Part shown: positions 1-64,000 of the stretch, one piece after another
Position numbering within the stretch: position 1 is the first letter of the stretch
Layout of the letters: every line of letters starts with the position of its first letter
Origin: Patescibacteria group bacterium
GTDB lineage: Bacteria; Patescibacteriota; Patescibacteriia; Patescibacteriales; UBA12465
Direction: 5' to 3'
Assembly: GCA_041651355.1 (NCBI GenBank)
Contig: JBAZJK010000001.1
Coordinates: forward strand, 165,883 to 229,882
DNA: 64,000 nucleotides
Position numbers and translations under genes: made by a program
Notes under the pieces: generated by a model
The model's database searches: none
What the model was told of the DNA's origin: nothing
What the model saw: only the letters and a program-made list of their open reading frames with translations

Positions 1-4
1 GCTT

Positions 5-28
5 CACTATTGGTTACCAAAACTTAAC
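5..28 (+). repeat. Inverted partial copy of the 5' half of the neighbouring tRNA-like gene
   Basis: Plus-strand 6-14 ACTATTGGT and 17-28 CCAAAACTTAAC match positions 8-16 (ACTATCGGT) and 23-34 (CCAAAACTTAAC) of the minus-strand tRNA-like gene at 76-145. Similarity ends inside the anticodon loop. Confidence 0.6.
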
Positions 29-75
29 TTCATAAATATAGCAAATTTTATAGCCAAAGTCAATCAAGGCCTCGG

Positions 76-145
76 TGGACCCGCGGGGACTTGAACCCCG
101 GAAGCCAAATTGTTAAGTTTTGGTTCACTACCGATAGTCGGGCCC
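76..145 (-). tRNA. Atypical tRNA-like gene, isotype undetermined, possibly a pseudo-tRNA
   Basis: Minus-strand read: GGGCCCG ACTATCGGTAGT GAA CCAAA ACTTAACAA TTTGG CTTC CGGGG TTCAAGT CCCCG CGGGTCC A. It has a 7-bp acceptor stem (one G-T pair) and a canonical T-arm. It is only 70 nt long, with a 4-bp D stem, a 4-nt D loop, no U8 and a 9-nt anticodon loop. The alternative reading is a 7-nt loop CTTAACA with an A-A closing mismatch, giving anticodon TAA but without the long variable arm expected for Leu. CCA is not encoded. Confidence 0.45.
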
Positions 146-217
146 ACGGAAAAATATCATAACATAGAGCCCTTCAGGGAAAGCCGAAGATAAGATAAAA
201 TTTTATTAAGACAGTCT

Positions 218-1672
218 ATGAATTTAAATAGCTTAAGCATCGCTAGAGCCAGAGAATTATTAGACGCTAAGGAAATTAGCGCCCTGGCTTTGACGCAGGC
301 CTGCCTGGATAGGATAGAAGCGGTCGATGAAAAGATTAAAGCTTGCCTGCTGGTAGCCGAAGTTACAGCTTTAGAAGAGGCTAGGCAAGCAGATAAAAGG
401 TTGGCGGCCGGTGAAAGAGGTCCTTTGCTGGGTATTCCATATCTAGCTAAAGATATCTTGATGACCAAAGGTTTAAATACTACGGCGGCTTCTAAGATTT
501 TAGAAAATTATATCGCTCCTTATGACGCGACCGTCATTAAGAAATTAAAAGAAGCGGGCGCCGTGCTTTTAGGCAAGACCAATCTGGATGAATTTGCCCA
601 TGGCGCTTCTACGGAAAATTCGGCTTATGGCCCTAGTAATAATCCTTGGGACTTAGAAAGGGTTCCTGGCGGTTCAAGCGGCGGTTCAGCGGCAGCAGTA
701 GCAGCCGATCTGTGCTTGTTCGCTTTAGGGACCGATACGGGCGGTTCGATCCGTCAGCCAGCCAGCTTCTGCAACTTAGTGGGACTAAAGCCTAGCTATG
801 GCCGGGTTTCCCGTTTTGGCTTGATGGCCATGACTTCTTCGACCGACGTTATCGGTCCTCTAACTAAGACAGTGGAAGATGCAGCGATGGTACTGGAAGC
901 TATTGCCGGTGATGATGACTTAGATGCGACTACCTTAAAAGACAGTCCGGATCATTATGCTAATTTGCTTAATCAGGATATCCGAGGCTTGAAGGTCGGC
1001 TGGCCCAAAGAATATTTTACTAAGAATCTAGATAAGAAAATTCTCAGCCTACTAATTAGGGCCAAAGAGGACTTAATCAGGTTAGGGGCGGAAGTTATAG
1101 AAATTAGTTTGCCTCACACCCCATATACCGTGCCAGTCTATTATATTATTACTCCGGCGGAAATCAGCTCTAACTTAGCCCGTTTTGACGGAGTCGCCTG
1201 GGGTTTGAGCCACGATCAAGCCGAGGATTTGCAGGCTTTCTATAAGCAGAATCGAGGGCAGGGCTTCGGTCCGGAGGTCAAACGGCGGATAATGCTAGGC
1301 ACCTACACTTTGAGTGCCGGTTATTTCGATGCTTATTACAAAAAAGCCCTAGCAGTCAGATCTTTGATTAAAGCCGATTTTGCTTCAGCCTTTAAAGATG
1401 TTGATATTATTTTAACCCCGACTACTCCACACCCAGCTTTCAAATTAGGCGAACAGGTAAATGATCCCTTGGCTATGTATCTTGAGGATATTTATGTAAC
1501 CGGCGCTTCTTTGGCCGCCTTGCCGGCCCTATCTTTGCCAGCCGGTTTCGTAGACGATTTACCGATCGGCTTGCAACTTATCGGCCCGAGTTTGAGTGAA
1601 GCCCGGATTCTCAGCGTTGCCCATCAGCTGGAAAAAATAAATGCTTATAATACTATAAAAGCTAATTTATAA
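218..1672 (+). CDS. gatA: Glutamyl/aspartyl-tRNA amidotransferase subunit A
   Basis: 484 aa. Amidase signature GGSSGGSAAAVA and full-length GatA-like sequence (LGIPYLAKD, GTDTGGSIRQPASFC). Confidence 0.95.
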   Translation: MNLNSLSIARARELLDAKEISALALTQACLDRIEAVDEKIKACLLVAEVTALEEARQADKRLAAGERGPLLGIPYLAKDILMTKGLNTTAASKILENYIAPYDATVIKKLKEAGAVLLGKTNLDEFAHGASTENSAYGPSNNPWDLERVPGGSSGGSAAAVAADLCLFALGTDTGGSIRQPASFCNLVGLKPSYGRVSRFGLMAMTSSTDVIGPLTKTVEDAAMVLEAIAGDDDLDATTLKDSPDHYANLLNQDIRGLKVGWPKEYFTKNLDKKILSLLIRAKEDLIRLGAEVIEISLPHTPYTVPVYYIITPAEISSNLARFDGVAWGLSHDQAEDLQAFYKQNRGQGFGPEVKRRIMLGTYTLSAGYFDAYYKKALAVRSLIKADFASAFKDVDIILTPTTPHPAFKLGEQVNDPLAMYLEDIYVTGASLAALPALSLPAGFVDDLPIGLQLIGPSLSEARILSVAHQLEKINAYNTIKANL

Positions 1673-1676
1673 ATCT

Positions 1677-2384
1677 ATGCTTACTCTATCCAAAAAAATA
1701 CTTTGGATTGCTTTAGTGCTAGTTATAGCCATGACCTTTGGCTTTACTTTCTGGGCCATAAGCCTATCCCAGAAGGCTAGCGTTAGCCAGATTAAAGCGA
1801 TTATCGCCGCTCAGCCGGTGGCGGCTACTTCTGCCCAGACATATCAAGTGGATAAAGCGCCACAGATTCAAGATGGTGATTGGCTCTTGGGTGATAAGCA
1901 GGCCAAAATCAGGATGTTTGTGTTTGAAGATTATGCCAGTCCTTACTCAGCAGAATTTAATGATACAGTGGAAAGGCTTAAGTCTGAGTATCAAGATAGA
2001 ATCGTGTTTATCTTCAGGCCCTTTATCAGCAAAAGCGATCCCTTGTCGGCTCTGGGCAGCCAAGCGTTGGTGTGTGCTGGGGCTGACTGGCTTAGTATGA
2101 GAGCTAATATTTTCCGCTTGGTTAAGGAAAACAAGTTGACCGCTGATAGCCTGCAAGCAGCCGCTGTGTCTAAAGAAGATTTTGCTGATTGCCTGGCCGG
2201 CTTGCCAAGTTTGGAAAAATCAGCCAAACTAAGTGAGTCCGCTAAGGACTACGCTGTCATTGGAGCCCCCACCATCTTTATTAATGATAGCTTGATAGTC
2301 GGTGCTCGGCCCTATGAAGATTATGTTGATAGTAATGGTGATAAGGTTGACGGCCTGAAAACTATCATAGAGAGAATAAAATAA
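1677..2384 (+). CDS. Membrane-anchored DsbA-like thioredoxin-fold protein with SxxS in place of CxxC
   Basis: N-terminal TM helix. FVFEDYASPYSAEFN aligns by eye to the DsbA/BdbD motif F.D..CP.C..F. The C-terminal GAPTIFIN is typical of the family. Confidence 0.6.
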   Translation: MLTLSKKILWIALVLVIAMTFGFTFWAISLSQKASVSQIKAIIAAQPVAATSAQTYQVDKAPQIQDGDWLLGDKQAKIRMFVFEDYASPYSAEFNDTVERLKSEYQDRIVFIFRPFISKSDPLSALGSQALVCAGADWLSMRANIFRLVKENKLTADSLQAAAVSKEDFADCLAGLPSLEKSAKLSESAKDYAVIGAPTIFINDSLIVGARPYEDYVDSNGDKVDGLKTIIERIK

Positions 2385-2411
2385 TTTTAATAAGCCGTTT
2401 ACGGCTTATCT

Positions 2412-2496
2412 GGAGAGGTCGCATAGTGGTCGATTGCGCGCGCTTGGAAAGCGCGTATACCGCAAGGTATCGAGGGTTCGAATCCCTCTCTCTCCG
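2412..2496 (+). tRNA. tRNA-Ser (anticodon GGA)
   Basis: Acceptor GGAGAGG/TCTCTCC, 3-bp D stem, anticodon stem CGCGC/GCGCG with loop TTGGAAA, long variable arm TATACCGCAAGGTATC, T-arm GAGGGTTCGAATCCCTC and discriminator G. CCA is not encoded. Confidence 0.95.
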
Positions 2497-2504
2497 CAGA
2501 CAGG

Positions 2505-2541
2505 GACGGAGTGAGTCTAAAAGCTCACTTCGTCTTTTGTT
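2505..2541 (+). terminator. Intrinsic terminator after tRNA-Ser
   Basis: Hairpin GACGGAGTGAG...CTCACTTCGTC followed by TTTTGTTT. Confidence 0.6.
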
Positions 2542-2722
2542 TATGGGGGTTTTCTCCAGTTCGAACCTTGTTGTTTTATCGTTAAGGAGTTTTTGTGATT
2601 TTTGAATCGGCTCGAGCCATTTATAAGCTAATATTCCAAGTTTTTTTGGTCCAAAGTTCAGTTCGAGCCTAAATGCAAAAAAATGGATTTATCTTCCTTT
2701 TGCCTTATGGTATATTTAAAGT

Positions 2723-3385
2723 ATGAATTTTGTTGAACTAAAAGCCGAATATTATTTATTCAAAAAGGCAGACTTTGGTCGTGTCTATGTTTTTGTTGAT
2801 TTTGGCAATGTCCGTCCTTGGGCTAAAGAATTATGGCCGGAAGAAAATAAGTTCAGAATTAGCCAGGAAGTAGATATCGCGAAATTGGCAGAAATTATTA
2901 ATTGGATTTTTCCAATAAAGAGACTATTTTATTACGGCCGTTATTTAGAAAATACAAATTTTCCCAAAGAGCACGATAATAATAAAAAATATCGAGCCTC
3001 AATGTTCAGACTAGACAAAGCCAGAAAGAACGGGTTTGAAGTTAAGACTAAGGACATTAAAATGATTCCGCATTATGATGAGTCCGGCGTCTTTTTAAAT
3101 AAGGTTCCGAAATGTAATTTTGATGTAGAGATAACCATGGATATGATCACTAAATCCGAGAAATATGATACGGTCATGCTTTTCTCCGGCGATAGCTATT
3201 TTGGCGGACTGCTTAGTTACTTAAAAAGCAAAGGTAAAAAAGTGATTGTTGTTTGCACTAGGAACAGAATGAGTAAAGAGTTGCAGGCCGTGGCTGATGT
3301 GTTTATTCCGGCGGAAACATTGGGCGGCTTTTTAAAGCTTGAAAATACCAGAATAAAAAAACACTCCGCTTGCGCGGAGGTGTGA
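2723..3385 (+). CDS. NYN / LabA-like PIN-fold nuclease-domain protein
   Basis: Conserved acidic motifs in NYN order: VFVDFGNV, NFDVEITMDM, MLFSGDSYF. These are followed by KGKKVIVV...ADVFIP. Confidence 0.6.
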   Translation: MNFVELKAEYYLFKKADFGRVYVFVDFGNVRPWAKELWPEENKFRISQEVDIAKLAEIINWIFPIKRLFYYGRYLENTNFPKEHDNNKKYRASMFRLDKARKNGFEVKTKDIKMIPHYDESGVFLNKVPKCNFDVEITMDMITKSEKYDTVMLFSGDSYFGGLLSYLKSKGKKVIVVCTRNRMSKELQAVADVFIPAETLGGFLKLENTRIKKHSACAEV

Positions 3386-3479
3386 ATACAATCCTAGTAT
3401 CGTTTAGGGGACGATAGTCTTTCGACTATGATAATATTATATTATATATCAAAAAATTGGTCAATAGCTTAAGAAAATT

Positions 3480-3725
3480 ATGAAAACTGCAATTTTAGAC
3501 GGTGCTAACATGGACATCGACTTGACTTCCGAGGATAATACGTCCTGGAAGCAAATGAAATGCCCATGGAATGAAGCTGAAGGAAATAATATCCACAAAT
3601 GTGCTATTAAGAATGTATCTATTTGTGATTATTTTTGCGGTATTCAATATTTAGATAATGTAATTTGTTGCTATCCAGAAAAGAATAATTTAATTGATAG
3701 TAAAATAAATAAAAAATCAGAATAA
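3480..3725 (+). CDS. Small Cys-rich hypothetical protein (81 aa)
   Basis: ORF with 6 Cys (KCPW..HKCA..ICDYFCG..ICCYP). I recognise no family. It is followed by a strong hairpin. Confidence 0.4.
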   Translation: MKTAILDGANMDIDLTSEDNTSWKQMKCPWNEAEGNNIHKCAIKNVSICDYFCGIQYLDNVICCYPEKNNLIDSKINKKSE

Positions 3726-3767
3726 TTATAAAAAAGCTCGAATAGCGTCCCTAACACCCCGCATGCG

Positions 3768-3799
3768 AATTAAGGCAAGCTCTACCGCTTGTCTTAATT
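3768..3799 (+). terminator. Strong hairpin, probable terminator of the Cys-rich ORF
   Basis: 13-bp stem AATTAAGGCAAGC / GCTTGTCTTAATT (one G-T), loop TCTACC, followed by TGTATT. The U-tract is weak. Confidence 0.5.
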
Positions 3800-3881
3800 T
3801 GTATTAGACATAAGGAGGAACAGTTTATTCCTTTAGGTGCAAATACCCCGAGGCGGAGGCAAAAATTCTCCTCTTTATGAG

Positions 3882-3911
3882 TTGACAAAATAACAATAAA
3901 TATGCTATATT
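3882..3911 (+). promoter_or_regulatory. Sigma70-type promoter for the SPFH gene
   Basis: TTGACA, an 18-nt spacer, then TATATT with an extended -10 TG (TGCTATATT). It lies 30 nt upstream of the ATG at 3941. Confidence 0.65.
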
Positions 3912-3940
3912 TATTAATCAATTATTAATTAATTAAAAAT

Positions 3941-4846
3941 ATGATGAACTATTTATTACTTTCTGTGGGCTTAGTAATTTTTTTAATCATTTTAGCTGGT
4001 ATACGAGTTGTTAGCCAAAACACCGTTCTAGTCATTGAATTTTTAGGAAAATTCAAAAGAATCATGAATGCGGGATTAAATTATAAAATTCCACTTTTTG
4101 AGAAGGTTGTAGAGAAAATCTCTTTGCGCCAACAAAATTTTGCGATTAATGGCTTATATCCTTCTAAAGATAAAGTTATCATAGATGTTTCAACCAACCT
4201 TATCTACTCCGTGGAAAGCAATAGTGACGGCGTTAAAAAATATGTTTACGCCCTATCTGAAAGAAATAAATCTATTGGCGCAATTATCGAAAATTCTTTA
4301 CGAACTTATATCGCCAAGGAAACACATGAAGGTATTTTAGAAAAAAAGGAAGAATTAGCCGCTCATATTAGAGGCGATTTAGAAAAACAATTTTCTGAAT
4401 GGGGCATGCTTATCAATAGTTTTCAAATTACGGGAGTCAGTTTTCCGCCGACCATTACCCAAGCTATGTCTGAGGTAGTAGCCTCTGAACAGTTGAAAAA
4501 AGCCGCCGAAAACAAAGGAGAGGCCACTAAGATTCAGGCCGTTAAAGAGGCTGAAGCAGAAAGAGAAAGAAAGCGTCTCCAGGGCGAGGGTATAGCCATG
4601 GAAAGGGAAGCGATTGCCAGGGGGTTAAAAGAGTCGATCGAAATCGTTAAGGGTTCGACCAATCAAAGCTCTTCCGAGATATTAGCCCTGCTGACATTAA
4701 CTCAATATCTGGATACTTTAAAAACCATCGGTTTAAATGATAATAGTAAGGTGATTTTTATGGACACCAGTGTTAATAAAACTTCAGATTTATTGCAACA
4801 ATTGACCGGAGCATTGGAAATTAACAAATCCCAGAATAAAGTTTAA
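3941..4846 (+). CDS. SPFH / band-7 (stomatin-prohibitin-like) membrane protein
   Basis: N-terminal TM helix, then RVVSQNTVLVIEFLGKF..AGLNYKIPLFEKV. The C-terminal region is a coiled coil rich in E, A and K. Confidence 0.85.
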   Translation: MMNYLLLSVGLVIFLIILAGIRVVSQNTVLVIEFLGKFKRIMNAGLNYKIPLFEKVVEKISLRQQNFAINGLYPSKDKVIIDVSTNLIYSVESNSDGVKKYVYALSERNKSIGAIIENSLRTYIAKETHEGILEKKEELAAHIRGDLEKQFSEWGMLINSFQITGVSFPPTITQAMSEVVASEQLKKAAENKGEATKIQAVKEAEAERERKRLQGEGIAMEREAIARGLKESIEIVKGSTNQSSSEILALLTLTQYLDTLKTIGLNDNSKVIFMDTSVNKTSDLLQQLTGALEINKSQNKV

Positions 4847-4994
4847 ATTATTCTTGATTAGACAGGAGTCAAATATAAAATTAGGACGTCAAAGTTTTTG
4901 TCCAATTACAAGAGCCAGATTTCTTAGAAATTCTAGCTAACTTAGCTGTCGATAAAAAAATAAGGACAAGATAAATATTTTTAACAAAAATTTT

Positions 4995-5762
4995 ATGGAA
5001 CAACCAATGAATAAGCTCCAAGCTAGAAAAAACATTCCGTGGTTCTTGTTGGTAATAGTTATTGTTGTTTTAATGGCACTGGTAGCCGGCGTGATAATTT
5101 TTTGGTGGTCTAATCAGAAACAGCTAAGGCCTAATAATGAGATTGACTCTTTACGCACTCAAGTCGGCCAGTTGCAAGAAACTTCTGGCGCAGATTCCTC
5201 ATTAACACCCGCCCCCATAGCACAGCCAGATTCAAGCAGTGTATTTGAATTAAATAAGAAGGAAGCGGGCACCAAAATATATTATTCTGATAAGTTGGGC
5301 ATCGGGTTTACATACCTTTCCCTGGATCCTGGATATACGCCGAATATTACCGAAACCGCTACTAAAATCGATCTTGATGGGCAATCAATTGAAGTATTTA
5401 CAAAAGATCCGAAGCTTACATTAGCAGAGGCTATTAAAGATAATTTTTTGTCAGGTTACGACCAAAAAGATTGTTTTGTGAAAGTTTATGAAACTAATGA
5501 GCAGGAGCTCTCAAATTATATCTCGGCTGGGATTTCTTTTCCTGCGCCCAGCGACCCAAGTATGCCTTGGTGGCAAAATTCTGTTAAATGCCCACGGTAT
5601 TACAGCGAAACTAACGGTTTACAATATTTCCTTATGAATAATGACGTTCCGGACAAGTTTTTATTCGTCAAGCTAGGGCAAGCTTCGTCAGCTTCTGACG
5701 GCACTCCGCGAACCCCGGAAGTTGGTTTTGATTGGAGCCATTCCATTCGCATCTTAAAATAG
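4995..5762 (+). CDS. Membrane-anchored hypothetical protein
   Basis: 255-aa ORF with one N-terminal TM helix (WFLLVIVIVVLMALVAGVIIFWW). The extracytoplasmic domain is not recognisable. Confidence 0.55.
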   Translation: MEQPMNKLQARKNIPWFLLVIVIVVLMALVAGVIIFWWSNQKQLRPNNEIDSLRTQVGQLQETSGADSSLTPAPIAQPDSSSVFELNKKEAGTKIYYSDKLGIGFTYLSLDPGYTPNITETATKIDLDGQSIEVFTKDPKLTLAEAIKDNFLSGYDQKDCFVKVYETNEQELSNYISAGISFPAPSDPSMPWWQNSVKCPRYYSETNGLQYFLMNNDVPDKFLFVKLGQASSASDGTPRTPEVGFDWSHSIRILK

Positions 5763-5861
5763 GATCCAGGAAAAAGCCGCCGTTAAGGCAAAAGTTTAAA
5801 TTTTTAATTCCCATGGTTTAGCCCTATGACTAAGTTATAAGTCATAATTTAGTAATAAAAA

Positions 5862-5889
5862 TCACCTCTTAATAGGGGTGGTTTTTTAT
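5862..5889 (+). terminator. Intrinsic terminator
   Basis: Stem CACCTC/GGGGTG, loop TTAATA, then GTTTTTTATT. Confidence 0.7.
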
Positions 5890-5911
5890 TAGGAGACAAA
5901 TAATTAAAATG

Positions 5912-5920
5912 TGTTATAAT
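5912..5920 (+). promoter_or_regulatory. Extended -10 element (TGTTATAAT) for the malic enzyme gene
   Basis: Exact TGnTATAAT lying inside the ORF-track N-terminal extension. This supports the downstream ATG at 5948 as the true start. Confidence 0.55.
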
Positions 5921-5947
5921 CATAGGACTTATTTTAACCATAACTAT

Positions 5948-7090
5948 ATGTCAGACGTCTATCAAAAATCACTTGAGCTCCATTTGGAGCATCAAGGCAA
6001 GCTAGAAGTAGCCAGTAAAGTTAGCCTTAACGACAGGGAGGCGCTAAGCTTAGCCTATACCCCTGGAGTCGCCGAGGTTTGCCGGGCTATTGCCAAGGAT
6101 AAAAGCCAGGCTCGGAGCCTGACGATGAAGGGAAATATGGTGGCGGTAATCAGTGACGGGAGCGCTATTTTAGGTTTAGGGAATCTCGGCCCCGAGGCCG
6201 CTTTGCCGGTAATGGAAGGGAAATGTATCCTCTTTAAAGAATTCGCCGGTCTCGATGCTTTTCCTATTTGCCTAGATACTCAGGATGAGGAAGAAATAAT
6301 CAAGGCGGTCAAGTTACTTGCTCCGGTATTTGGGGGGATAAATTTGGAGGATATTTCCGCCCCTCGTTGTTTTAATATCGAAAAGAGGCTCAAGCAGGAG
6401 TTAAATATCCCGGTCATGCATGATGATCAGCATGGTACCGCCACAGTTGTTCTAGCTGGCTTAATTAATGCTTTGAAAGTTAAAGGCTTGGATAAAGCGG
6501 AAACCAGGGTGGTAATTAATGGGGCCGGAGCCGCTGGTACGGCTATTAGTAAATTACTTCTGGCCTATGGTTTTAAAAATATAATTATTTGCGATCGCCA
6601 GGGGGCTATTTACGAAGGCCGTCCGGGTTTAGATTCGTATAAGCAGGAATTGGCCGCCCTTAGCAATCCAGAAAAAGTCTCCGGTCCTTTATCCCAAGCT
6701 TTATTTGGGGCTGATATTTTTATCGGCGTCAGCGCGCCAGGGGTGTTAAACGGCGAGATGATTAAAGCCATGAAGCCTGAACCAATTATTTTTGCCCTAG
6801 CTAATCCAGTACCAGAAATCATGCCCGAGGAAGCCAAGCAGGCCGGAGCATTAATCGTCGCTACCGGTCGGAGCGATTATCCCAATCAGATTAATAATGT
6901 TTTGGTTTTTCCGGGTATCTTCCGGGGCGCTTTAGATAATATGGTTAAAATGATTGATGCTGAGGTTCTAATTAAGGCCGCCCTTAATTTAGCGGCTTTA
7001 GTCCCGGAGCCTCGCCCAGATTTGATCCTGCCAGATCCTTTTAATAAAGAGGTGGCGCCAGCGGTAGCTCGGGCTTTTAGTGTGTCATAG
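5948..7090 (+). CDS. NAD(P)-dependent malic enzyme, short form without a PTA domain
   Basis: LSLAYTPGVAEVC, GNLGPEAALPVMEGK, INLEDISAPRCF, DDQHGTA, GAGAAG. The start is set at MSDVYQ by comparison with typical N-termini; the ORF track starts at 5909. Confidence 0.9.
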   Translation: MSDVYQKSLELHLEHQGKLEVASKVSLNDREALSLAYTPGVAEVCRAIAKDKSQARSLTMKGNMVAVISDGSAILGLGNLGPEAALPVMEGKCILFKEFAGLDAFPICLDTQDEEEIIKAVKLLAPVFGGINLEDISAPRCFNIEKRLKQELNIPVMHDDQHGTATVVLAGLINALKVKGLDKAETRVVINGAGAAGTAISKLLLAYGFKNIIICDRQGAIYEGRPGLDSYKQELAALSNPEKVSGPLSQALFGADIFIGVSAPGVLNGEMIKAMKPEPIIFALANPVPEIMPEEAKQAGALIVATGRSDYPNQINNVLVFPGIFRGALDNMVKMIDAEVLIKAALNLAALVPEPRPDLILPDPFNKEVAPAVARAFSVS

Positions 7091-7150
7091 AAGCTTGATA
7101 AAAAGGGATTTTTGGGCTATATTGATTATGTTTTAGTATTATTTATTTAT

Positions 7151-8545
7151 ATGTCTTACACTTTAATTAGAAATTTATATCAAGACGCTAGTAAGTATTT
7201 GGGGCAGAAAGTTACGGTCGGTGCCTGGGTGCGAACGGTGCGTAGCTCTAAAGATTTTGCCTTTATTGAATTAAATGACGGTAGTTTTTTCAAAGGCCTA
7301 CAGGTCGTTTTTGATACCAGCTTGGATAATTTTAGTGAAATTGAAAAGCTAGGAGTAGGCTCATCCTTGGAAGTGGAGGGGGTGCTCAAGGAATCACCGG
7401 CCTCTGGCCAAGCCTTTGAACTGAAGGCAGATAAGATTACTATCCTAGGCGATTCGCCTGAAGATTATCCTCTGCAGAAGAAAAAACATAGTTTTGAATT
7501 TTTGCGTACAATCGCTCACTTGCGTGGCCGCAGTAACACTTTCTCCGCCGTCTTCCGTCTCCGTTCCGCTCTTAGTTTTGCTATCCACAAATTTTTTCAA
7601 GAAGAAGGTTTTTCCTATGTCCATACCCCAATTATTTCTACCAGCGATGCCGAGGGGGCAGGGGAAGTATTTGGATTAACTACTTTTGACCTTAAAAAAA
7701 CTTTGCCTAAAGATAAGGACGGAGAAATTGATTACTCACAAGATTTTTTTGGCCGTAAAGCCGGATTGACGGTCAGCGGCCAGCTAGAAGCTGAAACATT
7801 AATTAGCGGTCTTAATAAAGTCTATACTTTTGGGCCGACCTTTCGGGCGGAAAATTCTAATACCACTCGGCATGCTTGCGAATTTTGGATGATTGAGCCG
7901 GAAATGGCTTTTGCTGAGCTACAAGATGATATGGATCTGGCGGAACGGATGATTAAATATTTGATTCGTTACGTTCTCAAAGAGCTGCCAGAAGAGATGG
8001 AATTTTTCAATAAGTTTATTGACGAGAATTTACAATCTAGATTGGAAAAGGTCTTAAATTCCGAATTTATCCGCCTAACCTATACCGAAGCGATAGACAA
8101 GCTCATCGCTAGCGGTCAGAAATTCGAGTATCCAGTTAAATGGGGAATCGATCTTCAAACCGAGCATGAACGCTATCTGACTGAAAAGATTTTTAACGCT
8201 CCAGTTTTTTTGACCGACTATCCCAAAGACATCAAGGCTTTCTATATGCGCCAGAATGATGATGGAAAAACCGTGGCCGCTATGGATCTCTTGGTTCCGG
8301 GCATCGGAGAAATTATCGGTGGTAGCCAGAGAGAGGAGAGATTAGAAAAATTGGAAGCTAGAATCAAAGAATTGGGTCTTAAAGCCGAAGACTATTGGTG
8401 GTATCTGGATCTACGCAAGTACGGCAGCGTCAAACATGCCGGTTTTGGTTTAGGCTTTGAGCGGGCGATCATGTATTTTTCCGGCATGGCCAACATCCGT
8501 GACGTCATTCCATTCCCGCGTACGCCCAAGAACGCCGAGTTCTAA
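7151..8545 (+). CDS. asnS: Asparaginyl-tRNA synthetase
   Basis: Class IIb motifs: [41 protein letters not shown]. The start is set at MSYTLIRN; the ORF-track start at 7112 is a TTG extension. Confidence 0.95.
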
Positions 8546-8570
8546 TTTTAAATATTATACCAATGGGAAA

Positions 8571-8598
8571 AAGGCAATTTTATGATTGCCTTTTTTGT
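8571..8598. terminator. Bidirectional intrinsic terminator between convergent asnS and the MFS gene
   Basis: Stem AAGGCAAT/ATTGCCTT, preceded by an A-run and followed by TTTTTTGTT. Confidence 0.8.
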
Positions 8599-8617
8599 TG
8601 GCTTTAGTCTTTTCCTG

Positions 8618-9814
8618 CTATTTTCCATTTTTGAGGCGGGAAAAGATAAAGATCGAGACGAAAACCAAGAGAGCAGAAGCGAGCCAAGCCCAGGAGATCG
8701 AGAAACTGTCAGCTAGATAACCGCTTAACAGTAATCCGAGTCCGGCGCCGAGCTGGGAGATCATGGAGTCAAAAGATAGGACGGTGGCCCTTTGCTCGTC
8801 ATTGATGCGCCTGTTTAAATAGGCTTGCTTTAGAGGACGCCATAGTCCCCGGCCGACTTCATGGAGCAGGAAGCCGTTTAAAACTGGGTATAGGCCAAGG
8901 CCTGAAGCGGCTAGCGCCATACCGATGGCCGTAATCGCTTGTGACCAGATAAGAGCATGTTTTTCCTGTTGAGGATTTTTTCGCCCGACTATCTTCAGAA
9001 AGGGTCGAGCTAATTGAGTCCCTAAAAAATTAGTCAAAGCAATCGCGTTGAAGATCCAGCCCATTTTAGCCACGCTGAGACCATAGCCAGAGAAGACTAT
9101 CGGCCATTGCATGTTGAAGGCTTGGAAGGAGAGGGCTAAGCAGGCACCAAAGCCGATGAGATAGAAGAGACCGCGATGACGGTAGCCATATTGCACGCTC
9201 TCATGAGCGGTTTGGTGGATGGCTCGAAAGTTGAATTTGAGCTGTTTGTGGTGGGCGCCGTTTTTAGGTAAAGCCAAATGGATATAGATGCTGACTATCA
9301 GCATGCCCAGAGCGCTGGCCAGCCAAGGATAGCTGAGATTGAAAGAGCCGAGCCAGGCACCGCTTAAACTCCCCAGCATCAACCCGACCAGACGATAGCG
9401 GCCTTCTTTTTCGTAGATTTTTTCCAGATCGCCGGTGTAATTAGCTCGTTTAAGTGAATCAACCATCCAGGCCTCCAGAGCTCCGGAAATAAAGGTGCTG
9501 CCGAAAGCTCCAATTATTTCTGCTAAGACGAATATCCAGAAATTAGGCGACAGAAAATAGATGAGGAAGGATAGGCTGAGAATCAGGCAGCCGATGATAA
9601 TAGATTTTCTCCGTCCAAATACATCAGCATAGGCCCCAGTGGGAATCTCCAGGATGAAGCAGCTTGCCATATAAGCCAGATTGATAAGATTGATCTGGAG
9701 ATAGGACAAATGGTGCTCTAACAGGAAGAGCTGGTAGGTAGCAAAAAAGAAAGATTGCGCTAAAATAATTCCGCCAGCGCTAAATAAGTAGATGCGGGTA
9801 ATTTTTTTAATCAT
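8618..9814 (-). CDS. MFS-type transporter
   Basis: About 12 predicted TM segments and the MFS loop motif GAYADVFGRRKS. The ATG at 9814 is preceded by GGAGG at 5-nt spacing. The ORF-track start at 9853 is a TTG inside the upstream terminator U-tract. Confidence 0.85.
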   Translation of the reverse strand: MIKKITRIYLFSAGGIILAQSFFFATYQLFLLEHHLSYLQINLINLAYMASCFILEIPTGAYADVFGRRKSIIIGCLILSLSFLIYFLSPNFWIFVLAEIIGAFGSTFISGALEAWMVDSLKRANYTGDLEKIYEKEGRYRLVGLMLGSLSGAWLGSFNLSYPWLASALGMLIVSIYIHLALPKNGAHHKQLKFNFRAIHQTAHESVQYGYRHRGLFYLIGFGACLALSFQAFNMQWPIVFSGYGLSVAKMGWIFNAIALTNFLGTQLARPFLKIVGRKNPQQEKHALIWSQAITAIGMALAASGLGLYPVLNGFLLHEVGRGLWRPLKQAYLNRRINDEQRATVLSFDSMISQLGAGLGLLLSGYLADSFSISWAWLASALLVFVSIFIFSRLKNGK

Positions 9815-9850
9815 AAGACCTCCGTTCTTATTTTGTTTGTTAATGAGCTT

Positions 9851-9877
9851 CAAAAAAGCCCGGTCGATGACCGGGCT
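9851..9877 (-). terminator. Intrinsic terminator inside the MFS leader
   Basis: Minus-strand read: AGCCCGGTC ATC GACCGGGCT followed by TTTTTTG. It ends about 37 nt upstream of the MFS ATG. Confidence 0.75.
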
Positions 9878-10015
9878 AGGATGAATTTAGAGTCTTATGT
9901 GTGCGTTTAGCTGTGGTTATATCCATAAGAATTTAAAGCCATACTAGACCGGCCATTATCGAAGATTACATAAAAACGGCCAGTTTCTAACATCCAGGCG
10001 TAGTTTGGCTTTAAA
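9878..10015 (-). promoter_or_regulatory. Structured 5' leader, candidate riboswitch or attenuator of the MFS gene
   Basis: 10-bp outer stem TTTAAAGCCA (10015-10006) / TGGCTTTAAA (9941-9932) on the minus strand, enclosing the CTGGCC/GGCCGG pairing. GGCCGGTC (plus 9947-9954) can alternatively pair with the terminator 3' arm GACCGGGC. Confidence 0.45.
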
Positions 10016-10136
10016 TTGTGTTGGTTGTTACTTATCATATGCTTATATAGTAATATACGGGAAAGAATAGTTTTTGTTACAGTTTTCTATTGTTTTTATC
10101 AGGAGCGCAGTCTATTATATTAATAAGACTTAATTT

Positions 10137-11216
10137 ATGAAAATTACTTGGTTAATTCCCACCACCGGCTTAACTGGTGGCGTGAAAGTTATTTTTGAGC
10201 ATGCCAACCGTTTGCAACGGCGTGGGCATCAAGTGACTTTAGTGTATCCCTATATTTTACCTCTACGGCCAACATCAAAGATGATTATCTTTGGTTATTT
10301 AAAAATGCTGCGGCGTTTTTTTATCTCTTTATTTAAAGGGAAGGGGATTGGTTGGTTTAATTTAGATAAAGGAGTGATTTTAAAAAGAGTTAGAGATCTA
10401 TCAAATAAGAATTTACCTGATGGAGATATTATTATTGCCACCGCTAACGAAACCGCCGATTGGCTGAATATTTGTGCTGCTTCTAAGGGTAAAAAATTTT
10501 ATTTTATCCAAGATTATGAAACCTGGACGAGAAACGAAGCCCAGGTAGATGCTACTTGGCGGATGCCATTTAAGAAAATAGTTATTTCTTCTTGGTTAAA
10601 GGATTTGGCCAAAGACAAGTTTCATGAGCCGGTAGCTGGATTAGTTTTCAATGGCGTTGATTTAGAAACATTTACGCCCAAAGATTATACAAGAGAGAGT
10701 AGACGGGGAAAGATAAATATTTTAATGCTCTATCACGTTTTTCCTAAGAAGGGTTTTATTGATGGACTTACCGCTTATAATAAAGCTAAGGAAAAATATC
10801 CTAATCTAGAATTATCACTTTTTAGCGTTTATCGTCCCAGACAAGATGTCCCAGCTGATGCTAAGTTCTATTATCGCCCGAGCCGAAGCCAGCTGAAAAA
10901 TTTATATCAGGCAGCCGATATCTTTTTATGGCCTAGTCGTGTTGAAGGTTTCGGCTTGCCTCCACTTGAAGCAATGGCCTGCGGCACAGCCGTTATTACC
11001 ACGGCCACCGGAGCCGCTTTTGATTATGCCAGAGATGGTGAGAATGCGGTAGTGGTATACCCATCCGATATTAATGCCATGGTAGACGCTTTGGAAGACT
11101 TGATTAAAAATTCAGAGAAGAGAACTTCGCTAGGAGCGGCGGCCGCTAAGATGGCGCAAGAATTTTCTTGGGAGAAGAGTAACAGTAATTTAGAGAACTT
11201 ATTATTAAGGAGTTAA
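10137..11216 (+). CDS. Glycosyltransferase, GT4 (GT-B fold)
   Basis: C-terminal motif VEGFGLPPLEAMACGTAVITT and N-terminal TGGVKVIFEHANRL. Confidence 0.85.
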   Translation: MKITWLIPTTGLTGGVKVIFEHANRLQRRGHQVTLVYPYILPLRPTSKMIIFGYLKMLRRFFISLFKGKGIGWFNLDKGVILKRVRDLSNKNLPDGDIIIATANETADWLNICAASKGKKFYFIQDYETWTRNEAQVDATWRMPFKKIVISSWLKDLAKDKFHEPVAGLVFNGVDLETFTPKDYTRESRRGKINILMLYHVFPKKGFIDGLTAYNKAKEKYPNLELSLFSVYRPRQDVPADAKFYYRPSRSQLKNLYQAADIFLWPSRVEGFGLPPLEAMACGTAVITTATGAAFDYARDGENAVVVYPSDINAMVDALEDLIKNSEKRTSLGAAAAKMAQEFSWEKSNSNLENLLLRS

Positions 11217-11226
11217 TTTAATTTTT

Positions 11227-11260
11227 AAAAAAGGCGCTTTTTTGTTGTAGCGCCTTTTTG
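11227..11260. terminator. Bidirectional intrinsic terminator
   Basis: AAAAAAGGCGC / GCGCCTTTTT palindrome between convergent genes. Confidence 0.8.
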
Positions 11261-11264
11261 TATA

Positions 11265-12338
11265 TTATTTTTTTTCTTTAATTTTTTTAATTATCTCCTT
11301 CGGATGCCTGACAAAAAACATTAATCTAGGCCAGAAGGCATCACTTAAGCTCCAATTTAGCCCCCAAGAATTCAAGCAACCCGGGCAATGTTTAGCTGTG
11401 CAACGAGCCTTTGCGGCCCCTGGGTTATTCCAGATTTCAGCGAAGCTTTGTCTGCGAGCATTGCCAATTTCCATATCCCAATGAGTAAGACAGGGAACAA
11501 CGGTGCCGTCACATTTCATCACAAAGAAAGTATTGGCAGCGAAACAGCGGAATTTAATCGATTTATTTTCTAGTAATTTTAACCATCTTTCGCGTGTAGT
11601 ACTTTGCACTTGCTTGGAAACAGCGTCTTTCATTTTTCTCTGTAGTTCTTTGCTGCTGCCATCTTTGTCGTTACCATAAAAAGATGATTGGTTATACCAC
11701 TGAACCATTAATTCTATACCTAAGTTATCAGCGTATTTTTTAACATCTTCCCAACCATCAACCGTTAATTCTGATAGAGTTAAGCCAATAATAAGGGAAA
11801 GGTTTTTGGGATATTTGTTTTTTAGTTCTTTTAAGCCCTTTAAAAGTCGGTCAACTTTTTGGAAGTTACCCGGGACGCCTCTAATCTTGTCGTGTTTGTC
11901 GCCCAATCCGTCGAGTGAGACCCCGACATTTAGTTTGATTCCAGTTTTGGCTCCGTTTCTAAGGATTTCTTCAACGATACTGATTGTTTTGTCAGGAAGT
12001 AATCCGTTGGTGCTTAAATCTAGGTGGGCTTTAGGCAGAAGTTCGTGTTGTATTTTAACTATCTCAGTAATTTGGGGATGTAAAATGGCTTCGCCCCCAG
12101 AATTAATAATCGTTTCAACTTCATTGAGTAGGGGGTCGCTAAATATTTTTCTGATTTCATCTATATTAAGAGGCTTGGGGCAATTAGGTTGAGACCAGAT
12201 GCTGCAATGAGTGCAGTGAGAATTACAGTTGTCAGTTACTTCAAACCATAGCCGCCTTGGTTTCATTGGTTTGCCGATTATTAGACGCCAAAGATTGCGA
12301 TGACCATCAGTAAATCTTTTTAAACCTTTTCTAATCAT
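11265..12338 (-). CDS. Radical SAM enzyme with a SPASM/twitch-like C-terminal Cys cluster
   Basis: CNSHCTHC (CX3CX2C), SGGEAILHP, and C-terminal FRCF..KCDGTVVPC....CTAKHCPGC. Confidence 0.8.
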   Translation of the reverse strand: MIRKGLKRFTDGHRNLWRLIIGKPMKPRRLWFEVTDNCNSHCTHCSIWSQPNCPKPLNIDEIRKIFSDPLLNEVETIINSGGEAILHPQITEIVKIQHELLPKAHLDLSTNGLLPDKTISIVEEILRNGAKTGIKLNVGVSLDGLGDKHDKIRGVPGNFQKVDRLLKGLKELKNKYPKNLSLIIGLTLSELTVDGWEDVKKYADNLGIELMVQWYNQSSFYGNDKDGSSKELQRKMKDAVSKQVQSTTRERWLKLLENKSIKFRCFAANTFFVMKCDGTVVPCLTHWDMEIGNARRQSFAEIWNNPGAAKARCTAKHCPGCLNSWGLNWSLSDAFWPRLMFFVRHPKEIIKKIKEKK

Positions 12339-12397
12339 AGTATTTATATAAAATAAGAAAAATTTGGTGGTTTTATGTCCACATTTTTCTTTATTTT

Positions 12398-13405
12398 TTA
12401 ATAATTAACTTTTTTTATTTTTACTGCTTCAATAAACATGACGCCACTTTTAGGCTTGCTGATAATGGCAATTGGATAAATTAGGGACGCTAGAAATGAC
12501 GGCGCGAATTTAACCCCAATAAAACGGGCAGTCCGGTAAACCGTTTTTTTAGTAATATGTTTTATCTTTCCTGGTATGCCTATTTTCTGTACGTTTCCGT
12601 TTGTCTGGTTGTTTGTTTTCGCAGTTGCCTTGAAACGTCTAGCTTGTTTAAAGTGTAGCTTGTCAGCTAAATATTCTAAGATTATTTCCCTGAGTTGGCC
12701 ATAACTATTAATGTAGTCCGTCCTTATAACAGAAAATCCATGCAAAGATAGGGCTTTGCTTAGCGATGCTTGATCCCATCGGCTAAGGTGATGTAGCGGA
12801 AAGTCCCACTTCGCCCAGTTAGGACGGAAGCGTTCTCGCGAGGGCAGGCTTATAAAGAGTTTTCCGCTATCTTTTAGCCAAGGCTGAATAGCGTCTATTA
12901 TTTCAAAAGGATCATCTGTGTGCTCGAAGACTTCAAACATTGTTACATAATCCATCTCGGTAAGTTTTGGTTGGCCTAAAAACTCTTCAATTTTTCCAGC
13001 TTGGAATTTGATTGATGGAAAAAAATTTTTCGCAATTTCAATAGCGGCGCGGTCAATATCAACCCCATAAGCTTCTCCGCCTCGTAATTTTAGGGCGTTC
13101 AAAAATTCGCCAGTGCCGCATCCAAGATCCAGAGCAGTAAATTTTTGCGGTAATTCTACTGTTTTTAAAAAGTGCTGGTGATAACAATGTGGATGACGAG
13201 GTTTCGCCTCGTCTTTTTGATTGTAGGTATCACCCTGTTCATACCAATTTCCGCCCGGATGGAAGAAGGGAAAAAAGAATTGTCCCTGACAATTTGCGCA
13301 TTCGTATAATGAAAATTCCCCATTTTTGTTTTTTGTGTCTAAAATGAAAGAAAAATTATTTTGACTACAAGCAGGACAGGGCTTATTTGCTTCTTTTAGT
13401 GGCAT
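12398..13405 (-). CDS. Class I SAM-dependent methyltransferase with an N-terminal zinc ribbon
   Basis: CPACSQ...CANCQ, then LDLGCGTGEFL and VDIDRAAIE. Confidence 0.8.
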   Translation of the reverse strand: MPLKEANKPCPACSQNNFSFILDTKNKNGEFSLYECANCQGQFFFPFFHPGGNWYEQGDTYNQKDEAKPRHPHCYHQHFLKTVELPQKFTALDLGCGTGEFLNALKLRGGEAYGVDIDRAAIEIAKNFFPSIKFQAGKIEEFLGQPKLTEMDYVTMFEVFEHTDDPFEIIDAIQPWLKDSGKLFISLPSRERFRPNWAKWDFPLHHLSRWDQASLSKALSLHGFSVIRTDYINSYGQLREIILEYLADKLHFKQARRFKATAKTNNQTNGNVQKIGIPGKIKHITKKTVYRTARFIGVKFAPSFLASLIYPIAIISKPKSGVMFIEAVKIKKVNY

Positions 13406-13477
13406 ATTATAAAATATATTAGCTTAATAATTATATTGTATCATTGGCAAAAAGGCAAACTAGCTAGTTGTTAACAT

Positions 13478-14833
13478 ATGCAGGAAAATTTTTGGCGCTT
13501 AATTTATCGTTTAACACCTTTATCGTGGCATCAGTATTTTGATCAGTCGGGTTGGAGGCGTTATTTTGGTAACACTTCTTGGCTTTTTTTGGCCCAATTG
13601 GTTTCTTTGGTTATATCTTTTTTTATTGGAGTTATTATTGCTCGTCGTTTAGGTCCGGAATTATATGGTACACTAAATTATGCCTTAAGCCTAACTACTA
13701 TTTTGGGCATATTTTTTTGTTTCGGCATTGATGCGGCCATGAATAGGGAATTGATTAAATATCCCGAAAAAGAGAAGTCTCTTCTAGGGACATTCTGGGT
13801 TATTAAGCTATTGGGCGGGTTCTTGACTTTGGCTTCGGTTATTTTTATTTCTATTTGGAAGAATTTTGATGTATTAACTTTTAGTTTAGTGGTATTATTT
13901 GCCTTTGTATTTATAGGGCAATCATTTAATGTAATTACTCTGTTTTTTCAAGCTAGAGTTGAGTCAAAAAAATCATCTTTAGCCCAAATTGGTGCTAGCC
14001 TGGTGTCATTATCATTAAAAATCATTTGGCTATTTTCTTCGCTAAATCTTTTAGTCTTGGCGATTATCTATTTATCCGACGTCATTTTTAATAGTCTTTT
14101 TTTGATTTTATATTATCGTCGTGGGTCTGGCAGTCTACGCCAATGGCGTTTTGATTGCAAGGTATTCCGAAACATAATAACTTCGGGGGGCTTGTTGATG
14201 TTTTCTGGAGTAGCTATTTTGGCTATTTTGAAGATTGACCAGGTAATTATTGGTCAATTTTTAGGTAAGACGGAAGTTGGGTTCTATGCTGTAGCTGATC
14301 GTTTAACTGAGGTCTGGGATTTTATACCACGCCTAATTTGTTTGTCTCTATTTACAGCTATTATTAATGCTTATCGGACAGATATTAAGCTTTATCGTCG
14401 TCGTGTCCGTCGTCTTTACCAGCTGATGCTTGTTTTATCAATCAGTCTTACTATTTTGATTTTATTAATTTCCCGTCCGTTAATAATGATGTTATTCGGT
14501 CCAGAGTATGAGCCGTCGGTAGCTGTTTTAAGAGTTTACGTTTTGTCTTTGCCTGGTATTTTTTTGTTTACTGCCGCAAATCAGCGTTTAGTAGCGGAAA
14601 ATAGAGAAAAGATTATTTTATTAGCCAATCTTTCTGGCTTAACTCTTAATATTGTTTTAAACTTTTTATTTCTACCTCGCTTTGGTTTAATCGGTTCTGC
14701 TTGGGCGACAGTAGTAACTTTTACTTATTTAACTATCTTTATGGTTTTTCGTCCCACCCGGCAACAGCCTAATGGGGCAGCTTCTTTAGTAGAGCCGGAT
14801 AAGACTCGTGATGTCAATAGTATCTCGTTTTAA
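13478..14833 (+). CDS. Polysaccharide flippase (Wzx / MOP superfamily)
   Basis: 451 aa with about 12-14 TM helices, located in a glycan locus. Confidence 0.75.
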   Translation: MQENFWRLIYRLTPLSWHQYFDQSGWRRYFGNTSWLFLAQLVSLVISFFIGVIIARRLGPELYGTLNYALSLTTILGIFFCFGIDAAMNRELIKYPEKEKSLLGTFWVIKLLGGFLTLASVIFISIWKNFDVLTFSLVVLFAFVFIGQSFNVITLFFQARVESKKSSLAQIGASLVSLSLKIIWLFSSLNLLVLAIIYLSDVIFNSLFLILYYRRGSGSLRQWRFDCKVFRNIITSGGLLMFSGVAILAILKIDQVIIGQFLGKTEVGFYAVADRLTEVWDFIPRLICLSLFTAIINAYRTDIKLYRRRVRRLYQLMLVLSISLTILILLISRPLIMMLFGPEYEPSVAVLRVYVLSLPGIFLFTAANQRLVAENREKIILLANLSGLTLNIVLNFLFLPRFGLIGSAWATVVTFTYLTIFMVFRPTRQQPNGAASLVEPDKTRDVNSISF

Positions 14834-15982
14834 GATTTTAACATTTCCCATTTCCGGCAACATCGATCGGCCGTCAACTAGTCTGTTTTGACTGATACCG
14901 GGAACATAGAACAGGTTAGTATTAACCAGGCAGGAAACGGGTTTATCTAGAGCGATAGCTAGGTGAGCAGCGAAAGACTCTAGGCCGATAAAGCCCTGGC
15001 AACCCTTAATGAGGCTGGCCAGCTGTCCTAAGTCTAGATCACTACGAACGAGAAAGCGATTATATATTTCATTTTGGCCTCTTAGGCCATTTTTTATTTC
15101 TTCCAGCCACCCCGCTTGTTCTTTTGTTCCGCTAGCGATGATAATTTGTCCTGGATTTTTTTCTAAAAACACTCGAGAGAATTCTATCCATTTTTTCTTT
15201 TCCCAGGTCTTTTCCGGATCAAAGGAAACTGGTGCTAGCACCCAATAGGGAGCGTCTATCTCTTGAGCTAATTTTTGGAAGTTGAAAAACTGTCCTCGCG
15301 CTTCTGTGTTCTCTATGATTGTTTCTGCAACCCCGATGGCTCTTAGCAGATTCTGGTAATTTTTTTCTTCCCAAGACTTTAGGTCATAGGGCACGATAAT
15401 ATCAGCTAAATCGCTCAGCTGGCTGATATCGAAAGCAACCAAGGTTTTTCCTAATTTCCGGGCTAAGCGATTACTGCTCGGCCAGAAAGCGCGGCCGTTG
15501 ATAACCAGGTCATAATCATGATCTATTTTAAGCTTAGAATAGTTTTTAAATATTTTAGACAGACTCATCCTTTGTCTGCCGGGGATATTGTTGAGGAAGC
15601 GGTTATTCCAGTGGTATATATTGTTAACGTTTGGATTATCTTTTAGGACGGCTTCATTTTTGGGGTTGATAAGATAATCGATATGGCTAGCTGGCCATTG
15701 TTTTTTGATGGCCGGCAAGAGCCAGGTGGAGAATAAGAGGTCGCCCAACTGATCAATCTTGATAATTAGTATTTTAGGTTCAGCGGGCAAACGATATTCT
15801 TTCTTCTTCCTAAATAATGATATCAAGTCGCTGATTATTTCTATAGGCCAGTAGGCCAAAAACCACAAAGCTTTGAAAATCTTGATTAGCTTCCGGATGC
15901 GGCTTACTTGCCAGTATGAAAGATTGGCTAAGAATTTCTGCCACAACTTCTGATGTTTTTTGATCAGTAAATTAATGGTCAT
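14786..15982 (-). CDS. Glycosyltransferase family 9 (heptosyltransferase-like)
   Basis: ILIIKIDQLGDLLFSTWLLPAIKKQWP..IDYL and C-terminal GLESFAAHLAIALDKP. The 3' end overlaps the convergent flippase gene by 48 nt. Confidence 0.7.
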   Translation of the reverse strand: MTINLLIKKHQKLWQKFLANLSYWQVSRIRKLIKIFKALWFLAYWPIEIISDLISLFRKKKEYRLPAEPKILIIKIDQLGDLLFSTWLLPAIKKQWPASHIDYLINPKNEAVLKDNPNVNNIYHWNNRFLNNIPGRQRMSLSKIFKNYSKLKIDHDYDLVINGRAFWPSSNRLARKLGKTLVAFDISQLSDLADIIVPYDLKSWEEKNYQNLLRAIGVAETIIENTEARGQFFNFQKLAQEIDAPYWVLAPVSFDPEKTWEKKKWIEFSRVFLEKNPGQIIIASGTKEQAGWLEEIKNGLRGQNEIYNRFLVRSDLDLGQLASLIKGCQGFIGLESFAAHLAIALDKPVSCLVNTNLFYVPGISQNRLVDGRSMLPEMGNVKILKRDTIDITSLIRLY

Positions 15983-17126
15983 AGCGATGGATTAAGGAAT
16001 TGAAGTCTTGGGCGACTTGTGTCCAAGAGTAGTGTTCCAAGTTTTTTTGGCCGCGGGAGATTAATTCTTGTCTTAGCTTATCATCTGAACTGATTAAAGA
16101 TAGAGACTCTTTGATGGCCGGTATATTTTTAGGATCGACTAAATAGGCGCCTTGACCGCAGATCTCGGGAATAGAAGAACTGTTACCCCCTAACACCGGA
16201 GTATTGAGAGCCTGAGCCTCGAGGGGCGGCAAGCCAAAGCCTTCATACAAAGACACAAAAGCTAAAGCCAAGGCGTTTTTGATGAGAGCCTGCTTTTCAT
16301 TTTCAGTGATAAAGCCGGTGAAGATTATTTGGGAAGAAAATTGTGACCAAGCCCCATCTTCCTTAACCAGACTGGCTATCTTTCTGATTCCTTCATCCTG
16401 CTTGCCGGCGATGACTAAATAATATTTTTCCGCTTCATCTCCATTATCCACTAGAAATAGTCTGAAGGCTTCCAGTAGGCGATCTAAATTTTTGCGATAG
16501 TAGCCGGCGCCCAGGTAGAGCCAATATTTCTTGGGTTGGCGGTTTGCGCTGAGTAATTGGAACTTATTTAATACTTCAATCTCTTCGGTTTCAGATATTT
16601 CTGGAAATTCCGGCGCTCCTCGAGAAATGATGGCGATTTTTTCTTTAGGGACTCGCATTAGATCCACGATTTCCTGGCGGGAGAATTCAGAAATAGCGGC
16701 CAGCCCCAGGGAAAAATACTTGGCGGACCATAAGGCTAGTTTCAGGTATAGACGGAAGATGCCGCCCGATGATTCTTCACGGTAGCGGAGGAAGGCTAGG
16801 TCATGGATAGTAACTATTTTTTTACGCCAGAATAAGGGCAGGGCGAGCGAAGGGCAAAAGAGGACGTCTACCTTTTCTTTCTTTAAAGCTTGGTTGAAAG
16901 ATAATTGTTGATATAGAGCAAGCTGGAACCGAGAGAGCCTAGGAAAATTTTTATTTATCATCTCTGCTCGAGGATTTAAATCCTTAAATAGTTCGCTTGA
17001 TTTTTGATTGGTAAATAAAAGCAATCGGTCCTCCGGGCCGATTTGTAGATGCTCAAGCAGATTAGCGGCAAAGATTTGCAAGCCGTTTACTTCAGTATAG
17101 GGGATGAGATTAAAAGCAATTATCAT
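15972..17126 (-). CDS. Glycosyltransferase, GT4
   Basis: YEGFGLPPLEAQALNTPVL. Confidence 0.85.
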   Translation of the reverse strand: MIIAFNLIPYTEVNGLQIFAANLLEHLQIGPEDRLLLFTNQKSSELFKDLNPRAEMINKNFPRLSRFQLALYQQLSFNQALKKEKVDVLFCPSLALPLFWRKKIVTIHDLAFLRYREESSGGIFRLYLKLALWSAKYFSLGLAAISEFSRQEIVDLMRVPKEKIAIISRGAPEFPEISETEEIEVLNKFQLLSANRQPKKYWLYLGAGYYRKNLDRLLEAFRLFLVDNGDEAEKYYLVIAGKQDEGIRKIASLVKEDGAWSQFSSQIIFTGFITENEKQALIKNALALAFVSLYEGFGLPPLEAQALNTPVLGGNSSSIPEICGQGAYLVDPKNIPAIKESLSLISSDDKLRQELISRGQKNLEHYSWTQVAQDFNSLIHRYDH

Positions 17127-17923
17127 TTTTTTAGCAGTTTGATGGTTTTATAGGGAAGGCGAATAAAGCGCATAATCAGACTTGCCAGTAGTCCATAATG
17201 TTTCTTAAAAAAATAGTTTTGGGAAAAATAGTAATACCGGCGGCGGGAGCGCTGCCTGGCTGGACTCTTGCCGCCATAATGGATGAGGCTAGCGCTTGGA
17301 CAAATTACCACTAAGTAGCCTGATTTTCTAGTGCGCAGACAGAGGTCAGTGTCTTCCAGGTAAAGGAAAAATTTTTCATCCCAGCCTTTAATGCTCATAA
17401 AAACATCACGTCTAATGATTAGAGCGGCTCCGCTCACCCAGTCTGTTTCCCAATAATCAGCTTTCTTGCTTCGTAGCCAATTGGCTTTGGTGTTTTGCAG
17501 GAATAAGTTTTTAAGAGTCTGCTGCCGGCCGCAGGCGCCGAATTGCCACTTGCCTTCAGGGTTTAGCACCTTAGGCGCGAGCACTCCTATCTCCGTTTTA
17601 CTTTCTAAAAGTTGTTTCAGCGGCGGCAAGATATTTTCTTTTATCTCCGTATCACTATTTAGAAAAAAAAGATATTTCCCCTTGGCTATTTGGGCGCCCT
17701 GGTTGTTGGCGCCGGCAAAACCACGGTTAGTATCATTTTGGATAAATGTGAGGCGCTCCTGAAATTTTTGCTTAAGCCTTGGAGCGCTATCATCATTTGA
17801 ACAGTTATCTATTAAAATAATTTCCCAGCTCTTATCATTTGGCAAATAATTAAACAGGGAATCAAGACAATTTCTGCTTAAATCAAGAGTGCGATAGTTA
17901 ATGATGATGAAAGAAAAATCCAT
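17123..17923 (-). CDS. Glycosyltransferase family 2
   Basis: FSFIIINYRT, IDNCSNDDS, NRGFAGANNQG, LNSDTE, YLEDTDLCLR. Confidence 0.85.
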   Translation of the reverse strand: MDFSFIIINYRTLDLSRNCLDSLFNYLPNDKSWEIILIDNCSNDDSAPRLKQKFQERLTFIQNDTNRGFAGANNQGAQIAKGKYLFFLNSDTEIKENILPPLKQLLESKTEIGVLAPKVLNPEGKWQFGACGRQQTLKNLFLQNTKANWLRSKKADYWETDWVSGAALIIRRDVFMSIKGWDEKFFLYLEDTDLCLRTRKSGYLVVICPSASLIHYGGKSPARQRSRRRYYYFSQNYFFKKHYGLLASLIMRFIRLPYKTIKLLKK

Positions 17924-17927
17924 AGGC

Positions 17928-19253
17928 TTAGCGGCCGCTTCGGCTGAGAATGATAGCTAAAGTCTTTAGAGCGATCGTTGCGTCCAAATAGAGGGAGCGG
18001 TGTTTGAGATAGAATAGATCATATTGTAGTTTTTCCCAGGTATCTTCCAGAGAGGGCGAATGGTATTGGCCAGAGATCTGGTCCCAGCCGGTTAATCCCG
18101 GTTTGATAAGTAGGCGAGTACGATAGAAAGGAATTTCTTTGCTTAGATATTCTGCTAGGTCCGGCCTCTCTGGCCGAGGACCGATGAAGCTCATTTCTCC
18201 TTTTATTATATTAATCACTTGAGGAATCTCATCGATCCGGGTCCGCCTCAAAATCCGTCCGCTAGCAGTTACGCGGTAGTCATTTTCCAGGGTAGGAGAG
18301 AAATCATTGCCGCTCACCCGCATGCTTCGGAATTTTATCAGTCGAAAATTTTGGCCATTCTGCCCGAGCCGATTTTGGCAAAAGAAGACCGGTCCGCGGC
18401 TGTTGATTTTGATAGTCAAAGCGACAAGCGGCCAGAAGGGCAGACTGATGGTGAGGATTATCAGGGCTAAGATAAAATCGAAGCCGCGCTTGAAAATAAC
18501 GAAGGCATTCTTCTGTCCGGAGTTCAGATTATCTATGAACCAGGACTGGTCGATATCTTCGACCGGGATTTTTCCGGTCAGGAGTTCATAGAAGTCAGGG
18601 AAGTTGAAGTAATCAAGCTTGCTGGGGAGGCAATCGAACAACGCTTGGTTTAATTTTTCCGGCGCCCCTAGATTATCAGCTACCACGATCGTCTTGATAT
18701 TTTTTTCCTGCACCAAAGCCGGGAGATTATCTAAAATACTAGCATCTTTGATGATGATAGCCGCCTGATAGCCCCAATGGGGGTGTTCTTTGAGGCTGTT
18801 GATCAAATTGGAAACCGAACGCTTGTCGCCGATGATAGCTAGATTGTTTTTGGGCAGGTAAGTCTTGATGATGAAGTTAAATAGTAGCCGCCAGGCGAGG
18901 AATAAGGCTAAGAAGATCAGGATGAAAATTAAGAGGTTAGTTTTAGGGGCGATATCTGATTTTACATTGAGATAGAAATAGGCAGTGGACAGGGAACTGG
19001 CGACTAAGGTCGAATTGATGAGGAGACGGTTAAAACGGCGGCCGGAACTGACCACATTCAGGTTGTACAGGTTATTGATATAGAAAACTAGGAGCCAGAT
19101 CGGGAAGACGACTAAGAAATGGGGCCAGTGTTTCTGCCAAAGGAGGTTGATATCCAGGCTTTGATAGCGCAGGACTAAGGTCAGGTAAAGGGCGAGATTT
19201 AAGAGGAAAATATCGCCTAAGAGTAAACAGAGCTTTTTTAATTGTTTAGTCAT
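17928..19253 (-). CDS. Polyprenyl-phosphate glycosylphosphotransferase (WbaP-like initiating sugar transferase)
   Basis: N-terminal TM bundle and C-terminal bacterial sugar-transferase domain: KRGFDFILA..., RLIKFRSMR, DEIPQVINIIKGEMSFIGPRPERP. Confidence 0.9.
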   Translation of the reverse strand: MTKQLKKLCLLLGDIFLLNLALYLTLVLRYQSLDINLLWQKHWPHFLVVFPIWLLVFYINNLYNLNVVSSGRRFNRLLINSTLVASSLSTAYFYLNVKSDIAPKTNLLIFILIFLALFLAWRLLFNFIIKTYLPKNNLAIIGDKRSVSNLINSLKEHPHWGYQAAIIIKDASILDNLPALVQEKNIKTIVVADNLGAPEKLNQALFDCLPSKLDYFNFPDFYELLTGKIPVEDIDQSWFIDNLNSGQKNAFVIFKRGFDFILALIILTISLPFWPLVALTIKINSRGPVFFCQNRLGQNGQNFRLIKFRSMRVSGNDFSPTLENDYRVTASGRILRRTRIDEIPQVINIIKGEMSFIGPRPERPDLAEYLSKEIPFYRTRLLIKPGLTGWDQISGQYHSPSLEDTWEKLQYDLFYLKHRSLYLDATIALKTLAIILSRSGR

Positions 19254-19294
19254 GTAAGAAATATAGCAAAAACTTGGTGAAAAATCAATTTATA

Positions 19295-19323
19295 TTGACA
19301 TTTTTAATAAAATATGATATATT
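19295..19323 (+). promoter_or_regulatory. Sigma70-type promoter
   Basis: TTGACA, 17-nt spacer, TATATT. It lies 21 nt upstream of the ATG at 19344. Confidence 0.65.
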
Positions 19324-19343
19324 ATTAGGTTAGTAATTAAACT

Positions 19344-20780
19344 ATGTTAATATCAATATTTATTATTTTAATATTAGCTAAATTATATCATATGCTGACT
19401 AGAAATAAATCTAAAGCCTTAGTATTCTTCTTGGCCTTTCTATTAACTGGCCTATTTTTAGCCCGTCCCGCCTCGGCTTTGAGTCCGGCGATCCGCCAAG
19501 TGAAAACTCCAGATAACCCTGGCGTTTATTATCTTAACCACGCCAGCCAGACCAAGAAACTTTATTTGAACGAAGCGGCTTATTTGAGTTATGGCAACCA
19601 TTGGTCGGATGTGAAGGTGATTAGCCAGGAAGAGTTGAACCGTTGGGCCAATGCCGTCTTGGTTAAAAGCGAGGCTAGCCCGGATATTTATTATATCCGA
19701 GGGGGACAGAAGGCTTTGATTGCCTCTAGCTCGGATTTGCTTAGCTTCAACTTGAGCAAGGAGCCGATCATTACGGTCAGTCAGATAGATTTAGATCAAT
19801 ATATCTTAGCTTCTTATAGCGATCTGGGCTTAGTCGCCAACAATCCTAATCCTAACTTTAGTAACCAGCCCGTCGCTCCGGTTTTAGCCTCTTCCACCTT
19901 AGAGATTTCTTTTGATAAAGTGACCAATAATACTAATAACAATATTTTAGCCGGCACTAACAGCAATCTGATCGGTGTCCTTAACCTAAAAGCCGGCGCT
20001 AATGACGTGGCCATCAAGACTCTAAAAGTCGATGTTACTGGTGTCTACGAAAATAGTTTAATTGATAAAGTATATATTACTTTAGAAGATTATAAGATGG
20101 TAGAACGCTATTCCCACTTCCATGACCGCCAGCTAGAGGTTAATTTTCCTGATGATCCCTATTTGATAAGCGCTAATAACACCAGGACTGTCAGGGTTTG
20201 GGTGAATCTTAAACCTTGTACCACTAATTGCGGTAATCAGAGCTTACGGACGGAAATAAAGAGCGCGGCTAATATTGATAGTAACGCCTCTGTCTCTGCT
20301 AGCTTGCCGCTTGTTTCTAATTATCTTGGGATCATATCGGTTCCCAATCTCTTGGGCCAAGCTAAGATTGAAGAACAGTCAATCGCTTCTAATACTAGCG
20401 GTATAAATATGGTTTTAGGGAAATACCTTTTAAGCGAAGAATCAGGCCAAGAAGAAGTTTATTTAAAAGAATTAGTTTTAACCAATCAAGGTTCAGCTGG
20501 CACCAGAGACTTGCAGAGCTTTCGTCTGCAACAGGGCGATACGATCATTTCTCGGGTCAGTACGATGTCGGATAATAAGATTGTCTTCAAGGTTAATTAT
20601 TGCCGCATTAGCAAAGATAAGCCGGTAACCCTGATGGTTTTTGGCCAGAAATCTCCGGATTTCAACTCCGGCCAAACCCTCAACTTGGATGTTTCCAGTG
20701 CTTGGCTGGTCGGTAAGAATATCGGAGTTTCTCTTAATCCGGTGATCAATAATTTAAACGAAACTAAGATTATCAATTAA
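19344..20780 (+). CDS. Secreted or membrane-anchored hypothetical protein
   Basis: 478 aa with a signal/anchor segment ending ARPASA. Two YY(L/I)...K...L modules near the N-terminus resemble the C-terminal modules of the next gene. Confidence 0.6.
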   Translation: MLISIFIILILAKLYHMLTRNKSKALVFFLAFLLTGLFLARPASALSPAIRQVKTPDNPGVYYLNHASQTKKLYLNEAAYLSYGNHWSDVKVISQEELNRWANAVLVKSEASPDIYYIRGGQKALIASSSDLLSFNLSKEPIITVSQIDLDQYILASYSDLGLVANNPNPNFSNQPVAPVLASSTLEISFDKVTNNTNNNILAGTNSNLIGVLNLKAGANDVAIKTLKVDVTGVYENSLIDKVYITLEDYKMVERYSHFHDRQLEVNFPDDPYLISANNTRTVRVWVNLKPCTTNCGNQSLRTEIKSAANIDSNASVSASLPLVSNYLGIISVPNLLGQAKIEEQSIASNTSGINMVLGKYLLSEESGQEEVYLKELVLTNQGSAGTRDLQSFRLQQGDTIISRVSTMSDNKIVFKVNYCRISKDKPVTLMVFGQKSPDFNSGQTLNLDVSSAWLVGKNIGVSLNPVINNLNETKIIN

Positions 20781-20802
20781 ATCATAGATAATATAATAAA
20801 AT

Positions 20803-20828
20803 AAGGGCGATTTCGCCCTTATTTTTTA
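20803..20828 (+). terminator. Intrinsic terminator
   Basis: AAGGGCG ATTT CGCCCTT followed by ATTTTTTATT. Confidence 0.8.
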
Positions 20829-20848
20829 TTGGTTTTTTGTTTTTTCTT

Positions 20849-20857
20849 TGCTATAAT
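20849..20857 (+). promoter_or_regulatory. Extended -10 element (TGCTATAAT)
   Basis: Exact TGnTATAAT 50 nt upstream of the ATG at 20907. It lies inside the ORF-track N-terminal extension. Confidence 0.55.
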
Positions 20858-20906
20858 TAGAGGGTGCCTCGGGATTTTTGTCTTCCCGGGCCGATCAAAT
20901 ATTTTT

Positions 20907-23732
20907 ATGTCCAAGAAAATACAAAGAATTTTATTTTTGACGTTTTTTTTAGTTTTGCTTTTCGGTCTTAGCCTGACCGCCAGGGCGGAAAGCTGCGATA
21001 TCGATATCGATTTCATCTTGCGTGACCCAGACGGCAATTTCATTCCCGGAGCCAGCGTTGATATTTATCGCCAGGTGGTAGATGCTAATGGCTATCATAA
21101 GCCGGGGGCGCGTTTGGCTGGGGCTAAAGTCAACGCGACTCTGGGTTCGGCTTTAATCCACTACCGCGACGCTGAAGGCGGCGGAACGATTGTCGCCCAA
21201 GTTAAGACGAATAATAATGCTAACAGCTACTTCTATTTCTATGACCTAAGTGCGGCTTGCGGTGATAACAGTTTTGACGAGGTATTAAGCGGACTGAATG
21301 TCGTTTTGCGCGATGCCGAGGGTAATCTGCAAAAAGACGCTAAGATCAACGTTTATACCCAGAAATATGACGCTGATAATAAGCCGGTACGGGAACGTAA
21401 GGACCTGATCGCTACCTTGAATACTTCGGTTATCGGCGAAGCTAAGATTTACGTCCCCCAGGGGAGCGTAAATAGCGTTGACGGCCGTGGTTCAGATTAT
21501 TACGTAATCGAAATCGTCCGGCCGAAAGGTACTTTTTTCAAGTATGACCTAGGGGTTGTCGCCGGCGCTATGACTAACACGGAATATTTTTTAAGCGCTT
21601 TGCGGGCGAGTTTCACTAGTCCGGACGGATCCTTCTTTCCCGGTAAGACCAAGGTGGAAGTTTTTAAACAAACAACCGATGCTAATAACCAGCGCCAGAA
21701 AGGGAGCAAGGTTGGGGAGTTTTATACGGATGACAGCGGCACCGGTACTTTTGAATATCCCGCCGGCCTCTATGTCGCCGGCCTAATTGGCAAGGATGGT
21801 AAATATCAATATTTCTGGGACCTAGAAATCGAAGACCAGAAGTTAGCAGAATACGATCTTTCCTCGGATACTAATTGGACGCCTAATGCTGGCGCCTGTG
21901 AAAGCAATTCCACTTTTACTCTGACTGTTGGGGATTACCGTAACCAGCCTTTAGCCGGTTTAAAATTCGAGCTCTATGAACAGTCGGCTAACCTAAATGG
22001 CCAAGCGGCCCCTATCGGCCAGCCGGTGGTAAAAGGCGTCATCGATTCCGGCGGACGGGCGATTTCTACCTTCAAGCCGGATTCTCGTAAGACCTATGCT
22101 TTAAAAATCTACGATAAAAGCCCGAATTTCGGGGAATTTTGGTTCTTTAACGCCGTGAAGTTCGTCTGCGGCTATGACCGCAATCTCAGCAAGAATCTGC
22201 CTGGGCTCAAGATAGTCTTGCGCGATTCCTTAGGACGGCTCAAGAAGAATGCGGATATTTCTATTTACACTCAGCAGTTAGACGCTGATGGTAATCCGGT
22301 TAGGGATAAGAAAGATTTGGTGGCTACTCTGAATACTGGTTCAGAGGGCCAAGTTAATTTATATGTGGCTTCAGCCCATCCCTATGATTTGGAAAAACCA
22401 GGCGTCTATGTTTTAACGACGGTCGGTGATAAGAATTCTCAATTCACCCTCTATAACGTGAAAGCGAATGCTAACCAGGATACGGTCGTTAATTTCAATC
22501 TGAGCGAAATTTTCGTGACCGCCAAGAATGCTTCCGGACAGCTCCTGGCCAATCAGGAGATAAAATTATACGAACAGACCCAGTCTTCCCAGGGCAGGGC
22601 TTTGGGGCGGCTTATTACTCAAGGCAAGTCTGATAAAAGCGGGGTGTGGCGAGTAGAATATCCGGCCGGGAGTTATGCTTTAGTTATAAAAGATGACCTT
22701 AAACAGGATAATGTCTTTTGGGATCTCAAGATGCAAGATGGCATTTCTAACCGTTTCGTTATCAACGCTAATTTAACCCAGATAAGCATCAATAATTCCC
22801 AAGTTATAAATTTGTCTTCAGCTTTAAATCTCAAGGTTTTCGCTTTAACTAACAGCGGCGGTAACTCCTATATCAAAGGCAAGGAATTGGGCGCTCTAGC
22901 TTTCAAGAATGGGATTAACAATCGTTTCTCGATCGCTAATGGCTATTATCTGGTGTCCTATGTTGATAGCAAGAATAAAGTGGAATACGGACAGCCTTTA
23001 GGCGCCCAGAATGGCAAGTTGCAAAAAATTACCTTAAACCTTAAAGCCAGTAGTCGGATTACCGGCGACCAAGTCTTTACTTTAAGCCCGATTCCTTTAA
23101 GTACGGCAAGCAACGTCACGCCCGCCTCATCTGGTAATCCGGCTGCTTCTGGTTCCACTGGCGCCGTTAACACGGCTTTAGCTAATAAATTAAAGGGCTA
23201 TATCCTTTTACAAATAGAAAATCAGGGACAAGCTTGGTATGTTAATCCTAAGACTGGCAAGCGCCGCTATCTAGCCAACGGTCAGGCAGCTTTCAACCTG
23301 ATGCGCTCTTTGGGTCTGGGCATCAGCGACGCTAATTTGCGCAAGCTGCCGGTCGGTTTGGACAACCGTTTCTATGGCAATTTCGAAGATAGCGACGGCG
23401 ATGGATTGCCCGATGTCCTAGAAAGGCCCATTGGTACCAGTGTGTTAAACAGCGATACCGACAGCGATAGTTTCTTGGACGGCCAGGAAGTGGCTAACAG
23501 CTTCGATCCTTGGCGGTCTAACCAGCGTTGGCCTCTGGATGTTAAATTAGTGGAAGCTGTCAAAGGGAAAATATTATTACAAGTTAATGCTGCCGGCGAA
23601 GCCTGGTATGTCTATCCTAAGAACGGCAAGCGCTATTTCTTAGCTGATGGAGCGACTGCTTTTCAGATTATGAAATATCTGGGTTTAGGGGTGAGTAATC
23701 AGGATTTAGCCAAAATACCGGTGGAAGAATAA
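20907..23732 (+). CDS. Large secreted repeat protein with beta-sandwich repeats, a TSP3-like Ca-binding motif and a duplicated C-terminal module
   Basis: Signal peptide MSKKIQRILFLTFFLVLLFGLSLTARA. Internal repeats VVLRDAEGNLQKDAKINVYTQKYDADNKPVRERKDLIATLNT and IVLRDSLGRLKKNADISIYTQQLDADGNPVRDKKDLVATLNT. DSDGDGLPD / NSDTDSDS motif. Confidence 0.7.
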   Translation: MSKKIQRILFLTFFLVLLFGLSLTARAESCDIDIDFILRDPDGNFIPGASVDIYRQVVDANGYHKPGARLAGAKVNATLGSALIHYRDAEGGGTIVAQVKTNNNANSYFYFYDLSAACGDNSFDEVLSGLNVVLRDAEGNLQKDAKINVYTQKYDADNKPVRERKDLIATLNTSVIGEAKIYVPQGSVNSVDGRGSDYYVIEIVRPKGTFFKYDLGVVAGAMTNTEYFLSALRASFTSPDGSFFPGKTKVEVFKQTTDANNQRQKGSKVGEFYTDDSGTGTFEYPAGLYVAGLIGKDGKYQYFWDLEIEDQKLAEYDLSSDTNWTPNAGACESNSTFTLTVGDYRNQPLAGLKFELYEQSANLNGQAAPIGQPVVKGVIDSGGRAISTFKPDSRKTYALKIYDKSPNFGEFWFFNAVKFVCGYDRNLSKNLPGLKIVLRDSLGRLKKNADISIYTQQLDADGNPVRDKKDLVATLNTGSEGQVNLYVASAHPYDLEKPGVYVLTTVGDKNSQFTLYNVKANANQDTVVNFNLSEIFVTAKNASGQLLANQEIKLYEQTQSSQGRALGRLITQGKSDKSGVWRVEYPAGSYALVIKDDLKQDNVFWDLKMQDGISNRFVINANLTQISINNSQVINLSSALNLKVFALTNSGGNSYIKGKELGALAFKNGINNRFSIANGYYLVSYVDSKNKVEYGQPLGAQNGKLQKITLNLKASSRITGDQVFTLSPIPLSTASNVTPASSGNPAASGSTGAVNTALANKLKGYILLQIENQGQAWYVNPKTGKRRYLANGQAAFNLMRSLGLGISDANLRKLPVGLDNRFYGNFEDSDGDGLPDVLERPIGTSVLNSDTDSDSFLDGQEVANSFDPWRSNQRWPLDVKLVEAVKGKILLQVNAAGEAWYVYPKNGKRYFLADGATAFQIMKYLGLGVSNQDLAKIPVEE
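23189..23726 (+). repeat. Duplicated ~55-aa C-terminal module (protein-level repeat)
   Basis: KLKGYILLQIENQGQAWYVNPKTGKRRYLANGQAAFNLMRSLGLGISDANLRKLPVG versus AVKGKILLQVNAAGEAWYVYPKNGKRYFLADGATAFQIMKYLGLGVSNQDLAKIPV. Confidence 0.8.
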
Positions 23733-23733
23733 T

Positions 23734-24792
23734 ATGGCAAAAACTCCTCTCCCAACTAAGACGCTAGGAGGAGCGTGGCCGGCTTTAGGCAATCAAGCAG
23801 CGGTTGATTTTTTAGCAAACAATATTAGCAAGGGAAAAGTGGCCCAGGCTTATATCTTCGCTGGACCGGCGGATTTAGGGAAATTCAGCCTGGCCACCGC
23901 CTTCGCCCGTAATCTTTTAGCGGCCGACTCTTCTTTAGCAGCTGATTTCTTGGATCGTCCGCAAGCCGATGATCGTTCCGATTTTTCTGGTTTAAGCGGT
24001 GATATCCATATTTTGCAACTTGAAGAGGGTAAGAAGAATATCAGTATCGAACAGACCCGGGCCTTCATTAAGATTTTGAGCCTGAGTTCTTTCCTTAATT
24101 CCTATAAGATTGGGATTATCCGGGAAGCTGAGAAGTTGAGCTTGGAAGCGGCTAATTCCTTGCTTAAGACCCTGGAAGAATCGCAGCCTAAGGTGGTAAT
24201 TATTCTTACAGTTAATGATTTAACCGCTTTACCGGCCACCTTAGTATCCCGTAGTCAGATCCTTTATTTCCATCCAGTCAGTTCGGATTTGATCTATGAT
24301 TTTCTGGTCAAGAGTGAACAATGCGACCGTAATTTGGCTCGCGATTTGGCTAATTTGGCTGCCGGTCGGCCTTTAAGGGCTTTAATGTTTTTTCAAGATA
24401 GCGAGGCTTACGAGAATTATCAGGCTATAGCCAGGGTCTTCTTGAACGCTTTTAACCAGGATTTGAATCAGCGCTTGGCTGCTTTAGCCGCTGTCTTCCC
24501 AAAGAACTACAGCGAGCTTGATCCACAGAGCGGCGCCAGAGCCATTTTAGAAATTTGGCAGAGTTTGGTCCGTGACCTTTTGCTAATCAGCCTGGAAGCA
24601 AAAGAGCTGGTCCAACATTCTGCCTTGGCGGCTGAGCTCCAAGCGGCTAGCGCCAGTTTAGGGGATCCGAGCAGCGAGACGGCTCGACTTTATCTGGTCG
24701 GCCTATTGGAAAGGATAAGGACCGGCCAAAGTTATCTGGCTTCTTATGTCAGCCCCGTAAATGTTTTAGAAAATATTTTGCTTAATTTATAA
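23734..24792 (+). CDS. holB: DNA polymerase III delta-prime subunit
   Basis: AQAYIFAGPADLGKFSLATAFARNLL (degenerate P-loop) and IGIIREAEKLSLEAANSLLKTLEE. Confidence 0.8.
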   Translation: MAKTPLPTKTLGGAWPALGNQAAVDFLANNISKGKVAQAYIFAGPADLGKFSLATAFARNLLAADSSLAADFLDRPQADDRSDFSGLSGDIHILQLEEGKKNISIEQTRAFIKILSLSSFLNSYKIGIIREAEKLSLEAANSLLKTLEESQPKVVIILTVNDLTALPATLVSRSQILYFHPVSSDLIYDFLVKSEQCDRNLARDLANLAAGRPLRALMFFQDSEAYENYQAIARVFLNAFNQDLNQRLAALAAVFPKNYSELDPQSGARAILEIWQSLVRDLLLISLEAKELVQHSALAAELQAASASLGDPSSETARLYLVGLLERIRTGQSYLASYVSPVNVLENILLNL

Positions 24793-24802
24793 TTTTAGAA
24801 AT

Positions 24803-25939
24803 ATGCATAAATCAATTTTAAAAATCAGCCTGCCACTTCTGCTTTTGCCTCTAGTGCTGTCAGGTTGTTCCTTGTCTTTTAACTCTGACCAGGGAGTGGA
24901 GAAGAACATCCCCGACGGCGGCGTCTATGTCTCCACTAACCGCGGCGACGCCTGGAAACAGATGGCGACCGTGCCGACTGTCGGCGGTAAAAAATCCTTA
25001 GTCTATACCGATGTTAGCACCTTAAGTATGGATCCAAGCGATAGCCGAGCCGTCTATTTCGGAGCGGTCGGAAACGGCCTTTATTATACATATAATATCG
25101 CTAACGGTTGGCGTGAGGACGAAATGTTCGCTAAAGCCAGCGTCAACGACGTCAAGGTCGACCCTAAAGCCAAGTGCACGATTTACGTTGCCGCCGGCAA
25201 CAAGCTCTTCCGTTCCACCGATTGTAGCCGCAGTTTTGAACAGATTTATTATGATAACAATACTGGCGTGACCTTGAATTCGATCGTTGTGGACCAGTAT
25301 AACCCTAAAAACATCTATATTGGGACTTCCCGAGGCGAGATTATAAAAAGCGTGGACAGCGGCGCTTCTTGGCGAACCATCCAGAGGCTCGACCCCAAGG
25401 AAGGCGTGAGCCGTTTGATTATTAATCCTTTGGACAGCCGCCAGTTCTTCGTGGCCTCGACCAAGAGCAATATCTTTAGCTTCAGCTCTAATACTAATAC
25501 CAATGCTTCTAGTACGGCTGATGTTGAAGCTAACTTCGTGGTCGATAATTGGCTGGCTCTGTCTGATATCATGAAAAGCTCAGGCATGAAAGGCGACTTC
25601 AAAGATATGCTATATTGTCCAGCTGATCCCAAGATCCTAATAGCAACAGACAAGACGATCTTGCGTTCTGGAGATAATGGTTTGACTTGGGAGAACATCA
25701 ATTTGATCCCTTCGGAAAAAGACGCAGTGATCAATGCCCTGACAGTTAATCCCAAGAATTGCCAAGAGATATATTATGTCACTAACACCACTTTCTATCG
25801 TTCGCTCGATGGCGGTGTCACCTGGACGACCAGAAAGCTGCCCACCACCCGTTCTGGACGCAAGCTATTAATTGACTTTAACAACCCCGATACCCTATAC
25901 TTAGGGACGAAAAAGCTAGAAAAACAATCTAGCCTCTAA
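24803..25939 (+). CDS. Lipoprotein with BNR/Asp-box beta-propeller repeats
   Basis: Lipobox LSGC. Asp-boxes STNRGDAWK, SVDSGASWRT, SGDNGLTWEN, SLDGGVTWTT. Confidence 0.75.
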   Translation: MHKSILKISLPLLLLPLVLSGCSLSFNSDQGVEKNIPDGGVYVSTNRGDAWKQMATVPTVGGKKSLVYTDVSTLSMDPSDSRAVYFGAVGNGLYYTYNIANGWREDEMFAKASVNDVKVDPKAKCTIYVAAGNKLFRSTDCSRSFEQIYYDNNTGVTLNSIVVDQYNPKNIYIGTSRGEIIKSVDSGASWRTIQRLDPKEGVSRLIINPLDSRQFFVASTKSNIFSFSSNTNTNASSTADVEANFVVDNWLALSDIMKSSGMKGDFKDMLYCPADPKILIATDKTILRSGDNGLTWENINLIPSEKDAVINALTVNPKNCQEIYYVTNTTFYRSLDGGVTWTTRKLPTTRSGRKLLIDFNNPDTLYLGTKKLEKQSSL

Positions 25940-25950
25940 ATATCTATCAT

Positions 25951-26505
25951 ATGAATCAATATTTAAATGACAAACAAGCTGACTTTGCCCAAGCTTTAGA
26001 ATTTTTTAAGAAAGAAATCGCGACTTTGCGGACTGGCCGGGCTAATCCGGCAGTTTTAGACAGTGTTCAGGTCGAGGCCTATGGCGTTTTAAATCCGCTG
26101 AATGCCGTGGGTAATATCAGCGTTAGCGATGCTCGGAGTATCGTTATCGCTCCTTGGGACAAGACTGTCCTCAAGGCGATTGAGAAAGCGATTATTGAGG
26201 CTGATTTAGGCCTGGGGGTAGTGAATGAAGGCGATAAAATTCGCTTGACCGTACCGGCCTTAACCGAAGAGAACCGTAAAGAATTAGCTAAGCGCCTGAG
26301 TGAGAAGATGGAGAAGAGCCGGATCGTCTTGCGCCAGGCCAGAGAAGAAGTGAAATCTAAGATTGAAGCCGCTTTTGGCGCCAAAGAAATCAGCGAAGAT
26401 GAAAAATTCCGTTTCATTAAAGAATTAGATGAGTTTGCGGCCAAGAAGAATGAAGAATTAAAAGAAATCAAGGACCGTAAGGAGAAAGATATTATGGAAA
26501 TCTAA
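25951..26505 (+). CDS. frr: Ribosome recycling factor
   Basis: 184 aa with full-length RRF pattern (LRTGRANPAVLDSV, LTVPALTEENRKELAK). Confidence 0.95.
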   Translation: MNQYLNDKQADFAQALEFFKKEIATLRTGRANPAVLDSVQVEAYGVLNPLNAVGNISVSDARSIVIAPWDKTVLKAIEKAIIEADLGLGVVNEGDKIRLTVPALTEENRKELAKRLSEKMEKSRIVLRQAREEVKSKIEAAFGAKEISEDEKFRFIKELDEFAAKKNEELKEIKDRKEKDIMEI

Positions 26506-26519
26506 ATTTAGCTTTTATT

Positions 26520-27626
26520 ATGTTTTTTACGATTATCATATTCATTATTGTATTGTCAGTTTTAGTCTTTGCCCATGAGCTTGGCCATTTTTGGACCGCC
26601 AGACGTCTGGGCGTGAAGGCTGAAGAATTCGGCTTCGGTTTTCCTCCCCGGGTATTCGGCTGGCAGTTTAAATCTGGCCGCTTTTATTTCATACGGGGCA
26701 AGAGGGCTTTGACCGAGGCTGAGAGTGAACGCGGAACAGTCTATTCCTTGAATTGGATCCCGATCGGCGGTTTCGTGAAGATAAAAGGCGAGAACGGCGA
26801 GGGTCTGAGCGAGAAAGATAGCTTCGTTTCTAAGAAGATTTGGCAAAGAGCCTTGATATTGGCGGCCGGAGTCATCATGAACATCTTTTTAGCTTTCGTC
26901 CTCTTTTCTGCTTGCTTTATGATCGGCGCGCCCCAAGCGACGGATAGCCAGGGCCAGGTGCAAATCGAAGAAGTTATGGCTAAGAGTCCAGCAGAAAAAG
27001 CCGGAATCAAAGCCGGCGACCTGATAGTCAGCCTTGATGGCCAAGCTTTTTCCCAAGTCAGTGAAGTCCAGAATTTCATCAGTCAAAAGAAAGACCAGCC
27101 TTTTGACGTAGAAGTAAAGAGGGGAGGGGAAATAGTTAAGATAAATATTAAAGCCGAAGTAAAGGATGATAAGGCTTTAATCGGAGTCGGCCTCGGACAG
27201 ATCGAGATTGTCCGTTATCCTTGGTATAAAGCGATTGCCGAAGGCTTTAAATATACTTTTTCCGTCCTCTGGCTGATTATCGTAGCCTTCTTTGAGCTCT
27301 TGCGTAATTTAGTGACTGGCCAGAGCGTGGGTGAAGCCGTTGGCGGCCCGGTGCGCATCGCCCAGATGACTGGAGACGTAGCGCGGGTCGGCCTCGTCTA
27401 TCTCTTGAATTTCACCGCTCTTCTATCTTTGAATCTGGCGGTCATAAACTTCTTTCCTTTTCCCGCCCTTGATGGCGGACGTTTGCTCTTTCTCGTGATC
27501 GAGAAGATAAAGGGCCGGCCGGTTAAGAGGGAATTTGAAGCCGCCATGCACAATATCGGCTTTATCCTGCTTATGATGCTGATTATCTGGGTGACTATCA
27601 AAGACGTGCTCAGGATATTCAATTAA
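26520..27626 (+). CDS. rseP: Site-2 (M50) intramembrane metalloprotease with a PDZ domain
   Basis: HELGH, central PDZ (SPAEKAGIKAGDLIVSLDG), and C-terminal NLAVINFFPFPALDGG. Confidence 0.9.
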   Translation: MFFTIIIFIIVLSVLVFAHELGHFWTARRLGVKAEEFGFGFPPRVFGWQFKSGRFYFIRGKRALTEAESERGTVYSLNWIPIGGFVKIKGENGEGLSEKDSFVSKKIWQRALILAAGVIMNIFLAFVLFSACFMIGAPQATDSQGQVQIEEVMAKSPAEKAGIKAGDLIVSLDGQAFSQVSEVQNFISQKKDQPFDVEVKRGGEIVKINIKAEVKDDKALIGVGLGQIEIVRYPWYKAIAEGFKYTFSVLWLIIVAFFELLRNLVTGQSVGEAVGGPVRIAQMTGDVARVGLVYLLNFTALLSLNLAVINFFPFPALDGGRLLFLVIEKIKGRPVKREFEAAMHNIGFILLMMLIIWVTIKDVLRIFN

Positions 27627-27643
27627 TAATTAAATATAAATTT

Positions 27644-27967
27644 ATGAACATTAACATCAAGTCAACACGTTTAGAATTGACCGACGCTATCCGTGATTAT
27701 TTCCAGGACAAGATGGACATGCTCGATAAGTATTTAGGAGATTTAGAGGTGATAAACTGCGATGTAGAGATCGAGAAAGCGGTCGGCGGCCAACACAAGG
27801 GCCAGATTTATCGGGCGGAGGTCAACATCCAGGTGCCGCGCGAGATTCTGCGGGTAGAAAAAGTGGAGAAGGATCTGTACAAGGCCATTGATAAGGTTAA
27901 GGATCATTTGGAACTGGTTATTAAGAAGTATCGAGAGAAGAATCGGGATAAGAAAAGAGGAAAATAG
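27644..27967 (+). CDS. hpf: Ribosome hibernation-promoting factor (short HPF/RaiA)
   Basis: 107 aa: MNINIKSTRLELTDAIRDYFQDKMDMLDKY. Confidence 0.9.
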   Translation: MNINIKSTRLELTDAIRDYFQDKMDMLDKYLGDLEVINCDVEIEKAVGGQHKGQIYRAEVNIQVPREILRVEKVEKDLYKAIDKVKDHLELVIKKYREKNRDKKRGK

Positions 27968-27983
27968 CTATAGCTATAGAAAA

Positions 27984-28010
27984 ACCCTGCATTGTTTGCA
28001 GGGTTTTTTG
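27984..28010. terminator. Bidirectional intrinsic terminator
   Basis: ACCCTGC ATTGTTT GCAGGGT flanked by AAAA and TTTTTT, between convergent genes. Confidence 0.85.
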
Positions 28011-28029
28011 TCATATTAATAAAGTACGA

Positions 28030-30003
28030 TTAGTTCTTCACCAGGAAATGATCCAGTCCGCTTTCTTTGATCAGTTCATCCATCTGGCCGTCGCCGATTC
28101 CTTCGGAAAAGCGATGGTTCTTATCAACTTTCAAGCAGAGGGCGCCAAGATTATCCTTGGCGTATTCAGCCAAACCCATGATCTGGGTGTTGAAGATGAC
28201 GCTGAATTGTTTGCCTTGGAGGACACTGAGAATCATTTTCCCTAAACGGAAGCCGGCATCTTCCTGGGTGCCTTTACCGATTTCGTCGATAAAGACCAGA
28301 GATTGTTCTTTGGGCACCTTATGGATTTCTTCCAAAAGGTTTTTGACTTTGTTGACAAAGACGGTGGCAGTTGAGCCCTCGCCCTCATCGTTAGTTACAG
28401 AACCCAGGACGGTTTTGACATCCAGAGAGAAACTTTTGGCAAAGACTGGCAGTCCCGATTGGGCAAGATAGATATTTTCAATCACGCTTTTGCCGGTGAC
28501 GCTTTTGCCGCCACCGTGACGGCCGGTCAGGCAGATCATTTGGCCGTTGATAGTCGGCAGGTCGAAAGGAATCATCTTCTTGTTTTGCCCCATCATGTTA
28601 ATGGGAGCCAAACCGTTGAAGGATACTCCGATTTTGCCGCTATCCCTGATTTCCGGTACGCATAAAGGAATCGAAAGTTCCTCGGATTTTTTGATAAAGA
28701 TTTCAATCACCCGGTTCAGGTCGGAGAGCTGTTGCAATGATTGCTTTAAAGCCATCCGCTGGTTAAGCAGATGTTTGTAGCTGAAAACATTTTCCTTCAA
28801 GTGGTAAAGGTTAGAGATTGCATACCATTTGAATTCTGAATCGGTCATGGTGGAGGGTATCCTGATCGTCCGGTTGAAAAGTTCGAAACGCTTTTGCATT
28901 TTTTCGTAAAACGGTAATACCCCGTACATTTCTCTGACGTGGCTCAGCTTTTCCGACATCTTGGCTTCGATGGAAGCGGCTATTTTCTTTTCTTTGTCAG
29001 TATAGCCGTCAAAATTACGGTAATGCAGTTCAAAGCTGGCGTTACGCACATTATTTTTCAGTCCGATAACCCTGATAGTCAGGCCGTGAGAGTCGTAGCG
29101 GAAGTAAATAGTCATGATCAGGCCGGATGTCTCTAAACTCCTGTTAAGGTCTATGATTTCCTTCCTCAATTTGTCACGTTTTTTCCTGTCGCTTTCGCTA
29201 ATCTCCTCGCTCATATCCCGCCAATCGGTGGGAGGAGTGAGCAGGCTCCTGACGCCAGATTTGATGTCAGTTTCCAGGCAGCTGGGGAAGTGCAGGACGG
29301 CGGCTGAACGATAGGCATTCATTCTGACGGTTTCAGTTTTGATCTTCGTGGCCAGCTTTTTGATTCCGGTCAAGCGGCAGAAGAGGTTTTTCGTCCATTC
29401 GGGCGCATTTACTTTGTAGCCGGATGACCATTTGGCCGAATAAGCTTTACGTCCCCGGATAAACATATCCGCTTCGGAGTTGTAAACGAAGGGGTTGAAT
29501 TCTAAGATTCCTTCCATTTCCGTGACGCTTTCCAGTTTCTTGGAAATTCTGGCAGCCATTGCCTTTTCCGTTTCCGATAGGATAGCTTTTTCCGCTTTCA
29601 GCTTTTCCGCCCAACCTTTAATCCTGGCCGGGGAGTCGGGACTGTCTAATTCCAGGATGATGGATTCGACCATCTCCCAGTAGGGGTTGTTTTCTTGCCC
29701 GTAGATACGAAGAAATTCATCTTCATTATTTGGCAGGCCGTTGAAATTTTTGGCAGCTTCGAGCCATTTATCGATTTTTTCTCTGGCTCCGGGAGATTGG
29801 AGGAGAAAGCGGGATATCTCATTCCTGAGCCTGATTTCCCGGGGGTTAGTGAGACCGAAAGAGTCCGGCAATAGTCCGGATTTTTTAATGGTCGAAATGA
29901 TACTGGGCAGGGAGAAGTCCTGCGGATTAACTATGTTAATCCTTGATAAACTTTCCGGGTTAGGCCAGAAAGGGTTAACAACTACATTGGTTTTTTTCTT
30001 CAT
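28030..30003 (-). CDS. MutS-domain-V-like ABC ATPase with an unrecognised N-terminal region
   Basis: The C-terminal ~190 aa match MutS domain V in order: Walker A LTGRHGGGKSV, AQSGLPVFAKSF, STATVF..., Walker B SLVFIDEIGKGTQEDAG. The first ~470 aa contain no mismatch-binding, connector, clamp or Smr motif I can recognise. Confidence 0.65.
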   Translation of the reverse strand: MKKKTNVVVNPFWPNPESLSRINIVNPQDFSLPSIISTIKKSGLLPDSFGLTNPREIRLRNEISRFLLQSPGAREKIDKWLEAAKNFNGLPNNEDEFLRIYGQENNPYWEMVESIILELDSPDSPARIKGWAEKLKAEKAILSETEKAMAARISKKLESVTEMEGILEFNPFVYNSEADMFIRGRKAYSAKWSSGYKVNAPEWTKNLFCRLTGIKKLATKIKTETVRMNAYRSAAVLHFPSCLETDIKSGVRSLLTPPTDWRDMSEEISESDRKKRDKLRKEIIDLNRSLETSGLIMTIYFRYDSHGLTIRVIGLKNNVRNASFELHYRNFDGYTDKEKKIAASIEAKMSEKLSHVREMYGVLPFYEKMQKRFELFNRTIRIPSTMTDSEFKWYAISNLYHLKENVFSYKHLLNQRMALKQSLQQLSDLNRVIEIFIKKSEELSIPLCVPEIRDSGKIGVSFNGLAPINMMGQNKKMIPFDLPTINGQMICLTGRHGGGKSVTGKSVIENIYLAQSGLPVFAKSFSLDVKTVLGSVTNDEGEGSTATVFVNKVKNLLEEIHKVPKEQSLVFIDEIGKGTQEDAGFRLGKMILSVLQGKQFSVIFNTQIMGLAEYAKDNLGALCLKVDKNHRFSEGIGDGQMDELIKESGLDHFLVKN

Positions 30004-30089
30004 GTGCTGATTTTTTTGGGTTTTTGTCTAATTTTAGGTAATTATTATTGATTTTATTTAGTGTTGTTAAAGGGCTAAACAATTCGTAA

Positions 30090-30118
30090 ATATTATAATA
30101 TTAATCAAAATTTGTCAA
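30090..30118 (-). promoter_or_regulatory. Sigma70-type promoter for the MutS-like gene
   Basis: Minus-strand TTGACA, 17-nt spacer, TAATAT. With a 15-nt spacer the -10 reads TATAAT. Confidence 0.5.
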
Positions 30119-30209
30119 TATTTATTAAATAAGCAAAGCATATTATACTAAATTTAGGAAAATCATCTATATTTTCCAATTTTTTGATTTATAAACTATT
30201 TATATATCT

Positions 30210-32933
30210 ATGGGTTTACTCAGCAAAATAATGGGCGATCCTAATGTCAAGATCATTAAAGGAATGAAGCCGATTTTAGATAAGATCAACGCTTTGGAAC
30301 CAGACTTGCAGTCTTTATCCGATGAGGCACTAAGAGCCAAGACCCCAGCCCTTAAACAACGCTTAGAAAAAGAAACTCTAGACGATATTCTGCCCGAAGC
30401 TTTTGCCGTAATCAGGGAGGCGGCTCGAAGAATATTGGGCCAGCGACATTATGAAGTGCAATTAATCGGCGGCATCGTTTTGCATCGCGGCCAGATTGCA
30501 GAAATGAAGACCGGTGAAGGCAAGACTTTAGTGGCCACCCTGCCTTTGTATCTTAATGCTTTAAGCGGAAAAGGAGTTCATTTAGTAACCGTTAATGATT
30601 ATTTGTCGCGAGTCGGTGCCGGCTGGATGGCTCCAGTCTATCATGCTCTCGGGCTGTCTACTTCCGTCATTATCCATGAGAATGCCTATATTTATGATCC
30701 TGAATATATTGATGAAACCCAATTCGATTCTCGTCTGCAGCATTTTCGCCGCCTGCCGCGCCGGGATGCCTATCGCTGTGATATTACCTATGGCACTAAC
30801 AATGAATTCGGTTTTGATTACTTGCGGGATAATATGGTTGGGAGTCTGAGCCAGACTGTCCAGCGTCCTCTTAATTACGCGATCGTCGATGAAGTTGATT
30901 CGATTTTAATCGATGAAGCGCGTACCCCGCTCATTATCTCTGCTCCAGCTGAAGAATCTACCGACCGCTATTTTAAATTCGCCCAGCTGGTGGAAAGGTT
31001 GGAAGAAAATGAAGATTATAATGTCGACGAGAAGATGAAGGCGGCGACCCTGACGGAAAATGGCATCGCTAAGATGGAAAAATGGTTGGGAGTGGAAAAT
31101 ATCTATATCGCCGGCGGAGTCAAAGAAGTCCATCATATGGAGCAGGCCCTTAAGGCTCGGGTGCTTTTCAAGAAAGATAAAGATTATGTCGTCAAAGACG
31201 GCGAAATCATCATCGTTGATGAATTCACCGGCCGTTTGATGCCCGGTCGGCGCTATAGCGAAGGCTTGCACCAGGCGATTGAAGCTAAAGAGGGCGTGAA
31301 GGTCCAGAAAGAATCCCAGACGATGGCGACGATTACTTTCCAAAATCTTTTCCGTTTATATGATAAATTAGCCGGCATGACCGGTACGGCCGTAACCGAG
31401 GCAGAAGAATTCCACAAGATATATAAATTAGATACGATCGTTATCCCAACCCATAAGCCGAATATCAGGCAGGATGCTAACGATTTGATCTATCGGACCG
31501 AAGAGGATAAGTTCAAGGCGGTCATTCGTGATATCAAAGAACGTAACCAGAAGGGCCAGCCAGTGCTCGTCGGCACCATTTCAATCGAAAAGAATGAAGT
31601 CTTAGCGGATATGATGGAAAGAGAGGGCTTACATCCCGAAGTCCTTAATGCCAAGAACCACCTTAAGGAAGCTCAAATCATCGCTCAGGCCGGCAAGCGT
31701 GGTGCTATAACTTTAGCGACTAACATGGCGGGCCGCGGCGTCGATATTATCTTGGGTGGCAATCCGCCGGAAAAAGAAGAGCAGGCGGCCGTCCGGGAAT
31801 TAGGCGGTCTGCATGTTATCGGTACCGAGCGCCATGAATCCAGGCGCATTGATAACCAATTGCGCGGTCGGGCGGGACGCCAAGGCGATCCTGGTTCTTC
31901 GCAATTCTTCGTCTCTACCGATGATGATCTGATGAGGATTTTCGGGGGCGATCGCATGCGCAATCTGATGAAGACCTTACGGGTGCCGGCTGATGTGCCG
32001 ATTGAGAATCGGATGATTTCTCGCTCTATCGAATCCGCCCAGAAGAAGGTTGAGGGTAATAACTTTGATTTAAGAAAACACTTGGTTGAATATGATGACG
32101 TGATTAACAAACATCGCGAAGCTATCTATCGCCGCCGCCGGGAGATTTTGGAAATCGGCGAAAAAAATAATGAAGCCCCCGATGAGAACGGAGAGGCTAG
32201 GACTTTAGGTGATATCGTTTTAGAGATGGTCCAGGGAGAAATCATGGCCGTGGTGAATTTCCATACGGCCGGCGACCAGATTGAGGGCTGGAATGTGACT
32301 GAAATCTATGAAACGATGCGTAGCCTTTTTAACGCCGAGCCCGGTCTTCGCTTAGAACTGGAAAAGATCGCTAAAGGTGATGGTCATAAAGACAAGCTGC
32401 GCCAGGAGATGATTGATAATCTAATAAGCGCCAGCCGGGAAGCCTACGCGGAATTAGGTGATAAGTTTAAACAATCTAATATAGATTTTTCTGAAGTGGA
32501 AAAAGGTGTGCTCATCCGTTCGATCGATCAGATGTGGGTGGAACATTTGGAAACCATGGATTATCTCCGCCGCGGCATCGGTTTAAGAGGCTATGGACAA
32601 AGGGATCCTTTGGTAGAATATAAAAAAGAGGCCTATCGCCTCTATCATGAGTTAAATGACTTGATCCAGAAACAGATTGTCTATTCTATCTATAAGACTG
32701 CGGCCGCTTTAGCGGCTACCCCCAATTTAGTCAGTCTCATGGCTGAAGGTGAGAGCGAGCGGCCCCTAAATTTCCAGGGCGCGGCCAAAGAGATGGATAG
32801 ACAGGCAAGAAATAATGATACGATTGACCTGGTTAAGGAGAAGGTAAAAGATGAAAGCGGCCATAAGGTCGGCCGGAACGACCCTTGTCCTTGCGGTAGT
32901 GGGAAGAAGTATAAGCATTGCTGTGGGAAATAA
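30210..32933 (+). CDS. secA: Preprotein translocase ATPase SecA
   Basis: 907 aa with full-length SecA motifs (MKTGEGKTLV, DEVDSILIDEARTPLIIS) and a C-terminal zinc motif CPCGSGKKYKHCCGK. Confidence 0.97.
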   Translation: MGLLSKIMGDPNVKIIKGMKPILDKINALEPDLQSLSDEALRAKTPALKQRLEKETLDDILPEAFAVIREAARRILGQRHYEVQLIGGIVLHRGQIAEMKTGEGKTLVATLPLYLNALSGKGVHLVTVNDYLSRVGAGWMAPVYHALGLSTSVIIHENAYIYDPEYIDETQFDSRLQHFRRLPRRDAYRCDITYGTNNEFGFDYLRDNMVGSLSQTVQRPLNYAIVDEVDSILIDEARTPLIISAPAEESTDRYFKFAQLVERLEENEDYNVDEKMKAATLTENGIAKMEKWLGVENIYIAGGVKEVHHMEQALKARVLFKKDKDYVVKDGEIIIVDEFTGRLMPGRRYSEGLHQAIEAKEGVKVQKESQTMATITFQNLFRLYDKLAGMTGTAVTEAEEFHKIYKLDTIVIPTHKPNIRQDANDLIYRTEEDKFKAVIRDIKERNQKGQPVLVGTISIEKNEVLADMMEREGLHPEVLNAKNHLKEAQIIAQAGKRGAITLATNMAGRGVDIILGGNPPEKEEQAAVRELGGLHVIGTERHESRRIDNQLRGRAGRQGDPGSSQFFVSTDDDLMRIFGGDRMRNLMKTLRVPADVPIENRMISRSIESAQKKVEGNNFDLRKHLVEYDDVINKHREAIYRRRREILEIGEKNNEAPDENGEARTLGDIVLEMVQGEIMAVVNFHTAGDQIEGWNVTEIYETMRSLFNAEPGLRLELEKIAKGDGHKDKLRQEMIDNLISASREAYAELGDKFKQSNIDFSEVEKGVLIRSIDQMWVEHLETMDYLRRGIGLRGYGQRDPLVEYKKEAYRLYHELNDLIQKQIVYSIYKTAAALAATPNLVSLMAEGESERPLNFQGAAKEMDRQARNNDTIDLVKEKVKDESGHKVGRNDPCPCGSGKKYKHCCGK

Positions 32934-32981
32934 ATTATTTTTATTCTTTATAAAAAATTTAACTTTTCTTAATGATGGTTT

Positions 32982-33002
32982 TGCTATAATGATTGGTATA
33001 AT
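32982..33002 (+). promoter_or_regulatory. Two tandem extended -10 elements (TGCTATAAT and TGGTATAAT)
   Basis: Located at 32982-32990 and 32994-33002, 19-31 nt upstream of the ATG at 33021. Confidence 0.6.
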
Positions 33003-33020
33003 TTACTAATCATTAAAACT

Positions 33021-33857
33021 ATGAAAAAAGAAGAATCTAAAAAAGAAATCGCCCTTTTTTCTGGGCAAGAAATCAGGCGTTCTTGGAATGAAGCGGAAGA
33101 GAAGTGGTATTTTGCGGTAGTCGATGTGATAGCCGTATTGACTGGAAGTGCTGATCCTAATGACTATTGGTATAAGATGAAAATTCGTGTTAAGAGCGAG
33201 GCCGGAGTTGAGTTATCGACAAATTGTCGAAAACTGAAATTTTTAGCTAAAGATGGCAAATATTATTTATCCGATGCCGCCGACACGGAGACAGTTTTCC
33301 GTATCATCCAGTCTATCCCGTCTCCTAAAGCTGAGCCATCCAAGCTTTGGTTAGCTCGGGTCGGTTATGAAAGAGTCGAAGAGGTTGAAGATCCGGAAAA
33401 GGCCATCCAGAGGGCAATGGCGACTTATTTAAAGAAAGGTTATTCTAAAGAGTGGGTTGACTTAAGACTGAAAAGCATTGAAATCAGGAAAGATTTAACT
33501 AATGAATGGAGCGCTAGAGGAGTTAAGAATAATGAGTTTGCTATTCTTACTGATGATATCACTTTTGCTTGGGCCGGAATCAAGGTTAAGGATTATAAGA
33601 AGATAAAAGATTTAAAGAAGGAGAATTTACGGGATAACATGACTAACTTGGAATTAGTCTTGAATATGCTGGCGGAAACTTCTACGACTGAAATTTCCAA
33701 GAAAGAATTGCCTGACACTTTTTCCAAGAATAGAAAGGTTGCCAAAAAAGGCGGCCGAGTGGCTGGCAAAGCTAGACAGGAATTAGAAAAACAGCTTGAT
33801 CGCTCGGTTATTTCTAGAAATAAGTTTTTACCGGCCGAGAATAAGAAGCTAAAATGA
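33021..33857 (+). CDS. Bro-N domain / DinD-like (DNA-damage-inducible protein D family) protein
   Basis: The N-terminus FSGQEIRRSWNEAEEKWYFAVVDVIAVLTG is Bro-N-like. The C-terminal part (NLRDNMTNLELVLNMLAETSTTEI..., KKGGRVAGKARQELEKQL) resembles E. coli DinD in architecture. Confidence 0.6.
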   Translation: MKKEESKKEIALFSGQEIRRSWNEAEEKWYFAVVDVIAVLTGSADPNDYWYKMKIRVKSEAGVELSTNCRKLKFLAKDGKYYLSDAADTETVFRIIQSIPSPKAEPSKLWLARVGYERVEEVEDPEKAIQRAMATYLKKGYSKEWVDLRLKSIEIRKDLTNEWSARGVKNNEFAILTDDITFAWAGIKVKDYKKIKDLKKENLRDNMTNLELVLNMLAETSTTEISKKELPDTFSKNRKVAKKGGRVAGKARQELEKQLDRSVISRNKFLPAENKKLK

Positions 33858-33875
33858 AATATCCTGAGAAATAAT

Positions 33876-34397
33876 ATGCAAATAAATGTCGGTTCGAAAA
33901 ATCCCGTTAAAGTTCAAGCCTTAGAAGAGATTCTTTCAGATTATCCTGATTTTAAAGGAGCGGAGTTGACTATAGTGGAAACACCCTCTGGAGTTAGCGA
34001 CCAGCCGAAGTCTTTGGACGAGACCGTGCAAGGGGCTATGAATCGAGCTAAGAATTCATTTAGTAACTGCCAATATAGTTTCGGGATGGAATCAGGCTTG
34101 ATGGCTGTTCCTAACACCAAATCAGGTTATATGGATGTTTGTGTTTGTGCTATCTTTGATGGAGAAGAATATCATCTTGGCCTGTCTTCAGCCTGGGAGG
34201 CGCCCAAAAAAGTAACTGAAATGATGTTGCGCGAAGGCTTGGACATGAACGACGCCGCCTATCGCTCTGGCTTCACCGATAATCTGAAGGTCGGGTCAGC
34301 CGAAGGTTTGGTTGGCATCATGACTAAAGGTAGGTTGACTAGGAAAGAATACACCAAAGAAGCTATCAGAACCGCCCTCATTCATGTGGAGAAATAA
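33876..34397 (+). CDS. yjjX: Inosine/xanthosine triphosphatase (YjjX family non-canonical purine NTPase)
   Basis: VGSKNPVKVQAL, SGVSDQPKSLDETVQGAMNRAKN, FGMESGL, GIMTKGRLTRKEY. These are collinear with E. coli YjjX. Confidence 0.85.
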   Translation: MQINVGSKNPVKVQALEEILSDYPDFKGAELTIVETPSGVSDQPKSLDETVQGAMNRAKNSFSNCQYSFGMESGLMAVPNTKSGYMDVCVCAIFDGEEYHLGLSSAWEAPKKVTEMMLREGLDMNDAAYRSGFTDNLKVGSAEGLVGIMTKGRLTRKEYTKEAIRTALIHVEK

Positions 34398-34409
34398 TTT
34401 AAAATAATT

Positions 34410-34871
34410 ATGACTGAAGCAAATAAAGATTTGAGGCCGCGTGGCGGTGTTGGTGTTTATATCATCAATAATCAGAAAGAAATTCTTCTGCTTTTGCGGG
34501 CGGCCACGCACGCCCCTGGTTTCTGGTGTCCGCCTGGAGGCCACATCGAATACGGTGAGAGTTTCTTTGATTCAGCGGCCAAAGAAGCCAAAGAAGAAGC
34601 GAATATCGACGTCGCCGAGATTGAAGTGATGGGCGTAACCAGCGATGTTTATCAAACCGAAACAAAACACTATATAACTGTACATCTCAAGGCCTTAAAA
34701 TATAGTGGCCAGGAAAAGCTGATGGAGCCGAATAAGTTTGCCGATATCAAATGGTGGCCCCTAGCTGATTTGCCAGAGAATATTTTTCCAGCTGTGAGGA
34801 ATTTTTTAGAAACGAATCCGGTCTGCCTTTGCGGCAGTGGTAAGAAATATTTAGAATGTTGTGCAAAATAA
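34410..34871 (+). CDS. Nudix hydrolase with a C-terminal SEC-C zinc motif
   Basis: Nudix box GGHIEYGESFFDSAAKEAKEEANI and C-terminal CLCGSGKKYLECCAK. Confidence 0.85.
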   Translation: MTEANKDLRPRGGVGVYIINNQKEILLLLRAATHAPGFWCPPGGHIEYGESFFDSAAKEAKEEANIDVAEIEVMGVTSDVYQTETKHYITVHLKALKYSGQEKLMEPNKFADIKWWPLADLPENIFPAVRNFLETNPVCLCGSGKKYLECCAK

Positions 34872-34872
34872 T

Positions 34873-35139
34873 ATGGCAATTATTAATAAAAAAATTTGGC
34901 CGGAATATTTTGAGCCAGTAGCCTCAGGCAAGAAAAAATATGAGTTGCGCCTCAATGATTTTAAAGTTCAGGAGGGCGATGTTTTAGTGCTCGAAGAATG
35001 GGATCCAGCTACTAAAGAATACACAGGCAGAAAGACCGAAAAGAAAGTAAGCTACGTCGGGGAATTTAGGATAGACGATTTATTTTGGCCAGAAGACCAG
35101 ATTAAGGAAAAAGGTATTCAAATTATTTCCTTAGAATAA
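34873..35139 (+). CDS. ASCH / DUF3850-type PUA-like small protein
   Basis: KKIWPEYFEPVASGKKKYELRLNDFKVQEGDVLVLEEWDP..EYTGR. The ATG lies 1 nt after the upstream stop. Confidence 0.7.
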   Translation: MAIINKKIWPEYFEPVASGKKKYELRLNDFKVQEGDVLVLEEWDPATKEYTGRKTEKKVSYVGEFRIDDLFWPEDQIKEKGIQIISLE

Positions 35140-35140
35140 T

Positions 35141-35461
35141 ATGCAATTTAACGATCTAAAAGAATTTATTAAAGAAGAAGACAAGCGTTTGCGCGAGCGT
35201 TATGGTAATTATATCGATGATGAAAAGCGCATCTTAGCTAGAACCGTCAAGATTACGGAAGAATTAGGAGAATTATGCGATGAAGTTTTGAGTTTTAGTT
35301 CTTTGCAACGGCAAGATAAGCTGGATAAGCATGATCGGAATAATTTATCCGACGAGTTTGCTGACGTAATTATCACTACACTCCTGTTAGCTGATACTAT
35401 GGAAGTCGATATCGAGCAGGCTCTAGAAGATAAGATTAAGAAGATAAGGTTAAGGAGCTAA
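35141..35461 (+). CDS. MazG-like all-alpha nucleotide pyrophosphohydrolase
   Basis: ITEELGELCDEV and EFADVIITTLLLADTMEVDIEQALEDKIKK. Confidence 0.8.
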   Translation: MQFNDLKEFIKEEDKRLRERYGNYIDDEKRILARTVKITEELGELCDEVLSFSSLQRQDKLDKHDRNNLSDEFADVIITTLLLADTMEVDIEQALEDKIKKIRLRS

Positions 35462-35465
35462 GGAT

Positions 35466-35912
35466 ATGATACATGAGGATACCTTTAAAGAAGTAGATTT
35501 CAATGGTGCTAAGGGAATAGTTTTCTTGGGCGATAAAATGCTGGTCTATCGTCGTGATGATAAAACCAGTGATTCGCCCCTATGTCTTGATTTACCCGGC
35601 GGGGGACATGAGGTTAGTGAATCGCCCTTTGCTACTTTCCAGAGGGAAGTGAAGGAAGAATTCGGCCTCGATATCGAAGGAGAAGAAATTGAATTTTCCT
35701 GCACCATCCCGAGCGTAATGACGCCGGAGAAAAAATCCTTCTTTATAGTCGCTAAAGTTAAAAATTCTGGGCCTGAAGATATCGTCTTCGGCAATGAAGG
35801 CGTCGAATGGTTTCTGATGACTCCCGAGGAATTTATCGCTCATCCCGATGGCATTAAGCGCCAGCAGGAGAGGGTGGGGCAGTACCTATCAGGCAGCTTG
35901 GTTTCCGTATAA
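35466..35912 (+). CDS. Nudix hydrolase
   Basis: Nudix box GGGHEVSESPFATFQREVKEEFGL. Confidence 0.85.
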   Translation: MIHEDTFKEVDFNGAKGIVFLGDKMLVYRRDDKTSDSPLCLDLPGGGHEVSESPFATFQREVKEEFGLDIEGEEIEFSCTIPSVMTPEKKSFFIVAKVKNSGPEDIVFGNEGVEWFLMTPEEFIAHPDGIKRQQERVGQYLSGSLVSV

Positions 35913-35942
35913 TCTTCAAAGTAATATAAAAAGTTTAAAAAT

Positions 35943-36245
35943 ATGACAGCAGGAGAACAATTTAGCTTAATACCGGAGTTTGAAAAAGCCGATCGTGACG
36001 CCCGTAGCGAAGCGCAAGCTGAAGCCGCGCAAGATCGCGAAGAAGAAGAGAAGAAGATACAGGAAACTTTAAACCGTGGAACTTGGGAGGCCGAATTAAA
36101 AGCCCTTGATGATGAAAAACGCGCGGAAGAAATTGCCGCGGCCGAAAAAAAGTTGCATGATCTCTATGAGAAAGATGATCCTTGGTCAGACATTAATTCC
36201 CCGATTACTAACGAAATCTTGAGATCTAAGAAGAGAAAACGTTAA
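35943..36245 (+). CDS. Acidic coiled-coil hypothetical protein (100 aa)
   Basis: ORF rich in E, A and K. It is the last gene of the operon and I recognise no family. Confidence 0.5.
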   Translation: MTAGEQFSLIPEFEKADRDARSEAQAEAAQDREEEEKKIQETLNRGTWEAELKALDDEKRAEEIAAAEKKLHDLYEKDDPWSDINSPITNEILRSKKRKR

Positions 36246-36246
36246 G

Positions 36247-36282
36247 CAAATTTAAAAGCGCCGTCTTCTGCTTTTAAATTTG
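36247..36282. other. 13-bp perfect palindromic hairpin immediately after the stop codon
   Basis: CAAATTTAAAAGC (36247-36259) / GCTTTTAAATTTG (36270-36282) with a 10-nt loop. It is mutually exclusive with the 12-bp pairing AAAGCGCCGTCT (36255-36266) / AGACGGCGCTTT (36311-36322). Confidence 0.7.
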
Positions 36283-36443
36283 GAAACAAACCTAAGAAAT
36301 AAAGCAAAAGAGACGGCGCTTTAGAGAAGGAACGACACAACCAGTCGAACTTACTGAACATAAATAAATCAACAAAGCAGGTTAAATCAATACATGGCAA
36401 ACTGACAAAACATAAACGAAAGCATCTGAAAAGACTGGTTGTT
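36250..36443 (-). ncRNA. Candidate ~190-nt small RNA (class unknown)
   Basis: A minus-strand promoter lies just upstream. The predicted 5' end ACAACCAGTC (36442-36433) pairs with GACTGGTTGT (36346-36337). The GC-rich 12-bp stem near the 3' end is followed by TTTTAAATTT on the minus strand. Confidence 0.35.
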
Positions 36444-36449
36444 ACCTAT

Positions 36450-36479
36450 ATTATATACTATAGCCTGTTTATAAGTCAA
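36450..36479 (-). promoter_or_regulatory. Near-consensus sigma70 promoter on the minus strand
   Basis: Minus-strand TTGACT, 18-nt spacer, TATAAT. It points away from ileS into the intergenic region. Confidence 0.5.
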
Positions 36480-36504
36480 ATCTATTAAAAATTTATCAAT
36501 AAAT

Positions 36505-39414
36505 ATGCAGACTGAGCCAAAAAAGACGAATGATAATTCTTTTCCCAAGATGGAGGAACAAGTCCTTGATTTTTGGGCAAAGCATGACATTTTTAATAAA
36601 AGCTTGCACCAAGAATCGCCCCGAGGAGATTATGTTTTCTATGATGGCCCGCCTTTCGCTACCGGTACCCCCCATTACGGCCATATTGTGGCGAGCATCA
36701 TGAAAGATATTATCCCACGTTACGCCACCATGCGCGGCTATCACGTCGACCGCAAGTGGGGTTGGGATTGCCATGGCCTGCCGATCGAAAATATCGTCGA
36801 GAAAGAACTGGGCACCAAGACTAAGAAGGAAATTATCGATCTAGGCGTAGCTAAATTTAACGACCTCTGCCGTTCTAAGGTCTTAACTTATGTCGATGAA
36901 TGGAAGAAAGTCATCAGCCGCTTGGGCCGTTGGGCGGATATGGATAATGCCTATCGTACCATGGACTTAAGTTTCATGGATTCAATCTGGTGGGCCTTCA
37001 AGCAATTATGGGATAAAGGCTTGATCTATAAGGATTATCGTTCCATGCATATTTGTCCGCGCTGTGAGACGACCCTATCCCAGTCAGAGGTAGCCGAAGG
37101 CTATCGCGATATTAAGGATTTATCCTGTATCGCTAAATTTGAATTAAGCGACGAACCTGGAACCTATATCTTGGCTTGGACGACGACGCCTTGGACGCTA
37201 ATCGGCAACGTCGCCTTGGCGGTTGGCGGAGAAATCGAATATGTGAAAATAAAGCTCGGGTCAGAGTTTTATATTTTAGCCAAAGAACGTTTAGGCGATG
37301 TCTTAAAAGACGCTCAATTTGAAATTACTGAGGAACTGAAAGGCCAAGGCTTGGTCGGGCGTTCATATAAGCCTTTGTTCGATTATTATTTTAAGGATAA
37401 AAGTCTGGCTAATCACGAAAACGGCTGGAAGATATATGCGGCTGATTTTGTCACGACCACCGATGGCACCGGCGTCGTCCATATCGCCCCTGCTTTTGGC
37501 GAGGATGACATGAATCTAGGAAAAGCCTGCCAGTTGCCTTTCATCCAGCATGTCGGCATGGATGGGCTGTTTAAGGCAGAGGTTAAGGATTTTGCCGGTT
37601 TGCACGTTAAGCCCCTGGCCGACCACAGTTCGAGCGATGTGGAGATAATCAAGCATCTGGCGGCCCGTAATTTGTTATTCCATAAAGAAAAGTATGAGCA
37701 TAGCTATCCGCATTGCTGGCGTTGCGATACGCCGCTGATCAATTACGCTACTTCTTCCTGGTTTGTCAGCGTGACCAAGATTAAGGACCAGCTTTTGCAA
37801 AGCGCTCAGAATATAAATTGGTCGCCCAACTATATCAAAGAAGGCCGTTTTGGCAATTGGCTCGAAGGTGCGCGTGATTGGTCGATTTCCCGTCAGCGTT
37901 TCTGGGCTAGCGCTATCCCGATTTGGGAGTGTGAATGCGGTGAGCGCTTAGTCATCTCTTCGGTCGCGGAATTAGAAGCCAAGAGCGGGCAGAAGATTGA
38001 AGATATCCATAAAGATAAGGTCGATCCAATCACTTTCAAGTGTGAAAAATGCCAGGGAACCATCCAACGCATCCCGGATGTTTTGGATTGTTGGTTTGAA
38101 TCCGGCTCCATGCCTTTTGCCCAGCTTCACTATCCGGAAGAGAATAAGGCTAAGTTCGATCAGAACTTTCCTGCCCAGTTTATCGCTGAAGGCTTAGACC
38201 AGACACGTGCTTGGTTTTATTATCTCCATGTTATCGCTGGCGGGATATTTTCTTCACATTCCTACGCTAACGTCTTAGTAAATGGCATTGTCCAAGCCGA
38301 GGACGGTAAAAAGATGTCGAAGCGTTTACAGAATTATCCCGACCCGATGCTTGTCATGGAAAAATACGGAGCTGATGCCTTGCGCGCTTATCTCGCCGCT
38401 TCACCTGTCATGCAAGCCGAAAATATAAATTTCTCAGAAAGGGGAGTGGAAGAATCCTTGCGCAAGAATATCATGGTCTTATGGAACGTCTATCGTTTCT
38501 ATGAAATGTTTGCGGTTGATAAACAGGCAAAAGGAGTAAAAAGCACTAAGGCCTTAGACCTGTGGATCCTGGCTAAATTAAACCTTCTGGTTAAGGAAGT
38601 TACGGAAGCTTTGGAAGCATATAACCTGCCCAAGGCGGTCCGGCCGATAACCGAATTCATCGACGAATTGTCTACTTGGTATCTGCGCCGCAGCCGGGAT
38701 CGTTTTAAATCAGAAGATCAAGATGACAAGCAAGGCGCCTTAGCCACCACTCAATATGTTCTCTCGCAACTTTCTAAGTTAATGGCCCCCTTCATGCCTT
38801 TTATCGCTGAGAATCTATGGCAGAAGGTAAATGGCTACGATTTTAATGATCCTGAGCAATCGGTCCATCTGCAAACCTGGCCTGAATATCAAACGAGCGA
38901 CGCGGTTACGGGAAAAATATTATCCGAGATGGCAAGCGTCCGTGACATTTCCGCTTTAGGCCTAGCTAAGCGGGATGAGGCTGGCATTAAGATTAGGCAG
39001 AAGTTAAGCAAGGTTACAGTTAGCGGTGAAGTGGATCTAAGCGAGGAACTGATTCAAGTTATCAAAGATGAACTCAATATCGACGAAGTGATTATCCGTC
39101 CCGTCTCGGGTGCTCATTTGAAACTAGAGCTTGATACCGAGCTGACTCCGGAATTAAGGCGAGAAGGAATCAAGCGGGAGCTTATCCGTTTCATTAATCT
39201 TATGCGCAAAGAAAAGTCACTCAGCCTAAACGATCGCATTCAGATTTTGTATCAAGGCCCGGATGAACTCAGCCAAGACATTGAAGCGGCCAAGTCGGAA
39301 ATAATGAAAGAGACCTTGGCGGATAGTTTGGAACAAGGAGACTTCGAAGCCGCCGCCGGCAAGACTTTGAAGATCGAAGGACAGGCGATAAACTTATTTA
39401 TAAAAATAAATTAA
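36505..39414 (+). CDS. ileS: Isoleucyl-tRNA synthetase (type-2-like, no C-terminal Zn finger)
   Basis: FPKMEEQVLDFW N-terminus, HIGH-type motif PHYGH, KMSKR, and CP1 editing region. Confidence 0.97.
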   Translation: MQTEPKKTNDNSFPKMEEQVLDFWAKHDIFNKSLHQESPRGDYVFYDGPPFATGTPHYGHIVASIMKDIIPRYATMRGYHVDRKWGWDCHGLPIENIVEKELGTKTKKEIIDLGVAKFNDLCRSKVLTYVDEWKKVISRLGRWADMDNAYRTMDLSFMDSIWWAFKQLWDKGLIYKDYRSMHICPRCETTLSQSEVAEGYRDIKDLSCIAKFELSDEPGTYILAWTTTPWTLIGNVALAVGGEIEYVKIKLGSEFYILAKERLGDVLKDAQFEITEELKGQGLVGRSYKPLFDYYFKDKSLANHENGWKIYAADFVTTTDGTGVVHIAPAFGEDDMNLGKACQLPFIQHVGMDGLFKAEVKDFAGLHVKPLADHSSSDVEIIKHLAARNLLFHKEKYEHSYPHCWRCDTPLINYATSSWFVSVTKIKDQLLQSAQNINWSPNYIKEGRFGNWLEGARDWSISRQRFWASAIPIWECECGERLVISSVAELEAKSGQKIEDIHKDKVDPITFKCEKCQGTIQRIPDVLDCWFESGSMPFAQLHYPEENKAKFDQNFPAQFIAEGLDQTRAWFYYLHVIAGGIFSSHSYANVLVNGIVQAEDGKKMSKRLQNYPDPMLVMEKYGADALRAYLAASPVMQAENINFSERGVEESLRKNIMVLWNVYRFYEMFAVDKQAKGVKSTKALDLWILAKLNLLVKEVTEALEAYNLPKAVRPITEFIDELSTWYLRRSRDRFKSEDQDDKQGALATTQYVLSQLSKLMAPFMPFIAENLWQKVNGYDFNDPEQSVHLQTWPEYQTSDAVTGKILSEMASVRDISALGLAKRDEAGIKIRQKLSKVTVSGEVDLSEELIQVIKDELNIDEVIIRPVSGAHLKLELDTELTPELRREGIKRELIRFINLMRKEKSLSLNDRIQILYQGPDELSQDIEAAKSEIMKETLADSLEQGDFEAAAGKTLKIEGQAINLFIKIN

Positions 39415-39431
39415 TAATTAACAACAAAACT

Positions 39432-39989
39432 ATGACTACCTGGATCATCCTCGGCGTGATTGTCCTGATCGCTCTGATAATCATCGCCTTATATAACGGT
39501 CTAATCCGTTTAAAAAATCGTGTGGCCGAGGCCTATAGCGACATGGATGTGCAAATGAAGCGCCGTTATGATTTAATTCCCAATTTAGTCGAAACGGTTA
39601 AGGGCTACGCCGCCCATGAACGGGCCACCTTGGAAGCAGTGATTGCCGCTAGAAGCCAAGCGATGAATACTGGAGCTGAAGACGCGGAGAAAAAATTAGC
39701 TGCAGAGAACGCTTTGTCTTCTACCCTTAAATCCATCTTCGCTCTCGCGGAAAATTACCCCGATCTCAAAGCCAACCAGAATTTCTTAGAATTGCAAAGG
39801 GAATTGACCGACACGGAAGACAAGATCATGGCTGCCCGTCGGTTCTATAACACCAACGTCCGTGACTTCAACACCAAGCTACAAGTTTTTCCGACCAATA
39901 TTTTTGGCCGGATGTTAGGCTTCAGTGCTTTTAAGTTTTTTGAAGTAGCTGATGCCAAAGAAAAAGAGCCGGTAGCCGTTAAATTCTAG
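39432..39989 (+). CDS. lemA: LemA family protein
   Basis: N-terminal TM helix, then YNGLIRLKNRV...RRYDLIPNLVETVKGYAAHE. Confidence 0.9.
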   Translation: MTTWIILGVIVLIALIIIALYNGLIRLKNRVAEAYSDMDVQMKRRYDLIPNLVETVKGYAAHERATLEAVIAARSQAMNTGAEDAEKKLAAENALSSTLKSIFALAENYPDLKANQNFLELQRELTDTEDKIMAARRFYNTNVRDFNTKLQVFPTNIFGRMLGFSAFKFFEVADAKEKEPVAVKF

Positions 39990-40008
39990 GATTAGACGCT
40001 AAAACTAT

Positions 40009-40932
40009 ATGGCCTCCCTTTATACGCACAGCGCCGCTAATCGGCGTAAGACTTGGTGGCTGTTAGCCATCTTTCTGGTCGTCATCATCTTGATTGGCTA
40101 TGTTTTTAGCTATTCTTTCGGCGATTCCAATATCCTCTATGGAGCCCTAATCTTCAGCATCTTTTTCAGTTTTTTCAGCTATTGGTATAGCGACAAGATG
40201 GTTCTATCTATGAGCCGAGCCAAAGAAGTCGACCATGATAGCGCCCGCGAACTCTATCATATCGTGGAAAATCTTTGCATTACGGCGGGTCTGCCCGTAC
40301 CTAAAATCTATATTATCGATGACACGGCCCCGAATGCCTTCGCCACAGGTCGCAATCAAGAACATGCGGTGATCGCAGTTACTACCGGTTTGTTGCAAAA
40401 ATTAGACAAGGCCGAACTTGAAGGCGTCATCGCTCACGAACTTTCCCATATCGGCAATCGCGATATTCTCTTAGCCACCTTGGTCACCGTCTTGGTCGGG
40501 GTCGTTGTTTTAGTGGCTGACTATGGTCGCCGCTGGTCATTATTCGGTGGCGGTCGCCGTCAGAACGACAGGGAGGGCGGCGATCAGTTGGCTTTTATCT
40601 TGGGTTTAGTCGCCTTAGCTTTATCAGTCTTAGCCCCACTTTTCGCTTATCTGATGCAATTCGCTATCTCCCGCAAAAGGGAATTCCTAGCTGATGCTGA
40701 TGGCGCTCTCTTAACCAGATATCCGGAAGGTTTAGCGAGAGCTTTGGAAAAGATTGCTTCAGACCAAGAGCCCTTGGAAGTAGCTAACCGAGCCACCGCT
40801 CACTTATTTATCGCCTCTCCTTTTAAAGAAGATAGCCCCGCCCAGAAAAAGATCAGCTGGTTTACCAAGATGTTCATGACCCATCCGCCGATTGAGGAAA
40901 GGGTTAAGCGCCTAAGGGGAATGAATTCTTAA
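40009..40932 (+). CDS. htpX: HtpX-like M48 zinc metalloprotease
   Basis: HELSHIGNRD, a TM-rich body, and EFLADADGA. Confidence 0.9.
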   Translation: MASLYTHSAANRRKTWWLLAIFLVVIILIGYVFSYSFGDSNILYGALIFSIFFSFFSYWYSDKMVLSMSRAKEVDHDSARELYHIVENLCITAGLPVPKIYIIDDTAPNAFATGRNQEHAVIAVTTGLLQKLDKAELEGVIAHELSHIGNRDILLATLVTVLVGVVVLVADYGRRWSLFGGGRRQNDREGGDQLAFILGLVALALSVLAPLFAYLMQFAISRKREFLADADGALLTRYPEGLARALEKIASDQEPLEVANRATAHLFIASPFKEDSPAQKKISWFTKMFMTHPPIEERVKRLRGMNS

Positions 40933-40938
40933 ATATAT

Positions 40939-42171
40939 ATGCCTAAATTAGAGCTCCTCGCCCCAGCCGGCAACCTGGAAAAAATGAAGACAGCTTTTTT
41001 ATATGGCGCTGATGCGGTCTATTTAGGCATCCCGGATTTTTCTTTGCGCGTCAGGATTAATGATTTTAGCCTTAAAACCTTGGGCGAAGGGATAAAACTG
41101 GCCCACCAACTCAAGAAAAAAGTTTATGTTACCGTTAATATCTTTGCTCATAATAAGCATTTAAAGAAGTTGCCGCCTTATTTAAAACTCTTAGGCCGTT
41201 TGCAGGTTGACGCTTTAATTATTTCCGATCCCGGAATTATAGCTTTAGCTAAAAAATATTGTCCAAAAATTCCCATCCATCTTTCTACTCAGGCTAATTG
41301 CACCAACAAAGAGGCGGTAAAATTTTGGGCCGGGCAAGGGGTGAGGCGTATCATCTTGGGTCGGGAAGTGACTCTAGAAGAAATTAAAGAGATTAAGCGC
41401 TTTGTACCCAAGATGGAATTAGAATATTTCGTCCATGGGGCAATGTGCATGGCTTATTCCGGCCGTTGTTTCTTATCTAAGGAATTAGTTAATCGGAGCG
41501 CTAATTTAGGCGATTGTGCCCAGCCTTGCCGCTGGCCCTATGAAATTAATATCCGCCCGGAAAAGCATGATGAGAGTTTTGAGTTGGTCAGCGAAGAGCA
41601 CGGTTCCTACCTTTTAAACTCCAAGGATCTGTGTTTGATAAAATCTTTAGCTGATCTGGCCACCGCTGGAGTCAGCAGCTTCAAGATCGAAGGCCGGGCT
41701 AAAAGCATCTATTATTTAGCCATGGTGGTCGGGATATATAAGGCGGCGCTTTTAGAGATAAGGGCCGGGCGATCAAGACAGGCATCTTTTAAGAAGAAGA
41801 TTAATTATTTTTTTCAGGAGCTTAAAACCAAGATTGCTCATAGGGGTTATACTTCTGGGTTTTTACTGGGGGAGAAAGGGGAACAGAATGTTTTTGATTC
41901 CCATGCTAAGATCGCTTGGGAGTTTTGTGGGCAGACAATAGCCTGGGCAGATGGCTTGGCTTTAGTGAAGGTTCATAATACGATTTTAGTTGGGAAAAAC
42001 CTAGAGATTATTAAGCCGAACTATGATATAATAAAGGTGAAAGTCAAGGAAATGTTTGACGCCAATAGCCGGGAAAAGATTAAGGAGGCTCATGGTGGCG
42101 GCGGTGGCCAGCAGGTCGTGATCGCTTGCCCGGAAGTGCCGGCCGGTAGCGTCTGGCGCAGGCAGCTTTAA
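40939..42171 (+). CDS. Peptidase U32 family protein
   Basis: LELLAPAGNLEKMKTAFLYGADAVYLG and E..HGAMCMAYSGRCFLS. Confidence 0.9.
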   Translation: MPKLELLAPAGNLEKMKTAFLYGADAVYLGIPDFSLRVRINDFSLKTLGEGIKLAHQLKKKVYVTVNIFAHNKHLKKLPPYLKLLGRLQVDALIISDPGIIALAKKYCPKIPIHLSTQANCTNKEAVKFWAGQGVRRIILGREVTLEEIKEIKRFVPKMELEYFVHGAMCMAYSGRCFLSKELVNRSANLGDCAQPCRWPYEINIRPEKHDESFELVSEEHGSYLLNSKDLCLIKSLADLATAGVSSFKIEGRAKSIYYLAMVVGIYKAALLEIRAGRSRQASFKKKINYFFQELKTKIAHRGYTSGFLLGEKGEQNVFDSHAKIAWEFCGQTIAWADGLALVKVHNTILVGKNLEIIKPNYDIIKVKVKEMFDANSREKIKEAHGGGGGQQVVIACPEVPAGSVWRRQL

Positions 42172-42182
42172 ATTATTTTTTT

Positions 42183-42764
42183 ATGATTGCTTATCTTCAA
42201 GGACCGGTTATCAGTAAGAGCCTTAATCAGGCCATCATCTTAGTTAATGGCGTCGGCTATCTGGTTTTTATTAGTGAAGCTTTAGCCAGTGAACTTAAAC
42301 CAGGACAAGAAACGGAAATTTATACCTATCATGTCGTCAGGGAAGACGCTTCCGATTTGTATGGCTTTAAGAACCAGGAAGATTTAGAATTATTCGAATT
42401 GCTATTATCGGTTTCCGGGGTTGGACCGAAATCTGCTTTAGCGGTTTTAGCGATTGCTAGTGCTAGCGATATCAAGGAAGCGATTATCCGGGATAATGCC
42501 GATCTTTTAACCAAGGTCTCCGGCATCGGAAAGAAGACGGCGGAAAGGGTGGTTCTGGAGCTGAAGAACAAAGTAGCTAAATTGGGTGGCCGTCTCGATT
42601 TGAGTGCTGGTAGCGGCCTAGGAACCGGCGACGAGCTGGAAGCCTTGATGTCTTTGGGTTTTTCTTTGGCGCAGGCCCGTGAAGCTTTGAACGCGGTAGC
42701 CCCGGAAATAAAAGACAGCGGTGAGCGCTTGAAGGCCGCTTTAGCGAAATTAGCCCGCCAATAA
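42183..42764 (+). CDS. ruvA: Holliday junction branch-migration complex subunit RuvA
   Basis: MIAYLQGPV...NGVGYLVFIS, and HhH motifs LLSVSGVGPKSALAVL and VSGIGKKTAERV. Confidence 0.9.
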   Translation: MIAYLQGPVISKSLNQAIILVNGVGYLVFISEALASELKPGQETEIYTYHVVREDASDLYGFKNQEDLELFELLLSVSGVGPKSALAVLAIASASDIKEAIIRDNADLLTKVSGIGKKTAERVVLELKNKVAKLGGRLDLSAGSGLGTGDELEALMSLGFSLAQAREALNAVAPEIKDSGERLKAALAKLARQ

Positions 42765-42846
42765 GCGTTTATTTTGTTTAAAATTTGTCAATAAAATTAA
42801 CTTTACAGCCTGTAGTTTTTAAGTTAGGATAAAGAGATATAAATCT

Positions 42847-44283
42847 ATGGCCATTAACGAAAAAAGAACTATTACCAAACAAGCTGACGATTTTCCCGCC
42901 TGGTATCAGGATGTGGTAAAGGAGGCGGAATTAGCTGAGGTTTCGGAGGTGCGCGGTTGCGGCATTGTCCGGCCTTATGGCCTGAAAATTTGGGAGCTGA
43001 TCAAGGAAGAGTTGAGCCGTCGTTTTACAGCTGACGGGGTAGAGAATGTCTATTTTCCGGTCTTCGTCCCCTTAGAAAATTTAGAAGCAGAGAAGGACCA
43101 CGTCGAAGGCTTTTCACCGGAACTGGCGATTGTCACTCATGCCGGCGGTGAAGAGCTGACCAACAAGCTGGCGGTGCGGCCGACCAGCGAAGCGGCGATG
43201 TATAAAACCTATGCTAAGTGGATTCAGAGCTATAAGGACTTGCCTTTGCGTTTGAACCAATGGGCGAACGTCGTCCGTTGGGAAAAGAGGCCGCGCGCTT
43301 TCTTACGTTGGAGCGAATTTCTCTGGCAAGAGGGTCATACGGTTTTTGCTAGCGAAGATGAAGCGCGGGCAGAAGTCCGGAAGATGCTGGCTATCTATAA
43401 GGATCTGTATGAATATCTAGCTATCCCCGCTTTTTGCGGCCAGAAATCCGAAAGTGAGAAATTTGCCGGTGCTGTTAGCACCTTGACGGCTGAAGTGATG
43501 GCTAAAGATGGTAAAGCCATCCAAGGTGCTACCAGCCATTACCTAGGCACTAATTTCGCTAAAGTTTTTGAAGTTAAATATCTCGGAGCGGACGGCGAAT
43601 TCCATTTTGGCCACCAAAACAGCTGGGGTCTATCCTGGCGGGCGGTCGGAGCGGTCATCATGGTCCATGGCGATGACAACGGCTTGCGTTTGCCTCCGAA
43701 TATCGCCCCTATCCAGGTGGTACTGGTGCCGATCTATAAGGATGAAGCTAGCCGTCAGTCGGTCTTAGCCTATAGCGAGAAGATCGCCAAGACTTTGCAG
43801 AAAAAATATCGGGTTAAGATCGACAGCCGTGATTCCCAGACTCCGGGTTTTAAATTCAACTATTGGGAAGTGCGGGGCGTGCCAGTCCGTTTAGAAATCG
43901 GCCCGCAGGAAGCGGATGGTCAGAAAGTCACCGTCTTCCGCCGTGATAACAACACCAAGGAAAGCATCGCTCTCAGCGATTTGAATAAGCATCTAGCTAA
44001 GCTGATGAAAGATATCCATAAGAATCTGTATAGGCAAGCCTTCGATTTTTCCCGATCTCATATCCATCGCATCAAGGATTGGTCGGAAATCAAAGATCAA
44101 ACCGGCTGGTTCGAAGCGAGCTGGAGCGAAGATCCGGAAACCGAAAAGCAGCTGAAAGAAAAATACGGCATTGTTTCACGCGTCCTTTTGGACAAACAGG
44201 CAAATTCTAAGCCGCGCCATCAGAAATGCTTCATTAGCGGCCAAGACGCTAAACATGACTGGCTTTTTGCCAAATGCTATTAG
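42847..44283 (+). CDS. proS: Prolyl-tRNA synthetase, archaeal/eukaryote-like type
   Basis: 478 aa with no INS editing insertion. WYQDVVKEAELAE N-terminus, class II motifs and a C-terminal Y. Confidence 0.95.
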   Translation: MAINEKRTITKQADDFPAWYQDVVKEAELAEVSEVRGCGIVRPYGLKIWELIKEELSRRFTADGVENVYFPVFVPLENLEAEKDHVEGFSPELAIVTHAGGEELTNKLAVRPTSEAAMYKTYAKWIQSYKDLPLRLNQWANVVRWEKRPRAFLRWSEFLWQEGHTVFASEDEARAEVRKMLAIYKDLYEYLAIPAFCGQKSESEKFAGAVSTLTAEVMAKDGKAIQGATSHYLGTNFAKVFEVKYLGADGEFHFGHQNSWGLSWRAVGAVIMVHGDDNGLRLPPNIAPIQVVLVPIYKDEASRQSVLAYSEKIAKTLQKKYRVKIDSRDSQTPGFKFNYWEVRGVPVRLEIGPQEADGQKVTVFRRDNNTKESIALSDLNKHLAKLMKDIHKNLYRQAFDFSRSHIHRIKDWSEIKDQTGWFEASWSEDPETEKQLKEKYGIVSRVLLDKQANSKPRHQKCFISGQDAKHDWLFAKCY

Positions 44284-44306
44284 AGCCTTTCTTTTATTAG
44301 TTAATT

Positions 44307-45350
44307 ATGTTTAAAAAACTTTTAGGAAAATTCAGCCATGATTTAGGAATAGATTTAGGTACTAAGAATACCCTGGTTTATGTTAGCGATAAAGGCATCG
44401 TGGTCAACGAACCGAGCGTGGTGGCAATTAATAAGCGGACCCATGAAATTTTAGAAGTCGGCGAAGAAGCCCGGAAGATGGTTGGTAAGACCCCGGGCCA
44501 TATTGAAGCCATTAAGCCTTTGGTTGACGGCGTTATTTCTGATTTTGAGATTACCGAGAAGATGCTCAAGTATTTCATCAATAAAGTTCATAGCGAAAAT
44601 TTCGTTTTGGTTCCTCGTCCTCGAGTGGTCATCGGCATCCCGTTAGATCTGACTGAAGTGGAAAAGAAAGCGGTTGAAGATGCCGCTCGTTCTGCCGGTG
44701 CCCGCAAAGTCTATCTGATAGAAGAAGCTTTGGCGGCGGCGGTTGGGGCTCGTTTGCCGGTAACTGAAGCAACGGCCACCATGATCGTCGATATCGGCGG
44801 CGGGACGACCGAGATCGCCGTCATTTCTTTGTCCGGCGTGGTTGCCTGGAAATCATTGCGGGTCGCTGGTAATGAATTTGATAATAATATCATTGAATAT
44901 ATCCGTGAAGAATTTAACATCCTGATCGGCGAACAGCTGGCAGAAGAGATCAAAGTGAAGATCGGCTCCGCCGTGTCCATTAAAGAGCTGAAGGAAATCG
45001 AAGTTAGAGGCCGAGATCTTCTCAATGGCTTACCTAAGGCAGTGATTGTCACTGATTCCCAGATCCGGGGGGCGATTAGCCGGACAGTCAATAAGATCAT
45101 CGAGAACATCAAAATAATTTTAGAAACAACGCCGCCGGAATTGGTAGCGGATATCTATGAAAAAGGAATACATTTGTCGGGCGGCGGCGCTTTGTTGCGC
45201 GGTTTAGACCAGGCCATTTCCCAGGCGGCCAGGATTCCGGTTAAGATCGTCGACGATCCTTTGACCTGCGTCGCTCGCGGCACGGGTATCTTAATTAGTG
45301 ATAAAGAATTACTCGCTAAAGTAACTTCACCGCTCGAAAGCGAGCGTTAA
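44307..45350 (+). CDS. mreB: Rod-shape actin homolog MreB
   Basis: DLGIDLGTKNTLVY, DIGGGTTEIAVISL, GIHLSGGGALLRGLD. Confidence 0.95.
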   Translation: MFKKLLGKFSHDLGIDLGTKNTLVYVSDKGIVVNEPSVVAINKRTHEILEVGEEARKMVGKTPGHIEAIKPLVDGVISDFEITEKMLKYFINKVHSENFVLVPRPRVVIGIPLDLTEVEKKAVEDAARSAGARKVYLIEEALAAAVGARLPVTEATATMIVDIGGGTTEIAVISLSGVVAWKSLRVAGNEFDNNIIEYIREEFNILIGEQLAEEIKVKIGSAVSIKELKEIEVRGRDLLNGLPKAVIVTDSQIRGAISRTVNKIIENIKIILETTPPELVADIYEKGIHLSGGGALLRGLDQAISQAARIPVKIVDDPLTCVARGTGILISDKELLAKVTSPLESER

Positions 45351-45361
45351 AGCTGTCAGCT

Positions 45362-46174
45362 ATGTTGAGAATTTGGCAAAAACGAAAGTTGGTTTTGTTA
45401 GCGGTCGCTTTAGGGCTGCTAATTTTTTTTGGCCAGATCGGCTGGCTTGATCCGGTAGAAAATTTTTTAGTCCAAACCACGAATAAGCTGGCTAAAAGCG
45501 GGCATGACCTCAGTGTCCGTTGGGGCTTCGCCTACAGTGAACGCCGGCATCAAAAAAGCCTGGACTTGGATATTGCTAAGCTCGAAGCGGAAGTCGGGCG
45601 CTTAACGGCAGCTAATGCCAAGCTCCGGGAGCTCGAGGATGAAAATAACAAATTACGCAAGCAGCTTAATTTTTTTGCTTCAGAGAAATATAAATACGTC
45701 ATGGCCCACGTCGTGTCCCAGCCGGCTTTACTTGGCGCGGCTGAAGCCGAAAAGGATTTAGTGGTTGATAAAGGTAGCAAGGATGGCTTGCGCCCAGGTT
45801 TAGCGGTCGTTAATGAGGATGGCTTGATTATCGGCAAGATAACCGAAACCAAGGATCGCTTGTCTCGCGCCTGTCTGATTACTAATTATAATTGTCGCCT
45901 AGCGGCCACGGTCCAGAACCAGACTAGGACAGTGGGGCTAACCGACGGCAATCTCGGCTTAACCATCAAGATGAGCTTTATTCCCCAAAGCGAGAAAATT
46001 AATCTGGGCGATACGGTCATAACCTCCGGTTTAGGTGGCAGCATTCCTAGGGGTCTAGTTATCGGCAAAGTCATCCAGGTTGATAATCGCAGTAATGAAA
46101 TCTGGCAAGAGCTTAACATCGAACCTTTACTTAATTTGGACAACCTAACGATGGTGGCAGTGATCACCCCCTAA
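45362..46174 (+). CDS. mreC: Rod-shape protein MreC
   Basis: N-terminal TM helix, a coiled coil, DKGSKDGLRPGLAVVNEDGLIGKI, and position after mreB. Confidence 0.85.
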   Translation: MLRIWQKRKLVLLAVALGLLIFFGQIGWLDPVENFLVQTTNKLAKSGHDLSVRWGFAYSERRHQKSLDLDIAKLEAEVGRLTAANAKLRELEDENNKLRKQLNFFASEKYKYVMAHVVSQPALLGAAEAEKDLVVDKGSKDGLRPGLAVVNEDGLIIGKITETKDRLSRACLITNYNCRLAATVQNQTRTVGLTDGNLGLTIKMSFIPQSEKINLGDTVITSGLGGSIPRGLVIGKVIQVDNRSNEIWQELNIEPLLNLDNLTMVAVITP

Positions 46175-46178
46175 GCTT

Positions 46179-46721
46179 ATGAGACGCCGCCTGGTCATCG
46201 CTTTAATTTTTTTCCTGTCTGCCTGGCTGATTTCCATCCTGCAGCTTTCTTTTTTAGATTCTTTGCCTGGCGTCTGGAGCCAGATTAATCTAGTCTTCCT
46301 GGCCTTGAGTTTCGTCCTATTCTTTTTAGATTTGAATAACGCCCTGGTGTTTGCTCTCATGCTCGGGCTATTTTTGGATTTTTTTTCTTTCAATCCTTTC
46401 GGTTTCAATCTTAGCCTGGCTCTGCTATCCGTTTTAGTCTTGAATCTTTTGCTAGTGAATTGGTTGACCAATCGTTCCTTCTATTCTTTAGTGGTACTGA
46501 GCGCCGTCGCTATCGTAGTCAGCCGGATCTTAGGTGCTTTGATACTGATGTTTGCCTCGGCCTGGGGGCCGGATAAGGCGGTTTTTGTTTTTTTACATTG
46601 GTTTTGGTGGCGCCAGATGCTCTGGCAGGTATTAGCCAGCTTCGTCTTAACCCTATTATTTTTCAACTTGATGAATATGCTCAGCTATCGTTTGAAGCCT
46701 TTTTTCTTGGCTAAAAAATGA
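46179..46721 (+). CDS. mreD: Probable MreD (polytopic membrane protein)
   Basis: 180 aa, 5-6 TM helices, positioned immediately after mreC. Confidence 0.6.
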   Translation: MRRRLVIALIFFLSAWLISILQLSFLDSLPGVWSQINLVFLALSFVLFFLDLNNALVFALMLGLFLDFFSFNPFGFNLSLALLSVLVLNLLLVNWLTNRSFYSLVVLSAVAIVVSRILGALILMFASAWGPDKAVFVFLHWFWWRQMLWQVLASFVLTLLFFNLMNMLSYRLKPFFLAKK

Positions 46722-46764
46722 AATTTGTGTATGATGATAAAAGCTAAATAAAGATTAAAATATT

Positions 46765-47748
46765 ATGAAATACTCTGTGATTACTGTCGGCGGAGCGACT
46801 GAAGACATTATTTTCTATACCGCCGAAGGTTTGAGCCTCAATAACCCTAAAGATCTCTTGCGTCAGCATCTTCTTGCCTTCGAGGCTGGGGCCAAAGTCA
46901 AGATCGACCGTTCTTGGCCGAGTTTTGGCGGCGGCGCCGCTAACGCGGCTGTTAATTTCGCCGGCCTGGGTCTAAAGTGTGCCACCTTCGTTTGTTTAGG
47001 CAAAGATGATCGCGGCGCCAAAGTTAGAGCCAATTTCAAGAAAAGGGGAGTGGATGTCAAATTCTTATCCTATTCCAAATCACTGGAGACCGGCTTTTCT
47101 TTCGTCTTAATTGATCATAAGAGCAAGGAAAGGATTATTTTTTCTGCTCGGGGCGCTAATAGCGATCTCAGGATCAGCGCGAGCGAGCAACGGCAATTGG
47201 AAAAGAGCAAATGGATCTATATCACCTCCTTGAGCGGCGCTTGGAGCGCTAATCTTAAAGCTATCTTCAAGGTCGCTAAGCCCTTGATCGCTTGGAATCC
47301 GGGAGAAGCGCAGATCAAAGCGGGCGCTAAGTTCCTTAAACCCTTCTTGCAAAAAACTGAATTTTTATTTTTAAATAAAGACGAAGCCGTCGAGCTAGCT
47401 ATCAGCCTGCCTAAGTTCAAGCATTTGCGTCCGACCCATAAGTTTTTTAACGATATCCATAATCTTTGCCAGATTATCAAAAGCCTGGGTCCGAAACGCC
47501 TGGTAATCACCGACGGCCGCCACGGCGCCTATTATTATGACGGTGGCGAAGTTTATGCCCAGACGCCGGCCAAAGAAAAGAAAAGAGTGGACGTGACAGG
47601 CGTCGGCGATGCTTTCAATTCTTCAGTCATCGCGGGTCTGGAAATATACCAAGGCGATATCAAGAAGGCTTTAAGTTTAGCGGCTAGGAATTCGGCAGCC
47701 AAGATCGCCCATCTAGGCGCGCAAACTGGCTTGATTAAGTTAAGATAA
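46765..47748 (+). CDS. PfkB-family carbohydrate kinase
   Basis: VGGATEDII, GGGAANAAV, VDVTGVGDAFNSSVIAG. Confidence 0.85.
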   Translation: MKYSVITVGGATEDIIFYTAEGLSLNNPKDLLRQHLLAFEAGAKVKIDRSWPSFGGGAANAAVNFAGLGLKCATFVCLGKDDRGAKVRANFKKRGVDVKFLSYSKSLETGFSFVLIDHKSKERIIFSARGANSDLRISASEQRQLEKSKWIYITSLSGAWSANLKAIFKVAKPLIAWNPGEAQIKAGAKFLKPFLQKTEFLFLNKDEAVELAISLPKFKHLRPTHKFFNDIHNLCQIIKSLGPKRLVITDGRHGAYYYDGGEVYAQTPAKEKKRVDVTGVGDAFNSSVIAGLEIYQGDIKKALSLAARNSAAKIAHLGAQTGLIKLR

Positions 47749-47752
47749 ATTT

Positions 47753-48205
47753 ATGATCAAAGGCGTAGTGATAAAAAAAATCGAGAGGTATGAAGATGAG
47801 CGCGGTTGGCTGATGGAGATTTTCCGTCAGGACGAGATGAATTTTTCTCCGCTAATGTCCTATGTCAGCCTAACCAAGCCGGGAGTTATAAGAGGACCGC
47901 ATGAACACAAAGCACAGAGCGACGCCTTTGTCTTCATCGGGCCCGGGAGCTTTTCTCTCCATCTTTGGGATCGCCGCGATGATTCCGAAACTAAAGGTGA
48001 AAGCTTGGTTTTGGAGGTGGGAGAGAAGAATCCCTGCCTAGTGATCGTGCCCCCGGGTGTTGTCCATGGCTATAAATGTATTTCTGAGCAAGCAGCCCTG
48101 AGCATCAATTTGCCTGATAAGTTATATAAGGGCCCGAATAAGCAAGAGGAGGTGGATGAAATCCGTTGGGAAAAAGATCCTAGTAGCCCTTATAAGATTC
48201 AATAA
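47753..48205 (+). CDS. RmlC-like cupin (dTDP-4-dehydrorhamnose 3,5-epimerase-related)
   Basis: DERGWLMEIFRQDE, IRGPHEHK, VIVPPGVVHGY. At 150 aa it is shorter than canonical RmlC. Confidence 0.6.
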   Translation: MIKGVVIKKIERYEDERGWLMEIFRQDEMNFSPLMSYVSLTKPGVIRGPHEHKAQSDAFVFIGPGSFSLHLWDRRDDSETKGESLVLEVGEKNPCLVIVPPGVVHGYKCISEQAALSINLPDKLYKGPNKQEEVDEIRWEKDPSSPYKIQ

Positions 48206-48224
48206 TTAAAGGTTCAAATAATAT

Positions 48225-48623
48225 ATGTGCGTTTTTTGCCAGATAATTAGCCAAGAGATTCCAGCCTACAGGGTCTACGAGGATGAAAAAACCTTGGCTT
48301 TCTTAGATAATCACCCGACTAGTCCGGGTCATACCTTAGTTGTGCCTAAAAGCCATTATGCTAATTTAGAGGAGATAAGTGACGAGGATTTGGCCGCGTT
48401 GATATCGACTGTCAAGAAGGTCGGACGTTTGTTGAAAGATAAGCTTGGCATTGCCGGCTATAATGTCAATGAAAATAACGATCCGGTAGCCGGGCAAGTG
48501 GTCAATCATCTTCATTTCCACGTGATTCCGCGGACGGAAAATGACGGCCTGACTCTCTGGCAGGGGAATGATTATAAGCCCGGAGAAGTGGAGGATTTAA
48601 TAAATAAGTTAACTAGTCTATGA
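48225..48623 (+). CDS. HIT-family (Hint-like) nucleotide hydrolase/transferase
   Basis: CVFCQI, and the histidine triad HLHFHVIPR. Confidence 0.9.
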   Translation: MCVFCQIISQEIPAYRVYEDEKTLAFLDNHPTSPGHTLVVPKSHYANLEEISDEDLAALISTVKKVGRLLKDKLGIAGYNVNENNDPVAGQVVNHLHFHVIPRTENDGLTLWQGNDYKPGEVEDLINKLTSL

Positions 48624-49585
48624 AAATCCTGGTTACCGGCGGTGCCGGTTTTATCGGTTCCAATTTTATCCGTTATTGGTTGGATAAATATCCTCAAGAT
48701 GAAATTATTAATCTTGACCTTTTGACCTATGCCGGCAACCTGGATAATTTGTTAGCTGTTTCTGACCGTCCTAACTATCGTTTTGTCCAAGGCGATATTT
48801 GCGATGCAGCCCTAGTTGACAGCCTGTTAACCGGAGTCGAGCTGATTGTCCATTTTGCGGCGGAGAGCCATGTCGACCGTTCCATTAAAAATAGCGCCGA
48901 CTTCATCAAGACAAATATCGAGGGTACTAGAGTGCTGCTAGAAGCTGCCAAGAATCATGGCAATATCAGATTTCATCATATCTCCACTGATGAGGTCTTC
49001 GGTTCTTTAGATTTTTCAGCGCCTAAATTCACAGAAAAGAGTCCCTATGACCCTCATTCACCCTATAGCGCCTCAAAGGCGGCGGCTGACCATCTAGTTC
49101 GAGCTTATTTCCATACCCATAAATTACCGATTACTATTTCCAATTGTTCTAACAACTATGGGCCCTACCAGTATCCAGAAAAGTTCATTCCTCTATTTAT
49201 TACCAATTTGTTAGAAGGGAAGAAGGTGCCAGTATATGGGCAAGGGGCGAATATCCGTGATTGGATCCACGTCGATGACCATAATTATGGAGTTGATTTG
49301 ATTATTAAACAGGGCCAGATAGGTGAGACCTATTGTTTAGGGGGTGATCAAGAGAAGACGAATTTAGAAATTACCAAGTTAATCCTGGACCTGATGGGGC
49401 AGACAGAAGAGATGATAGAATATGTCAGTGACCGACCCGGCCATGACCTGCGTTATGCGATCGATTTTACTAAAGCTAAAAATGAGTTAAATTTTTCTCC
49501 GCGGCGGGATTTTGCTTCCGGCCTTAAAGAAACCGTGGCTTGGTATAGCACCAATCGTTCATGGTGGGAGAAGTTAAAAAAATAA
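48620..49585 (+). CDS. rfbB: dTDP-glucose 4,6-dehydratase
   Basis: VTGGAGFIGSNF, AAESHVDRS, YSASKAAADHLVRAY. ATGA overlap with the upstream HIT gene. Confidence 0.95.
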   Translation: MKILVTGGAGFIGSNFIRYWLDKYPQDEIINLDLLTYAGNLDNLLAVSDRPNYRFVQGDICDAALVDSLLTGVELIVHFAAESHVDRSIKNSADFIKTNIEGTRVLLEAAKNHGNIRFHHISTDEVFGSLDFSAPKFTEKSPYDPHSPYSASKAAADHLVRAYFHTHKLPITISNCSNNYGPYQYPEKFIPLFITNLLEGKKVPVYGQGANIRDWIHVDDHNYGVDLIIKQGQIGETYCLGGDQEKTNLEITKLILDLMGQTEEMIEYVSDRPGHDLRYAIDFTKAKNELNFSPRRDFASGLKETVAWYSTNRSWWEKLKK

Positions 49586-49589
49586 TCAT

Positions 49590-50021
49590 ATGTCCAAGAA
49601 AATTTTTATCATCGAGGATGACACTAATATCCTGTATGCCCTAGAGGCCCAGTTTGCCGCCGAAGAGTTTATCGTGGAAACCAGTAATGGTGAAGAAGAT
49701 CCGGAAGAGCTTTTTAAGCGCTTACGTCGTTTTTCTCCCGACTATATCGTCTTAGATGTGATTTTGCCGACTTCAGACGGTTTTGACGTCTTAAAGAAAA
49801 TCCGTGAGGATGAGGAATTGAATGAAGCTAGGATTTTTGTCTTTACCGATATCAGCGATGAGGATAATAAGCATCGTTCTCTAGAGCTGGGAGCTGACTA
49901 TTTCTTCTTCAAAGAGGATTTTGATACCTATGAATTCGTGGAGAAAGTTAAATCGATCGTCCGTAATGCCAGTAAGGAAAGGGAAGAGGAAACCGAAGAC
50001 GATCGGGATTATGATGAATAG
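49590..50021 (+). CDS. Stand-alone response-regulator receiver domain with an acidic tail
   Basis: KIFIIEDD, IVLDVILPTSDGFDVLKKIR, and C-terminal EREEETEDDRDYDE. No output domain and no adjacent kinase. Confidence 0.85.
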   Translation: MSKKIFIIEDDTNILYALEAQFAAEEFIVETSNGEEDPEELFKRLRRFSPDYIVLDVILPTSDGFDVLKKIREDEELNEARIFVFTDISDEDNKHRSLELGADYFFFKEDFDTYEFVEKVKSIVRNASKEREEETEDDRDYDE

Positions 50022-50051
50022 ATTAGTAGTTAGCCGCATTTAAAGCTTTTT

Positions 50052-50088
50052 AAAAAGCGTCATCCGTTTGAGCGGATAACGCTTTTTT
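50052..50088. terminator. Bidirectional intrinsic terminator
   Basis: AAAAGCGTCATCCG TTTGAG CGGATAACGCTTTT with flanking A and T runs, between convergent genes. Confidence 0.8.
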
Positions 50089-50089
50089 G

Positions 50090-50602
50090 TTAGTGGAGAC
50101 AATAACGCAGTATTTGTTCCGCCTGGGGATTGCGATCGAAGAGGTGAAATTTAACATGATTAAAAGCGACCTTGATATCCGGGTCTTCCGGCCAAGCTGT
50201 AGCCACCGATTCAACCAAGTAAAAGGCAGCCAGACTGATCGCTTCATCAATATTTTCTTGATGGCCGGAAAAGGAATAGATGTAGCGGTAGCCTCTTAAG
50301 GCGCCGGCAAATTCATTGTTAGCCGGGTTCCGGCTTTCCCAGGACAAACAATGTCCGGGATTATTGAATAACCTTTGGCCTTTTTCTTGGCTCAGATGCA
50401 AATATCTGGCCTGTTTTTCTTCAGGGATTATTCCGCAAGCCAGGATGAGGACGATTTGGCCGGTTTTGGCATGTCGAATAGTTAGGTAACCGCCGCTACG
50501 GCGATTTTCTTCAGATAAGGCTGCATTTGCCCTAGCGATTATGTCATTGATAATTGCGTGGACTCTGGCAACGTTTTTCAGGAATTCTTCAGCTGTTTTC
50601 AT
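50090..50602 (-). CDS. Hypothetical protein (170 aa), lone minus-strand gene
   Basis: ORF bounded by its own promoter and a bidirectional terminator. There is only a weak, unverified resemblance of ..SFSGHQENIDEAISLAA to GlcG/DUF336-type motifs. Confidence 0.5.
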   Translation of the reverse strand: MKTAEEFLKNVARVHAIINDIIARANAALSEENRRSGGYLTIRHAKTGQIVLILACGIIPEEKQARYLHLSQEKGQRLFNNPGHCLSWESRNPANNEFAGALRGYRYIYSFSGHQENIDEAISLAAFYLVESVATAWPEDPDIKVAFNHVKFHLFDRNPQAEQILRYCLH

Positions 50603-50641
50603 GTTTAGAGGTTTTGGAAAGATCTAATTGGTAATCGTTTG

Positions 50642-50670
50642 ATATTAACTGAAAAATCTATTTATGTCAA
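50642..50670 (-). promoter_or_regulatory. Sigma70-type promoter for the 170-aa gene
   Basis: Minus-strand TTGACA, 17-nt spacer, TAATAT. Confidence 0.55.
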
Positions 50671-50704
50671 TATTTAAGGTTTTGTTAAGCAAATTAAGCT
50701 AAAT

Positions 50705-50733
50705 TTGACTAATCCCTAAAAAGTCGCTAAAAT
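50705..50733 (+). promoter_or_regulatory. Sigma70-type promoter for the second mreB, implying a leaderless or near-leaderless mRNA
   Basis: TTGACT, 17-nt spacer, TAAAAT. The -10 ends 8 nt before the ATG at 50742. Confidence 0.6.
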
Positions 50734-50741
50734 TAGTAATT

Positions 50742-51749
50742 ATGTTTATCAAACGGATCGGGATTGATCTCGGGACAACTTATACGCTCGTTCATCTGCC
50801 AAAACGGGGCATAGTTATCAATGAGCCCAGCGTGGTGGCGGTTTCTTTAGATGATCGGAAAGTCTTAGCCGTCGGTAATGAGGCTAAAGATATGTTAGGT
50901 CGAACCCCGGATACGATCATGGCGGTCAAACCTCTTAAAGACGGGGTGATTGCTGATTATAAGGCGACGGAAGCGATGATCCGTTATTTTATCAACAAGA
51001 GCCTGGGCGGCGTGCGCTTGTTCCGTCCGGAAGTCATGGTGGCCGTTCCGGCCGGTATTTCTTCTACAGAAAGACGGGCGGTCATCGAAGCCACTATTGC
51101 CGCCGGAGCTAAGGCGGCCTATATCATTAAAGAACCGGTAGCGGCCGCGATTGGTGCTGATATCCCGATCGGTTCAGCCACTGGCCACATGATCGTTGAT
51201 GTCGGCGGCGGCACCGCGGAAATGGCCGTTATCTCTTTAGGTGGTATCGTAGCTTCCTCTTCAGTCCGGGTCGGCGGTAATCGTTTTGATGCTTCCATCC
51301 TGGAACATATCCGCCGCAAATATAATCTGGCTATCGGTGAAAGGACAGCTGAAGAAATCAAGATCAATATCGGTTCCGCCTTGTTTATCGAAGATAAATT
51401 ATATATGGAAGTCAGGGGTCGAGATATCGCTACTGGTTTGCCGCGGAGTCTAACCGTTTCCAGTGATGACGTCACTGAGGCAATCCAGAATGAGCTGGAG
51501 ATGATTATTTCGGCCATCAAGAAAGTCTTGCACAAGACGCCGCCGGAGTTAGCGGCTGATATTATGGATAAGGGGATCATTTTATCTGGCGGTAGCGCTT
51601 TATTGCGGAATATCGACCAGCTGATCGCTCGCACCATGGGCGTTCCTGCCTATGTTGCCGATGACGCCCTCTTGTGCGTAGTTAAAGGCACAGGCATTGC
51701 TTTAGAGAACTTAGATTCCTATAAACGCAGTATTTTGGCAACCAAATAA
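50742..51749 (+). CDS. mreB: MreB paralog (Mbl/MreBH-like)
   Basis: GIDLGTTYTLVH, DVGGGTAEMAVISL, GIILSGGSALLRNID. Confidence 0.9.
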   Translation: MFIKRIGIDLGTTYTLVHLPKRGIVINEPSVVAVSLDDRKVLAVGNEAKDMLGRTPDTIMAVKPLKDGVIADYKATEAMIRYFINKSLGGVRLFRPEVMVAVPAGISSTERRAVIEATIAAGAKAAYIIKEPVAAAIGADIPIGSATGHMIVDVGGGTAEMAVISLGGIVASSSVRVGGNRFDASILEHIRRKYNLAIGERTAEEIKINIGSALFIEDKLYMEVRGRDIATGLPRSLTVSSDDVTEAIQNELEMIISAIKKVLHKTPPELAADIMDKGIILSGGSALLRNIDQLIARTMGVPAYVADDALLCVVKGTGIALENLDSYKRSILATK

Positions 51750-51761
51750 TTTTTTAAATAT

Positions 51762-52973
51762 ATGACTATCGGAATCGACGCTTCACGCGCTAATCGTCGA
51801 TATAAAACCGGTACCGAGTGGTATTCATTTTATGTTATAAAAAATTTAGCGGAAATCGATCACGAGAATAAGTACGTCCTCTATACCAGCAATTTGCCGT
51901 CTTCGGAATTGCAAGAAATCATCCGTGATCATCCTAATTTTTCCCTTAAGGTTTTAAAGTGGCCTTTTAATTTTTTCTGGACCTTGGGCCGGCTGTCGAT
52001 CGAAATGATTTTCTATCGTCCCGATATCCTATTCGTGCCCGCTCATACTTTGCCTCTGTTCCAGCCGAGGAAGACGATTACTACTATCCATGACATCGCT
52101 TTCACTAGGGAAAAAGCTCTTTATTTCCAGCATAAGCTGCCGACGACCACCCGTTTGGGGGAACTCATCCTTAATAATTTCGTGAAGATCATCACTTTTT
52201 CCAAATATGAGCCCAATTCCGTTGATTATTTGGATTGGTCGACCAGATATGCTTTTAAAAGAGCTAAAAAGATCATCACCGTATCCGATTTTACCAAACA
52301 GGAGATTTTAGACGTTTATCCTCAAGCCAAGGCTGATAAGATCGTTAGTATCCATAACGGTTATAATAATGATTTATATAAGAAGATCGATGATCCGCAA
52401 AGGATCGATAGCATTTTAGAGAAATATGGCTTAGAGCGGCCGTATTTTTTGTATGTCGGACGCTTGGAAAAGAAGAAAAACACCCCAGCTTTAATTGAGG
52501 CTTTTGCCCTCTTCAAAGAGAAAAACCCCGGCTATAACTATAAATTAGTCTTAATCGGCAGTGCTAGCTATGGCTTCGATGAAGTTAAATATGCGATCGA
52601 AGAATATAATTTGAATAAGGATGTCATCATGCCCGGTTGGGTGGAAGAATATGACATGCCCTATGTCTATAACGGAGCGGTCGGCTTCATCTTTCCTACC
52701 AAGCACGAGGGTTTCGGCATCCCGGTCATTCAATCCTTAGCTTGCGGTTTGCCGACAGCCGTCTCCGATATCCCGGTTCTCAGAGAAGTGGCTGGCGATT
52801 CGGTTATGTATTTTAACCCTAACCAACGTGAATCAATCGCCCAGGCTATGGAGAGTCTAGTTACCGACCAGCTTCAACGAGAAGAACTGATTAAAAAAGG
52901 CTATCTTACCGCCCAGGAATTCAGCTGGCGCAAGTGCGCCGAAGAAACTTGGCGAGAGATAATGAGCTTGTAA
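51762..52973 (+). CDS. Glycosyltransferase, GT4
   Basis: HEGFGIPVIQSLACGLPTAVSD. Confidence 0.85.
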   Translation: MTIGIDASRANRRYKTGTEWYSFYVIKNLAEIDHENKYVLYTSNLPSSELQEIIRDHPNFSLKVLKWPFNFFWTLGRLSIEMIFYRPDILFVPAHTLPLFQPRKTITTIHDIAFTREKALYFQHKLPTTTRLGELILNNFVKIITFSKYEPNSVDYLDWSTRYAFKRAKKIITVSDFTKQEILDVYPQAKADKIVSIHNGYNNDLYKKIDDPQRIDSILEKYGLERPYFLYVGRLEKKKNTPALIEAFALFKEKNPGYNYKLVLIGSASYGFDEVKYAIEEYNLNKDVIMPGWVEEYDMPYVYNGAVGFIFPTKHEGFGIPVIQSLACGLPTAVSDIPVLREVAGDSVMYFNPNQRESIAQAMESLVTDQLQREELIKKGYLTAQEFSWRKCAEETWREIMSL

Positions 52974-53030
52974 AATAGGGAGGAATCTAAACTTTTTCTA
53001 AAATAGAATATATGCTAAGATTAAGATGTT

Positions 53031-55073
53031 ATGAGGAAATCAGTAACATCTTTTTTAATATTATCCAGCTTGGTTTTAAGCGGCGTCTTTTTTCGTAGCA
53101 CCTACCTGACTCAAGCAGCTGACCCCAAGGATCCTTACTATTTCTATCAATGGTATCTGCCTAAGATCGGCGCGGAGTTAGCTTGGGACAAGATTAGCGC
53201 CAGTCCGAATATCACTATCGCTGTGATTGACTCCGGGGTGCAGATTGACCATCCTGATTTGAAAGATAATATCTGGCTCAATACTCGAGAAATTCCTGGC
53301 AATGGCTTAGATGATGACAAGAATGGTTTTATCGACGATACCCAGGGTTGGGATTTTATTGAAAATAAAGCTGATCCCCGGCCTAAATTCAGTCCCGGGT
53401 GGACGGAATCAGGCATATCCCACGGTACTATTATCGCTGGTATTATCGCTGCCGTCGGTCAGAATCAGCAAGGAGTGGCCGGCGTGACTTGGAGGGCTAA
53501 GCTGATGCCGCTTCGAGTCTTAGATGACCGCGGTGAAGGCCGCTTGGGTGATGTGGTGAGAGCGGTCGATTACGCGGTGAATAATGGAGCAGATGTAATC
53601 AATCTGAGTTTTGTCAGCTTTAATTACAGTGAAGCCTTGCAAGCGGCTATCAGACGCGCCTATCAAGCAGGCGTTATCGTGGTCGCGGCAGCCGGTAATG
53701 AACAATCAGCCGGCAGTGGCTATAACACCGACAAGGATCCGATCTATCCGGCTTGCTATGACGGTGAGCACGGGGAAAATATGGTTTTGGGAGTAGCAGC
53801 CACCGACGCTTTGGATCAGAAGGCAAAATTTTCCAGTTACGGCTATAATTGCGTCGATATCGCCGCTCCAGGCGTGAGTTTTTTTAGTACCATCACTAAA
53901 GGTGGTAACCCTAACGATTCTGATAAGCTCTATGATGGCTTCTGGTCCGGAACCTCGATGGCCGCGCCGATAATTTCCGGCACGATTGCCTTAATGGAGG
54001 AAATTAACCCCGATCTGAGTCGACAGGAGATTATCGATATCCTGTTCAATTCCGCTACCGATATCAGCCAGCTTAACCCCGCCTATCCAGGGCAGTTGGG
54101 CCACGGCCGGGTTAATGCGGCCCTAGCGGTGGAAGTGGCCAGGGAAAGGCTATTTACTAAATCAGGTAAGATCCTGATTACGCCGGTGAAGAATAATAAT
54201 AAATTAGCGATTGTTAATAATAACGGAGCAATTTTCAAGGAGCTACCCTTGAATGAGAAGGGCCGGATTTCCTTGATAGCTGGCGACGTCAACGGCGATG
54301 GCCAGGATGAGATCATTCTGGCGCCGGGCCAGGGAAGCGAGCCGGTAGTCAAGATATTTAATGCTAACGGCAAGCTGCTCAAGCAGCTTTTGGTGGCTGA
54401 TAAAAGCTTTCGGGGCGGAATCAGCGTCGCGAGCGGCGATGTCGATGGTGACGGGCAGGACGAGATTGTTACTATTTCAGCCACTAGCGGTTCGAGCCAG
54501 CTGAAGATTTTTAATTATCAAGGACAATTAAAGAAGCAGTTTTTCGTCGATAGCAAGAAATATCGGGGAGGATTCAATCTGGCCGTCGGTAATCTAGATG
54601 GTGCCGGCAATGCGGAAATCGTGGTCGCTTATGGCGCCGGAGCCAGGCCGATCCTGAAAATCTTTAATTACCAAGGCAAGCTGCAGGGAGAATTCATGCC
54701 TTATGATAAGAATTTTAAGGGAGGAATAAAGGTGGCGATTGCTAATATTGATGGCCGCAATAATCATAATAAGCAAGAAATAATCGTGGCCCCTGGGCCA
54801 GGAACTTTGCCGATAGTCAAGGTTTATGACAACCATGCCAAGTTGAAGCTAAAATTCGAAGCTTATAACTCTAATTGGCAGGGAGGAGTCAATATCGCTG
54901 CTGGGGACTTAAATAGCGACGGCCGGGCGGAAATAATCACAGCCGCTTATCCTGGAGCCGCCCCCCATGTCCGGACTTTTAACAGCAAGGGCGAATTGAT
55001 TGATTCTTTCTATGCCTATGAAGAGAAATTCAACGGCGGAGTCAATGTCGGCTTTATCAAATTAAATAATTAG
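53031..55073 (+). CDS. Secreted S8 subtilisin-like serine protease with C-terminal FG-GAP/VCBS repeats
   Basis: Catalytic triad contexts AVIDSGV, HGTIIAG, GTSMAAP. Five or more repeats of the type GDVNGDGQDEII..P..KIFN..G. Confidence 0.9.
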   Translation: MRKSVTSFLILSSLVLSGVFFRSTYLTQAADPKDPYYFYQWYLPKIGAELAWDKISASPNITIAVIDSGVQIDHPDLKDNIWLNTREIPGNGLDDDKNGFIDDTQGWDFIENKADPRPKFSPGWTESGISHGTIIAGIIAAVGQNQQGVAGVTWRAKLMPLRVLDDRGEGRLGDVVRAVDYAVNNGADVINLSFVSFNYSEALQAAIRRAYQAGVIVVAAAGNEQSAGSGYNTDKDPIYPACYDGEHGENMVLGVAATDALDQKAKFSSYGYNCVDIAAPGVSFFSTITKGGNPNDSDKLYDGFWSGTSMAAPIISGTIALMEEINPDLSRQEIIDILFNSATDISQLNPAYPGQLGHGRVNAALAVEVARERLFTKSGKILITPVKNNNKLAIVNNNGAIFKELPLNEKGRISLIAGDVNGDGQDEIILAPGQGSEPVVKIFNANGKLLKQLLVADKSFRGGISVASGDVDGDGQDEIVTISATSGSSQLKIFNYQGQLKKQFFVDSKKYRGGFNLAVGNLDGAGNAEIVVAYGAGARPILKIFNYQGKLQGEFMPYDKNFKGGIKVAIANIDGRNNHNKQEIIVAPGPGTLPIVKVYDNHAKLKLKFEAYNSNWQGGVNIAAGDLNSDGRAEIITAAYPGAAPHVRTFNSKGELIDSFYAYEEKFNGGVNVGFIKLNN

Positions 55074-55080
55074 CAAATAT

Positions 55081-56100
55081 ATGCCTCAAAAAATTATTTT
55101 TGACAAGAAAAATGTCCTGGTGGCCGGTGGTGCCGGCTTCATCGGCTCTCATCTGTGTGATGAGCTGATCAAGACCTGCAAAGTGATCTGTATCGACAAT
55201 TTTTCTTCCAGCAGTGAAAAGAATATCGATCATCTTCTAGCTAATCCGGATTTCGTTTTTATCAACCATGATCTATCCGAACCCTTAGATTTAGAGGCTT
55301 TACCAGAGCTTAAAAAATTCAAGATCGAATTCCAGGGCTTGCAAGAGGTATATAATTTAGCCTGTCCGATCTCGCCCCGGCGCTTCCTGGAAAATCGCTT
55401 GAATATCCTCCTGGCTAATTCTTTTGTCGTGAAGCATTTGTTAGATTACACTGTTAAATATGAGGCCAAGTTTCTGCAGTTTTCCTCCTCGGTAGTCTAT
55501 GGCAATCGCCAAACTAGCCAGAATCTTCAGGTAAAAGAAGAGGATTTAGGGCTTGTGGATAACCTATCGGAACGCAGCGCCTACGACGAAGGCGAACGTT
55601 TTGCCGAGACTATGGTCTTTAACTATCGCCAGATTTACGGGATAGATGCCAAGATAGTCAGGGTATTTCGGACATACGGGCCTCGGATGGAGCTTAATGA
55701 TGACCAGATGATTCCCGATATGGTCCTTAATGCTCTTAACAACCAGGATCTAGTCATTTTCGGCGGTCCGGAATTTTCTTCTTCTTTCTGCTATATCGAC
55801 GATATTATCGACGGTGCTCTTAAAGTCATGAATTCTGCGCTTAATGGCCCGATTAACCTCGGCTCTGATGTCGATATAAAATTAGCGGACCTAGCGGCCA
55901 TGATTATTGCCGCCGCCGGTTCGCAATCTAAAATCGTTCACGCTGAAACTAAGTTATTTATGAGCGAGTTGCTCTTGCCGGATATCCACAAGGCTAGGAA
56001 CGAATTGAACTGGATGCCGGTGGTGACTTTGGAAAATGGTATCAAAAAAACCGTGTTTGCTCTTAGAGCCAATACCCAGCTTAGAGGCCTAGATGGCTAG
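55081..56100 (+). CDS. UDP-glucuronate decarboxylase-like extended SDR with a degenerate catalytic motif
   Basis: GGAGFIGSHL Rossmann motif and RVFRTYGPRM. The expected YDEGK reads YDEGE, and the expected TSEVYG reads SSVVYG. Confidence 0.75.
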   Translation: MPQKIIFDKKNVLVAGGAGFIGSHLCDELIKTCKVICIDNFSSSSEKNIDHLLANPDFVFINHDLSEPLDLEALPELKKFKIEFQGLQEVYNLACPISPRRFLENRLNILLANSFVVKHLLDYTVKYEAKFLQFSSSVVYGNRQTSQNLQVKEEDLGLVDNLSERSAYDEGERFAETMVFNYRQIYGIDAKIVRVFRTYGPRMELNDDQMIPDMVLNALNNQDLVIFGGPEFSSSFCYIDDIIDGALKVMNSALNGPINLGSDVDIKLADLAAMIIAAAGSQSKIVHAETKLFMSELLLPDIHKARNELNWMPVVTLENGIKKTVFALRANTQLRGLDG

Positions 56101-56115
56101 AATTTACCTGAAATT

Positions 56116-56595
56116 ATGAAAAAGCTTCTTATTTTCAGTCTCTTTATCTCGCTTTTTATCACTAGCGCCTGCGCTTCGCCAAAGCGTGAGAATGTCCAGA
56201 TTCAGGAGAAAATGAAGGTGAAAGCTTTTTTTAGTAATAATACATTAGACCCGGAGATCAGTTGCCAAAAGGTTTTCCCGGTGGAGCGGGAGGTGGCTAA
56301 GACCCCAGCCGTTGCTAGAGTTGCCTTGTCAGAGCTGCTAGCTGGGGTGACGCCAGCGGAAAAAGAAGCCGGTTTCTTCACCAGCCTTAACCCCGAGATC
56401 AAGATCCAGTCCCTAACTATTGAGAACGGAGTAGCTCGGGTGGATTTTAGCAAGCAACTTGAGGCAGGGGTGGGTGGCTCTTGCCGCGTGTCAGCGATCC
56501 GCGCGCAAATCATTTCTACCCTCAAACAATTTCCTAGCGTAGAAGAAGTTATCATTTCTATCGACGGGCGCAGCGAAGATATCCTCCAGCCCTAA
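56116..56595 (+). CDS. GerMN-domain lipoprotein
   Basis: Lipobox ITSAC, then VKAFFSN...FPVEREV..TPAVARVALSELLAG...GVARVDFS... Confidence 0.7.
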   Translation: MKKLLIFSLFISLFITSACASPKRENVQIQEKMKVKAFFSNNTLDPEISCQKVFPVEREVAKTPAVARVALSELLAGVTPAEKEAGFFTSLNPEIKIQSLTIENGVARVDFSKQLEAGVGGSCRVSAIRAQIISTLKQFPSVEEVIISIDGRSEDILQP

Positions 56596-56600
56596 AGTCC

Positions 56601-56629
56601 TTGTGTCACTTTTTAAAAAGTTGTATAAT
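56601..56629 (+). promoter_or_regulatory. Sigma70-type promoter with an extended -10
   Basis: TTGTGT, 17-nt spacer, TATAAT, preceded by TG (TGTATAAT). Confidence 0.6.
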
Positions 56630-56690
56630 ATAGATAATTAAAAAATAAAGATAAAATAAATCTTTTTTATCTTATTATTAAGGGGGAACT

Positions 56691-56750
56691 ATGCCTCATT
56701 GTTTACAGTTAATTACCAAAATAGACCTAATGTCACTTAGTAGTTTTTAA
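56691..56750 (+). CDS. Candidate 19-aa sORF (MPHCLQLITKIDLMSLSSF)
   Basis: The strongest SD in the window (AAGGGGG, 5 nt before the ATG). The sORF sits between a promoter and a short terminator. It is not in the ORF track because it is too short. Confidence 0.25.
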   Translation: MPHCLQLITKIDLMSLSSF

Positions 56751-56775
56751 GGACGCCCACAGGCGTTTTTTATTT
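56751..56775 (+). terminator. Short intrinsic terminator after the sORF
   Basis: ACGCC CACA GGCGT followed by TTTTTTATTT. Confidence 0.5.
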
Positions 56776-56885
56776 ATATATTTAAAATAAAAATTATTTA
56801 AAACTTAATCATTAATTTAATTTCTGTTCTTAAAAAGTCGAAATTTAAGAATAGGCCAAAGTTATTTTAGTGGTTTGTAAAAATT

Positions 56886-59800
56886 ATGAAAAAAATATTT
56901 AACGACAAAGTCTGGGGAAAACTTTTTTTCTCGGTTTTGTTTGTTGCTTTAATAGCCGGCTTCGGCCTTTATGCGCCGGCGGCTAATGCCGCTAGTAGCT
57001 ATACCGTCACCGAAACCACGGCTACAGTGGGAACAGCCACTAATCTGGAAATTGAATATACGGTCGATTCTGGCGTCCAAACCTGGGCTGATGGCGATAC
57101 CTTGACCATCACCTTGCCTAATAATTTCCCGATTTGGAGCTCTATGACGATGTCTGCTGAGTACGATACTGATACTACTAATAATGGCGTAGGTGAAACT
57201 CCAATCGCTCAAGGAGCGGGCAATGGCGAATATAGCCATGATGGCCAGAGAGTTTTGACCATAAAATGGAATGTTACTGGCTGGGGAGCAGTTGTTGATG
57301 ATGCTTCAACTATCCGTATTTTAGTCACAGCTGATGCTGTTCCGATGTATGAAGATGCTACCTCTACTTTCACTTTTGGTGGAACGACTGCAGCTGGCGG
57401 CGATACTAATCCTAGCAGCACGGATGACGTTAACGTTTCCGCGGCTGATCCTAACGCTAGTATTGACGTGAGCGCGATTGATACTGTAGGTGAAACTGGC
57501 AATGTAGTCGCTACTTTTGATATCGATTATCCTTTAGTTAATAATGACCAAGTGTGGATAACTTTTCCCGCTAATTACGATGTTTCCGGAGCCACCTATG
57601 TTTCCGATACTTTTACTGGTGATTTTGACACCTGCGCTGTTGCTGGCCAGACAGTCAAATGCGATGCTAATGGCGGTATTGCCTCTCAAGGAAGCGGCAC
57701 GATAACTATTAGCGGTATTAAGGCCAAATATGAAGCGGCTGCAAGCACCTATACCACCGCTTTATATGATGTTTCCGCTACTTCCAATATTTCTTCGGCT
57801 TCTGATGATGCGATTGGTGCGACTTATGCCGCTACTAGCTTTACCGGATCAGGTATAAACGCTTCTGAAGTTACTTTGGTGGGCGACACTGCCGGTCAAG
57901 TTATTTTTGCCATAACTTTTCCAGTAGCTTTGGCTGCCGGCGATACCATCAAAATAACTTTCCCTGATAATTATGATGTTTCTGGTTTAACCCAAGCCGC
58001 TGGCCAGAATTACAATTTAGATCAAGATGTCACCGTAGCCGTGGCGGGGCAGGTAGTTACCTTGACTTTATCAGGGGCTCAAACGGCAGGAACTGGAGAA
58101 ATTATTAATTTTGAAGCTAATAAGATTTTGGCTAAATATGCCGCTACCGGGCAAACCGCGTCCATTCTTATTGAGAAATCTACGGGGCAAGATGTTTTGG
58201 CCGCTTCAACTGATGCCGGCGTGACTGATACTATCGAAAACACCACAGCTGCTGATCCAGTTTCTAGCATTAATGTCACCGCTATTTCTGAATATAACAA
58301 GACTGGCAATACTGTTGTGTCTTTTACCATCCCATATGCTTTAGCTAATGATGATGAACTAAGACTAACTTTGCCAGCTAGCTATAATGTCGCTAGCGCT
58401 GCTTACGTTTCTGATACTTTTACCGGAAGTTTTGATGCTTGTACAGCAGCAGGACAAACAATAACCTGTACCGCTAATGGTGCTATGACCGCTGAAACGG
58501 CAACGGTTACTATTTCTGGCATCAGAGCTGCTTCTAACACCCCAGCCGATGCTTCAACTTATACGACAACTCTGTATGATATTTCGGCTAGTGCTATAAT
58601 TGCTACCGCTAATGATGACGCCATCGCGGCCACCACTGCTGACGCTACCGCTCCAACATTAGACACTGGTAATGTGATTGCTAATAATAGTCCAGCCGCA
58701 GATACTATCACTCTTCAGTTTAGCGAAAACATGGATGAAACTACTGCAGAAAATGTAGCTAACTATATCGTTACTAATAATGGCGGGTCTATAACCTATA
58801 ATATCGCTACCGCCGTCTTAACTAATGACACTGTTGTCTTAACTCTGGCCACTGTTAATCCGGCTGACCCAACTACTTTCATGACCAGCACGGATGTAGC
58901 GGCTCACATTAAAGTTACTCCGAGCGTAAATATTAAGGACGCTAATGGCGTGGCCTATGGCGGTTTGCAGATTACAGAAAGCGGGGGATCTTTAGTTGAT
59001 GCTACTGCCCCAACTTTAGCCGCTGGTTCCATCATTGTTAATAATCAGAATCAGCCGAATACGATAACTTTAACTTTCAGCGAGCCAATGGATCATACTC
59101 AGGCAGAAACCGTTGGTAATTACTTAGTACAAAGCAATGATTTGGGTATAACTTATGGCATCGCTTCCGCCGCCCAAGATCTTGGCGGAACCGTTATTAC
59201 CTTAACTTTGAATGCTGTTAACCCCGCTGATAATACTACTTTTATCACTAATGCCGACGCTACGGCGGGGATTAAGGTGACTCCTAATGCTAACCTAGAA
59301 GATGTTTCAGGTTTCAATTATGCTGCTGGATTAGTATTAGCAACTGAAGACGGTTTCCAGGATATCACTCCTCCGACTTTACCGGCCGCCAATATCGATG
59401 TTAATAACTCCGTCTCTCCTAACACTATAACCTTGCAGTTTAGTGAAAAACTTAATAAAACTACAGCCGAAGATATTACCCACTATACTGTGACTAATAA
59501 TGCGGCTGGAATTTCCTATACTATTGCCAGTGCCGCTCTAACCAATGATACCGTTGTTTTAACTTTAGCGGCTTTTGACAAGGATGATCCTCAGACCTAT
59601 ATAACTAATGCTGCTATTGCCGGTCATATCAAGGTTACACCATCAACCCACATCTTGGATGTAGTTGGCACTGCTTATGCTGGCGCTTTAGTAACTGAAG
59701 CTGGTGGTTCTCATACTTTACACTCTAGCGTTCCGACCGTGACGGTTGGCGGCACTTCAGTTGATAAAGCTGGTGACACCATCACCCTTACTTTTAATGA

Positions 59801-61220
59801 AGAAATGGACACTAGCACTATTACTAATGCCATCGTACAAGCTGATACTAATGTTACTCTTGATTATTCTGACGATGCCGGTAATACCAACCAGGCTAAT
59901 ATTCCTTTGACTAACGCCACCGTTTCCTGGAATGCCGCTAAATTGGTGGCCACTATTACCCTTAATGAAGCTACTGATTCCGCCTATATCCCCGACGGCA
60001 AGTTCTTAGGAGCAACTTTATCAGGCGTAACTGATATCTACGGTATCGCTGAAGCCGGCTCAGAAGTTTACTCCGGTGCTGGTATTGCCAAGGAAGCCAC
60101 TGTCCCGACGATCGTGGTGACCGCCAATTCAGTTAATGCTGGCGGTGATACTATTACTATTACATCTGATGAAGTTCTATCATCGACTGCCACTACGATT
60201 GGTAATTGGACTGTCCAATACGATGATAATGGCGCCGGCCTTAACATCCAGACCGTTACTCTAGCTAATGCTGTGGCAACGATTAATGCCGCTAAGACCG
60301 TGGTTACCATCACTCTTGATGAAGTCACTGATGGCGCTTCTATTCCTAGCAGCAAATATGTTAAGGTAACTCCGAATGCTACTAATATCAAAGATTTAGT
60401 GGGTAATAATGGGGTAGCCGCTGATTATACTGCTGCTGGCGTTAGCTCTGAATCAACCGCTCCGACAATTTCCGCTACTTCCGTAGCTGACGGAGCCACT
60501 GGCGTGGCGGTTAACCCAACGATTTCCGTTACTTTCAGCGAAGCTTTAAGCCCGGCAACTGTAAACAGCAATACTGTTAAGCTGTATACTGATGTTGGTA
60601 ATAATAATGCAGTTAATATTGGTACTGACACTGAAGTTCCAGTTACTATCAGCTTAGAGAACAATGGCGCTTCTACTAAAATCTATATCACCCCCAATTC
60701 TAATCTAAGCAATTCCGGTAATTATATCTATCGTATCTCAACCGGCGTTAAGGATTTATCTGGTAATGCTTTAGCTGCTAACGCTGATTACGACTTTACC
60801 ACCGTCGCTCAATCCAATGGTTCCTTGGCGGTTACCAGCATTTCTACCACTCGTTCCTATGCCACCGCTGATGATACTTGGGGCAATGGTTGGGCTTGGA
60901 CTTTCAATATTACCGTTCCAACTTCAGAAACTAGTTTCCGGATGAAATTTTCTAACTGGATTAGCGGTAGTAACACAATAGCGGCTGCTAACAATATCCG
61001 CTTCTATTCTGCTCAAGCTTCAGCTAATGCGGATGCGGACAACGCCCGCTTGATTACGGCGGCTGCTACCAATAGCGATGCGATCATTTTGGATGGTGAT
61101 TTAGATGCTAATACAGCTGGTCGTCAGATCCAAGTGACTGTTGAAGCTAAGGTCCCAGCCGGATCTTCTGGTGGATCATATTCCACTTCTTACGGAGTTA
61201 CTTCAAATTTACCATCATAA
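56886..61220 (+). CDS. S-layer-like giant surface protein with tandem SbsA/Big_5-type Ig-like domains
   Basis: Signal peptide ending PAANA-AS. 1444 aa rich in T, A, N, V and S. Repeated modules begin (A/P)PT(L/I)...(I/V)T(L/I)(Q/T)FSE.(M/L)(D/N), for example APTISATSVADGATGVAVNPTISVTFSEALS. Confidence 0.7.
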   Translation: MKKIFNDKVWGKLFFSVLFVALIAGFGLYAPAANAASSYTVTETTATVGTATNLEIEYTVDSGVQTWADGDTLTITLPNNFPIWSSMTMSAEYDTDTTNNGVGETPIAQGAGNGEYSHDGQRVLTIKWNVTGWGAVVDDASTIRILVTADAVPMYEDATSTFTFGGTTAAGGDTNPSSTDDVNVSAADPNASIDVSAIDTVGETGNVVATFDIDYPLVNNDQVWITFPANYDVSGATYVSDTFTGDFDTCAVAGQTVKCDANGGIASQGSGTITISGIKAKYEAAASTYTTALYDVSATSNISSASDDAIGATYAATSFTGSGINASEVTLVGDTAGQVIFAITFPVALAAGDTIKITFPDNYDVSGLTQAAGQNYNLDQDVTVAVAGQVVTLTLSGAQTAGTGEIINFEANKILAKYAATGQTASILIEKSTGQDVLAASTDAGVTDTIENTTAADPVSSINVTAISEYNKTGNTVVSFTIPYALANDDELRLTLPASYNVASAAYVSDTFTGSFDACTAAGQTITCTANGAMTAETATVTISGIRAASNTPADASTYTTTLYDISASAIIATANDDAIAATTADATAPTLDTGNVIANNSPAADTITLQFSENMDETTAENVANYIVTNNGGSITYNIATAVLTNDTVVLTLATVNPADPTTFMTSTDVAAHIKVTPSVNIKDANGVAYGGLQITESGGSLVDATAPTLAAGSIIVNNQNQPNTITLTFSEPMDHTQAETVGNYLVQSNDLGITYGIASAAQDLGGTVITLTLNAVNPADNTTFITNADATAGIKVTPNANLEDVSGFNYAAGLVLATEDGFQDITPPTLPAANIDVNNSVSPNTITLQFSEKLNKTTAEDITHYTVTNNAAGISYTIASAALTNDTVVLTLAAFDKDDPQTYITNAAIAGHIKVTPSTHILDVVGTAYAGALVTEAGGSHTLHSSVPTVTVGGTSVDKAGDTITLTFNEEMDTSTITNAIVQADTNVTLDYSDDAGNTNQANIPLTNATVSWNAAKLVATITLNEATDSAYIPDGKFLGATLSGVTDIYGIAEAGSEVYSGAGIAKEATVPTIVVTANSVNAGGDTITITSDEVLSSTATTIGNWTVQYDDNGAGLNIQTVTLANAVATINAAKTVVTITLDEVTDGASIPSSKYVKVTPNATNIKDLVGNNGVAADYTAAGVSSESTAPTISATSVADGATGVAVNPTISVTFSEALSPATVNSNTVKLYTDVGNNNAVNIGTDTEVPVTISLENNGASTKIYITPNSNLSNSGNYIYRISTGVKDLSGNALAANADYDFTTVAQSNGSLAVTSISTTRSYATADDTWGNGWAWTFNITVPTSETSFRMKFSNWISGSNTIAAANNIRFYSAQASANADADNARLITAAATNSDAIILDGDLDANTAGRQIQVTVEAKVPAGSSGGSYSTSYGVTSNLPS
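58650..59729 (+). repeat. Three tandem ~360-nt (about 120-aa) diverged coding repeats
   Basis: Units start near 58650, 59007 and 59370 (APTLDTGNVIANN..., APTLAAGSIIVNN..., PPTLPAANIDVNN...). Each ends ...IKVTP..N(I/L).D..G..Y. Confidence 0.8.
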
Positions 61221-61240
61221 TTGTTAGATAGTTGATTTTC

Positions 61241-61266
61241 CGGGGAAAGAATATTTTCTTTCCCCG
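61241..61266 (+). terminator. Strong hairpin after the S-layer-like gene, without a U-tract
   Basis: CGGGGAAAGAA TATT TTCTTTCCCCG, an 11-bp perfect stem, followed by ATTAAG. Confidence 0.5.
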
Positions 61267-61313
61267 ATTAAGTCAATTATTAGTTTCGTTTATTTTTAAT
61301 AAAAGATAAAAAT

Positions 61314-62555
61314 ATGAGAAAAAAGATTGTCAGCTTATCCCTGTTGGTCCTGTTGCTATTATTCGGAGTTTATTCCTTAAAGGTTAATGCTTCTACGGTC
61401 ACAGGAGATTTAAACACCGGCTTAAATAGTAATTCTGGCAACATGGACGGCATCGTTATCGCCGCTCCCACTCCATCTCCGGCGGCCGGAACCTATACGA
61501 GCGCGCAAAATGTGACTTTAACAGCGGCCGGTTCGACGGCGATTTGCTACACCATCGATGGCTCTACTCCGGGCTGTACCAATGCTACCTCTTGCAGCGC
61601 CGGTAGCTTATATTCCGGGGCAATTTCCGTCTCATCTTCCAAAACCATTAAGAGTCTAGCTTGCTATAATAATAATTCTGCTGGCCCAGTTGCTACTAGC
61701 GCCTATACTATCAATATCTCTTCTGGCGGCGGCGGAGGCGGCGGAGGTGGTAACACCACCTACTGCTCAGCCGTAACTTATTCTGCTTGGGGAACTTGCG
61801 TAGGTAGCCAGCAATATCGTAGCGTTGTCTCCCAAACACCTAGTGGCTGCACTCTAACCACCACCCAGCAGATCGCTTTACAGCAGGCTTGCACGGCAGC
61901 GACTTCCACTCCGCCGGTTAATGAACCAGTTACTCCAGAAACGCCAGTGACGCCCCCCTCATCCGATATTATTAACGATATTTTAGATGAAGCGGGAATC
62001 GTCAGTTCTGGTAATCCGGACGATTTACTGGGCCACCTCAATAACACCCGGGATGAGAGCCGCGAAGGTATCGGTGCGACTAAGTATGGCAAGATTTTAT
62101 CTCTTGATAAGAAACTAACTCGTGATGAATTGGATGCTATCGTCCGTTTCATTGTCTACGGTACCCGTACCACCCAGATTTTAGGGGAAGGGGAAAGAGC
62201 TGGGGTTATCAATTCCTATTTCCAGGCCTATTCCAAACTTCCGAATACTGAGGAAGAGTGGGCCGATGTCATTAAGATCGCTAACGGCCGGTGGCCGGTA
62301 GAACGAAGTACTAAGGCGGAAAACCAAGCTAAGTTAGAATTCCGCAAGGTCTATGCCCGTAATGCCAACTTAAGCAATAATATTGATGAGAACGCGATCA
62401 TGGTAATCGCCTATGGCCTATTACCATCCCAGCGCAATCTAAACAGCGAAAAGGTGGCCATCAAGACTTTCAAATGGGTCTATGGGCATAATCCGGTCAG
62501 CGCTTTAGCTTGGAATGTCGTTCGCGCGATCGCCTATAGCGGTGCTACCAGATAA
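61314..62555 (+). CDS. Secreted protein with an N-terminal chitobiase/FN3-associated-like domain, a poly-Gly linker and a C-terminal domain of unknown function
   Basis: Signal peptide. PSPAAGTYTSAQNVTLTAAGSTAICYTIDGSTP, SSGGGGGGGGN, and a Pro-rich linker. Confidence 0.65.
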   Translation: MRKKIVSLSLLVLLLLFGVYSLKVNASTVTGDLNTGLNSNSGNMDGIVIAAPTPSPAAGTYTSAQNVTLTAAGSTAICYTIDGSTPGCTNATSCSAGSLYSGAISVSSSKTIKSLACYNNNSAGPVATSAYTINISSGGGGGGGGGNTTYCSAVTYSAWGTCVGSQQYRSVVSQTPSGCTLTTTQQIALQQACTAATSTPPVNEPVTPETPVTPPSSDIINDILDEAGIVSSGNPDDLLGHLNNTRDESREGIGATKYGKILSLDKKLTRDELDAIVRFIVYGTRTTQILGEGERAGVINSYFQAYSKLPNTEEEWADVIKIANGRWPVERSTKAENQAKLEFRKVYARNANLSNNIDENAIMVIAYGLLPSQRNLNSEKVAIKTFKWVYGHNPVSALAWNVVRAIAYSGATR

Positions 62556-62576
62556 TTAATTTAAAGATTAAAAATA

Positions 62577-62605
62577 AAGGACTGCTCTATCGCAGTCCTT
62601 TTGTT
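62577..62605 (+). terminator. Intrinsic terminator (+)
   Basis: AAGGACTGC TCTATC GCAGTCCTT followed by TTGTT. Confidence 0.75.
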
Positions 62606-62606
62606 A

Positions 62607-62637
62607 TAAAAAAGAATCCGCTTTGTTTAGCGGATTC
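62607..62637 (-). terminator. Intrinsic terminator (-)
   Basis: Minus-strand GAATCCGC TAAACAAA GCGGATTC followed by TTTTTT. Confidence 0.75.
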
Positions 62638-62653
62638 GAGGCATAGGATCTTC

Positions 62654-62992
62654 TTATTTTAACTTAGCCATGATAATAGGCAGGAAGCTTTCAGTTTCGT
62701 CCGGTCTTTCGGCTTGTGGTGGGTAGTTGTCAGGATCGATGATGCGATCCAGAATCTGGTGGATTTCTTTGAAGATGCGGTTGTATTCGCTGGGATCAGC
62801 GATGTTTTTCAGCTCAGATTCAAAAACCTGCAAGCTGGTTAAAAAATAGTGGGCTTCCAGGCGGTCGGAAGAACCGATTTTTTCTGCTAATTTTAGCAGA
62901 CAATGAAGCATGATGACACAGTAGTTCTCATCAGCTTGGCATTTCCGGATGTATTTAGCGGATTTGCTAAAAAACTTTGCTGTTTTAGCCAT
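62654..62992 (-). CDS. Hypothetical protein (112 aa)
   Basis: ORF with its own promoter and terminator. I recognise no family. Confidence 0.5.
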   Translation of the reverse strand: MAKTAKFFSKSAKYIRKCQADENYCVIMLHCLLKLAEKIGSSDRLEAHYFLTSLQVFESELKNIADPSEYNRIFKEIHQILDRIIDPDNYPPQAERPDETESFLPIIMAKLK

Positions 62993-63038
62993 GTTAATGG
63001 GTTTATATCAGGTTGGTGATTTCAAGGAGCAATAAACC

Positions 63039-63067
63039 AGTATAACTATTTTATTTATTTTAGTCAA
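63039..63067 (-). promoter_or_regulatory. Sigma70-type promoter for the 112-aa gene
   Basis: Minus-strand TTGACT, 17-nt spacer, TATACT. Confidence 0.6.
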
Positions 63068-63116
63068 GGATATAGGAATTTAAAAAACTTTTAACCGTTA
63101 TATGAATCCAGATATT

Positions 63117-63238
63117 TAAAAAATTATGAACTTTTATGGAGTCGGAGGGTCGGCGCTAATCCTCATCGTAACGAAACTTGAAGTTTCGCCCCGCAGTAGA
63201 GCCTTTCTGCATTTCAACCCCGTAAGAGTTCATAATCT
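63117..63238 (-). ncRNA. Candidate ~115-nt GC-rich structured RNA (class unknown)
   Basis: GC-rich block in an AT-rich spacer. The closing stem is 8-12 bp: TATGAACT (63234-63227) / AGTTCATA (63132-63125), extendable. It encloses three hairpins (GCAG..CTGC, CGAAAC TTCAA GTTTCG, GAGG..CCTC). On the minus strand it is followed by ATTTTTTAAAT. Confidence 0.4.
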
Positions 63239-63266
63239 ATTTTAGAGTAGCAGATTTTTTTGGCAA
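63239..63266 (-). promoter_or_regulatory. Candidate promoter for the structured RNA
   Basis: Minus-strand TTGCCA, 16-nt spacer, TAAAAT. It abuts the stop codon of the upstream glycosyltransferase gene. Confidence 0.4.
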
Positions 63267-63268
63267 AA

Positions 63269-64000
63269 TCAAGCTCGGGTATTTAAATCTTTAATAATCC
63301 TTACTAACTCTGCCTGCTTACCTGGTTGGAACAGAATATCTTGGCTAGTCGTCAGCTCAGGAATGCCGCCGATACTAGAGGCGATGACTGTTAGGCCGAT
63401 CTGCTTGGCTTCATAGATGACACTCGGAGAGTTTTCATAGACTAGAGAGGGAACCACCAGATAGTCGCTATTTCGCATCAGTTCCTTTACCTTTTCTTCT
63501 TTGTAGGGGAAGAATACGATATCGGCCCTATTTTTTACCATCTCTTTAAGATGCTTTTCTTCCTGTCCGTCGCCGATAATTATTAGCTCTCCTTTTTTAT
63601 CTGCTTCCAGCCAGGCTTTAATGAGTAGCTCTAGGCCTTTGTGCTTTTCTAATTGGCCGACATAAAGGAATCTTTGCTTGTCTTGATTAATATCTTTTTT
63701 TTCTCTTGGGGTTTGGTTAAGAGGAAAGTTCGGTCTTACTATCTTTTCCGATTTTCTGAAGAAACCGCGCTGACTATGGATTTCAATTAGCCACCTAGAA
63801 GGTGAAACTATTTTATCTGCCCCTTGAAAAAGATAACGAGTAATTACTTGGTATATCTTGGCGCCCAGGGAATCGATAATCTTTTCTTGGCCGAAGTACA
63901 TCAAGCCGCTAGGGTGGAGAAGCTGGATGTCGTGTAGATAATGTTCATGTTTTATCCCTAATTTTTTTATCAGCCTAGGAATTTGATAGCCTAGACCCAT
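63269..64000 (-). CDS. Glycosyltransferase (GT-B, GT4-like), 5'-truncated by the window edge
   Basis: C-terminal GT-B features: YVGQLEKHKGLELLI and SLVYENSPSVIYEAKQIGLTVIASSIGGIPE. The ORF runs off the window, so the first Met in the track is an artefact. Confidence 0.75.
   Translation of the reverse strand: MGLGYQIPRLIKKLGIKHEHYLHDIQLLHPSGLMYFGQEKIIDSLGAKIYQVITRYLFQGADKIVSPSRWLIEIHSQRGFFRKSEKIVRPNFPLNQTPREKKDINQDKQRFLYVGQLEKHKGLELLIKAWLEADKKGELIIIGDGQEEKHLKEMVKNRADIVFFPYKEEKVKELMRNSDYLVVPSLVYENSPSVIYEAKQIGLTVIASSIGGIPELTTSQDILFQPGKQAELVRIIKDLNTRA

Follow-up and report, generated by a model that had tools for sequence, protein, structure and literature searches.

A conserved but flexible operon-like block of nucleotide-hydrolase genes between secA and ileS in a Patescibacteria genome, with a probable house-cleaning role

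Organisation of the locus

The locus belongs to a Patescibacteria (CPR) MAG and was analysed within a window of 64,000 nucleotides, the whole stretch of DNA considered here. Between secA and ileS, seven co-oriented genes, g1 to g7, occupy positions 33021-36245 of the plus strand, separated by spacers of 18, 12, 1, 1, 4 and 30 nt. All the open reading frames described in an earlier note on this DNA are present. The block and its flanking signals are as follows.

32982-33002, plus strand: putative promoter region, two extended -10 motifs in tandem that lie 19-39 nt before the g1 start codon (ATG)
33021-33857, plus strand: g1, Bro-N protein of 278 aa whose C-terminal half is helical (resembles DinD/DdrC; member of the PADLOC candidate family PDC-S13)
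33876-34397, plus strand: g2, 173-aa YjjX-type inosine/xanthosine triphosphatase (NTPase_I-T / DUF84)
34410-34871, plus strand: g3, MutT/NUDT1/NUDT15-type Nudix hydrolase (153 aa) ending in a SEC-C zinc tail
34873-35139, plus strand: g4, DUF3850/ASCH (PUA-like) protein of 88 aa carrying a GKER-type octapeptide
35141-35461, plus strand: g5, 106-aa all-alpha MazG-like (YpjD-type) NTP pyrophosphohydrolase, conserved anchor of the neighbourhood
35466-35912, plus strand: g6, divergent Nudix hydrolase (148 aa) whose Nudix box is canonical
35943-36245, plus strand: g7, acidic protein of 100 aa, rich in Glu, Ala and Lys; an orphan confined to this clade, yet a real gene
36251-36325, no strand assigned: long hairpin AAAGCGCCGTC...GACGGCGCTTT, immediately 3' of g7

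The catalytic motifs of the enzymes are intact. Profile searches bore out the domain calls of the earlier note. Each passes its Pfam gathering score apart from the SEC-C tail, which misses it narrowly, and g1 resembles DinD only weakly. Both of the extended -10 motifs reported upstream of g1 are present (TGCTATAAT, 32982-32990; TGGTATAAT, 32994-33002). The first (TGnTATAAT) is kept in two diverged relatives, L178 and L181, where the second is degraded. A generic sigma-70 promoter scan, like a terminator scan, performed at chance level, so the motifs are regarded as a putative promoter. At the other end of the block, the hairpin has a minimum free energy of -32.5 kcal/mol (z=-5.9 against shuffles) and is preserved in 4 loci, one base pair showing a compensatory UA<->CG change. 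It probably ends the transcription unit and, its T-run being better on the minus strand, is possibly bidirectional.

The last gene, g7, has no family match in Pfam, NCBIfam, PADLOC or PHROG, and a search of 1.84 billion proteins yields only 3 cluster representatives. It is nevertheless a real gene restricted to this clade: in L178, L181 and a further close relative, L090, it holds the same position, with 66-68% identity and a pN of 0.19-0.20 against a pS of 0.75-0.81. It may serve as a clade-specific accessory protein.

Conservation and variability of the secA-ileS interval

The full order of g1 to g7 is co-conserved under purifying selection. It recurs complete between secA and ileS in L178 and L181, with spacers of 1, 11, 1, 1, 1 and 28 nt. 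SecA is 93% identical in these relatives, synonymous sites are saturated (pS 0.66-0.82), amino-acid identity of the seven proteins is 66-86%, and dN/dS is at most 0.11 for all seven genes and 0.02-0.09 for the hydrolases. A profile search of the 64-kb window placed every Nudix, MazG, ASCH and YjjX reading frame inside 33876-35912 and 0 elsewhere. Because these frames are so confined and the order, with its tight spacers, is kept in diverged relatives, the block is not a chance juxtaposition.

The interval itself is highly variable. At least seven different gene contents occur in genomes whose SecA is 62-93% identical: the MazG-like gene stands alone in L093, g4 is precisely missing in L090, and L170 carries Fic and a cell-wall hydrolase. 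The earlier note had proposed four hydrolase folds plus an ASCH protein as one system; the operon-like organisation holds, but a fixed seven-gene set does not. Since g4 is absent in L090, g1 occurs without linkage to the hydrolases in distant lineages (Moranbacteria, Dojkabacteria) and g7 is clade-restricted, the seven genes represent the fullest form that a flexible neighbourhood takes and not a fixed system.

Such flexibility raises the question of syntenic accretion, in which a permissive secA-ileS spot gathers small independent housekeeping genes, several of them hydrolases by chance, and co-transcription is merely an economy of a streamlined genome. The diversity of gene contents, the precise presence or absence of g4 and the unrelated genes in the interval (Fic, the cell-wall hydrolase, unknowns) are in its favour, as are the short spacers, which occur throughout compact CPR genomes. 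This explanation is nonetheless rather unlikely in light of what surrounds the MazG-like gene in other lineages.

Linkage of the MazG-like gene across CPR

The g5 protein matches MazG PF03819 (31 bits) and also PF12643, and its family profile matches PDB 5ie9 and 2gta (YpjD). EExxE (residues 40-44) and ExxD (72-75) are invariant in the family alignment. There are 267 CPR homologs, with 63-83% identity among the 120 best. Together, g4 and g5 display housekeeping-grade conservation across CPR (63-85% identity among the matches listed).

Neighbourhood statistics took the MazG-like gene as the anchor in 83 non-redundant CPR loci and used a distance-matched background. Nudix genes number 21 per 128 kb within 1 kb of the anchor, all co-oriented with it, versus 3 per 278 kb at 2-8 kb, an approximately 15-fold enrichment (p=1.9e-8). 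ASCH-fold genes (8 near versus 0 far, p=4.5e-4) and NT5C deoxyribonucleotidase genes (4 versus 0, p=0.02) follow the same pattern. All three enrichments are seen in lineages where the MazG-like gene does not adjoin secA, which argues against accretion. Weighing against a shared function, only 22 of the 83 loci have a recognisable nucleotide-related neighbour.

The ASCH-fold flankers are also non-orthologous: this locus has a DUF3850 protein of 88 aa, L083 and L086 have ASCH proteins of 107 aa and 146 aa. Because non-orthologous ASCH-fold proteins stand beside MazG/Nudix genes in different lineages, a functional linkage beyond inherited synteny is suggested, and drift does not readily account for displacement of this kind. 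The content of related neighbourhoods is thematically coherent as well, which again speaks against accretion: YjjX genes occur in L012 and L128, deoxyribosyltransferase (NDT)-like genes in L084 and L170, and an HD gene in L172, while an RNR gene (L086) and an Fpg gene (L084) lie in or beside the equivalent neighbourhood.

The remaining hydrolases and the ASCH-fold protein

The YjjX-type protein g2 matches NTPase_I-T PF01931 (2e-38, 132 bits) and passes TIGR00258 (inosine/xanthosine triphosphatase; 121.3 bits against a cutoff of 117.1). VC0702 and YjjX are its PDB relatives, and it carries the motifs SxNxxK (residues 7-12), DQP and ESG. It is 84% identical in L178/L181; a Jacksonbacteria genome encodes a homolog 66% identical, likewise after SecA.

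Two Nudix hydrolases accompany it. The g3 protein matches NUDIX PF00293 (1e-21, 77.7 bits) and, in PDB, 4kyx (1e-26), AtNUDX1 and NUDT15. Its Nudix box, GHIEYGESFFDSAAKEAKEEANI (residues 44-66), has the substitutions R->K and G->N, and its SEC-C tail, CLCGSGKKYLECCAK, kept in L090, scores 19.8 bits, slightly under the Pfam cutoff of 20.4. The g6 protein is more divergent (PF00293, 1e-9, 38.9 bits), with a perfect Nudix box, GGHEVSESPFATFQREVKEEFGL (residues 46-68), and 74-77% identity in L178, L181 and L090. Its PDB matches are weak only (e.g. ADP-ribose pyrophosphatase, 2e-3), and none of them is a close characterised relative.

The mechanical reading-frame list begins g4 at an upstream GTG, but the ATG start gives 88 aa, equal to the length of its homologs. 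The protein matches DUF3850 PF12961 (4e-20, 72 bits), ASCH PF04266 (3.6e-6) and PDB 3iuw; its family numbers 1121 matches across CPR, all of about 88 aa, with 74-85% identity among the 120 best. It shares the ASCH fold signature and the octapeptide GxKxxExR (residues 19-26) with N4-acetylcytidine amidohydrolases of the YqfB/TthASCH type, and carries the essential Lys and Glu of the GKER-type enzymes. Unlike YqfB (GKTR type) it has no Thr24, and unlike the assayed ASCH amidohydrolases, it belongs to a shorter DUF3850 branch outside the assayed set.

These features could also be read around RNA. The Nudix enzymes would then act on RNA 5' ends, decapping them or removing pyrophosphate as RppH does, the ASCH protein would erase tRNA ac4C, and the SEC-C tail would tether g3 to the ribosome or SecA, so that the operon would serve RNA turnover and modification and not the free pool. 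ASCH is a PUA-like, RNA-associated fold, g4 matches phrog_986, annotated 'RNA-binding protein', and the neighbouring genes (secA, ileS, HPF, RRF) serve translation and secretion. GKER-type ASCH proteins deacetylate ac4C in tRNA (bioRxiv 10.64898/2026.02.27.708502). Yet the RppH matches of g3 are weak (3e-8), far below its best matches to the NTP diphosphatases MutT, NUDT1 and NUDT15 (1e-26 to 1e-12), and the enzymes that recur as partners (NT5C, NDT-like, RNR) work on free nucleotides. To our knowledge, free NTPs are likewise the substrates of YjjX and MazG in every characterised case. An RNA-centred role is accordingly improbable.

The Bro-N protein and a possible phage connection

The g1 protein matches Pfam Bro-N (28.6 bits) and, very strongly and over its full length, PADLOC PDLC04920 (PDC-S13; E=2.9e-120), as well as phrog_15286 (1e-109). 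Like E. coli DinD and Deinococcus DdrC, it combines an N-terminal Bro-N/winged-helix-like domain with a helical C-terminal half. In an AF2 model (pLDDT 76.6), the top Foldseek match is full-length Deinococcus DdrC (E=2e-5), but the TM score is only 0.36-0.49 and identity 12-14%. The DinD model NF008573 is matched over the C-terminal half alone (residues 143-256), at 22.7 bits, far under the equivalog cutoff of 242. At least 8000 homologs exist, 70-81% identical across CPR. Identity stays flat (71-81%) whatever the host distance, and residues ~40-70 form a mosaic, allelic variable segment.

The second reading in the earlier note was a phage-derived or anti-phage module, here a DinD/Bro-N-like sensor coupled to hydrolases that deplete nucleotides or destroy phage-modified dNTPs or signalling nucleotides. 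Consistent with it are the PADLOC match of g1, weak matches of g3 and g6 to PDC-S07, the phrog_15286 match, the occurrence of g1 on 4 short unannotated 'Bacteriophage sp.' contigs (45-60% identity), and its flat identity and mosaic segment. The interval varies like a defence hotspot: L170 has Fic inside it, and in L083 a gene for a PemK toxin precedes secA. Phages commonly carry DUF3850, MazG and Nudix domains (PHROG matches; bioRxiv 10.1101/2025.10.10.680097). However, the PDC families are 145 candidates proposed by 'guilt-by-embedding' (bioRxiv 10.1101/2024.01.29.577857), and the match of g1 to PDC-S13 is the only defence link of the block. Unlike a sporadic defence gene, g1 is near-ubiquitous in CPR, and the hydrolases are conserved as housekeeping genes are, with dN/dS values unlike those of typical defence genes. 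No integrase, nearby tRNA or att-like repeats were found, no known defence genes flank the block in the 64-kb window, and phage genes for structure, integration or replication are missing from it. Close relatives of g1, g4 and g5 were absent from 2.9 million viral contigs. With mobile-element hallmarks and close viral relatives missing, the comparison lends little support to this reading, which is doubtful at best. Instead, g1 would be a DNA-binding Bro-N protein akin to DinD and DdrC; in this clade it sits at the same locus as the hydrolases, but its function is probably separate from theirs.

Proposed role in nucleotide-pool sanitation and salvage

The comparative evidence favours the other reading of the earlier note, a sanitation and salvage module: gene order is co-conserved, the MazG linkage is CPR-wide, and RNR and Fpg genes accompany the neighbourhoods of relatives. 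We infer, as the reasonably likely interpretation, a chromosomal, vertically inherited operon that co-expresses complementary nucleotide house-cleaning activities. Judged by family membership, five different enzymes of the block probably act on damaged and modified nucleotides, degrading or repairing them. The YjjX-type g2 would remove the deaminated purine triphosphates ITP and XTP; g3 would clear (d)NTPs that are oxidised or aberrant in some other way, 8-oxo-(d)GTP for example. The MazG-like g5 would convert further non-canonical (d)NTPs to NMP and PPi, and g6 may act on another nucleoside-diphosphate-X substrate. A modified cytidine such as N4-acetylcytidine, as a free nucleoside or in RNA, might be bound or de-modified by g4. 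Expression of the unit would probably be driven by the conserved extended -10 promoter and bounded by the conserved hairpin, and TAA-N-ATG stop/start junctions could couple translation of g3, g4 and g5. As a rule, CPR bacteria do not make nucleotides de novo and rely on salvage; the combined activities could allow safe reuse of scavenged nucleotides.

Comparison with known systems

The block shares protein families with E. coli MutT, YjjX and MazG and with Bacillus YpjD-type MazG (PDB 2gta/5ie9). As in classical house-cleaning NTPases, the Nudix box, EExxE...ExxD and the YjjX motifs are present, and the presumed logic is hydrolysis of non-canonical (d)NTPs before polymerase use. In model bacteria, genes for such NTPases are, as far as is known, scattered singly, whereas here four NTPases and an ASCH protein share one conserved operon with putative translational coupling, and the MazG-like gene is linked CPR-wide with Nudix, ASCH and NT5C genes. 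No published description of such an operon or of the CPR-wide linkage was found in the literature. Phage nucleotide-metabolism modules share the MazG, Nudix and DUF3850 domain families, and ParB-CTPase-DUF3850 fusions occur in prophages (bioRxiv 10.1101/2025.10.10.680097). Unlike those modules, the block lies between core chromosomal genes, and its closest homologs are chromosomal CPR genes. The enzyme families are thus ordinary, but stacking several of them in one operon, of which looser versions recur across CPR, is unusual: known kinds of enzyme in a new arrangement.

Organization and conservation of the gene block

The seven open reading frames that the earlier note had described were all recovered on the + strand, between secA and ileS, and the claimed spacers of 18, 12, 1, 1, 4 and 30 nt were measured between them.

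Genes of the block and their flanks
30210–32933: secA, upstream flank of the block
33021–33857, + strand: g1, 278 aa, putative Bro-N/DinD-like protein
33876–34397, + strand: g2, 173 aa, predicted YjjX-type protein
34410–34871, + strand: g3, 153 aa, predicted Nudix hydrolase with a SEC-C tail
34873–35139, + strand: g4, 88 aa, predicted DUF3850/ASCH protein; the ATG start fits homologue lengths
35141–35461, + strand: g5, 106 aa, predicted MazG-like (YpjD-type) pyrophosphohydrolase
35466–35912, + strand: g6, 148 aa, second predicted Nudix hydrolase
35943–36245, + strand: g7, 100 aa, orphan
36505–39414: ileS, downstream flank of the block

The block lies within a housekeeping run that includes DNA polymerase III delta', RRF, an M50 protease, HPF, a MutS_V-domain (MutS2-like) protein, LemA, M48 and U32 peptidases, RuvA, ProRS and MreB, and no further Nudix, MazG, ASCH or YjjX open reading frame occurs in the 64-kb window outside 33876–35912. 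Its organization is operon-like, with co-oriented genes, short and conserved spacers (1–30 nt), a conserved extended -10 motif upstream and a conserved hairpin downstream. The two tandem extended -10 motifs proposed ahead of g1 are both there, and relatives retain the first. The motifs were missed by generic promoter and terminator scans, which were left out of the evidence because their counts were at chance level; the terminator-like sites inside g3 are likewise at chance level. The g3/g4 and g4/g5 junctions both read TAA-T-ATG, and similar AAUAAU-AUG contexts occur at g2 and g3, an arrangement that suggests translational coupling.

The gene order, secA-g1-g2-g3-g4-g5-g6-g7-ileS, recurs in two independent assemblies (loci L178, 61.5 kb, and L181), with spacers of 1, 11, 1, 1, 1 and 28 nt. 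Amino-acid identity between these relatives and the window is 93% for SecA and 87% for IleRS, and within the block 73% for g1, 84% for g2, 76–77% for g3, 83–85% for g4, 83–86% for g5, 75–77% for g6 and 66–68% for g7. Synonymous sites are saturated (pS 0.66–0.82) and pN is low (0.07–0.20), with dN/dS of 0.03–0.11 for the genes where it was computable; therefore all seven genes, the orphan g7 included, are real and are held together under purifying selection.

In a further relative, L090, the order is g3-g5-g6-g7-ileS, and g4 is precisely missing. At positions 300–310 of L090, corresponding to 34869–35143 of the window, the g3 stop is followed by 1 nt and the g5 start, and 1-nt spacers likewise border g4 upstream and downstream in L178, L181 and the window. 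The presence or absence of this DUF3850 gene is thus precise and cassette-like.

Among species-representative genomes anchored on SecA, no close relative was found and an operon gene was present at one locus only, in Jacksonbacteria. The nearest SecA is only 60% identical, which indicates that this CPR (Patescibacteria) lineage is poorly sampled.

Domain and motif assignments of g2–g7

The domain calls made in the earlier note for g1–g7 all hold in profile searches. Protein g2 scores 132.2 bits against PF01931 (cutoff 25) and passes the TIGR00258 equivalog (121.3 against a cutoff of 117.1). VC0702 and YjjX, its closest solved structures, align with it from end to end, and its SxNxxK, DQP and ESG signature is intact, so that it is predicted to be an inosine-xanthosine triphosphatase of the YjjX/NTPase_I-T family. 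Both g3 and g6 are assigned to the Nudix hydrolase superfamily, with PF00293 scores of 77.7 and 38.9 bits, respectively (cutoff 21.1). The Nudix box of g6 (residues 46–68) matches GX5EX7REUXEEXGU perfectly, and that of g3 (residues 44–66) is near-canonical, with R->K and G->N replacements and every glutamate kept. Assignment of g3 as a MutT-type 8-oxo-dGTP diphosphatase equivalog was rejected, as both equivalog scores lie under their cutoffs (TIGR00586, 28.7 against 97.9 bits; NF008044, 31 against 148). Nevertheless, g3 probably works like MutT-, NUDT1- and NUDT15-like enzymes, because its closest solved structures are a Rickettsia MutT-type Nudix protein, AtNUDX1 and human NUDT15. Structural searches with g6 returned only weak ADP-ribose-pyrophosphatase-like matches.

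Protein g4 scores 72.1 bits against PF12961 (cutoff 22.9) and 28.1 against PF04266 (cutoff 21.2). Its closest structure is PDB 3iuw (2e-5), and residues 19–26 (GKKKYELR) conform to the octapeptide GxKxxExR; it is accordingly placed, by profile and motif, in the ASCH/DUF3850 family with a PUA-like fold. Protein g5 is a predicted all-alpha NTP pyrophosphohydrolase of the MazG type, with 31 bits against PF03819 (cutoff 22) and 30.6 against PF12643 (cutoff 27). Its E40-E41-x-x-E44 and E72-x-x-D75 residues are invariant among 29 homologues, and its family profile matches the Bacillus YpjD-type MazG structures 5ie9 and 2gta. No family match was obtained for g7 in the profile searches.

The SEC-C zinc tail of g3 (CLCGSGKKYLECCAK, 34812–34871) closely resembles the C-terminal tail of SecA (CPCGSGKKYKHCCGK, 32874–32933), whose gene lies 1.5 kb upstream of g3. 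Recent local duplication of the SecA tail into g3 is unconvincing, with 39/63 nt identical. The tail is kept in L090.

The Bro-N/DinD-like protein g1

Protein g1 matches the Bro-N domain at 28.6 bits against 25.6. It is not a DinD equivalog: its score against NF008573 is 22.7 bits, far under the cutoff of 242, and the match covers the C-terminal half alone (residues 143–256). The best fold match of its AF2 model (pLDDT 76.6) is full-length DdrC of Deinococcus, a DNA-binding protein of the DNA-damage response (Foldseek E=2e-5, probability 1.0, TM only 0.36–0.49). This fold match is consistent with the weak sequence similarity to DinD.

The g1 family comprises at least 8000 hits and is flagged here as a near-universal DinD/DdrC-like CPR protein, 70–81% identical across CPR. 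Homologues lie between secA and ileS in three contexts from the wider clade, and those in Moranbacteria and Dojkabacteria have unrelated gene neighbours. Homologues are 71–81% identical to the window copy over a SecA identity range of 51–93%, and this flat profile first suggested a recently acquired mobile add-on. As the sole explanation this was rejected, because of the three contexts in the secA–ileS interval and because the alignment of g1 homologues consists of a nearly invariant core (residues ~75–250) and a segment (residues ~40–70) in a few discrete allelic forms. This combination accounts for the flat identity, and variation of the allelic segment explains why g1 is only 73% identical in close relatives (SecA 93%) and up to 81% in distant ones. 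The pattern suggests recombination or diversifying exchange at this segment, which lies inside the Bro-N domain and reads, for example, 'NDYWYKMKIRVKSEDG-ELST' in one form and 'YW--LK-RLK-EGSEVVTK' in another. A 278-aa gene that follows SecA at locus L086 was rejected as a g1 homologue despite its equal length.

Protein g1 also matches the PADLOC candidate family PDC-S13 (E=2.9e-120), and no account of the function of this family was found in the searchable literature. The 145 PDC candidate families were picked for homologues embedded in BREX, DISARM and type I RM loci (bioRxiv 10.1101/2024.01.29.577857). Gene g1 has its own conserved promoter motif. Its product is treated here as a putative DinD/DdrC-like DNA-binding protein that shares the locus in this clade and is probably separate from the hydrolase function.

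The MazG neighbourhood across CPR genomes

The g5 family has 267 hits in CPR, with 63–83% identity among the 120 best. Gene neighbourhoods were counted at 83 non-redundant loci anchored on this family, comparing genes within 1 kb with those 2–8 kb from the same anchor. Nudix was the commonest neighbour family (18/83 loci, always co-oriented), and its density was ~15-fold higher within 1 kb (21 genes over 127.6 kb, against 3 over 278.4 kb farther out; p=1.9e-8, binomial test). ASCH-fold genes were likewise concentrated near the anchor (8 near against 0 far; p=4.5e-4), as were NT5C deoxyribonucleotidases (4 against 0; p=0.02). The ASCH-fold partners are non-orthologous, being an 88-aa DUF3850 protein in the window's clade and a 107-aa or 146-aa ASCH protein elsewhere. 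This displacement argues for a functional link with MazG and Nudix, beyond inherited synteny.

Variants of the neighbourhood
Locus L128: YjjX-Nudix-Nudix-MazG
Jacksonbacteria genome: SecA-DUF559-YjjX-methyltransferase-Nudix
Locus L084: MazG surrounded by three Nudix genes, Fpg and a deoxyribosyltransferase-like gene
Locus L086: ribonucleotide reductase in the neighbourhood
Locus L172: ASCH, Bro-N, MazG, HD and Nudix
Locus L093: MazG alone in the secA–ileS interval
Locus L170: Fic, cell-wall hydrolase, Bro-N, small unknowns and an NDT-like gene in the secA–ileS interval

A recognisable nucleotide-related neighbour occurs in only 22/83 MazG-anchored loci, and at least seven distinct gene sets occupy the secA–ileS interval of genomes whose SecA is 62–93% identical. 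The neighbourhood is thus flexible rather than a fixed system, and its richest known version is the operon of the window.

Jacksonbacteria shares with two further CPR genomes a different Nudix family of ~154–159 aa (L012 14817–15281, L086 5825–6289, L084 6300–6779), which is very strongly conserved (E=1e-57 to 1e-68). Its genes invariably map to the secA/MazG neighbourhood, the window has none, and the family could represent the ancestral partner of MazG among Nudix proteins. Two small uncharacterised proteins (85/89 aa and 113 aa) form a strongly conserved adjacent pair (L170 4842–5453, L172 7786–8408; E=1e-44 and 1e-65), on the downstream side of either the Bro-N gene or the hydrolase genes, with no Pfam hit on record. 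In addition, a protein of the NMD3 family, known from archaea and eukaryotes, is encoded directly upstream of the MazG-like gene at three g5-anchored loci (for instance L151 7123–7995, Pfam 4.4e-22); some 'CPR-type' MazG homologues (~59% identical) may for this reason sit in archaeal, perhaps DPANN-like, genomes.

The closest species-representative SecA (60%, CPR-like) belongs to locus L003 (12700–18000), on an 886-kb chromosome labelled 'uncultured Gammaproteobacteria' (OZ246416.1), a label that seems questionable given the small size and the CPR-like SecA. Downstream of secA it carries large open reading frames judged by eye to be mobile-element-like: a P-loop protein, a replication-like protein and DNA cytosine methyltransferase-like frames. 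As these directly follow secA, the post-secA position may be a hotspot for insertions in the group.

The g7–ileS spacer

The 259-nt spacer between g7 and ileS (36246–36504) is 81% column-identical among relatives (L178 5444–5721, L181 5487–5761, L090 1417–1691), although the flanking genes are saturated at their synonymous positions. Next to g7 lies a long, conserved hairpin (36251–36325; -32.5 kcal/mol, z=-5.9), and a 10-bp long-range helix pairs ACAACCRGTC (36337–36346) with GACYGGTTGT (36433–36442), with a G:C->A:U compensatory change in the window. The minus strand bears a strong promoter-like TTGACT-18-TATAAT at 36479–36450, and, read in that direction, the hairpin precedes TTTTAAATTT. 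An Rfam scan of 32500–36800 gave nothing meaningful, the best match being PreQ1-III (E=0.76), which falls within the coding region of g3. The motif, which occurs only in the close clade, may represent a new kind of leader for ileS or a minus-strand (antisense-oriented) sRNA of ~190 nt.

Possible phage-derived or anti-phage origin

The earlier note had also proposed that the block might be phage-derived or anti-phage. This reading draws on PADLOC and PHROG matches of the block, on the mosaic alleles of g1, and on the variability of the secA–ileS interval between relatives, which includes Fic in L170, but neither mobile hallmarks nor close viral relatives of g1, g4 and g5 were found, and it is considered unlikely. 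Scans of 2.9 million viral contigs with g1, g4 and the family alignment of g5 returned no close relatives. In phage GenBank records g1 matched only four unannotated short faecal contigs named 'Bacteriophage sp.', which speak for this reading. There is no integrase, nearby tRNA (the sole tRNA of the 64-kb window is at 2412–2497) or att-like repeat at the block, its flanks have no significant direct repeats, and its GC content is only slightly lower, at 0.41–0.42 against about 0.45. The hydrolases show housekeeping-grade conservation, and no known defence gene flanks the block in the 64-kb window. A prophage or integrative element was rejected for the block, whose neighbours are secA, ileS, HPF, RRF, RuvA and ProRS.

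A combined reading, in which the hydrolases would act as a CPR 'nucleotide gatekeeper' that sanitises imported nucleotides and also destroys phage-specific modified dNTPs or cytidine derivatives, coupled to the near-universal DinD/DdrC-like DNA-binding PDC-S13 protein with its rapidly exchanging allelic segments, is highly speculative and improbable. If true, constitutive pool-level restriction of modified-DNA phages would be a defence principle not yet described.

Proposed function and comparison with known systems

Sanitation and salvage of the nucleotide pool is the favoured reading of the block. CPR bacteria generally lack de novo nucleotide synthesis and probably feed on nucleotides taken up from a host or their surroundings. 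For the operon as a whole, we infer a mechanism in which the extended -10 promoter at 32982–32990 would drive g1–g7 and the hydrolases would work side by side, each on its own type of contaminant in the scavenged pool. Specifically, g2 would clear ITP and XTP, g3 oxidised purine (d)NTPs, g5 other non-canonical (d)NTPs and g6 some NDP-X compound, and g4, as a GKER-type ASCH protein, might act on modified cytidine.

Both the locus and the MazG-Nudix-ASCH-NT5C linkage bear on how CPR bacteria keep a scavenged nucleotide pool clean. Together they point to a defined group of small proteins, easy to express, for substrate profiling, and the recurrence of non-orthologous ASCH proteins beside MazG and Nudix offers a testable context for the DUF3850 branch, namely modified cytidine nucleotides or nucleosides. 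If the enzymes are generic and redundant, the finding shrinks to an unusually tidy genome organization.

The searchable literature contained no description of the g1–g7 operon or of the CPR MazG-Nudix-ASCH linkage, and nothing relevant on CPR Nudix genes, alone or with MazG, on ASCH with Nudix, or on DinD with Bro-N. The enzyme families of the block are all known, and nothing in this locus contradicts current understanding. What is new is the conserved, stacked and apparently translationally coupled arrangement of house-cleaning enzymes, together with the statistically supported broader neighbourhood.

The YqfB-type catalytic set is Lys-Thr-Glu, with Thr24 in a GKTR octapeptide (PMC6972931). 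ASCH proteins of the GKER type deacetylate ac4C whether it is a free nucleoside or part of tRNA, and cannot do so without their Lys and Glu (bioRxiv 10.64898/2026.02.27.708502). In g4 the position of Thr24 holds Glu, and assignment as a YqfB-type N4-acetylcytidine amidohydrolase was rejected on that account. Both essential residues of the GKER type, Lys and Glu, are retained in this member of the DUF3850 branch. By analogy with the GKER-type proteins, g4 may deacetylate ac4C.
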